From IMG/VR virus record IMGVR_UViG_3300036904_000005, positions 1-35,900 of that record: 35,900 nt of DNA; one strand, given 5' to 3'. This document shows positions 1 through 35,900 of this stretch, piece by piece. This DNA comes from a virus. Taxonomy: Duplodnaviria; Caudoviricetes. A program made the translations under genes and the position numbers. The notes under the pieces are model-generated. The model saw only the letters and a list, made by a program, of their open reading frames with translations, was not told where the DNA came from and made no database searches. Within the stretch, counting starts at the first letter, position 1, and each line of letters begins with the position of its first letter.

Positions 1-900
1 AGCGCGACCGCACAACCGTCCACCGCGCCGGCCGCGCAGCCCGCGCCGCCGAATCCTGCCGACACCGTGGCACCAGACTCAGCGGCATGGGAGCAGCGAT
101 ACCGGACCTTGCAGGGCAAATACGATGCCGAGACCCGCGCGACGCGCGAGATCCTCGCCGCTCAGCAGCGCACCATGGACGCTCTGATCTCCCGCGACCA
201 TTCATCCGTCGCCCCCACGCCGCCCGCGCCGGAGCAGACCAACGAAGAGTTCCTGCGGGAACTGGGCGTCACGCCGAAAGAGATCGAGGACTACGGCGAG
301 CTTCTCCCCATCGTGGCCAAGATGGCCCGAAACATGATCAAGCCGACGGCCTCGAAGCTGGAAGCCGAACTGAACAAGACGCGGCAGGCCGCTGGCACGG
401 TTGCGGCCGCTCAAATCGAGCAGTCCAAGAACCTGATGTTCCAGACCATGGACGCCAATCCGGCGATCCAGGGCTGGCGCCAGATCAACGAGGATGACAA
501 TTTCCTTGCATGGCTGGACTCAGTTGACATATTCTCTGGTACAACGCGTCGGGTAGCACTGACGAATGCTTTTCAAGCGCTGGACACGGCACGGGTTACA
601 GCGATATTTGAGAAGTTCATACAGGAAGACTCTGCTCGAAGATCAGCGTCCGGTCCCGCAGTGAACCGCGACACACTGATCGCCCCCGGCACGCCGAGGG
701 GAGGATCGACGGAAGCTCCTGGAGGCGCAGCGAACGGTAAAAGAATTTTGTCCGAAAGCGAGATAAAGGACTTTTACTCACGTGTCAGACGGAAGCAGGT
801 CACTGCTGAAGAGTACGGACGATTCAGCGCTGAGATTGCTGCCGCAACCGCCGAGGGCCGGATCAAACCGGACGTGCGGGATCATCACGCTAACAGGTAA
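1..900 (+). CDS. Probable capsid scaffolding protein (5' partial)
   Basis: Frame 1 is open from base 1 (SATAQPSTAPAAQPAPPNPADTVAPD...). Helical/coiled-coil WEQRYRTLQGKYDAE segment. Lies immediately upstream of the major capsid gene. Confidence 0.75.
   Translation, partial: SATAQPSTAPAAQPAPPNPADTVAPDSAAWEQRYRTLQGKYDAETRATREILAAQQRTMDALISRDHSSVAPTPPAPEQTNEEFLRELGVTPKEIEDYGELLPIVAKMARNMIKPTASKLEAELNKTRQAAGTVAAAQIEQSKNLMFQTMDANPAIQGWRQINEDDNFLAWLDSVDIFSGTTRRVALTNAFQALDTARVTAIFEKFIQEDSARRSASGPAVNRDTLIAPGTPRGGSTEAPGGAANGKRILSESEIKDFYSRVRRKQVTAEEYGRFSAEIAAATAEGRIKPDVRDHHANR
46..77 (+). repeat. 32-bp exact direct repeat, copy 1 (ccgccgaatcctgccgacaccgtggcaccaga)
   Basis: Identical to 16499..16530 by direct comparison. 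Confidence 0.95.
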
Positions 901-937
901 ATTTTAAAATCGGAGTGCGTCTCCGGGAGTTTTGAAG

Positions 938-2062
938 ATGAGTGCGTATCCAATTTCAGGCAGTCCGTATGCTGGTACCAACCAGAATCCGGCCTACTCG
1001 GGTGTCTTTATCCCGACCATCTGGTCCGGCAAGTTCGTGGAGAAGTTCTACGACGCGACCGTGTTGGGAGCCATCGCGTCGACGGATTACGAGGGTGAGA
1101 TTCGCAACTACGGCGACACCATCAATATCCGCACGCATCCGACGATCACGATCAATGCCTACAGCGCCAACCAGGCTCTGTCGGTGCAGCGTCCGTCAAA
1201 CTCGCTCGTGACTTTGCAGATCAACCAGGGCGCCTACTTCAACACGGTCCTCGACGACGTGATGGAGATCCAGGCCGACGTGGACCTGCTGAGCAACTGG
1301 GCTGACAACGCGTCCGAGCAGATGAAGGTCTATGTCGACACGGCGGTCCTCGCGATCACCAGCATCGGCAACCTGACTGCCGCCGCGAACCAGGGTCCCG
1401 CAGCCGGCAATTTCTCCGGCTCGATCAACCTCGGTTTCTCGGTGAACACCTTGACGGCTTCGGCCACCTACGGCATCCCGCTGTATGTCGCGTCCACCAC
1501 GCAGGGTACCGGCGCCGGCACCAGCGTCACCAACGCCCGCAAGGTGATCGACTCGATCATCGACTTCGGCCTGGTGCTCGATGAGCAGCGCGTTCCGGAG
1601 ACCGGCCGCTTCGTGGTCGTGCCGCCCTGGTTCGCTGCGATGATCAAGCGTTCGGCCTTCCAGCAGGCGTACCTGACCGGAGACGCGGTGTCCATCGCGC
1701 GCAACGGCCGCCTCGGCATGATCGACCGCTTCACGATCTACGTGAGCAACCTGCTCCCGCAGGGCACCGTGACCGGCACTGGCAACGAGCAGACCGGCAC
1801 TGGCTACCCCGTCCTGGCAACGGTGCTGGGTGTGGCGAACAGCGCGGGAACGATCTGGTCGACTGGCGCGAAGTACGGCGAGTACGCCGTGTACTTCGGA
1901 CACAGCCTTGGCCTGACGTTCGCCTCGCAGATGACGAAGGTCGAGACCCTGCGGTCCGAAAGCACCTTCGGCACCTTGATGCGCGGCCTCCAGGTGTGGG
2001 GCTTCCAAGTTGTCAACCCGACCCTGGTCGGAGTGGCGATTGTTTGCAACAGCGGGCTCTGA
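938..2062 (+). CDS. Major capsid protein (HK97 fold, podovirus type)
   Basis: FIPTIWSGKFVEKFYDATVLGAIASTDYEGEIRNYGDTINIR N-terminus, VPETGRFVVVPP, GRLGMIDRFTIYVSN and LRSESTFGTLMRGLQVWG motifs typical of phage coat proteins. ATG at 938 follows GGGAG at 925-929. Confidence 0.92.
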   Translation: MSAYPISGSPYAGTNQNPAYSGVFIPTIWSGKFVEKFYDATVLGAIASTDYEGEIRNYGDTINIRTHPTITINAYSANQALSVQRPSNSLVTLQINQGAYFNTVLDDVMEIQADVDLLSNWADNASEQMKVYVDTAVLAITSIGNLTAAANQGPAAGNFSGSINLGFSVNTLTASATYGIPLYVASTTQGTGAGTSVTNARKVIDSIIDFGLVLDEQRVPETGRFVVVPPWFAAMIKRSAFQQAYLTGDAVSIARNGRLGMIDRFTIYVSNLLPQGTVTGTGNEQTGTGYPVLATVLGVANSAGTIWSTGAKYGEYAVYFGHSLGLTFASQMTKVETLRSESTFGTLMRGLQVWGFQVVNPTLVGVAIVCNSGL

Positions 2063-2094
2063 TGAGTGACTGATCGCCCTCTTGGGCGAGATCC

Positions 2095-2134
2095 AAGGGG
2101 GCCGTCTCTATGAGGCGGTCCCCTTTTCTTTTTT
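2095..2134 (+). terminator. Rho-independent terminator after the capsid gene
   Basis: Stem aagggggccgtctc / gaggcggtcccctt (with G-U pairs), 3-nt loop, followed by TTCTTTTTT. Confidence 0.85.
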
Positions 2135-2144
2135 GGAGAGGCAT

Positions 2145-2579
2145 ATGAGCACGACAGCGACGAAGACGATAGACGACGCCCTCCTGGAAGCGCGCACCAT
2201 CGTGAATGACGCGTCGCTGCCGTACCGGAGCGCCGACGCCGTCTTCATCCAGTATCTGAACTCTGCGCTGCGCTCGGTCTACGCGCTGCGGCCAGACGCC
2301 TTTATCGGATCCCTCACGCAGGGCGTCCTGACGAACGTGGCGATACCCACGTACTCCAGCGCGGACTTCCAGACGATCAACGGCATCGCCAACCCGACGC
2401 CCCCCGCGCCTGCGACGCCCTTCCCGGTCGATGACCGACAGTTCTTCTACCCCGTGGTCGCCTACATGGCTGGCCGCATCGAACTCGCTGACGACGAATT
2501 CGTCGACGGCGGCCCACAAGTGGCCAACCGAGCGATGGCGCTCATGTCCTCGTTCAAGCAACAACTCACGGGGATGTAA
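2145..2579 (+). CDS. Head completion/adaptor-like virion protein
   Basis: ATG 2145 after GGAGAGG. ARTIVND...YRSADAVFIQYLNSAL...LRPDAF pattern seen in phage adaptor proteins. Position right after the capsid gene. Confidence 0.65.
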   Translation: MSTTATKTIDDALLEARTIVNDASLPYRSADAVFIQYLNSALRSVYALRPDAFIGSLTQGVLTNVAIPTYSSADFQTINGIANPTPPAPATPFPVDDRQFFYPVVAYMAGRIELADDEFVDGGPQVANRAMALMSSFKQQLTGM

Positions 2580-2582
2580 GTC

Positions 2583-3311
2583 ATGCCTGTTGTCACACTC
2601 GATGGTGGAGCAAGTTCAGCAGCACTCGGCGGTCAAACGATCACCTACGTGAAGCAGATGGTCGCACAGCAGATTGCCGGCGCACCGGACACGCTGATCG
2701 CCTCAACGCTCCAGCGCGTCCTCAGCGACTTCTACACGCGCTCCACGGCGTGGCGTGAGAACGTCGGCCCCTACGCGATCAGCAGCGGGATTGCGGACGT
2801 GTACCTGAATCCGGTCGACCAGAACACGCAACTTCAGTTCGTGCTGGGCGCCTTCATTTACCCGGCGGTGAACGGCGGCAACTCGCCGCAGCAGATCTAC
2901 CCGTCGACCAGGCAGTTCCTCGGCGGCTCGCCCGCCCTGCCGAACCGCTACTACATGAAGACGCCGGACCACATGATCCTGTATCCGGTTCCGGATCAAT
3001 CCTACGGCTCGATCCTGTACGCCTATGGCGCCCTGGTCCCGACGAACCTCGCGGCGGTCCTCCCGAACATGAGCTACACGCACCACGTCGACGCTCTGAT
3101 CTGGGGCTGCTTCGCGCGCCTCTACGCGATCCCGAAGCGCCCGTGGAGCGACAAGGAACTCGCGATGTCATTCGAGAAAAAGTACCGACAGGAAATTCTT
3201 CTGTATAGGGACCTTGCCAACAGGGGCTACGGCAACGCGGACACCGGCTTCAGGTTCCCGCCGTTCGCCGGCCGCGCTGGTTCGCAGGTCCTGCCGAAGG
3301 CGGTGGGATAA
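2583..3311 (+). CDS. Head-to-tail adaptor / tail tubular protein A-like
   Basis: DFYTRSTAWRE, LYPVPD and ARLYAIPKRPWSD motifs. Synteny with podovirus adaptor genes. Confidence 0.7.
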   Translation: MPVVTLDGGASSAALGGQTITYVKQMVAQQIAGAPDTLIASTLQRVLSDFYTRSTAWRENVGPYAISSGIADVYLNPVDQNTQLQFVLGAFIYPAVNGGNSPQQIYPSTRQFLGGSPALPNRYYMKTPDHMILYPVPDQSYGSILYAYGALVPTNLAAVLPNMSYTHHVDALIWGCFARLYAIPKRPWSDKELAMSFEKKYRQEILLYRDLANRGYGNADTGFRFPPFAGRAGSQVLPKAVG

Positions 3312-3715
3312 TGACCACGTTCGTTTACAACTCAGCCCGCAACGCCTTCGCGACCGGCGCCTTGTCATGGCCCGCCGCCGCTGTGAACTGCTGTCTTGTG
3401 AACGCGAACTACTCGCCGCTGCCGACCGATACGAACATGACGGCGATACCGTCCGGGGCGCGCGTTTCGCAGGGCATCCCTCTGACAGGGCTCAACGTGC
3501 AGAACGGAATTTGCTCCGGACTGATCCCGGTCTACAACGCATTTATCGCATCGGCGCCGGTCGTCGGAGTGGTGCTGTACGTCCTTGGTTCGAGCGACGC
3601 CGCATCACAGCTTATCTATTACTCCAGCGACGGAGTCGGCTTTCCATTTACACCAGCGGGGTTCAACTATTACATCGCGTTCGATCAGAGTTCTGGCGGC
3701 TTCTTCCAGGTGTGA
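3311..3715 (+). CDS. Virion structural protein
   Basis: Coupled start (TAATG). N-terminus YNSARNAFATGALSW...CLVN resembles a common phage structural family. Confidence 0.6.
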   Translation: MTTFVYNSARNAFATGALSWPAAAVNCCLVNANYSPLPTDTNMTAIPSGARVSQGIPLTGLNVQNGICSGLIPVYNAFIASAPVVGVVLYVLGSSDAASQLIYYSSDGVGFPFTPAGFNYYIAFDQSSGGFFQV

Positions 3716-3718
3716 GTC

Positions 3719-4066
3719 ATGGCGTATACATCGCCGACCTACCTGACGAGTCAGTTGTACCCGATCAACGTGATCGAGCAAATGAATTCAGGGATCACCG
3801 CAACGCTGCTCGCGAGTCCGTACTACGGCAACTGGGTGAACCTACCGGACCAGTTGAACACTACGCTCGCGATCAACTCGGGAACGATGTCGTACTTCGG
3901 AACGATCTCGTACACCAACTGGCCGAATCTGCCGGATCAGTTGAACTCGACGCTGGCGATTAACTCAGGAACGCTGCCCCTGAGTCTGGTCTCGTATTCG
4001 AACTGGCCGAATTTGCCGGACCAGTTGAACAGCAGCTTGGCGATTAACTCGGGTACATTAATGTGA
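3719..4066 (+). CDS. Small repeat-built virion protein (3x NWxNLPDQLNxxLAINSGT)
   Basis: In-frame tandem repeats with synonymous variation. Its stop overlaps the next start (GTGA). Confidence 0.75.
   Translation: MAYTSPTYLTSQLYPINVIEQMNSGITATLLASPYYGNWVNLPDQLNTTLAINSGTMSYFGTISYTNWPNLPDQLNSTLAINSGTLPLSLVSYSNWPNLPDQLNSSLAINSGTLM
3830..4060 (+). repeat. Coding tandem repeat, 3 units starting at 3830, 3917 and 4001 (periods 87 and 84 nt)
   Basis: aactgg..gaa..t.ccgga.cagttgaac......ct.gcgat.aactc.gg.ac recurs three times. Confidence 0.95.
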
Positions 4067-4980
4067 AACACGAAACCATCAATGCAGGCATGACCGTCCG
4101 AATGAATGGCAAATACCGCATGGAGGCCGTGAAGGCCGACGGTACGAAGCGATTCCTCGGCGAGTTCAAGAACCTGATCACCAACAACGGGCTCAACGCT
4201 GTCGGTTCCGGACTGGGTATCTTCTCGCTGTGCTGCGTCGGCACTGGTTCGACCACGCCCGCCGTGACCGACACGTCGCTCACGACCTGGCTGGCGTCGA
4301 CGAACACCACGCTGTCCAACTCACAGAGCAACTCCTCCTCTTCGCCATGGTATGGAATTCAGACTATCACTTACCAGTTCGCCATCGGCGTCGCGACCGG
4401 CAACCTCACGGAGGTCGGCATAGGAAACACGAAGTCCAGCTTGTTCAGTCACGCGCTGATCGTTGACGGGACGAACACTCCGACGACTGTTACCGTACTG
4501 TCTAGCGAAGCGCTCAATGTTACCTACGAGTTGGAGTATTGGTCTCCGGCCTCCGACGTGACGGGCAACGTCAACATCTCCGGGACAAATTATCCATACA
4601 CAATCCGCGCTTCTCGTGCGAACACGACCCAATGGGCGCCGAACAACAACGGCGGCGCTATCGCGGTGAACACCAACGGAACTTATCCGGCGGCGAGTAC
4701 ACTCGGAACAGTGACCGGATCGCCGTCTGGATCCAGCGGCGGCGGCGCGAGCACCATTGCTAACGGCACCTATAGCGCCGGGAGCTACTCGTGCACGACC
4801 ACACTCACGTGGAACTTGTCAACCGGCAATCTGACCGGAGGCATCGGCGCCATCGAACTGTTCTACGGCACGTACAACGGGTGGGGATCTTTCCAGATCG
4901 GCTTCAGCACCCCGATCCCGAAAACGAGCTCGTACGTATTGACCCTGAACTTCACCATCACGTGGGCCGTGGGTACGTAA
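4063..4980 (+). CDS. Tail/fibre-associated protein (resembles the ~300-aa phiKMV-type tail protein)
   Basis: FKNLITNNGL, CVGTGSTTPAVTDTSL, GVATGNLTEVGIG, LFSHALI, PTTVTVLSSEALNVTYE motifs. Beta-rich S/T/G/N composition. Confidence 0.7.
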   Translation: MKHETINAGMTVRMNGKYRMEAVKADGTKRFLGEFKNLITNNGLNAVGSGLGIFSLCCVGTGSTTPAVTDTSLTTWLASTNTTLSNSQSNSSSSPWYGIQTITYQFAIGVATGNLTEVGIGNTKSSLFSHALIVDGTNTPTTVTVLSSEALNVTYELEYWSPASDVTGNVNISGTNYPYTIRASRANTTQWAPNNNGGAIAVNTNGTYPAASTLGTVTGSPSGSSGGGASTIANGTYSAGSYSCTTTLTWNLSTGNLTGGIGAIELFYGTYNGWGSFQIGFSTPIPKTSSYVLTLNFTITWAVGT

Positions 4981-4981
4981 G

Positions 4982-5719
4982 ATGCTGCCCAACCATGTGC
5001 TCTCCACAACGGTCGAATCAGCGACCTTCCTGCCCCCGAAGACGGGGACACCGAAGGTCGCGCTGATCGACTATTGCAATGGCGGCAACGCCATCGGGGA
5101 CCCTTCGGCTGGGCTCAACGTGCAGGTGTGGGAGATCACGACGGATGGTGGCCCGAACGTGATCTTCACGCCACTGACGAGCGGCTCGCCGACGACTGTG
5201 TGCACGGCGGCCGACACGGTGGTATGGGTGGCTGGCACCTTTGATTTGAACATGCACCCGTTCGTCGCATATATGCTCGACACCGGGTCGGTGCTCACGT
5301 CCTGGATCTACTGGTACAACTCTGGCACCAGCAGCTACGTGACTACTCAGTTGCCAGCGGGGGTGACGAACCCATTCTGCGATCTTGACGACCGCCGCCC
5401 CCTTGACTCCGCCGGGGCGGACATCATCGTGAGCTACATCAACGGCAGCAACCAACTGTGCTTCCGCGCGCAGCGAGACCTGTACGCGGTCGAGTACGTG
5501 CTGGCAACGGTGGCAGCCGGGTCCCTACTGACGCAGGCCGGGATGAACCGGGCCAACCGCTTTCAGTTCCAGATCCAATCGCTGCTGCCGGTCACGGTGA
5601 ACCTTTTCACCAAGTTCGCACCCAGTTCGACCTTCAAGCCTATACTTCTTGCCAATGCCTCCGGGATAGAGCCGCGCATCTGGATTCCCGACGAAAACAT
5701 CACGGTGAAAGCAACATGA
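4982..5719 (+). CDS. Tail fibre/tip protein (resembles the ~200-aa phiKMV-type tail protein) with C-terminal extension
   Basis: DYCNGGNAIGDPSAGLNVQVW, FDLNM, LDDRRP, RAQRDLY and GMNRANRFQFQ motifs, matched to phiKMV-like tail proteins from memory. Confidence 0.7.
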   Translation: MLPNHVLSTTVESATFLPPKTGTPKVALIDYCNGGNAIGDPSAGLNVQVWEITTDGGPNVIFTPLTSGSPTTVCTAADTVVWVAGTFDLNMHPFVAYMLDTGSVLTSWIYWYNSGTSSYVTTQLPAGVTNPFCDLDDRRPLDSAGADIIVSYINGSNQLCFRAQRDLYAVEYVLATVAAGSLLTQAGMNRANRFQFQIQSLLPVTVNLFTKFAPSSTFKPILLANASGIEPRIWIPDENITVKAT

Positions 5720-6042
5720 GCAATTTTGCAGCGGTCTTCAAACAGTCGCCCGCCGAGACGAAGCGGTACGTCATGGACTTCACCCTTGACCTGGCTTCCG
5801 GCGAGAGCATCACCACAGTGACGGTCAACATCACGCAGACCGGCGGCGTGACTGGCGGCCCCGCACTCGCGGCGACGAACATCGCACTCCTGCCAGCGGT
5901 ATCGGGGCAGGTGACCGGCTTCGCATTCTTTGTTTCAGGGGGCGCAACAGCGTGCACCTATGAGGTTCAGTTCCTTGTGACGACATCCTTGACGCAGGTC
6001 CTTGAGGAAGTTGTTCAGTACAACCTGCTGGAGAAACTCTAA
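5716..6042 (+). CDS. Fibre-tail adaptor protein
   Basis: ATG 5716 overlaps the upstream stop (ATGA). FKQSPAETKRYVMDF...VSGG...TYEV...TT pattern of small phage fibre adaptors. Confidence 0.7.
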   Translation: MSNFAAVFKQSPAETKRYVMDFTLDLASGESITTVTVNITQTGGVTGGPALAATNIALLPAVSGQVTGFAFFVSGGATACTYEVQFLVTTSLTQVLEEVVQYNLLEKL

Positions 6043-7052
6043 TGAGCATATTCCTATTTTCGAACAACGCCTCGACCACGCTGGCTTCCAGCATCACGAA
6101 CTCTATCACGAGCCTCACGGTCGCGGCGACGACCGGCTCGGAATTTCCTAGCCCCAGCGCCGGGCAGGTGGCGGCCATCACCGTCGAGGATGTGAGCGGT
6201 AACATCGAGGTCATGTACTGCACTGGTCGCACGGGGGACACGCTTACCGTGACGCGAGGAGCCGAGGGCACAACCGCTCTCGCATTCTCGTCCGGCGCCC
6301 GCGTCGAACAGCGAATCACCGCAGCAGTGCTCGCGTCGCTCTTGCAGAAGACCGGCGGCGACACGTTGTCTGGTACCACGTCATTGACCGGAGTGATCAG
6401 CAGCGGCAGCGCAGGGTCCATACAAGGGGGCGAGATCGCTGGCGCCGCGCTCCGTTCGCAGCCCGGCGACACGAGCAACCAGATCCTGATACCTATCGGT
6501 AGCGGCGGCGCGACCCTCGCTGGGTCTCCGATCCTCACCGCAGCGAACATCGGTTCGAACCTGCTCTCGGGCACCGCGCTGATCGTCACCGGAATGGTCG
6601 TGATGTGGACCGGACTGTCGTCTGCGGTCCCCAGCGGCTGGCACCTATGCGACGGTACCGCCGGCACCGTGGACCTGCGGGATCAGTTCATCGTCGGCGG
6701 CGGTGGATCGCTCGCGTCGAGCGGTACGTACCCGTCAACGACTGGCGCGGCCAGTGCGGGAACGCCCACGATCAACGCCGTCACTCTGACCGCCGCGAAT
6801 CTGCCGGCGCACTTTCACACGAACACGATCTACGCGGGCACCGCCGGTCAGGTAGTCGGCCCCGGTGGCACGAGCCCGGGCGGCTATTACTTCATGGCTG
6901 GCTCTGGCGCTGGCGTGGCCGTCAACTGGAACACCGGCAACGGCAACGGTACCGGCGCAGCATTCACGCCCACTGGTGTCGCCCTCGGATCGCACACTCA
7001 CTCCGTGTCGGCGCCGCCGTACAAGGCTGTGTTCATGATCCAGAAACTGTGA
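6042..7052 (+). CDS. Tail fibre protein with collar domain
   Basis: N-terminal FSNNASTTLAS...LTVTRGAEGTTA anchor, collar motif GMVVMWTG...PSGWHLCDGTAGTVDLRDQFIVGGG, and C-terminal PPYKAVFMIQK. Confidence 0.85.
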   Translation: MSIFLFSNNASTTLASSITNSITSLTVAATTGSEFPSPSAGQVAAITVEDVSGNIEVMYCTGRTGDTLTVTRGAEGTTALAFSSGARVEQRITAAVLASLLQKTGGDTLSGTTSLTGVISSGSAGSIQGGEIAGAALRSQPGDTSNQILIPIGSGGATLAGSPILTAANIGSNLLSGTALIVTGMVVMWTGLSSAVPSGWHLCDGTAGTVDLRDQFIVGGGGSLASSGTYPSTTGAASAGTPTINAVTLTAANLPAHFHTNTIYAGTAGQVVGPGGTSPGGYYFMAGSGAGVAVNWNTGNGNGTGAAFTPTGVALGSHTHSVSAPPYKAVFMIQKL

Positions 7053-7058
7053 GGATAA

Positions 7059-7919
7059 ATGACCACCGGCACGACTGGAATCGGCTCCCCACAAGATGAC
7101 CTGAAGAATCACACCAGGATTCTCAGGCAGCTTAAGGAGACCACGGAGGTTGCTCAACGCCTCCGTGGAGTTCCTGCCAACAGCTTCGTCCAACTGGGCG
7201 AGCTTGTTACGGCTGGGATCGTTCGCTATGTCGGCGGCCAAGTCAGCGCGCCCGCGACGACGCCGAACCAGATCGTAACCGAGTGGTCTGTGACCGGCAC
7301 CGGCATAAGCACTGCGCCTCTGCGGTTGCTCAACGATGCCAACAGCCCCGGCAATTCGATGCTCTATGGCACGAACGCGTCCGGCGTGAAAGGCTGGTAC
7401 ACGCAGCCCGCGTCCGGGTTCACGTCGCCGCTGACAACCAAGGGCGACATCCTCGGATACAACACAACGAACGCGCGGATACCCGTGGGGGCGGACACCT
7501 ACGTTCTGACTGCTGACTCTACTCAGGCTCTTGGCGTGAAGTGGGCTGCGGCGCCGTCGCCGTCGTTCCAGCGCGGCGCCTCGTGGGCCAACGGTGCGAG
7601 CGCGTTGACCACGACCACGAACGCCGTGGCGATCTCGATCCCCTACGCGTGCACGCTTAAGGAAGTCACTATCCTTACGCAGGGCGGCACTGGGAGTTGC
7701 ACGATCAACGTGTGGAAGGCAGCATACGGATCTTATCCGCCGGTCATCGGCGGTGATATCACTGGCGGCACACCGCCCGCGATCTCCGCTGGCATTAAGT
7801 ATGACAACACTACTCTCACTGGGTGGACCACGGCGTTCAGCGCTGGAGACACTATCCTATTCACGCTCGCCTCGGTGAGCATTTTCACTTTTGTCACGAT
7901 CATTTTACGGATGGCATAA
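7059..7919 (+). CDS. Tail fibre/spike protein
   Basis: PLTTKGDI...RIPVGADTYVLTADSTQALGVKW fibre-shaft motif and a beta-sandwich-like C-terminus. RBS GAGGA. Confidence 0.7.
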   Translation: MTTGTTGIGSPQDDLKNHTRILRQLKETTEVAQRLRGVPANSFVQLGELVTAGIVRYVGGQVSAPATTPNQIVTEWSVTGTGISTAPLRLLNDANSPGNSMLYGTNASGVKGWYTQPASGFTSPLTTKGDILGYNTTNARIPVGADTYVLTADSTQALGVKWAAAPSPSFQRGASWANGASALTTTTNAVAISIPYACTLKEVTILTQGGTGSCTINVWKAAYGSYPPVIGGDITGGTPPAISAGIKYDNTTLTGWTTAFSAGDTILFTLASVSIFTFVTIILRMA

Positions 7920-7921
7920 CC

Positions 7922-8842
7922 ATGACTACCGCATCTGTTTCCAGCCCATGCTCGCAGACCACTAACGCCACTTTTGAGGCGTGGGTGAGCGAAGTTGTTA
8001 CCGCTCTCTTCACTACTATTGGGGTCACGCAGACGGCGGACACCGGACAGATCAATCCGACAACTGTCGCGTTTCCATCCGCCGCTAACACGTCGCAGGG
8101 GTATGTCATCGGGCGATTCAACGACACGCTGCAAGCGACTCTACCAGTATTCTTCAAGCTGGAGTTCGGGTCCGGAACCAGTGCCGCAAACCCCCAGATG
8201 TGGATTACAATCGGCACTGGCTCGAACGGCTCCGGCACGATCACTGGTACAGCGGGTACGCGCGTGGCCGTGTGCAATGGCGCAGTCACTGGTTCTGTCA
8301 CGTCATTCACATCTCGTTACTGCTACAACGCGACTTATGGATTTTTAGGGGTATGCTTCAAGATAGGAATGACTGCCGCAAACTGTTCATTGGGCGGGTT
8401 TTATATCGGCCGTTCGAACAACTCGTCTGGGGCGACGACCGGAGACGGCGTGTGGCTTCTGACTAATTCAAACACAAACGCTGGCTCTCAAACTAACCAG
8501 GGCTATTTACAGTCCATCAGCTTTGACACGTCGACGGTGTACCCGGCTTCCCTAGCCAATGCCACCGGATGGTCATTCTTCCCTTACGCCACTACCACGA
8601 CCTACAGTTCAGATTGTTCCGTGTTGCCGTGTATCGCCACCTTCCCATATTTGCAGTTCACGATGCAGCTTGCCGTCGCGCTGAACGCTGAGGTTCCAGT
8701 GGGAAACACGTACTCTCTAGCGATGATCGGGTCGACGGCCTTAACGTATTTATCAATCGGGTGGGGATGGGGGTCTAATACCAACTACTTTGGTGCAGCA
8801 CTCAATACCACCGGCCTGACTCTCTGTATGTTGTGGCAGTAA
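7922..8842 (+). CDS. Putative tail/receptor-binding protein (lower-GC module)
   Basis: ATG 7922 lies 2 nt after the upstream stop. S/T/G/N-rich beta protein with FFKLEFGSG motif. Locally lower GC. Confidence 0.6.
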   Translation: MTTASVSSPCSQTTNATFEAWVSEVVTALFTTIGVTQTADTGQINPTTVAFPSAANTSQGYVIGRFNDTLQATLPVFFKLEFGSGTSAANPQMWITIGTGSNGSGTITGTAGTRVAVCNGAVTGSVTSFTSRYCYNATYGFLGVCFKIGMTAANCSLGGFYIGRSNNSSGATTGDGVWLLTNSNTNAGSQTNQGYLQSISFDTSTVYPASLANATGWSFFPYATTTTYSSDCSVLPCIATFPYLQFTMQLAVALNAEVPVGNTYSLAMIGSTALTYLSIGWGWGSNTNYFGAALNTTGLTLCMLWQ

Positions 8843-8846
8843 TTAA

Positions 8847-9086
8847 ATGGCTACACCGATCAACACCGTTGGCGTCCTGGCGGCTCTCCGATTCGCACAG
8901 TCGACTTACGGACAGCTTCCGATTCCAAACAACCCGAGCGGAATCAAGCTGATTTCGACGGGCTATAACTTGCAGGTAGTGTTACCGGTAGTACCCACGT
9001 CATGCCCCACGAACTATTTAACAGTGATCGACGCAGTCGGCTTTAACCAGCCGGGTGGTGGCGGCACGGTAGGATACGCAATATGA
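8847..9086 (+). CDS. Small virion-associated protein
   Basis: Fills the gap between two genes. Its stop overlaps the next ATG (ATGA). Ends GGGGTVGYAI. Confidence 0.55.
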   Translation: MATPINTVGVLAALRFAQSTYGQLPIPNNPSGIKLISTGYNLQVVLPVVPTSCPTNYLTVIDAVGFNQPGGGGTVGYAI

Positions 9087-10984
9087 CCAGCATCAAGATC
9101 GACAATTTCGCGGGTATCGCGCCGCGCCAGTCCAACCGATTGCTGCCGTACAACGGAGCGGTGGCGGCCGAGAACGCGAAGCTACTCTCAGGGGAACTCA
9201 GGGGTCTGCGCGAGACGCAGCTTCTGCATGCGTTCTCGAACACGGCGGTCACACGCGCGTACCGGCTTCCGTCGACGGTGTCCGCACCCATCCCGCTATC
9301 AAGCTCGGACAACTGGATCGGCTTCACGGATTCGAACGTGGACTTCGTCCGCACCCCGGTCCTCGAAGACAGCTTCGAGCGGTATTACTGGACCGGCGAC
9401 AGCACGCTGAACGGCGGCAAGCCGCAGTACAACACTCGTGCCAGGATCAACGCGTCCAGCGCACCGTACGTGCTTGGGATCTCGCCGCCGGTCAACGCAC
9501 CGCTCGTGTCGCCAGCGGCCGGCACAGACTCGGTGCGCGCGTATGTCTACACGTTCGTGTCAGCATACGGCGAGGAGAGTGCGCCATCAAACGCAACGCT
9601 TGCAACGGGTACGGCAGGTTCTTGGACGATCACAGGGTTCGATACGTCCACCGCCGGCCCCTATTACAATCCCGCGCTCGCGGCGTCGACGGTGAACATC
9701 ACGACGGTTCGGATCTACCGGACTGTGGCTGGCAGCGGCACCGACACGGATTATTTCCACGTCGCTGACATCGCGCTGAACACGACCACATACACCGACA
9801 CCCAGATCGACGCCGTCGTCGCGCTGAACTACACGATGCAGTCCCTCACGTGGGACCCGCCGCCTGCCACGCTGCAAGGTCTTGCTGTGCACCCTGGTGG
9901 CTTCTTGATCGGATTCACTGGCCGCGACCTGTATATGTCGGTGCCTTACCAGCCGCACGCGTGGCCCGTCGAGAACATCCAGACATGTCAAACGGAGATC
10001 GTCGGCGTCGCGATCTACTTCGGTCTGATCATTGTGCTCACGACTTCGAATCCGTATTACGGCGAGGGCATGAGCCCGGCCGCGATCACGCTCCAGAAGA
10101 TCGACTCTATCGACCCGTGCGTGAATCGGCGCAGCATCGCGACGACGCTCTCGGGTGCCTACTACGCCAGCCCGCAGGGCATCGTGGTCGCGACCGCCGG
10201 CGCCACCCAACTCGCCACCCAACAGTTGTTCACAAGGGAAGAATGGCAGGACGAGTTCTCGCCGACCCAAGTGCAGGCTGTAGCCTATGGTTTACAGTAC
10301 ATCGCGTTCGACACCACAAGCTCGGGGTTCATCTTCTCTCCGTCCGAGACCTTGGCACCACTCACGACGCTGGATAGATTCAGCAACGTGAGCAGCATTC
10401 AGATCGACGTGTACTCTGGCGACGTGTATCTGGTGCAGGGAGGCCAAGTGCGCCTTTGGGATCCGCCGTCTTCGACGCCGTACGAATACACCTGGCTCTC
10501 GAAAGAGTTCGACTTGCCGAAGCCGGTGAACTTCGGCGCGTTCAAGCTCAAGTTTAGTGGCGGCGCACCATTGCAGATCCCGGCGAACCTGTTGACGGAC
10601 TACACAATCTACAACACGCAGCGGATCGCGTTCCCTTTGAACTGCATAAATCTGGCGCCAATCAATGGGGTACGCACGTTCAACGTGACGATTACAGGGC
10701 AGGCGCTGATCGTGCCGCAGACCAAAAGCCCCATCGCCGGAAGCCCCTTGTACAGTATCAACGGATTAAGTAACGTTCCGCAGGCGGTTCAGGTTACAAT
10801 CTTCGCACGCACTCCGTCGACCCAACAATGGAACACGGTGTTTACGTGGACCGCGACCGACGAGCGGACTTATCGGCTGCCTGCGGGCTTCAAGGCCGAC
10901 GGCTGGCAGGTGGAGTTGATCGGGAACGTGCCGGTTTATTCCTTCGCGATGGCGGAGACTGGCAAGGAACTTCAGCAGGTGTGA
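9083..10984 (+). CDS. Tail nozzle / DNA stabilisation protein (P22 gp10- or T7 gp12-like role)
   Basis: IDNFAGIAPR...AENAKLLSGELRG, RAYVYTFVSAYGEESAPS, WDPPP, SVPYQPHAWP, YYASPQGIV and YTWLSKEF motifs. 633 aa. Confidence 0.75.
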   Translation: MTSIKIDNFAGIAPRQSNRLLPYNGAVAAENAKLLSGELRGLRETQLLHAFSNTAVTRAYRLPSTVSAPIPLSSSDNWIGFTDSNVDFVRTPVLEDSFERYYWTGDSTLNGGKPQYNTRARINASSAPYVLGISPPVNAPLVSPAAGTDSVRAYVYTFVSAYGEESAPSNATLATGTAGSWTITGFDTSTAGPYYNPALAASTVNITTVRIYRTVAGSGTDTDYFHVADIALNTTTYTDTQIDAVVALNYTMQSLTWDPPPATLQGLAVHPGGFLIGFTGRDLYMSVPYQPHAWPVENIQTCQTEIVGVAIYFGLIIVLTTSNPYYGEGMSPAAITLQKIDSIDPCVNRRSIATTLSGAYYASPQGIVVATAGATQLATQQLFTREEWQDEFSPTQVQAVAYGLQYIAFDTTSSGFIFSPSETLAPLTTLDRFSNVSSIQIDVYSGDVYLVQGGQVRLWDPPSSTPYEYTWLSKEFDLPKPVNFGAFKLKFSGGAPLQIPANLLTDYTIYNTQRIAFPLNCINLAPINGVRTFNVTITGQALIVPQTKSPIAGSPLYSINGLSNVPQAVQVTIFARTPSTQQWNTVFTWTATDERTYRLPAGFKADGWQVELIGNVPVYSFAMAETGKELQQV

Positions 10985-10985
10985 T

Positions 10986-11225
10986 ATGGCGATCAACATT
11001 TCCGACTATGTGCCGCACGGCCTCGTCGTCGCACTCGGTGGGATCGTCAGTTATGTTTTTCGTGAACACACAGCCCGCGACGACGCGCGGTTCAATAAGA
11101 TCGCAGACGAGTTGGAAGCGATCCAACTCAGGCAGACGGAAATAGCCGACAAGATGGGCGACAACCACTCTGAAATCCTGCGGGTACTTCTCAGCAACGA
11201 GCGCAACGCGGAGCGGCGCGGGTGA
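10986..11225 (+). CDS. Putative holin (one TM segment plus coiled coil)
   Basis: Hydrophobic GLVVALGGIVSYVF segment. Directly upstream of and coupled to the endolysin. Confidence 0.55.
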   Translation: MAINISDYVPHGLVVALGGIVSYVFREHTARDDARFNKIADELEAIQLRQTEIADKMGDNHSEILRVLLSNERNAERRG

Positions 11226-11731
11226 CATTCGATGATGCCTTCGCCTACGTGGTGGGCGAGGAGGGGGTCTTGTCACTGGACCCGGACGACAAAGGGAATT
11301 GGACCGGTGGCGCTGTCGGTGCCGGGGTCCTCAAAGGATCGAAGTATGGCGTATCAGCGGCTGCTTATCCCGACCTGGACATCGCCAACCTATCCCTATA
11401 CGAGGCCCGCGCAATCGCGCAGACGCGATACTGGGACCCCATCCATGGAGATGAAATCCCTTACGGCGCCGCGCTCTGCATCTTCGATTTCGGGTACAAC
11501 GCCGGAGACGAAGAATCAATCCGCGTCGCCCAGCGAGCCCTCGGGTTGCGCGATGACGGGGAGTGCGGGCCGCTCACGCTGGCAGCGCTGAAGGCTTGCA
11601 ACGTCGCGGACTTCGTGCCCAAGTTTACGGCTGAACGACTTCGGGTATACTCTGAGATGCCCGAGTGGTCTCGGGACGGTGCCGGGTGGACGGCCCGCGC
11701 GAACCTCACAGCCCAGAGGGCACTGACATGA
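11222..11731 (+). CDS. Endolysin, glycoside hydrolase family 108
   Basis: FDDAFAYVVGEEG...DPDDKGNWTGG...KGSKYGVSAAAYP...YWD...FDFGYNAG, plus peptidoglycan-binding-like DDGECGPLTLAAL. Confidence 0.9.
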   Translation: MTFDDAFAYVVGEEGVLSLDPDDKGNWTGGAVGAGVLKGSKYGVSAAAYPDLDIANLSLYEARAIAQTRYWDPIHGDEIPYGAALCIFDFGYNAGDEESIRVAQRALGLRDDGECGPLTLAALKACNVADFVPKFTAERLRVYSEMPEWSRDGAGWTARANLTAQRALT

Positions 11732-12264
11732 GCACCCTGATCAAGACTTGGCTCGCCCCGTACGAGGTATACTTGTGGGCGGGTCTCGCGGTATTGCTCC
11801 TGGTTCTCGGTGTGTCCTTTGTGGAGCACGAGCGAACCATCGGTGCGAACGAGGTCAAGGCAGCAGATGCCAGGGCCGTGGCAGCAGAGACGAAACTCAA
11901 ATTGCAGGTGGAAGCAGATGCGCAGAAAACTCTCGATCCGGCGAACGCGGCGCTCCACGTCGCTCTTGACGGCAACGTCCCTGTTGCTCCTATCGTTGTC
12001 CGGGTGTGCCCTGTTGCCCAAGCGCACGGTTCCCAACCAGTCGTGCCCGCAGATGGCCCCCCCGACTCCGGACGCACTCGCGCCCCGCCCCCCATACCTG
12101 GATCAATGGCAGACGTATCTGAAAAGTCAGGGGCTAATATAGGCCCGACGACCGAGGAGCTATTGGCCAAGGCGGACGCCGAGATCAAGTATTGGCGCGC
12201 CTATTACGCGGACTGCGTCGCGCGCAAGATCTGCAAACCGGTGCCCGGTGCCCCTCATAAATGA
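11728..12264 (+). CDS. Rz: Inner-membrane spanin (Rz-like)
   Basis: ATG 11728 overlaps the endolysin stop. N-terminal TM (YLWAGLAVLLLVLGVSFV) and a helical periplasmic part. Hosts an embedded lipoprotein ORF. Confidence 0.8.
   Translation: MSTLIKTWLAPYEVYLWAGLAVLLLVLGVSFVEHERTIGANEVKAADARAVAAETKLKLQVEADAQKTLDPANAALHVALDGNVPVAPIVVRVCPVAQAHGSQPVVPADGPPDSGRTRAPPPIPGSMADVSEKSGANIGPTTEELLAKADAEIKYWRAYYADCVARKICKPVPGAPHK
11918..12142 (+). CDS. Rz1: Outer-membrane spanin lipoprotein (Rz1-like), embedded in Rz in the +1 frame
   Basis: Basic N-region MRRKLSIRR, hydrophobic stretch, lipobox LSG-C and a Pro-rich mature part with a second Cys. AGGTGG upstream. Confidence 0.8.
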   Translation: MRRKLSIRRTRRSTSLLTATSLLLLSLSGCALLPKRTVPNQSCPQMAPPTPDALAPRPPYLDQWQTYLKSQGLI

Positions 12265-12685
12265 CGACAAGCGGATCCAAGCCTGGATGCACGCGCGATC
12301 CGGGCTCCCCCTCCAGCAGGAGTTCCGTGGGATAGCTCGCATCGACGCTGCTGGGGAGATCGTGTCAGCATTTGGATATGACAGCTTTCAGCCCTACGGC
12401 TGCCAGCTTCACCTGTGCACGGAGGCCCCTCTGACCAGGGATCTCCTGCGGACAGCCTTCATGGTGCCGTTTATCCAGTGGAACTATTCCTGGTTACTTG
12501 CCATAATCCAAGAGCAGAACCGTCGGTCGTTGAATATGGCGGCTCGTTTAGGGTTCACTGAGATCGCGGCAGTGCCAGGACACTTGCGGATCGCCACGAT
12601 GTACAAGGCTGATTGTCGCTGGATTTATCTGGCGGAGAGAACGAAATGTCCGGCGGCGGCTCAACTCCAAAACCAGCAAATCTAA
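12248..12685 (+). CDS. GNAT-fold protein preceding the ejection genes
   Basis: IQEQNRRSLNMAARLGFTE is a GNAT C-terminal motif (N..S...A.RLGF..E). Position is like that of podovirus pre-ejection GNAT-like genes. Confidence 0.7.
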   Translation: MPLINDDKRIQAWMHARSGLPLQQEFRGIARIDAAGEIVSAFGYDSFQPYGCQLHLCTEAPLTRDLLRTAFMVPFIQWNYSWLLAIIQEQNRRSLNMAARLGFTEIAAVPGHLRIATMYKADCRWIYLAERTKCPAAAQLQNQQI

Positions 12686-13821
12686 GCGGCAACGTCTCGA
12701 ACGCGAACAGCACGTTCGGCACTGCGACCAGCGACGCTGGCCAGACGATGAACACCGCGCAGCAGTACAACACCAACGCGCAGAACAACCTCTCGAACGT
12801 GACCAACACGTCGAACTCGATGGCCGGGCAGATCGGCTCGCAAGCCACGCAGAACATGAACACGTACGGCTCGACGTTCGTGCCGCTCCAGCAGCAGCAG
12901 GCGCAGCAGGCGCAGGCGTACGGCTCGCAGGCGAATATCTCGAAGCTGCAAGGCCAAGCCATCGCGAACACCGCTGGCGCCGATCAGGCGGCCCGCACGA
13001 ACAGCGCGCAGGCGCTCGCGTCCGAGGGCGTCGACCCTGCATCCATCCACGGCGCAGCCCTTGACCGGCAGGCGTCCGTGACCGGTGCCGGCCAGGAAGC
13101 CGCCGCTGGCACGCAGTCGGCGATCAACACCACGAACACCGCCAACCAGATGGTCGCGAACGCGAACCAGCTTGGAATGCAGGTGGGCAACGCCGGGACC
13201 GCTGGCGCTGCGACGGCTGCGAATACTGCGGCCGCAGGTCAGCAGTCGGTCAACCAGACGAACCAGACCGGCGTGAACAACCTCACGGCGGCGAACTCGT
13301 ACCTGAACACAGGCACCAACGCGAACTCGTCGGCGGCGAACATCGCGAATACGCAGTTCGGCGAGCAGCAGACGGCGTACCAGGACCAGCAGCAGCAGAG
13401 CGCCGGGCTCATGTCGGGCATCGGCAGCATCGCTGGCGCGGCGGCCATGTTCATGGAAGGCGGCGGTTCCGTCCCCGGCACCCCGACGGCGGGCATCCCG
13501 ACCGGCCATACGTTCGCTCACTCGGGGCTCCCGGTGCGCAAGGGCCATGTGATGCCTCGCCAGCCGATCCAGATGCCGTTCGAACCGATGGACGCGGGCG
13601 GCCAAGTCACGGCGAAGGGCGCGCTGCCTGTTGGCAGCATCCCCGGAACAACTGACCGCAAGCCGGCCATGCTGACTCCTGGCGAGTTCGTTATTCCGCA
13701 GGATGTTGTGCAGCACATAGGTTCGGAGAAACTCCATAAGCTGGTCGACAAGACCCGCGAGGACGCCAACAAGCGCCGCGCGATCCCGGTCAATCACCCT
13801 CCGCACATGAGCATGAACTGA
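12646..13821 (+). CDS. Internal virion/DNA ejection (pilot) protein
   Basis: ATG 12646 after GGAGAG. MSGGGS start, Q/N/A/T-rich helical body, glycine-zipper segment, and C-terminal PGTTDRKPAMLTPGEFVIP motif. Confidence 0.7.
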   Translation: MSGGGSTPKPANLSGNVSNANSTFGTATSDAGQTMNTAQQYNTNAQNNLSNVTNTSNSMAGQIGSQATQNMNTYGSTFVPLQQQQAQQAQAYGSQANISKLQGQAIANTAGADQAARTNSAQALASEGVDPASIHGAALDRQASVTGAGQEAAAGTQSAINTTNTANQMVANANQLGMQVGNAGTAGAATAANTAAAGQQSVNQTNQTGVNNLTAANSYLNTGTNANSSAANIANTQFGEQQTAYQDQQQQSAGLMSGIGSIAGAAAMFMEGGGSVPGTPTAGIPTGHTFAHSGLPVRKGHVMPRQPIQMPFEPMDAGGQVTAKGALPVGSIPGTTDRKPAMLTPGEFVIPQDVVQHIGSEKLHKLVDKTREDANKRRAIPVNHPPHMSMN

Positions 13822-13822
13822 T

Positions 13823-16300
13823 ATGGGCGCACTGAACCTCGGACAGATCGCAGCGGCCGCCGCCCCCGGCGTCGCGCAGGGCGTATCAGGCGCCATGGAC
13901 AGCTACCACGACTTCAAGAACGGCCAGCAGCAGGACGCCAACACCGCCGCCCAGACTGGGACGGCGAACACTGGCGCCGCTGACGCGAGCCACCCGGTGT
14001 GGTCCGTGCTTCAGAACATCTTCGGAGGGTCTTCACCGCAAGCCGCCCCCGGTGCGACCGCTGGCGGCGATGTAGCTTCCGGCATCCCCGCGCCCGCGAT
14101 GTCCCCGGTCCAGCTTAGCGGCATGGCCGCCGGCCAGGGCATCGGCGGATCGCAGGCCCCCGGCGTGGTCGGCCCGAACGCGGTTGCCGGTATGCAGAAC
14201 GGCGGCGTGGTCAAGCAGAACTTCGGCAAGGCGACCGTGCGCCCCGCCTTCAACAAAGGCCCGGCCCTGCCGACCGGCCCGAACAGCGGGATTGTCCCCG
14301 CGTCGACCGAAGGCCAGATCCTCACCATGGACGCTGGTGGCGTCGTCCCTGCCGGGTATCAGCCGGTGAACAATGCCCCGCAGCCCGCCATGTCGGGAGG
14401 CCCTGCGGGCTTCGTAAGCGGTTTCGCAGCAGGCCAAGGCATCGGCCATAATTTGCAGCAGGCGTGGGAGCACAATAAGGCTGTCTCCGACAGCAGTAAA
14501 TCCACGCGTCTAGCTACCAGCGCGGACGTGAACGACCCCGATGCTGCCAACAACCTGGCCGCACATATCGACGACAGTCCGCTGACCAAGGCCAAAGATG
14601 CCGTCGAAGGGTTCTTCCAGCACCTGCACCAGGGCACGCTCAATGACGCACATAAACCCAATTCTGATTCAGCAATTCCTGCTGGTGCTGCTCCCCCTGC
14701 TGGTGCTGCTCCTGCTGGTGCTAACGGCGCCCCGCCGCCGTCCGGCGCACCCGGAATCCCTGCCCCTTCTGCCCCCGGAGCCAGCCCCAATGCCGCAGCC
14801 GCCTCTCCCCCAGCAGGAGGCCCAGCACCTGGATCTCCAGCAGCACCGTCGCCCGGAGGCCCAGCAGGCGCTCCCGGAGCCGTACCCGCACCCGCAGGCG
14901 CTCCCGGAGCCGCACAACCAAGTGGTCAACCTTCAGGGAGCACGTCGCCTGTTCAGACCGCGCTGACCGCTGACGCGACCAAAGCTGCGCTCGCCAACCC
15001 AAACGTGGCGGCAGGCGTGCCCGCGCCTGACAGCGCGAACCAGGACAAGCCGCACTCGCTGACGCCGCAGTATTGGGCGAAGATGAACGAACTGAAGTCG
15101 CGCGCTGCGGCTTCGGCTGCGGCAGCCGGTGAAGATCCTGCCAAGGTCTACGAGTCATTGACCGCGATGCAGACGGCGCACTTCCAGGGGCAAGTCCTCA
15201 AGCAGGTGGCAACAGCCTCGCGCGCCTACGACGCCGGCAACATGGACGCCGTGAAGCAGGCGCTCAAGAACGTGAACTACTACCTGCCGGACGGGCAGAA
15301 CATAGGCTTCAAGGCGGCGACCGCCGACGACGTGGCGAAGGCCCCGCCCGGTACCTTGAAGGTCGGCGACCTGATGCACAGCAACCCATACAAGGGCATG
15401 TTCCAGCCGGGCCAGCCACCGCAGCCGGACTACGTCAAGGTCGATCAGCCGTACCTGACTTCGCTCGGGCAGGGCGCGCTCGACCCCGAGAAAATGATCC
15501 AAGCTCAAAACGGTCGATACCTGGCGTCGGCGGAGGCGCAGTCGAAGTACGACACCGCTCAAGGCGCCCTGGCGCGCGGCAAGGGCATCGAGGCCGGCGG
15601 CGTCGCGAGTCTCACGAAGGCGAATATACAGGCCAACAATGCGGACGTGGAACGCCGTTTGATCATCTCGCACGGCGACCTGAACGAAGCGGAAGCTGGC
15701 CGCGCGAACCGCGAGCCCGTTGACAGATCAGGCAACGGTCAGCCCAAGGTCACGCAGGCCAGCATCCGTGCGCGCCAGAACGACGTAGCGAGCTACGTCG
15801 ACAACGCCTCCCTCGGCGAGCGGCAGGTAGAGCCGACGAAGAACGCGGACGGCTCGACGAACTTCTCGGCGGCCGCCGGCAGGGCGGTTCCGAATCCGGC
15901 GCGTGTGCCGAGCGTGTTGGCAGGACTCTCCCCGGACCAGCGACAGAACGTCAAGCAGCTTGGCGGGTCGTTCGCTGCGGCGAACCCTGACATGACGAAG
16001 GAAGAGGCGGCTGAGATGGCCGCGCGCATCACTCACATCCAGTCTGCCAAGCAGCCGCCAACCCACATGGAAGCTGATGGCAAGCGGCACGTGGACTTCT
16101 ACAACGACCCGAAGACTGGGGTGGCGCACGTTTGGGTTGGCAACGGCTACCGTTCCTTCTACACTGCCCCCTCGGTGGCCGATGACACTGCTGCATCGGC
16201 TCCCAGCCCGGTATCTGCGGGAGCGGGTGGAGGCGGCGGCGGGGGTAGTGGCGGGGTCGGCGACGAAAACCCAGCGACTGCGGACTCCGCAAACGACTAA
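13823..16300 (+). CDS. Internal virion/DNA ejection protein with Pro/Ala/Gly-rich linker
   Basis: 825 aa, lies between the pilot gene and the giant gene. Low-complexity PAG region near 14670-14940. Confidence 0.65.
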   Translation: MGALNLGQIAAAAAPGVAQGVSGAMDSYHDFKNGQQQDANTAAQTGTANTGAADASHPVWSVLQNIFGGSSPQAAPGATAGGDVASGIPAPAMSPVQLSGMAAGQGIGGSQAPGVVGPNAVAGMQNGGVVKQNFGKATVRPAFNKGPALPTGPNSGIVPASTEGQILTMDAGGVVPAGYQPVNNAPQPAMSGGPAGFVSGFAAGQGIGHNLQQAWEHNKAVSDSSKSTRLATSADVNDPDAANNLAAHIDDSPLTKAKDAVEGFFQHLHQGTLNDAHKPNSDSAIPAGAAPPAGAAPAGANGAPPPSGAPGIPAPSAPGASPNAAAASPPAGGPAPGSPAAPSPGGPAGAPGAVPAPAGAPGAAQPSGQPSGSTSPVQTALTADATKAALANPNVAAGVPAPDSANQDKPHSLTPQYWAKMNELKSRAAASAAAAGEDPAKVYESLTAMQTAHFQGQVLKQVATASRAYDAGNMDAVKQALKNVNYYLPDGQNIGFKAATADDVAKAPPGTLKVGDLMHSNPYKGMFQPGQPPQPDYVKVDQPYLTSLGQGALDPEKMIQAQNGRYLASAEAQSKYDTAQGALARGKGIEAGGVASLTKANIQANNADVERRLIISHGDLNEAEAGRANREPVDRSGNGQPKVTQASIRARQNDVASYVDNASLGERQVEPTKNADGSTNFSAAAGRAVPNPARVPSVLAGLSPDQRQNVKQLGGSFAAANPDMTKEEAAEMAARITHIQSAKQPPTHMEADGKRHVDFYNDPKTGVAHVWVGNGYRSFYTAPSVADDTAASAPSPVSAGAGGGGGGGSGGVGDENPATADSAND

Positions 16301-16312
16301 AGTGAGAGCTTC

Positions 16313-19300
16313 ATGCCAAATGGAATCGATGTCGGCGATGCCGCTGGTGATCTCCAGTCCGCCAAGGCAGAGGCGAACCAGACTCTAAGCGAGGCGCAGT
16401 CCACGGGCGCCGCTGCTCCGACCCCTTCGTTCGCGCCCGCGCCGCCCTTGCGGTCCGGCGGCCCGCCGCCCGCGAAGCCCGCCAAGTCTCCTTTGGGTCC
16501 GCCGAATCCTGCCGACACCGTGGCACCAGATCAAGGCGGCGGGATTGACACAGGCGTTCATCCCAACTTCACCGCCCAGCCCGCGCCGCCCAGCCCGAAA
16601 GACACCGTCGTCAAGCCGAAGTTCTGGGATCAGTCCGGCAGCGAGATAGGCAACGGCCTTATGCAGGGCGCCGCCTCGATTGCCCGCGCGATCATGAGTT
16701 CAGGTGAAGGACTGGCCGCCGCCGCTGACGGAGAAGCCGGCGGTGGCGGCGATACGCCGGACATCAGGGCGGCCGGTGATACGATCAAAGCGTTCGCGAA
16801 CCAGGCGGTCGAGCACTGGGTGCCGGACCATCCGGAGAAGTCCGGCCTGGGCGCTCAGATTCTCGGGGACGTGGCACACGTTGTTCCCGCCCTCGCGACC
16901 GGCGGCGCTGGCACGGCGCTGCTGCCCATGCAGTCGTTCACAGACTCGATGGCAGACTCCGAAAAGAACCACGAAGACCCAGTCACGAGTGCTATCATGG
17001 CGACCGTGGCAGTAACGGGGAACGTGCTTGGTATGCACATCCCCCTCAAGAACCCGAGCATCTGGAAGCGCATCGGCTCGTCGATCCTCGGCAACGAGAC
17101 CATCTCGTACGCGCAGCAGACGCTTGCCAAGGAGATCCTTCAGAGCCGTGGGTTCCAGGAGGCGGCCGACAAGATCGACCCGAACGATCCGCGCTCCATA
17201 TTGTCGACGCTCGGCATCGCCATCGGATTCGGGCTGCACCGCCAAGCGGGCGCTGACAAGAAGACCGCCGACGCGAACGTGCAGAACGGAACGAAGGTCG
17301 GTGAGCCCGACGCGCCCGACCCCAAAGATACTGTCGCATCGGGGAACGCCTTTGCGGGGAATGGCAAGACTGTAGACGGTGCTCCGGTCACGCCGGTCGA
17401 TGTGAGCCAGCCCGCGCCCGCGAAGGCCGCCCCCGCGCCGGACGAGCCGCCGACGATTACTGGCCCCGACGGTAAGCAAATCCCGAACCCGAATTACGGT
17501 ATGGTGAAGGCGGCCCCCACCGCCGCTGGCCCTGACGGGTCGGTCCGCAAGCGGTTTGCCACTCCCGGCGAAGACCTCAGCGCGACGCCGCCGCCCCCAC
17601 CGCCCCCACCGCCCGCTGCGACCGCCGCACCTGACGGTCAGGGCACGATGCCCTTCGGACATTCGAGCAACCCCGTCAAAGTCCCCGACATGCCCGCCCC
17701 CGAGTCCGCGAGGGATATCCGTTCGCAGTTGACGGACATGAACTCCGACTCTCCTCGTACTGGGGTGTTGGTGACAACTGAGACCAAGGCGCACCTTGCA
17801 TCTACGAAAGATGCTAACGCGGTATCGGTAACGAGCCAATTGGCGAACGCGGTCAAGCAATCACGCACAGTGGAAGTTCCCACGGGAACTCTTATACTCA
17901 AGACCAAGGCCCAAGCCGACGCAGCCTCGAAGCGTCTCGCAGCCGGCGAAGATCCTCAGAAGGTGATCGGCGACGCGACGGGTGCAGGCGATGGCAAGAC
18001 TCCTGACGATACTGTGGTTGTTCAAGGCCAAACGCCCAGTGGTGCCGTCGCCGTGGAAAAGACCGTGGCACCTGCCGAGGTCCCATACGCGAAGCAGACC
18101 ATCGAAGATCAGGGTAAGACTGCGGTGGTCACGACGCCTGCTGAAGCAGTTGCGCGGCGCGTAACAGGAATCAGCACCGAGCGGAACACGCCCACGCAGA
18201 TGGGCCTGATGACGACCGGCGACGGGAAGCAGGTCGGAGTCCATGTGGAACCCGGCGCTCCCGAAGGACTCGTGCGCGTGCGCCAGCTTGACGCCGAAGG
18301 CGAACCCAGCGATCATACCGTCGACGTTCCCGCTGACCGGGTTAAGGTGTCGAAGACCGAGGCGCCCGCTGAGACCGCGACAACCGGCAAACTCACGGAA
18401 GAATCGCCGAAGCAAGATGCCACGTCCAACGGTGTTACAACCAAGGTCGAGACCGAGGCGTCCGAGCCATCAGCAGAGGAAGCGCCGAAGCCCCCCGCCG
18501 TTGAAGTAGCGAAGGGAGAAGAGGCCCCTGCACAATCGGTAGCAGCCGAGCGCGCACCCGACCTGCAAAAGGGCGCGACTGAGGATACCTCTCCCCCGAG
18601 CGAACCTGCCAAGAAGCTCAAGGCAGAGAAACCCAAGTCTGGTCTTGATGTGCTCCCCGCAGCACTGGAGGCACATGAGGCACAGGAAGCGATCCCCGAG
18701 GGAAAGAAGTTCCCCGCGCCCCTCGCGGAGCGTCAGCAGAACGCGGTTGACTTTGCAGCAGTGCTCAAGGCCGCAGCGGATTCAGCCCGAGGTAAGGCTT
18801 CCGTCTCAGACATCGAGCGTGCGCAGAAAGCTGCTAAGGCAACGGACAGCCTCGCTGACAAGGGCAAAGCTGAAACCGACAAGGGTCAAGGGACCGGCCA
18901 CGTCAAGATCACCGCGCTCGTCAACGAGATGCACAAAGCAGCCCGCGCATTACTGGGAACCGCTCGCGAAGGCGATGACGTTCAGGTAAAGCCCAAGGTT
19001 GCGGAACTCAAGGCCAAGCAGGCCAAGACCGCCAAGCGCGTGATCGAGGAGATGCGCGCCCGCGAAGAGGTCGCGAAGGCGAAGGCCGCCACGCCCACCG
19101 TCGACTCTGACCAATCGGCCAAGGTCAAGGCGGTCTACGACCGGCTGAACGAGATCGGCGACGTGGCACCAGAGGATATTCGCGCGGCCAGCAACGAGGT
19201 CTCGAAGATCCTTGGCCGCAACGTGAAGGTGAAGTACGACGAGGAGGGCGCAGACTACCGCGAACATCTTGCCAAGACCCCCGAGCCAGCGAAGGTCGAA

Positions 19301-22300
19301 GTCCCGGTCAACCCGAAGTACGCCGATCAGGTCAAGGGCCGCAAGCCCGTCGTCAAGGAACAGCCGAAGCCCTCCGACGTGCAGACGCAGCGCGAGGGCC
19401 AACGCCTCATGGAACGATACGTCGGCTCCGAGGAGGAAGACGCGGCCAGGGCGCGGGCCGATGTCGCGCAGTGGCTCCACGAGCACGGCGAGAAGTTCGG
19501 CATGGGTGCCGAGGACCATGACAAGATCCTCCAACTCATGGACGACAAGCGCGTCGAAGAGAACCCCAAGGCCGTGCGCCCGAAGCGCATGAGCGACACC
19601 GTCGGCGACGAAGAGTCCCGCCTGGACACGACGCCCGAGGGCTTGTCCGGCATGAAGCGCGGCGGGAAGGAACTGCTGTCCCTGTCCGACGACCTTGGCG
19701 TCAAGAAGACCGACGAACTCCGAATGAAGACCGAGTGGGCGCGCATCGGAAAGTCCCTGCAAGACTCAGGGCTCATGGACTCGTTCAACAACCGCGCGGA
19801 CACTGGCGAGCACACCAGCGCGCACTCGCTGTTGTCTGTCATGCTGCACAACGCAGGCGGGTCGCCTGGTATCAAGGCCCTGCTGATGGCGATGCGCGCG
19901 CACATGCCGGATCTGCCGATCTACACCGTGTCGTCCATCAAGAACCTGATATCCGGCGGGATACACAAACAAGCGAGCGGGCTGTTCTCTCCCGCCGAGC
20001 GAGTGATCCAGGTGGTGAAGGGTGCGACTCCGGACGCCACGCTGCGCACCGCGACGCACGAGATGCTCCACGCCGCCACGGCGTTCGAGATCGCGAGGGA
20101 CCCGACTGGCAAGCTGGCCACCGCGCTTGAGCGCGCCCGCGAAATCTTGGAGAAGCGCCTGCGCGCCGAGTACGGCGACGACTTGGTCGACCAGCACATG
20201 AACTACTTCAACGACCCGGGCGAAGGCGCCAAGCCCGACGAGTATCACCGCGAGATGTATGGCGCGAGCAACGTCCACGAGATGATCGGGGAGCTTTCCA
20301 ACCCGGAGTTCGTAAAGCTCGTGGCCGACTCTGAAGGTATGGCGTCCCCGCTGGAAGGGCTCGATGCCGCAGAGGCCGCGCGCCCCCGCACCCTGCTGGG
20401 AAAGATCTACCACGCTATCGGCAAGTTCTTCGGGGCAGAAGACCCCCGCCTCCTTGCGCACATCGCATCGCTCGCCGAGCATACGATGATGAAGCAGAAT
20501 GCCGAGATGCAGCCTGGCGGACGGCTCGCCGACTACGACCTGGGCCGCTCTGCCGCTGAACGCGCGGCGAGTTTCGAGAAGCGCATGGAGTACCAGTTCG
20601 GGCTCAACCCCCTGGAATCCCGCGCGGCCCTCAAGCCGCTGATGGCCATGCGCGAAGATCCGCCGCCCCTGCGCGCCGCCGTCGAGCGGGAGCTTCGCAG
20701 CGTGACCGGCGAAGACGAGTCGACCATGGTCGCGCGGATGTTCCAGCACGCTACCGTGTCCAAGGCCGTGGACCTGTACCGCACAGTCCTGACGAAGCTC
20801 AGCACGGTGCCGCAGATCTATCGCGATCACCGCGCCGACTTCGGCCGCGAGGACGACCCGGCAAACCCGCTGACCCGCCTTCAAGATGTGGACGGCGCCA
20901 AGACCAAGATCATGCACACCATGGGCGACATCGTGAAGCCCGTCGCGAAGGCGTGGCGCGCGCTGGACAGTGACAACAACCTGCGCATGTCCGCGCTGCT
21001 GCGTGACAGCACCATGTGGAAGATCGACCCGCGCAAGGACGCTTCCTCGCAGATCCTGTCGGTCCAAGCCCGCGACGGGTTTGACGCCCGGCACACCGAG
21101 TTCCAAGCTCGCTACGCGAAGCTGAGCGACGCCGCCAAGAAGGTGTTCGGCGACGTGATCGAGTCAAGCCGTAAGATCGCGAAGGCCGAGCGCCGCGCGG
21201 CGGTCGACACCGCTCTCCACACGTTCTCGGACACAGACATCAACGACGCGCAGAGATCACTGCTGTACGGCGCGAAGACGGCCAAGGCATACGAAGACAT
21301 GATCGGGCCGGGCAAGCTGGTCGATGTTGGCGACCGCAACGGGGCGCTGAAAGAAGCGCTCAAGTCGTTCGGTGGTACCGACGAGATGGAAGGACCCTAC
21401 GTCCACTTGGGTCGCCACGGCGACTACGTCGTGCACGCGGATCCCGAGGGCACCAAGGAGTTCGCCAACGAGAAGCAGGCGCGGGGCTTCGCGGACATGC
21501 TGTCGCGCCTCAGCCCCGATTCTAAGGGCACCTACGCGTTCCGTGGTGGCAAGCACGTGGTGGACTACAAAGCGTTCTACACGAGCTTCCACGAGAGCCG
21601 GGCCGAGGCAGAGCGCGCGGCCGCCGATATCGCCAAGCTCGGGCTGAACCCCGGCAACGTGACCGTCAAGACCATGAGCGAGCAGGCGCCGATCTCACCC
21701 GCAGCCCGCGAACTGGTCGCCGAGGCGGAGCGCAAGATCAACAAGATGGGCGGCTCCGACAAGGGTACGCAGGCGCTCAGCGATTCACTCCGATCCGCGT
21801 TCTTGCAGATGACAGCGGCTCGCAGCGCATATGCTGGTTCGCGCCTTGCGCGCAAGAACGTGGCCGGTGTGAAAGCCGAGGACATGCAGCGGAACTTCGC
21901 GGACCACGCCCAGTCGGTGATCTGGCACACGGCGCAGATGCGTACCGTGTTTGACCAGGCGAGTGCCTTGGCCAAGGTTCGTGGCATGGCGCGCGACGCG
22001 CAGAGCGGCGTATCGCAGTTGACCCAGTACCGGCGCGGCGAAGCGGTGAGCGCGCTCAACGCGCACATGGCAGACGAGGTCAAGAACTTCGGGCGTAAGG
22101 GGGCGGTCAACTCGACCCTCGCGAAGCTCGGGTTCGCAACGTATCTCGCGAGCCCGGCGCACGCGTTCATCTGGATGACCCAGAACTTCAACACGGGGAT
22201 CCCGTGGGCTGGCGCGCGGTATGGCTACGGCAAGAGCACGGCGGCATTCGCGAAAGGCATGAAGGTGTTTGGACCTGCGTTCAACGAAACCATGAAGCAG

Positions 22301-23611
22301 GTGTTCTCAGGCGGGGGCGACGCGGACGCCGTTCACAAGGCGATCCTGGACTACGTCGCAAAAGACAAGGACATGGGGAAGTGGGCAGGGCATCTCCAGC
22401 AGTTGATCGACCGTGGCGTGATCAGCCACAGCTACTCGAACGAACTCGCGACCGCAGCCCGCAGCAACAGCAGCAGCAAGATCGGCACAGGTATAGACCG
22501 CGCGTTCGATTGGGCGCGGCTGCTGCCGAACATGGCGGACAGTTTCAACCGCGTGAGCACGGCCCTGGCCGGACTGGAACTCACAGGCGGCGACATCAGG
22601 AAGACCGCCGAGATGGTGGACATCATCCACGCGGATTACTCGGCGGCCGCGAAGCCGCTCGCGTTCAAGGCGCTTAGCCGAATCCCTGGCGGGTCGTCGA
22701 TCACGATGTTCAAGACATACACCCAGTCGATGGCGCATCTGTTGTACGGGAATTTGGTCGCCTCGTTCAAGGGCCCGAACAAAATGGAAGCTGCAAAGAC
22801 CGTGGCAGGGATGATGCTCGCGAACTCTTTGTTGGCCGGTGTCTTCGCGGGCGCGGCGCTGGAGCCTTTGAAGCTGGCGGTGTACGCCTACCATAAGATC
22901 TTCGACCAGGAGGGCGAGACGTATGACTTGCAGAACGCGATTCATCTCTGGCTCGTTGACCATCTTGGCAAGGGTGCTGGGAACGTGGCTGCTGGTGGGC
23001 TGCCTCGTATGGCTGGGTTTGATTTGTCTAGTCGCATGGGGTTGGGGGATTTGTTCTTCCACAATCCGCCGGATCTTTTGGCTGCTGACGGGAGTGGGTG
23101 GAAGGACTTCATATATGACCAGGGCGGACCAATGGTCAGCTTTGTGGGGGATCGCATCAAGAGTTTCTCGCAGAATTATCAGGCGGGTAATTTGGCGGGT
23201 GCGGCGAGCGATCTGGTGCCGATCAAGGCGTACCAGGACGCGGTGAAGGGGTATCAGTTGGCAACCACTGGGAAGCAGAACTCGATGGGGAATACCATGA
23301 CTGCGCCGTCTTATATGGACGCGGCGTACCAGACGTTTGGTTTGAAGCCTGCATCAGTGGCCACTGCGCAGGAGAAGGCGGGGGCTGCAATCAACATCAG
23401 CAGCAAGATCAAGACGACGAAGGAGTCAGTGCTCAAAGCGTTCATCGCGGACCCGAAGCAGGATCAGAGCCGCATCGAGGCGTTCAACAAGATGCATCCG
23501 GCTGAGGCGATCAAATCACAGGACATCCAGGGGCTGATGCGATATAAGCAACAGCAAGCATCGGGTGGCCCAGTGAAGGACCCCGACATAAACTCCGCGA
23601 CTAACTTTTAA
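16313..23611 (+). CDS. Giant internal virion (polyvalent) protein with zincin-like metallopeptidase and PLxRFG-like region
   Basis: 2432-aa ORF. HEMLH at 20057-20071 with downstream VHEMIGE, YVHLGRHGDYVV near 21400, and hydrophobic helical C-terminal third. Confidence 0.8.
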   Translation: MPNGIDVGDAAGDLQSAKAEANQTLSEAQSTGAAAPTPSFAPAPPLRSGGPPPAKPAKSPLGPPNPADTVAPDQGGGIDTGVHPNFTAQPAPPSPKDTVVKPKFWDQSGSEIGNGLMQGAASIARAIMSSGEGLAAAADGEAGGGGDTPDIRAAGDTIKAFANQAVEHWVPDHPEKSGLGAQILGDVAHVVPALATGGAGTALLPMQSFTDSMADSEKNHEDPVTSAIMATVAVTGNVLGMHIPLKNPSIWKRIGSSILGNETISYAQQTLAKEILQSRGFQEAADKIDPNDPRSILSTLGIAIGFGLHRQAGADKKTADANVQNGTKVGEPDAPDPKDTVASGNAFAGNGKTVDGAPVTPVDVSQPAPAKAAPAPDEPPTITGPDGKQIPNPNYGMVKAAPTAAGPDGSVRKRFATPGEDLSATPPPPPPPPPAATAAPDGQGTMPFGHSSNPVKVPDMPAPESARDIRSQLTDMNSDSPRTGVLVTTETKAHLASTKDANAVSVTSQLANAVKQSRTVEVPTGTLILKTKAQADAASKRLAAGEDPQKVIGDATGAGDGKTPDDTVVVQGQTPSGAVAVEKTVAPAEVPYAKQTIEDQGKTAVVTTPAEAVARRVTGISTERNTPTQMGLMTTGDGKQVGVHVEPGAPEGLVRVRQLDAEGEPSDHTVDVPADRVKVSKTEAPAETATTGKLTEESPKQDATSNGVTTKVETEASEPSAEEAPKPPAVEVAKGEEAPAQSVAAERAPDLQKGATEDTSPPSEPAKKLKAEKPKSGLDVLPAALEAHEAQEAIPEGKKFPAPLAERQQNAVDFAAVLKAAADSARGKASVSDIERAQKAAKATDSLADKGKAETDKGQGTGHVKITALVNEMHKAARALLGTAREGDDVQVKPKVAELKAKQAKTAKRVIEEMRAREEVAKAKAATPTVDSDQSAKVKAVYDRLNEIGDVAPEDIRAASNEVSKILGRNVKVKYDEEGADYREHLAKTPEPAKVEVPVNPKYADQVKGRKPVVKEQPKPSDVQTQREGQRLMERYVGSEEEDAARARADVAQWLHEHGEKFGMGAEDHDKILQLMDDKRVEENPKAVRPKRMSDTVGDEESRLDTTPEGLSGMKRGGKELLSLSDDLGVKKTDELRMKTEWARIGKSLQDSGLMDSFNNRADTGEHTSAHSLLSVMLHNAGGSPGIKALLMAMRAHMPDLPIYTVSSIKNLISGGIHKQASGLFSPAERVIQVVKGATPDATLRTATHEMLHAATAFEIARDPTGKLATALERAREILEKRLRAEYGDDLVDQHMNYFNDPGEGAKPDEYHREMYGASNVHEMIGELSNPEFVKLVADSEGMASPLEGLDAAEAARPRTLLGKIYHAIGKFFGAEDPRLLAHIASLAEHTMMKQNAEMQPGGRLADYDLGRSAAERAASFEKRMEYQFGLNPLESRAALKPLMAMREDPPPLRAAVERELRSVTGEDESTMVARMFQHATVSKAVDLYRTVLTKLSTVPQIYRDHRADFGREDDPANPLTRLQDVDGAKTKIMHTMGDIVKPVAKAWRALDSDNNLRMSALLRDSTMWKIDPRKDASSQILSVQARDGFDARHTEFQARYAKLSDAAKKVFGDVIESSRKIAKAERRAAVDTALHTFSDTDINDAQRSLLYGAKTAKAYEDMIGPGKLVDVGDRNGALKEALKSFGGTDEMEGPYVHLGRHGDYVVHADPEGTKEFANEKQARGFADMLSRLSPDSKGTYAFRGGKHVVDYKAFYTSFHESRAEAERAAADIAKLGLNPGNVTVKTMSEQAPISPAARELVAEAERKINKMGGSDKGTQALSDSLRSAFLQMTAARSAYAGSRLARKNVAGVKAEDMQRNFADHAQSVIWHTAQMRTVFDQASALAKVRGMARDAQSGVSQLTQYRRGEAVSALNAHMADEVKNFGRKGAVNSTLAKLGFATYLASPAHAFIWMTQNFNTGIPWAGARYGYGKSTAAFAKGMKVFGPAFNETMKQVFSGGGDADAVHKAILDYVAKDKDMGKWAGHLQQLIDRGVISHSYSNELATAARSNSSSKIGTGIDRAFDWARLLPNMADSFNRVSTALAGLELTGGDIRKTAEMVDIIHADYSAAAKPLAFKALSRIPGGSSITMFKTYTQSMAHLLYGNLVASFKGPNKMEAAKTVAGMMLANSLLAGVFAGAALEPLKLAVYAYHKIFDQEGETYDLQNAIHLWLVDHLGKGAGNVAAGGLPRMAGFDLSSRMGLGDLFFHNPPDLLAADGSGWKDFIYDQGGPMVSFVGDRIKSFSQNYQAGNLAGAASDLVPIKAYQDAVKGYQLATTGKQNSMGNTMTAPSYMDAAYQTFGLKPASVATAQEKAGAAINISSKIKTTKESVLKAFIADPKQDQSRIEAFNKMHPAEAIKSQDIQGLMRYKQQQASGGPVKDPDINSATNF
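16499..16530 (+). repeat. 32-bp exact direct repeat, copy 2
   Basis: Identical to 46..77 and read in the same peptide frame (PPNPADTVAPD). Confidence 0.95.
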
Positions 23612-23626
23612 GTTCGTCGCGGAGTT
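23591..23626. terminator. Inverted repeat at the convergence of the two gene blocks (possible bidirectional terminator)
   Basis: Perfect 11-bp arms aactccgcgac / gtcgcggagtt plus inner aactt/aagtt, spanning both stop codons. U-tracts are weak. Confidence 0.55.
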
Positions 23627-26042
23627 CTACTGCGGTTGCCTGTTCCCACTTCGCTTGATTGACATGCGCCCAGATGCGCTGCTTACCATTGCCCTTCCGG
23701 ATCTCTCTCACGACCTTGGCATCAGGCAACGCCCGTTTAATGAACGCCCTGGTCTGTAGGCCGGAGTGGGTCTTGCCGGTCTCGGCCTTGAGCCACTGCG
23801 TTACTTCCTCGCACAAAAATACTTCGTGGCAGAACGGGCCATCGAAGCTCTTGGACGCGTCGATTATCAACTGGACTTCTGCCGCTTGCGAGTTGACCAC
23901 CATGGTGATCTTCGAACCCGTTATCGGCGGCGGCGACTTCGGGTTGAAGTTGCTGATGTCTATCTGGGAGAGGATGTACCGTAGGGCACCTGGTCCACGG
24001 GCAGAACTGAGGAATCGATGGACGACTCCGAAGTAGGCTGCTCGCTGCGCGGGCGTGTATCCACGAGTGGGCTCCAGGTAATAGATCCCCCACCGTCGCT
24101 CGTCGTTCGAAGGGAGAGTAATCGCATCCTCGTAGTTGGAGGTTGCGGTAATGAAGATTCGATTCGGGATATTGTACGGTTTAAGTCCCTTCGGATGGAT
24201 CTCCACGTTCGTGCCTGTAACCAGATTTTTAAGCGAATTCGCAGTGTCGTCGGAATCCCATTTGCCATTGATGTGTACCTCGTCGAAGTGTAGGAACTGT
24301 GCGCCGCTCACGTAGTCGCTGAACGAGCTTCGCAGCACTTTATTGGAAACCAACCTGGCGTTGTCGTTACCTACCAGGGCCTTGGGAATATCGTACATCG
24401 CCGTGGTCTTGCCGGTGCCGAACTCTTTCGAGATCATCAGCGGCGCGGACGTGATCTTGATGTGCGGCTTCTGCACGACGTGGGCGTAGAACTGGAGCAG
24501 GTATGCGCCGAACTCTTTGTCGGTCTCGCGCGGGAATAAATAATCCCACAGGTCCGCGAACAGCGCCGCCTCGTTGGCTGTCGGTACTATCATGTCAGCC
24601 GGGTCGCTGTACAGGTTCACGTAGCTCTTGCCGTCCTCGGTGTAGATGCGCGGCTGCCCAGGATAAAACCCTTGGCTGTTGACGATGTTCTTCACACCGT
24701 ACCGGCGCATCAGCGTCGTCGGCGTGATCGGTACGCCATTCGAATTGAGGGGCATGAACCTCGTGAGAAGGTCGTCAATCGAAGTCTTAGACATTGGTTG
24801 ACGCTCAGTCACTGAAAAGTACAGCCCCTCCTGATCGAGGATCATAACGAACTCGTTGCTCAGCCAGTGCACGGCATCGCTCTGATCGAGCCGCGCCTTG
24901 CCGGTGGCTTGAACTGCGTGCGAGCACGCCACGAGTAACGGGCTGATCCGCATTTGCGTGACCACAGACGGCGTCGACGCGGCGGGCTCGGGGTCGACGG
25001 CCGGCACTGACTCCAGCAGGGCCGCCGCCATCTGCTCGCTTAAGGGGGCATCAGCCGAGGGGGCCACGACTGGCACGGGAGCGGGCTCGCCCCATCCGTT
25101 GTCGCGTGCCAGCTTGATAAGGGTGCCGATGCCGATGCCGCCGCCGGGCTCGAAGCTCTGCCAGGTGACGTAGCAGTCTTCCTCGGAAACATACCCCGGC
25201 TGGCTTGCGCTCCATTCGTGGAACAGGTCGAAACCCTCGGAGGATTTATCGCTCCAGTCCTGGACGGCGCACAGCACGGTGATCCATAGATCCCGGCTGC
25301 CGAACTGCGGAAGATTTATGTACGCAAGCATGCCGCGCACGTCGTCGGCGGACTTCGCCTCATGGTCCTTCCTGCTGACAAGATCGTCATTAGATGCTAG
25401 GGCGCGTAACCGGACCGCCGCGCTTGACAGCTTGGCCGCCACCTGAAGCTGGTCGGCGATCTCCTCGGGCAGGTACTCGGTGCCGTTGTCGGCCAGCACC
25501 ACGCAGGGGATGGGCATCTCGCCCTTGCGATTGAGAGACCCCGGCGCGCGGAGTACGCGGGCCGCGTCGGCGGTGGCGCTCGCGTCTGCTTTGAATCCCA
25601 GTTCCTCGCACTTGGCCTTGAGGGCCAAGGCAATGACCTTCCATTCAGCCACTGGGATGTCGAACTCAAGGCACCAATACACGTGGACCCCGCGCCCGGA
25701 GTTCACATAGATGCTCGGCGGGGGCAGCCCCGTTGCCTTCACAAACACCTGCAACTCACGCACAGCGTTTTCGGTACCACCGAAATCCTTGCCGTCCAGG
25801 TCCAGGTGGAAGGCACGCTTAGCGATAGGGTCGCGCCGGTTCGCCCCGGCATACGACCCCGTTGCAAAAAACACGTTGAGCGGGAGCATGGACAGGCGCT
25901 GAACCTCACGCTCGATGTCGGCGTGAGTCTTCAGCCCGTTCCAATGTCGCGACTCTACGAGCTTGCCGTCTGGCCCCGTCGCGCCCGTTAAGAGCGTGAA
26001 GGGGCCAGTGGTCGGCAGGACCCTGTCGAAGAACGACGCCAC
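23601..26042 (-). CDS. Primase-helicase (AEP/RepB-like primase, PriCT-2, SF3/D5-like helicase)
   Basis: HLDLDGKD, VNSGRGVHVYW, DAARVLRAPGSLN; PriCT-2-like RDLWITV...FHEWS...WQSF; Walker A GTGKTT, FDEV, and ITATSN. Confidence 0.9.
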   Translation of the reverse strand: MASFFDRVLPTTGPFTLLTGATGPDGKLVESRHWNGLKTHADIEREVQRLSMLPLNVFFATGSYAGANRRDPIAKRAFHLDLDGKDFGGTENAVRELQVFVKATGLPPPSIYVNSGRGVHVYWCLEFDIPVAEWKVIALALKAKCEELGFKADASATADAARVLRAPGSLNRKGEMPIPCVVLADNGTEYLPEEIADQLQVAAKLSSAAVRLRALASNDDLVSRKDHEAKSADDVRGMLAYINLPQFGSRDLWITVLCAVQDWSDKSSEGFDLFHEWSASQPGYVSEEDCYVTWQSFEPGGGIGIGTLIKLARDNGWGEPAPVPVVAPSADAPLSEQMAAALLESVPAVDPEPAASTPSVVTQMRISPLLVACSHAVQATGKARLDQSDAVHWLSNEFVMILDQEGLYFSVTERQPMSKTSIDDLLTRFMPLNSNGVPITPTTLMRRYGVKNIVNSQGFYPGQPRIYTEDGKSYVNLYSDPADMIVPTANEAALFADLWDYLFPRETDKEFGAYLLQFYAHVVQKPHIKITSAPLMISKEFGTGKTTAMYDIPKALVGNDNARLVSNKVLRSSFSDYVSGAQFLHFDEVHINGKWDSDDTANSLKNLVTGTNVEIHPKGLKPYNIPNRIFITATSNYEDAITLPSNDERRWGIYYLEPTRGYTPAQRAAYFGVVHRFLSSARGPGALRYILSQIDISNFNPKSPPPITGSKITMVVNSQAAEVQLIIDASKSFDGPFCHEVFLCEEVTQWLKAETGKTHSGLQTRAFIKRALPDAKVVREIRKGNGKQRIWAHVNQAKWEQATAVELRDELKS

Positions 26043-26047
26043 AGACC

Positions 26048-27262
26048 TTACTTGCCGCCGGCAAAGGCGCTGAGACCGGCCAGGATGTTCCCTATGTCGT
26101 TATCGAGTTGACCACCGTTGGCCGGCGGAGTGGGCTCTACGACGACCGGAGCGGGCGTCTCGACCACAGGCTTGGCCTTGCGGGGCTTCGGCGCTGCCGG
26201 GGGCGCAGCGGCCGCTGCCGCGAACGGGTTCGGAGGCGGCTGACCGTTCGGGTTGAACGGCTGCACCACGGCGCCGTGCATCCCCGGAGGGGGCGGTGCG
26301 ACAGGCGTTGCTGCGAAGACCGTAGGGCCTTCCTGCACGGGCGCAGGGGCGGGCGGGGGCGGCGGGGGCGGGGGTGCCATCTGCACCGGGGGCGGTGCGA
26401 CCGGAGCGGCCACGGGGGCCGCCACAGGCGCCTGCACGGGCACGGACACCACCGGCTCCTGCTCGAAGCTGCCAGGGGCTCCGGCGACCGGAGCGTGAGC
26501 GGCCTCGGCCACCACGTCGTTGTCGGCGAGGACCGCCGCGACAGAGTCCGATTCGAACATCTGCTCGACCGCTTCAAGTTCGGTGTCGTTCAGCGGACGA
26601 ATCCCCTGGAACACCGGCTTCGGATGGCTCGCATCCATCTCGAAGCTGAACCGTACTGCCACGGTGTTGTACGGATAGCCGCGCGCCTTGAGGGCGTCGG
26701 CCATCGTGCTCAGCGATTTGAGCGACGACGGTGGCACACGGAACAGCATCGCGCCGCCCATGGAGCCGTTGAGGATGTCGCCGAGCGGGACCACTGCCAG
26801 CTTCTTGGTATCGCGGCACGCCTTCTGCTTGACACCGTTCTCGCCAATGAGAGAGCCCCACTGGTTCTTCGGGCAGAGCGCGCACTGCGTGGCGAACGGC
26901 TTCTCGATCTCCTGCGACGGCACCTTGCCATCCAAGCTGTAGCAGTCGGGCTTCGAGTTCGAACCCTCGGCATACTTGCCCGCGTAGAACTGCTTGTTGA
27001 GGAACGGGTTGGCCTTGATGATCACCATCTCAAGCGACGGCACCGGCTCGTTCTGTCCGGTCTCCTGATTGAGCCGTGTGATCGGAGTCTCTTGGCCCTT
27101 GTACTTCACCCGCCACCGACCGCTCTTGATGGACAGGATCGCGTAGGACGACCGGATGCCGCCACCCAGTTCGTCGCCGACGCCACGGGCTGCGAGGGCG
27201 AGGGCACGGCTCGAAGGGCCTGCACCGTTCTCTTGCTGAAACAAAGTAACTTGATTGGACAT
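26048..27262 (-). CDS. Putative single-stranded DNA-binding/annealing protein with Pro/Ala-rich C-terminal tail
   Basis: LSIKSGRWRV, PDCYSLDG, CALCPKNQWGS, KACR...LAV, RVPPSSLK motifs of a phage SSB-like family. Located in the replication block. Confidence 0.6.
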   Translation of the reverse strand: MSNQVTLFQQENGAGPSSRALALAARGVGDELGGGIRSSYAILSIKSGRWRVKYKGQETPITRLNQETGQNEPVPSLEMVIIKANPFLNKQFYAGKYAEGSNSKPDCYSLDGKVPSQEIEKPFATQCALCPKNQWGSLIGENGVKQKACRDTKKLAVVPLGDILNGSMGGAMLFRVPPSSLKSLSTMADALKARGYPYNTVAVRFSFEMDASHPKPVFQGIRPLNDTELEAVEQMFESDSVAAVLADNDVVAEAAHAPVAGAPGSFEQEPVVSVPVQAPVAAPVAAPVAPPPVQMAPPPPPPPPAPAPVQEGPTVFAATPVAPPPPGMHGAVVQPFNPNGQPPPNPFAAAAAAPPAAPKPRKAKPVVETPAPVVVEPTPPANGGQLDNDIGNILAGLSAFAGGK

Positions 27263-27283
27263 GACTGCCTCTGTTGATGGGAA

Positions 27284-27664
27284 CTATGATTTACGGATAT
27301 GGGCGCTGGTCTCTTGCGAGACATGCACGCCAGGGGGTACTTGCTGTGTGGACTCGATGAACTCCTGAACGACCGACTTGCTCACTCGCTTCTCCAGAAA
27401 CATCCATGCGTCGTTCTCTTTGATCCATGCGAGCGTCGCGTCCCAGTCCTTCACAGATACACTGGTATCCGTTTGCAGGAACGCTATTCCGGACTGTCCT
27501 TTAAAATTTGTCAAGCCCTGATTCTGCAATTGCTGCTGGATCCACAACAAACATTTGTTCATCTGATCGTTGAGTGGTGCCAACTCCTCGGCATGTTGTT
27601 TCGCGAGCTTTTCCTTTTGCTCGCGGAGCGTGCGGTACGCTCGAATAACATCGTCGACGTTCAT
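27284..27664 (-). CDS. Conserved phage protein (coiled coil plus beta region), SSB-associated
   Basis: RBS AGGAG. V.DWDA...WI.EN...FLEKRVSK...VPPGV pattern seen in phage replication modules. Confidence 0.75.
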   Translation of the reverse strand: MNVDDVIRAYRTLREQKEKLAKQHAEELAPLNDQMNKCLLWIQQQLQNQGLTNFKGQSGIAFLQTDTSVSVKDWDATLAWIKENDAWMFLEKRVSKSVVQEFIESTQQVPPGVHVSQETSAHIRKS

Positions 27665-27691
27665 ATGAGACTCCTGTGTAGATGTAAAAGT

Positions 27692-27818
27692 GCGGGGTCA
27701 CAACGCAAGGAGGTTGCCCCGAAGGGCGTGAACGCTGCCCCCGCTGCCGGTGTTTTTGCTTACGGGCACGAACCGGCCAATCCCGTCCGAGGCATCCCGG
27801 CTGACCGGGGCCGCTCGG
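27692..27818 (-). ncRNA. Candidate structured cis-regulatory RNA (three adjacent stem-loops)
   Basis: Longest intergenic gap in the window, almost fully paired. Contains a cUUCGg tetraloop on the - (sense) strand. Confidence 0.6.
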
Positions 27819-27825
27819 CTCGGCG

Positions 27826-29367
27826 CTATTCATCTTCAAACAGTTCCAGGAGCGCCCCTTGCGACGATCCCTTTTTGCGGAGCCGACTGTACATGTTGGT
27901 CTCCGCTTTCGTTGCGGTTAAGTTAATGATGTGAGTGTTCTGTGTCTGGCCGCTGCGCGTGATGCGGGCGTTCGCCTGCTCCCATATCTCGTGGCTCGTG
28001 GTCGGCGTCGCCCAGATAATGGTGGACCCCGCTGTGAGCGTCAAGCCGTGGGCCATGGTCTGCGGATGGGCCACGATAACTCTCGGCGAGGAACCCTTCT
28101 GAAAGCCCTGGAAGATCGCATCCCTTACTGACTTAGGGACCTCTCCGTGGATCATGCCCACTTCATATCGCTTCCCCAGAACTCCAGCGATCATCTCCAC
28201 CATGTACCTGAACGACGCGAACACGATTACTTTGCCGGTCGACTGCTCGATGATCTCGAAGATCTGCCTGAACCTGTCGACGCCGCCGATGTAGTGCCCT
28301 TGGCCCGCTTCGTCGTACGCGAACCCTGCCGAGATCTGGAGGAGCTTGCTGTGCTTGACGCCCTCGTTAGCCGCCGTGATCTGGTGGTTGCGGACTTCGA
28401 TGGCAAGCTCGTCGAACATTTCTTTGTAGAGCTTGGCAGCGGCTGGATCGAGGGTGACGGCGCGGGTGCTGTAGGTAGTGGGGGGCAGGTCGAAGCACTG
28501 CTCCCGTGTAAACCTAACCGCCGGTTGAAGGACTCCGTGAACAATGCTTGCAGCTTCTCCTCGCTCAACCCATTTGAACGTCCCGATCTGACGCATGGTT
28601 TGGTCTTTGAAGGCCCTGAAAGAGAACCCAACATTTCCAGGAGTGATGAGGCGTGCTTGGCCATAGGCATCAGTTGGCTCATTCGGCGTTGGTGATCCCG
28701 TGAGTCCCCATGCATAGCTGCTACGCTTAACGATTGGCTCCAGGTTCTTCCAGCGCTTAGCTCGGCTGTTCCGGTACGAAGCAAGTTCGTCAACGATGAC
28801 TGTATCGATGTCAGGTCTCGCAAATAATTCTGCGTGAACGACTTCAACTCCGTCGTGGTTGATAATATAGATGTCAGCGTCGCCCGCAAGGAGCTTAACG
28901 CGTCGCTTTCTATCGCCATACAATACGACCGCCCTTAAGTGTGGAAAGTTTTCAAAGATCTCGTTCTCCCACACCGTGGTGAGAGTAGACAACGGCGCGA
29001 CCACGAGCAGCTTGTGGACCAGTCCTATCGACCGGAGATAATCATAGGCCCACAAAACCGCTCGCGTTTTTCCGACCCCCATTTCAGAGAGTACGTACGC
29101 CCGCTTGGACACAGTACACATGTCCATAGTAGCCCGCTGCGAATCAAATGGCTTACCGCCGCCGAAGTCGTAGTAGGAAAGCGCCGGAGACGGCGCGTTC
29201 AGCCCGAGGTTACGTAGCAGCCGCACCGTCTGCACTTCGTGCGGGACAGCTAGCCACCACGCACCGTCAGCCTCGAACCTTTGCGCAGTAGGGGGTTGCA
29301 AGATTGCTTCCACGTCAGCCCGGTATGGGAGGACGATCTGCTTTGTCTCCGGATATACGCCTAGCAT
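27826..29367 (-). CDS. SNF2-family (SF2) helicase
   Basis: LSEMGVGKT (Walker A), IVDELAS (Walker B), LTGSP, HGLTLT, QANARITRSGQ. ATG 29367 after GGAGAG. Confidence 0.92.
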   Translation of the reverse strand: MLGVYPETKQIVLPYRADVEAILQPPTAQRFEADGAWWLAVPHEVQTVRLLRNLGLNAPSPALSYYDFGGGKPFDSQRATMDMCTVSKRAYVLSEMGVGKTRAVLWAYDYLRSIGLVHKLLVVAPLSTLTTVWENEIFENFPHLRAVVLYGDRKRRVKLLAGDADIYIINHDGVEVVHAELFARPDIDTVIVDELASYRNSRAKRWKNLEPIVKRSSYAWGLTGSPTPNEPTDAYGQARLITPGNVGFSFRAFKDQTMRQIGTFKWVERGEAASIVHGVLQPAVRFTREQCFDLPPTTYSTRAVTLDPAAAKLYKEMFDELAIEVRNHQITAANEGVKHSKLLQISAGFAYDEAGQGHYIGGVDRFRQIFEIIEQSTGKVIVFASFRYMVEMIAGVLGKRYEVGMIHGEVPKSVRDAIFQGFQKGSSPRVIVAHPQTMAHGLTLTAGSTIIWATPTTSHEIWEQANARITRSGQTQNTHIINLTATKAETNMYSRLRKKGSSQGALLELFEDE

Positions 29368-29435
29368 TGGTCTCTCTCCAAATAAGCGAGAGCCAGCTTT
29401 ACTTTTTCGACCCACGCCCGCCGTGTAGGAGTCAT
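29361..29435 (-). CDS. Possible 24-aa micro-ORF (MTPTRRAWVEKVKLALAYLERDQC)
   Basis: ATG overlaps the upstream stop (ATGA) and its TAG overlaps the helicase start. Confidence 0.4.
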   Translation of the reverse strand: MTPTRRAWVEKVKLALAYLERDQC

Positions 29436-29641
29436 TCTTCTTCGGCCTCCGCTTTCGCTTTGGCTTGACCCTTCAAAACGGCGGCGTTGATCTTCTCCAT
29501 CGCCGTCCTCACCATGGACACAATCTCGTCGGGCGAGATCTCGTTGTCCTTGATACACGCAACGAGCAGGTCGATATCACACTCGACCGTGATCACTGCG
29601 CGGGGATGCTTCGCGTCCTTGGTATAAACGACGTGCCTCAT
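29432..29641 (-). CDS. Hypothetical protein
   Basis: 69 aa, ATGA-coupled to the upstream exonuclease, normal codon usage. Confidence 0.65.
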   Translation of the reverse strand: MRHVVYTKDAKHPRAVITVECDIDLLVACIKDNEISPDEIVSMVRTAMEKINAAVLKGQAKAKAEAEEE

Positions 29642-30195
29642 GCGTGGCCGCCGTTCGCCGGCGACGCAGACCCGATCAGCTTACGGGCTGCGATGACTAC
29701 GCGGGCTTGGCTCACTGCATCGTCGACCGGGTTGTGTGCCACGTACGTGCCAGCAAAGGACTTCGGGTCATGGCCCAGCCGCTCGGCCTCGGCGACCAGC
29801 GTACGCATGTCGCGCGGCATCCTGTAATGGATCGGGAACTCGCCAACATCCTTGAGTCGCTTCCACCAAGACTGGAGGATCACGATGTCGAACTGCGGGC
29901 TGTTGGCCCAATACTCGACGACGTTGTGCCGGGCCAGGAAAGTCTTGAGTTGGAACGCGACTGTGAAGTCTTCGAGCTTCCCCTGGAAGCTGAAGTCGCG
30001 GGCTGCGTCGCGGTCCGGATGCAGCCACCAGGCGAGGGTGTCCATGTCCACATGGCCGTGCCAGAACTTGGAATGGATCGCCCAGCCTTCGCTGTCAATC
30101 ACTTCGGTGTCGTTGAAGATCGCAACGCCGATGCTCAGTATACAGGCGTCGTTTCGGGTGCTAAGAGTTTCGAGATCCAACATTGCATGGTTCAT
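29638..30195 (-). CDS. DEDD 3'-5' exonuclease (Rv2179c/DUF5051-like)
   Basis: MLDLETLS...ILSIG, WANSPQFDIVIL, RDMRTL, HNPVDDA motifs. Confidence 0.88.
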   Translation of the reverse strand: MNHAMLDLETLSTRNDACILSIGVAIFNDTEVIDSEGWAIHSKFWHGHVDMDTLAWWLHPDRDAARDFSFQGKLEDFTVAFQLKTFLARHNVVEYWANSPQFDIVILQSWWKRLKDVGEFPIHYRMPRDMRTLVAEAERLGHDPKSFAGTYVAHNPVDDAVSQARVVIAARKLIGSASPANGGHA

Positions 30196-30544
30196 TTACT
30201 TTCCTTGGGTGATCGTTCAACCATTTCTGCGCGGAGCATGACACATAACTGCGCACCGGATACTTGAGCCAGTTCGCAAGTTCTTGGATGTCCAGCCCCG
30301 TCGTGCTTTCTATCAGGAAGAGGGAGTTGCCAGCGTCAACCACGTTGTGCATCGTGCGGGTTTGTCGCACCGTCGGCTCGCCACCGTTGGCTTTGGTCTC
30401 TATGGCTGCATAGAACCCTTGATGGCCCACGTGATAGTCGAGGGCTGGCTCCCCCATTCCATTGCCCACAGGCTTGTGCTTGTAGGACTTCCAATGTTTG
30501 AGCAGCGCATCGACCGCTGCCTTGACGCGGCCCTCGGGAGTCAT
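30161..30544 (-). CDS. VRR-NUC domain nuclease (resolvase-like)
   Basis: MTPEGRVKAAV, GMGEPALDY, AIETKA, PTVRQ motifs. ATG 30544 overlaps the upstream stop. Confidence 0.85.
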   Translation of the reverse strand: MTPEGRVKAAVDALLKHWKSYKHKPVGNGMGEPALDYHVGHQGFYAAIETKANGGEPTVRQTRTMHNVVDAGNSLFLIESTTGLDIQELANWLKYPVRSYVSCSAQKWLNDHPRKVNEPCNVGSRNS

Positions 30545-31035
30545 TCGATGTCCGTCCATTTTTGGTTGCGGCAGTTGCAAGGCCCGCTCTGCCACGTCGG
30601 GCAATCATCCGCATGAGCCCACTCGGGCCGCTGGTCGATGCCCGTCCACTTGTATATACCGCCGCCGCAATCGTTCGTATGAACCCACTCCGGCCGCTGA
30701 TCGGCGATGGCCGCCCGCACCGACTCGCGCTTTCGGTCCGCCTCGATCAGCAGTTGCAACTCGGCCTTCAATCTCCAGATGGCCTTGGCAAGATGGTACT
30801 GCCCGTCGATGTCTTTGTGCGTTCCCATCTTGTGATCCCACATATGCCGGAACGCAGTGTTCAATTGGTCCTTCGACTTCTCTCTGGCCCAGTGCAGCGG
30901 CTGGCCGGGGTTGTGCTGCTCATTCCCCGCGACGGACACAGCCACTTCGGCGAGCGTCGCGTCAGGAAAATACTCGGTGAGGTACGTGAGGATCGGGAGG
31001 GCCTTGCGGGCTTTGTCGTCGGTGGGCAGGCTCAT
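30541..31035 (-). CDS. dATP/dGTP diphosphohydrolase-like protein (DUF5664-type) with duplicated Cys/His tail
   Basis: YFPDA...VSVAGNEQHNPGQPLHWAREKS.D..N...RH......D.DG..HLAKAIWR pattern. Confidence 0.7.
   Translation of the reverse strand: MSLPTDDKARKALPILTYLTEYFPDATLAEVAVSVAGNEQHNPGQPLHWAREKSKDQLNTAFRHMWDHKMGTHKDIDGQYHLAKAIWRLKAELQLLIEADRKRESVRAAIADQRPEWVHTNDCGGGIYKWTGIDQRPEWAHADDCPTWQSGPCNCRNQKWTDIE
30601..30703 (-). repeat. Imperfect 37-bp coding duplication (period 66 nt) encoding DQRPEWxHxxDC twice
   Basis: gcaatcatccgcatgagcccactcgggccgctggtcg versus gcaatcgttcgtatgaacccactccggccgctgatcg. Confidence 0.9.
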
Positions 31036-31253
31036 GCGTGCAGCCTCCGGATCTTGTTGAACATGCGCCGCAGGTAATAGCCGCGCACGATGGCGATCAC
31101 TGTGAAGATCAGCCCCATGTTGAACGCCGCGCCCGCGTGGATCTTAAACCCGAACAGCGGGAGGATCAGCATGTTGGCGCACCAGTTGATCGAGAACCCT
31201 ATTACGATGTTGGCAGCAGTCTCCAACGCTGAGCCCAGTCTGGTCTGACTCAC
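31032..31253 (-). CDS. Small two-TM membrane protein (common phage family)
   Basis: MSQTRLGSALETAANIVIGF...LPLFG...IFTVIAIVRGYYLRRMFN. Coupled at both ends. Confidence 0.8.
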   Translation of the reverse strand: MSQTRLGSALETAANIVIGFSINWCANMLILPLFGFKIHAGAAFNMGLIFTVIAIVRGYYLRRMFNKIRRLHA

Positions 31254-32836
31254 TTAAGCCTCCACTGTCCGTTGACGATAATGATCAGTTGGCGCTTGCC
31301 GTCCGCGTGGAGCAGACAGTGCGCGTTCAGCCACGAACTCGGGCCACCGTTATACTCAAGGCGTAGCCGGGTGCTAGTCCCAACTTGGTAGCATCCTTCT
31401 TCGATAGCCGGACTGTGACTGTGTCCGATGATCGACCGAACTCCGATGCGGCGTAGGTTCTTAGCTGAGCCACGAGAGCCGTTAGGCCCGCGATCCCCAT
31501 GAAGACCAAGCTCAACGCCGCCCAAAACAAAGGATTCGTTTCCACCTAAACACCTGAACCTTTTCGGATCTGCCGCGAGCGACAGCCGACTGTTGAACCA
31601 ATAAGGGAATGGGCTGGGGTACTCCGTGCCACCGTTGCCCATCTTCGTGCCGTTCACCATGGCGAACGCCGTGGCCAGGTAGAAGCTAGCATTGGTGGGG
31701 TCCGCCCGCCAATCCGTGTTCACCACCCAGCGCCGCAAGAAGTCGTCGTGATTCGAAGCGACCACTACTGACCGACAGTTGTCAGGAGTGTGGTCGCGAA
31801 TGTAGTCAATGGCCCTGAACGTCTCGGCCTTCACGTCGTCTCGCCCGGTCTGCCGCTTGGCGATAGCGTTGAACGCGTTGCCGAAGTGATGCGGGTTCGC
31901 CGAGTATCCGTCCAGCACGTCGTGCCAGATCTTGTGCTCGGGCTCCAGCATCGCGCAGATCTCGTCGGTCGCCGCCTCGACCTTCGGATCTATGAAGTCA
32001 ACATGCGTATCGCCCATAACCAGAGCGAGAGGGCGGGGAGCACGACGGACGCCAGTAGATGTGTAGCGCGTCTCAAGGTCCGTGAACGAACGGGTCTTCT
32101 TGTCGAAGTTGACATGCCTGATATGGAATATGGGACCGTCAATCTCGACGATGATCGCCGCGAGCGCATGGTGAAACTCTCCCTTTTTTCCGGCCTTACT
32201 GTCGGTGTAGTTCTGAAGCGTGCACGCCCCCGTGGTCGTGATGATCTTCGCCATCTTCCCGGAGGGTGTGGCGACTGATCGCAGTTGGAGCTTGGTGTGC
32301 GCAACGATGCATGACTCCGCGCCGGAGATACTCTCAAACCCTGATAGCGGGTCGCTGGCAGTCGGCTGCGTCTTCACGTCGCCGAGCAGCACCAAGTTCT
32401 TGTTCAGCGGCGCCCGCACGTTCCACAGATACGGCTGGACCTCGACGGCCCACTCCTCTGCGTTCTTCTGCGACAGCGTCCATCGCGACGTTGGGTTCTT
32501 GTACCTGATCGGTATTACCAACAACTCCGCTTGAAGGGCCTTGCGGGCTGTGATCAAACACCCCCATAAGTCCTTGTGGACCGGCGTCGCGTTCTGCGCA
32601 GCAGTGATGATGTACGTCTGCGTGCCTTCGCGGAGCGGCCGCTTGAACACGGCGGGGCGCTTGGACTTGTTGCCGCTGCGATCCGTCGCGGGCGCGCTGG
32701 GGTTGGTCGTCGAGTAGCAGTACGCCCGTGGCGCGGAGCCCGACCTACACTCCCAGCGTTGCTTCCCCGACTGGGCTTTCTGGCCGCGCGTCAGGTTCTT
32801 TCCGCACTTTGGGCAATCGTACTTTGGGTTTTCCAT
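31250..32836 (-). CDS. T5 A1-like protein: N-terminal Zn ribbon plus calcineurin-like metallophosphoesterase
   Basis: CPKCG...SGKQRWEC...C; IITAAQNATPVH; GDTH, HDVLDG, SNHDD, HGD and GHSH metal motifs; C-terminal YQVGTS...EYNGGPSSW. Confidence 0.8.
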   Translation of the reverse strand: MENPKYDCPKCGKNLTRGQKAQSGKQRWECRSGSAPRAYCYSTTNPSAPATDRSGNKSKRPAVFKRPLREGTQTYIITAAQNATPVHKDLWGCLITARKALQAELLVIPIRYKNPTSRWTLSQKNAEEWAVEVQPYLWNVRAPLNKNLVLLGDVKTQPTASDPLSGFESISGAESCIVAHTKLQLRSVATPSGKMAKIITTTGACTLQNYTDSKAGKKGEFHHALAAIIVEIDGPIFHIRHVNFDKKTRSFTDLETRYTSTGVRRAPRPLALVMGDTHVDFIDPKVEAATDEICAMLEPEHKIWHDVLDGYSANPHHFGNAFNAIAKRQTGRDDVKAETFRAIDYIRDHTPDNCRSVVVASNHDDFLRRWVVNTDWRADPTNASFYLATAFAMVNGTKMGNGGTEYPSPFPYWFNSRLSLAADPKRFRCLGGNESFVLGGVELGLHGDRGPNGSRGSAKNLRRIGVRSIIGHSHSPAIEEGCYQVGTSTRLRLEYNGGPSSWLNAHCLLHADGKRQLIIIVNGQWRLK

Positions 32837-33299
32837 TGCTGAGTCTCATGGTGGTGACGGGAGGCCCCGAGTAATGATCGATACGGCACGCGATCTCGAC
32901 GGCCTTCGCGGCCGAGGCGCCCATATGCATAGCAGCCAGCGCGGCCTTCGCGCCTGACCCCACCGAATAAAACTCGTCCAGGATCTTGATGCCACGACAG
33001 TAGGCATCGAACTCCCAGAGCCCATCGCGTTGGAGTACCAGACAGGTGAAGTCGGCCTCTCCAGTCAAGAAGGTATCGACAGGTGCATCTTTGCCGCTGC
33101 CGTACCAATCAACGAACACCATGCCGGGGCTTGACTCCCCGGCAGTGGCGATGATCACTTCCTGCTCTACGCCGTTCAGCGTGACGATCTTGCGGAACAA
33201 CTTCTCACAGAGAAACATGCGGGCGCCGCCGCCTTCAGTCTCAAGGGTGGTGCGACTGTCAGCCGCGATCACCCCGTTCCGATAGGCGATGGTTGTCAC
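32745..33299 (-). CDS. Ntn-hydrolase, HslV/proteasome beta-subunit-like peptidase
   Basis: GTG start at 33299 (GTGA overlap) gives M-TTIAY...AADSRTT...K...AG...SVGSGA..A..AM..GA.A..AV.IA...D..SG, with an N-terminal Thr nucleophile. Confidence 0.85.
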   Translation of the reverse strand: MTTIAYRNGVIAADSRTTLETEGGGARMFLCEKLFRKIVTLNGVEQEVIIATAGESSPGMVFVDWYGSGKDAPVDTFLTGEADFTCLVLQRDGLWEFDAYCRGIKILDEFYSVGSGAKAALAAMHMGASAAKAVEIACRIDHYSGPPVTTMRLSNGKPKVRLPKVRKEPDARPESPVGEATLGV

Positions 33300-33550
33300 T
33301 GAGCTTCTCCCAATAGCATCCCGATAGTGCTGGTCGCGCGTAGTAGATCCGCCTGGATCGCAAGCTCGCAGTGATTGGCTTGGATCTTGTTCAACATCCC
33401 GCCGAGGATCTTCGCCCACCACGCGGGGTTGGGCTTGCGGAGTTCCAGCCCGCACATCGACGAGATCGTCACGTCGTAGTTGCGCCAGATGATCGTGCAG
33501 CAGACGATGTCGACTGCGCGGGCCAGCACCGTGACGTATGCGTTGTTCAT
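33296..33550 (-). CDS. Hypothetical phage protein
   Basis: ATGA-coupled. D......TISS..G......W......L......HC..AI pattern seen in small phage proteins. Confidence 0.7.
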   Translation of the reverse strand: MNNAYVTVLARAVDIVCCTIIWRNYDVTISSMCGLELRKPNPAWWAKILGGMLNKIQANHCELAIQADLLRATSTIGMLLGEAQ

Positions 33551-34209
33551 CGCTTCGGCTCCCAATACTGGCAGGTCTTCACTTTACACCAGCCCTTGCA
33601 CAGAAAACAGGGCTTCGGCGGGAAATTTTGATCGACGTGCGCCTGATGATACCGCGCGACTCTTGGCAGGAAATCAGCCCACACGTCCGCTGTCTCTGCC
33701 CTGGAGATCTTGGCGATAGTAGCTTTCTTGGTCGACATCCAGAGATAGCTCATGGTGATCTCTTCGATGCTCGGGTCCAGGTGGAACGTGACCGCCGCAT
33801 TTAACCTAAGCTGCTGGTCGTCGTCCTTTTGCTTGCCGGTCTTCCAGTCCCAGATGACAGCCTGCGGGCCGTTGATCTGGGTGAGGTCTGACTTCACCCG
33901 GAGCCACGCGTCCTTGGCGTACCACTCGACGGGCGTCCACTGGTCGTTGAGGCATATCTGCTGCTCGACGGACTTTTCACCGGGGGCGTCGTAGATCTTC
34001 TGGAACGTCGGCGTCCAGTGCAACAGGTTCAACGGCAGCTTCTGCCGCTTCTTCATAAACAGTTCGATGGCCTTGTGGACCTCGTCGCCGTAAGCCATCT
34101 GGTCGGACTTCTCGAACGGGATCGTCTTGCCAACGCTCTCGTGCCAGAACTTGCGGGGGCACTGCTCGTAATTGATCAGGCGCGAATAACTCCAAGCTGT
34201 TTGCTTCAC
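33547..34209 (-). CDS. PD-(D/E)XK exonuclease (RecB/Cas4-like)
   Basis: WSYSRL...QCPRKF, GDEVHKAIE, EQQI, KSDL, DWKTGK, QL, and C-terminal Cys cluster LCKGWCKVKTC. Confidence 0.88.
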   Translation of the reverse strand: MKQTAWSYSRLINYEQCPRKFWHESVGKTIPFEKSDQMAYGDEVHKAIELFMKKRQKLPLNLLHWTPTFQKIYDAPGEKSVEQQICLNDQWTPVEWYAKDAWLRVKSDLTQINGPQAVIWDWKTGKQKDDDQQLRLNAAVTFHLDPSIEEITMSYLWMSTKKATIAKISRAETADVWADFLPRVARYHQAHVDQNFPPKPCFLCKGWCKVKTCQYWEPKR

Positions 34210-34481
34210 TACGCTCTCCAGTCATCCATGTGCTTGTACAACGCTATGCTCAGCAGCGCGCACTCTCGTTCTCTTGTCAAGTTAGAGCGGTACATGCTCG
34301 TGCGCCATTGAAGGTTGTCCTTGTTCTCGGTAGCGAGGATCAGCAAGCTGTCGACTTTGATTTCGCCGCGCTCGATATCTCGTATCAAGATCTTCAGAAG
34401 ACTGACCGCATCGATGTCCAGGTTGGACTTGGCCTTGGCTTCCTTGCGCACCAGGTCCATGTCCACGATCTCATTCTTCAC
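34209..34481 (-). CDS. Hypothetical protein
   Basis: Probable GTG start at 34481 overlapping the upstream stop. About 90 aa. Its stop abuts the nuclease start. Confidence 0.6.
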   Translation of the reverse strand: MKNEIVDMDLVRKEAKAKSNLDIDAVSLLKILIRDIERGEIKVDSLLILATENKDNLQWRTSMYRSNLTRERECALLSIALYKHMDDWRA

Positions 34482-34741
34482 TGCATTCTCCGGTGGCGCC
34501 ACACGGCCACGAACGGGGTTTTGAATTCGAGGTACGGATCGCACCAACAAGTCTGGTGAGGGTCATGTTCGCACGGGCAGCCATGATCAACTGTGACGTG
34601 AACTTCAGGTACGCCGTCGTCGCCGCAGCCGTCGCGCGGGTCGAAGTGTCCAAGCATTCCTTTGAGTCGCGCTTCACGTGAGAGCCTGTCGGCGGTGTTT
34701 ACGTATTCCGGCAGTGCCTCGACGTTGTCTGACTTTTTCAA
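34478..34741 (-). CDS. Small His/Cys-rich protein (HxxxxxCWCxP); start uncertain
   Basis: EHDPHQTCWCDP...VWRH motif. Its stop overlaps the next GTG. Confidence 0.5.
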   Translation of the reverse strand: MKKSDNVEALPEYVNTADRLSREARLKGMLGHFDPRDGCGDDGVPEVHVTVDHGCPCEHDPHQTCWCDPYLEFKTPFVAVWRHRRMQ

Positions 34742-35009
34742 TGACGGCCTCCGGGTCCAGGTTGAGTATCGAGCAGACCCACTGGAACGATCCTATCACT
34801 TTCGTCTCGCTCCTGAACCACGCGAGCGCCGTCCGCTGATGATAGTGGTTGTCGGTCAGCAGGAGCCGCTTGCAGCCACGCGGGCAAACGTCCGAGTGGG
34901 AGTGGATCTGTGCCGGCGGGACGGGGATGGTGGCATCCTCCAGCGCCTGTACGAGGACCGCCATCCAGATGTGGCCGAAGCAGTCCATCTCGGGAACGTC
35001 AAAGTTCAT
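34674..35009 (-). CDS. Conserved hypothetical phage protein
   Basis: IWMAVLVQALEDA...ALAWF...GSFQWVCSILNLDP pattern. ATGA-coupled to the polymerase stop. Confidence 0.75.
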   Translation of the reverse strand: MNFDVPEMDCFGHIWMAVLVQALEDATIPVPPAQIHSHSDVCPRGCKRLLLTDNHYHQRTALAWFRSETKVIGSFQWVCSILNLDPEAVIEKVRQRRGTAGIRKHRRQALT

Positions 35010-35900
35010 TTCGCATTGCCGTAACTGTCTCCGTGTCCGACCTCGACCCCAATGGGCAGGTCAGGCAGGCAGTCTAAGCTGCGCGACATAACTTTTACAA
35101 TAGCCCCCTCACATATTTCTAAGCACTGTTCAGGGACATGAAACACAAGCTCGTCGTGCACCTGCAATGCTGGTGGCAAGCCCATGTCCGTAAGGGTTAG
35201 CTCGTCCCGCACTGCGACTATGCGGGCTAGGCCCTGCGCGATGTTCTCCAGGAAGTGTCCGCCCCAGATCTTGGCACCATCCTCCCACGAGAGCTTGGCG
35301 TCTTCGCCGTCGGCATCCAGCGCCCGGTACTTCCTGCTCCGGAAATATAACCCCTTCGGGCCTGACGCGATGTCCGGGTATTGGATCGGCATCCCGTTCG
35401 GTAGGATGATCCGCTCGTGGGCGAACGTGATCCCCTTCCAGACGTACAAGCCAGTGGGGTCGATCAGGAACTTGCCGGCCAGTTGGTCTAGGGCTTTCCA
35501 CAAGGCAGGAATACCTGGGTACTTTGAACGGTACAGCGCCACAATGCGTCGAGCTTCCTGGTCGGTGAAGATCACACCCTCGGTCGCCATCTTGTGCTGG
35601 AACTTCTTCCAGCCCATGCCGTAGCCGAGCCCGAGAATGCAGTTAGAGACAATCAACGCACCGTCATCGGTCTTAATAGTAAACCTATGTCGCGGTCCCG
35701 CTGATAATAGATCGTAGACGCGCGATCTCTTTTTCAAGGTCTCCCACTCGTCTCCTATTCGCTGCGTTCTCGCTTCGCGTTGCGAATCTAATATTGCCTG
35801 GTTCGTAGTTCCCAGTGACCGTAAGCATTCCGCTCCGGTGTCCAATGCTTGGCAGAGGATATCGGCGTCGCGTACCAGAGATTGCGCTTCCGACCACTGC
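35006..35900 (-). CDS. Family A DNA polymerase, C-terminal part (5' partial, intein-interrupted)
   Basis: Motif B C-half ILGLGYGMG, YRSKYPGI, ILPNG, ENIAQGLAR and motif C QVHDELV. The frame is open to the window end. Confidence 0.93.
   Translation of the reverse strand, partial: QWSEAQSLVRDADILCQALDTGAECLRSLGTTNQAILDSQREARTQRIGDEWETLKKRSRVYDLLSAGPRHRFTIKTDDGALIVSNCILGLGYGMGWKKFQHKMATEGVIFTDQEARRIVALYRSKYPGIPALWKALDQLAGKFLIDPTGLYVWKGITFAHERIILPNGMPIQYPDIASGPKGLYFRSRKYRALDADGEDAKLSWEDGAKIWGGHFLENIAQGLARIVAVRDELTLTDMGLPPALQVHDELVFHVPEQCLEICEGAIVKVMSRSLDCLPDLPIGVEVGHGDSYGNAK
35642..35900 (-). mobile_element. Intein (C-terminal part) in polymerase motif B
   Basis: Block F/G VYDLLSAGPRHRFTIKTDDGALIVSN followed by Cys+1 (35639-35641) and ILGLGYG. 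Confidence 0.88.
35685..35900 (-). pseudogene. Internally deleted HNH homing endonuclease remnant in an alternative frame inside the intein
   Basis: IGHRSGMLTVTG (an HNH-protein N-terminal motif) is fused directly to NYEPGNIRFATRSENAANRR (an HNH C-terminal motif). The catalytic core is missing. Confidence 0.75.

Follow-up and report, generated by a model that had tools for sequence, protein, structure and literature searches.

We found that the last gene of a peat phage contig, a family A DNA polymerase, very probably carries a natural deletion allele of an intein. The likely homing nuclease of this intein has its own HNH-family gene, which overprints the same DNA in the +2 frame, and what the deletion has left is predicted to be a splicing-competent, nuclease-dead mini-intein. 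The window analyzed is the whole 35,900-base contig. Its alleles, reading frames and breakpoints can be read directly from the DNA, and selection changes frame along the element in its relatives.

The polymerase intein and the peptide in its shifted frame

The polymerase gene lies on the minus strand and is truncated by the contig end. Comparison of the two contig ends recovered no terminal repeat, and the missing start of the gene therefore does not lie at the contig's other end. The frame is open across 35899-35006 (-), giving 297 aa (QWSEAQ...IVSN/CILGLGYG..., the slash marking the intein/extein boundary), and matches PolA (Pfam PF00476, E 1.8e-9; PHROG 17, E 1e-21). The boundary (IVSN/C) falls at 35642, and the block F Asp, the terminal Asn and Cys+1 are all present (VYDLL...IVSN/C; Table 1), as expected of a class 1 intein. 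The penultimate intein residue is Ser, not His, as it is in the relatives P0018, P0021, P0029 and P0030. Because the contig stops at 35900, the N-terminal 64 residues of the intein and the HNH start codon lie outside the window and are read from relatives; likewise, Cys1 and the block B T-x-x-H motif (C1, T55, H58), which are invariant in 54 relatives, fall beyond the contig end for the window allele. Elsewhere in the window, at 31250-32845 (-), a 531-aa ORF combines an N-terminal zinc-ribbon-like repeat with a metallophosphoesterase-like C-terminal part, as judged by eye.

Table 1. Coordinates of the intein, its nested gene remnant and the deletion junction in the window.
Feature	Position	Strand	Evidence
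C-terminal extein, family A DNA polymerase, from Cys+1 (CILGLGYG, motif B)	35006..35641	-	Translation, PHROG/Pfam matches, alignment
Extein codons 1-3, with three synonymous changes relative to this phage's intein-free allele	35633..35641	-	Loose ends in X8, X4, X2 and X5, compared by eye
Shortened intein as far as the window covers it (C-terminal 86 residues of a presumed 150)	35642..35899	-	83/86 identical to the 281-aa P0001 intein; family model has Hint fold
Intein C-terminal splicing blocks F and G (VYDLL...IVSN, Ser-Asn end)	35642..35719	-	D258 and N281 invariant in 54 inteins
C-side remnant of nested HNH gene (GNYEPGNIRF...NRR, coiled tail, natural stop 35685)	35685..35811	-	L007 and L043 have their stop at the corresponding intein codon
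Deletion junction with 2-base microhomology, 393 bases lost (131 codons in either frame)	35812..35813	-	Contig coordinates in X3, X4 and X5; 131-aa gap versus P0001
N-side remnant of nested HNH gene, +2 (YPLPSIGHRSGMLTVT)	35814..35900	-	Translation, alignment to relatives

Translated in the +2 frame relative to the intein, 35900-35685 (-) encodes a 71-aa peptide that reads ...YPLPSIGHRSGMLTVTGNYEPGNIRFATRSENAANRR...stop. Both frames thus read as the original prediction, made from this DNA, had quoted them, with the polymerase/intein frame open and the shifted frame ending at 35685. That prediction took the shifted-frame peptide for the fused ends of an HNH endonuclease, and a search for HNH families indeed recovered PHROG 374 (E 1.5e-5) and PHROG 3377 (E 5.6e-4), with no HNH match found in Pfam. 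With a cutoff of E<=1e-3, the peptide further recovers 37 proteins, each 202-256 aa long, and aligns as residues 32-61 of the full-length relative P0036 fused to residues 193-233. The nuclease domain of the window allele is accordingly not intact, HNH residues 62-192 being gone, and with the D-R strand and the cysteines deleted the remnant cannot be an active nuclease.

The deletion junction and the coexisting alleles

The window's stretch is carried by 20 public sequencing runs, nearly all of them peat or permafrost metagenomes, eight of which we compared as assembled contigs. No RNA run is among those listed, an absence that carries no weight on expression. A long allele has exactly 393 extra bases between 35813 and 35814, with bases 35812-35813 fitting either side. 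This is the point near which (35811-35813) the two HNH ends had been predicted to be fused, and the loss of 131 codons with both frames kept agrees with the frame-preserving removal of the nuclease core then proposed. Longer alleles had also been anticipated: single contigs span the long form in three of the eight runs (X3, X4 and X5), with both frames intact as far as readable, and one-sided pieces with the same loose ends occur in X1, X2, X7 and X13. The peat long allele was read at the 30-base loose ends that flank its middle 333 bases; read by hand, these ends give YIRGARAG and MDRVDND in the HNH frame, open as far as readable, and are free of stops in the intein frame.

The short allele is present in two of the eight runs. 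In X1 (2020), which is possibly the window's own source, it forms a contiguous 964 bases with 0 differences at a depth of 7.75; in X5 (2018), it covers 85 bases, 30 of them on the shorter side (below the 31-base rule), at a depth of 5.3 and with one difference at 35820. The phage also has an intein-free allele (K-T/C-I-L-G), which occurs in six of the eight runs (X2, X4, X5, X7, X8 and X13). X5 therefore holds all three alleles, the empty form at a depth of 19.5 and the long form at 10.1 beside the short one, depth not being equivalent to the share of genomes. The three synonymous differences beside the insertion site (Table 1) could represent a co-conversion tract or confer resistance to cleavage.

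The small number of runs with the short allele, the possible identity of X1 with the window's source, the short flank in X5 and the reliance on contigs would each be compatible with the short allele being an assembly or library artefact of the long one. We regard this as highly improbable: the same junction recurs in two studies, which speaks against a one-off assembly error; the X1 copy extends over its full length at the depth given above with no mismatch; the two short alleles can be told apart at 35820; the number of bases lost is divisible by three, and the lost part matches a disordered region of the intein; and other members of the family have undergone similar in-frame losses. Shortened inteins were seen in three of 35 polymerase homologues, namely P0023 (132 aa, of which 131 match the two ends of the 288-aa P0022, 156 aa having been lost), P0025 (50 aa shorter than P0026 and otherwise identical) and P0029 (132 aa). 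At L005:4139-4627 and L088:3738-4226, a 163-aa second intein contains a fused 83-codon HNH stump in the +1 frame (FGMLT joined to NCEWTT), which reads as a parallel loss of the nuclease core. Decay takes other routes as well: the polymerase frame is open in L057:2356-3162, with a short internal deletion and an altered catalytic motif, and in L023, where D-S replaces D-R.

The natural deletion is mirrored by comparison with a relative, P0001, that has a long intein of 281 aa in frame and is identical to the window at 83 of 86 residues over the shared part. Its 131 extra residues sit exactly between CLRSL and GTTNQ and are compatible with a +2 HNH at 89-101 of 131 positions when compared with four HNH proteins, against means of 27-30 and maxima of 40-45 in 500 shuffles for each. 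By comparison, the C-exteins of P0001 and the window share just 95 of 197 residues, a disparity suggesting that the intein moved recently from one phage to a different one. Viral contigs searched with the window protein (24 pattern hits, 0 confirmed) and with a 24-base pattern (0 hits) contained no close copy, and a metagenome scan with the P0001 intein returned three loci, all distant, without finding the DNA of the middle of the peat long allele.

In a structural model of the P0001 intein, pLDDT exceeds 90 at residues 1-90 and 251-281 and falls below 50 at 98-242, and all 39 rows listed by Foldseek are Hint-fold proteins (best E 3.7e-3, prob 1.0). The deletion takes out residues 94-224, almost exclusively the disordered filler, and on this model the remaining 150-aa intein is predicted to splice. 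Protein splicing is also suggested by residence in an essential host gene.

Layout, selection and candidate start signals in related inteins

Using a search profile built from this HNH family, we recovered 147 viral loci and 363 genome loci and kept the best 80 of each. The HNH had been predicted to lie out of frame in relatives too, and it falls in +2 within an open host frame in all 80 of the best 80 viral loci (in frame in 0), although a profile built from the family itself favors this layout. The best 16 genome loci, among the best 80 of 363, likewise have the HNH in +2 and an open host frame, one of them lying in an SNF2-like helicase and another being a broken plasmid-borne remnant, and no in-frame HNH was found among the 96 close loci. 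A candidate in-frame case, L158, was rejected, the HNH there standing at the start of a long unrelated ORF. Among the more distant HNH homologues at the genome loci, 62 of 64 have stops in that frame; hence, an open host frame is not a by-product of the HNH codons. The full-length relatives match PHROG 374 with E-values of 1e-30 and 1e-35. Scans of Pfam and NCBIfam with P0001, P0036 and P0054 found no intein or HNH family, and the Pfam intein models gave weak matches to three of 54 inteins; a profile of the family inteins matches the Neq and Mtu inteins (E 6e-4 to 6e-3).

The family inteins are 269-299 aa long and occupy two neighboring PolA sites. For the counts of start codons and selection, 73 of 84 loci were kept (11 being skipped by the boundary pattern), of which 57 remained after removal of copies more than 95% alike; among these 57 non-redundant loci, 25 have the insertion at K-x/C-x-L-G and 32 at K-x-x-x-L-G/C-G-Y. 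The two sites, both in PolA motif B, lie five codons apart (L001-L084), and HNHs from different sites can be 75-80% identical (L017/L028, L020/L024), a similarity that suggests site switching. In L005 and L035, the HNHs are 81% identical and the C-exteins 29%. At L102:2291-4636, a +2-HNH intein resides in an SNF2-like helicase (PNQPIE/C) rather than in PolA, a switch of host gene, and a Paraburkholderia plasmid (L090:2954-3901) has a broken polA fragment with a frameshifted intein start and an intact-looking HNH ORF. A second lineage of PolA inteins, at a G-K-L-x-E-N/C site (L094:4130-5059 and L170:1201-2150, the latter from APSE-2, EU794049), carries a 222-230-codon ORF with HNH and helix-turn-helix parts in +1, not +2, and is apparently a separate invasion; L094 has both kinds of intein, +2 and +1, in one gene.

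HNH genes are common in the introns of phage polymerases. An insert of this kind could in principle be a group I intron that contains an HNH ORF and is excised from the RNA, as the note 'type I self-splicing intron' in the annotation of phage SO-1 (NC_013600) has it. This is exceedingly improbable for the present family: Cys1, T-x-x-H, the block F Asp, the terminal Asn and Cys+1 are conserved, the fold is that of a Hint domain, both ends vary at the third positions of the intein frame, and no Rfam match was found in four loci or in window positions 33500-35900.

The reading as an intein with a gene nested in another frame is also reflected in selection. We calculated pN/pS as uncorrected proportions from 10 disjoint pairs among 20 collinear inteins. 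Across intein codons 100-250, the ratio is 0.26 in the HNH frame versus 1.22 in the intein frame; the pattern is reversed at the splicing ends, where the intein frame gives 0.26 and 0.18, and where the N-terminal part of the HNH overlaps the splicing domain, it is 0.32 in the intein frame versus 1.03 in the HNH frame. Selection therefore acts on the HNH frame in the middle of the element and switches frame along it, constraining the intein frame alone in the N-terminal overlap.

A candidate start for the HNH, which the original prediction had proposed to seek upstream, is found in the relatives. All 34 inteins with a W/F-V/I-C-H motif have an ATG in +2, the Val/Ile codon ending in A (as do 70 of 155 other Val codons, the background), and a Shine-Dalgarno-like word precedes this ATG in 33 of the 34 versus 18.9 expected, both counts overstating independence since the sequences are related. 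In most of the other inteins, an ATG lies two or seven codons further upstream. The conserved ATG and the Shine-Dalgarno-like site of the relatives thus argue for separate translation of the HNH. The same strand and the one-base offset would also permit a fusion produced by ribosomal frameshifting from the polymerase/intein frame, with no start of its own, and no internal sigma-70-like promoter was found in the upstream region of L011. Nevertheless, the retention of the ATG at a synonymous position, together with the Shine-Dalgarno-like word, makes frameshifting very unlikely, and a stop lies in the HNH frame of L001, L011 and L025, four codons ahead of the ATG.

With separate initiation as the preferred reading, we propose the following course of events. 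In the full element of 281 aa, a ribosome reading the polymerase would yield a precursor that combines a compact Hint splicing domain with 145 aa of disordered filler. This filler is the nuclease gene's shadow and would leave with the intein upon splicing. A second initiation, at the ATG spanning the Val-Cys codons of the intein and with the Shine-Dalgarno-like site in the preceding W-D-G-x-E codons, would give a nuclease of ~233 aa that may cut intein-free polA, whereupon the element would be copied (homing). Once the site is occupied, the nuclease would become dispensable to the phage; since lesions that close the polymerase frame would not persist, decay is proposed to proceed by 3n-base deletions. 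In the window, the loss at the 2-base microhomology took away the HNH's RLLNRL helix, its zinc-binding cysteines and the strand with the catalytic D-R.

A variant catalytic motif, known systems and wider meaning

The active-site motif of the family is D-R...Y...N, not D-H: the form D-R-x-D/N...Y...N...N is present in 55 of 57 members, in which D-R replaces D-H, such that the His acting as general base is absent and the Tyr is conserved. Solved structures searched with the HNH profile included no relative by sequence. Compared with known structures for a beta-beta-alpha-metal fold, the HNH model (mean pLDDT 81.5) has I-HmuI as its first-ranked match by E-value, a weak one (E 0.21); in a comparison scored by Z, PacI ranks second, also weakly (Z 4.5, rmsd 3.6, 86 aligned) and level with an unrelated chain, and CAD gives Z 3.1. 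The D-R...Y of the family may correspond to PacI at the level of residues. According to PMC5714182, PacI (His-Me finger group 20) is without the catalytic His and uses a loop Tyr, as the present family would if it shares a PacI-type variant chemistry; PacI itself is not a homing enzyme. The Arg at the place expected of the catalytic His and the weak fold matches would fit a nested ORF whose product survives as a relic that binds DNA without cutting it, or one that encodes a passenger nuclease with no part in driving intein homing. We consider this unlikely, given the purifying selection on the HNH frame, the retention of D-R, Y and N in nearly all members, the precedent, from the same paper on PacI, that a loop Tyr can replace His, and the occurrence of near-identical inteins in divergent polymerases (window/P0001; L005/L035).

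The layout with a likely homing nuclease in a shifted frame is not new in kind, as out-of-frame intein nucleases with mini-alleles have been published (Gosselin 2025, bioRxiv 10.1101/2025.01.02.630785; Phillips 2026, 10.64898/2026.09.14.751524); the peat phage is a well-documented new case. A search of mostly open-access literature turned up no report of a family A polymerase intein with an out-of-frame HNH, and the supplements of the preprints may list cases. The cyanobacterial DnaX intein has a LAGLIDADG nuclease in a +2 ORF, a Shine-Dalgarno site, frame-dependent selection and coexisting empty, mini and full alleles. The present element resembles it in the +2 nuclease, the Shine-Dalgarno-like site, a disordered in-frame filler, frame-dependent selection and the three kinds of allele in one population, but differs in having an HNH-family (D-R...Y) nuclease in a phage PolA rather than LAGLIDADG in a bacterial dnaX, an ORF whose start falls within the N-terminal splicing domain, and a deletion that is partial and has its breakpoints mapped. 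Actinophage inteins encode Endo VII-like nucleases in frame 3 of the same strand, and their decay to mini-inteins was predicted in the paper that describes them; strand, frame, phage setting and His-Me finger superfamily are shared with the present family. In that paper, however, the HNH inteins are in frame and the out-of-frame type is Endo VII-like, family A polymerase is absent from the 19 host proteins listed, and second ORFs are described as typically separate from the splicing domain; here, by contrast, the HNH ORF overlaps block B. The ShiLan domain of phage DNA methylases has an out-of-frame HNH (Arsenault et al. 2025, PMC11855218); its HNH gene is similarly in the third frame of an open host frame and apparently homing, though with no splicing domain and no detectable ribosome-binding site, unlike the full Hint domain and Shine-Dalgarno-like site found here.

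The same family is present in the cultured phages SETP5, Ent1, VT223, SO-1 and MR14, and in a phage collection, 167 of 192 matching records cover >=80% of the intein. In Jerseyvirus, Dhillonvirus and their relatives (SETP5, Ent1 and SO-1 gp38/gp39), the polymerase inteins are 299 aa long and occupy the same K-x/C-x-L-G site; they contain a 248-253-codon HNH ORF in +2 that is 48-49% identical to P0054 and hence of the same family. Unlike the window's deleted allele, these elements are intact. The annotation of Ent1 describes an intein 'encoding splicing domains', and that of SO-1 assigns the nested HNH to the intron mentioned above. The expectation that standard annotation misses this layout therefore holds usually, with the exception of the RefSeq record of SO-1, which lists the nested HNH as a CDS.

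In the peat phage, the decay of a dual-coding element, one step of the intein homing cycle, is thus documented to the exact base, with three alleles in one phage population. Moreover, the polymerase inteins long known from Jerseyvirus and its relatives, for which annotations usually name no nuclease, contain a hidden one that is intact, and surveys that read only the host frame consequently undercount mobile elements. Tentatively, and as a possibility that we hold to be rather less than even, the overprint may be an old strategy, stable and widespread, and not a passing stage before in-frame fusion. A His-less, PacI-type nuclease with its ATG and ribosome-binding site in the codons of the splicing domain would then have entered PolA inteins at least two times (in +2 at two neighboring motif-B sites and in +1 at a third), and deleted mini-alleles would persist beside full and empty ones, possibly spread in trans by the intact nuclease. 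If this is true, the three alleles would form a natural system for following the homing cycle through time series from peat and for testing it in E. coli phages that can be cultured.
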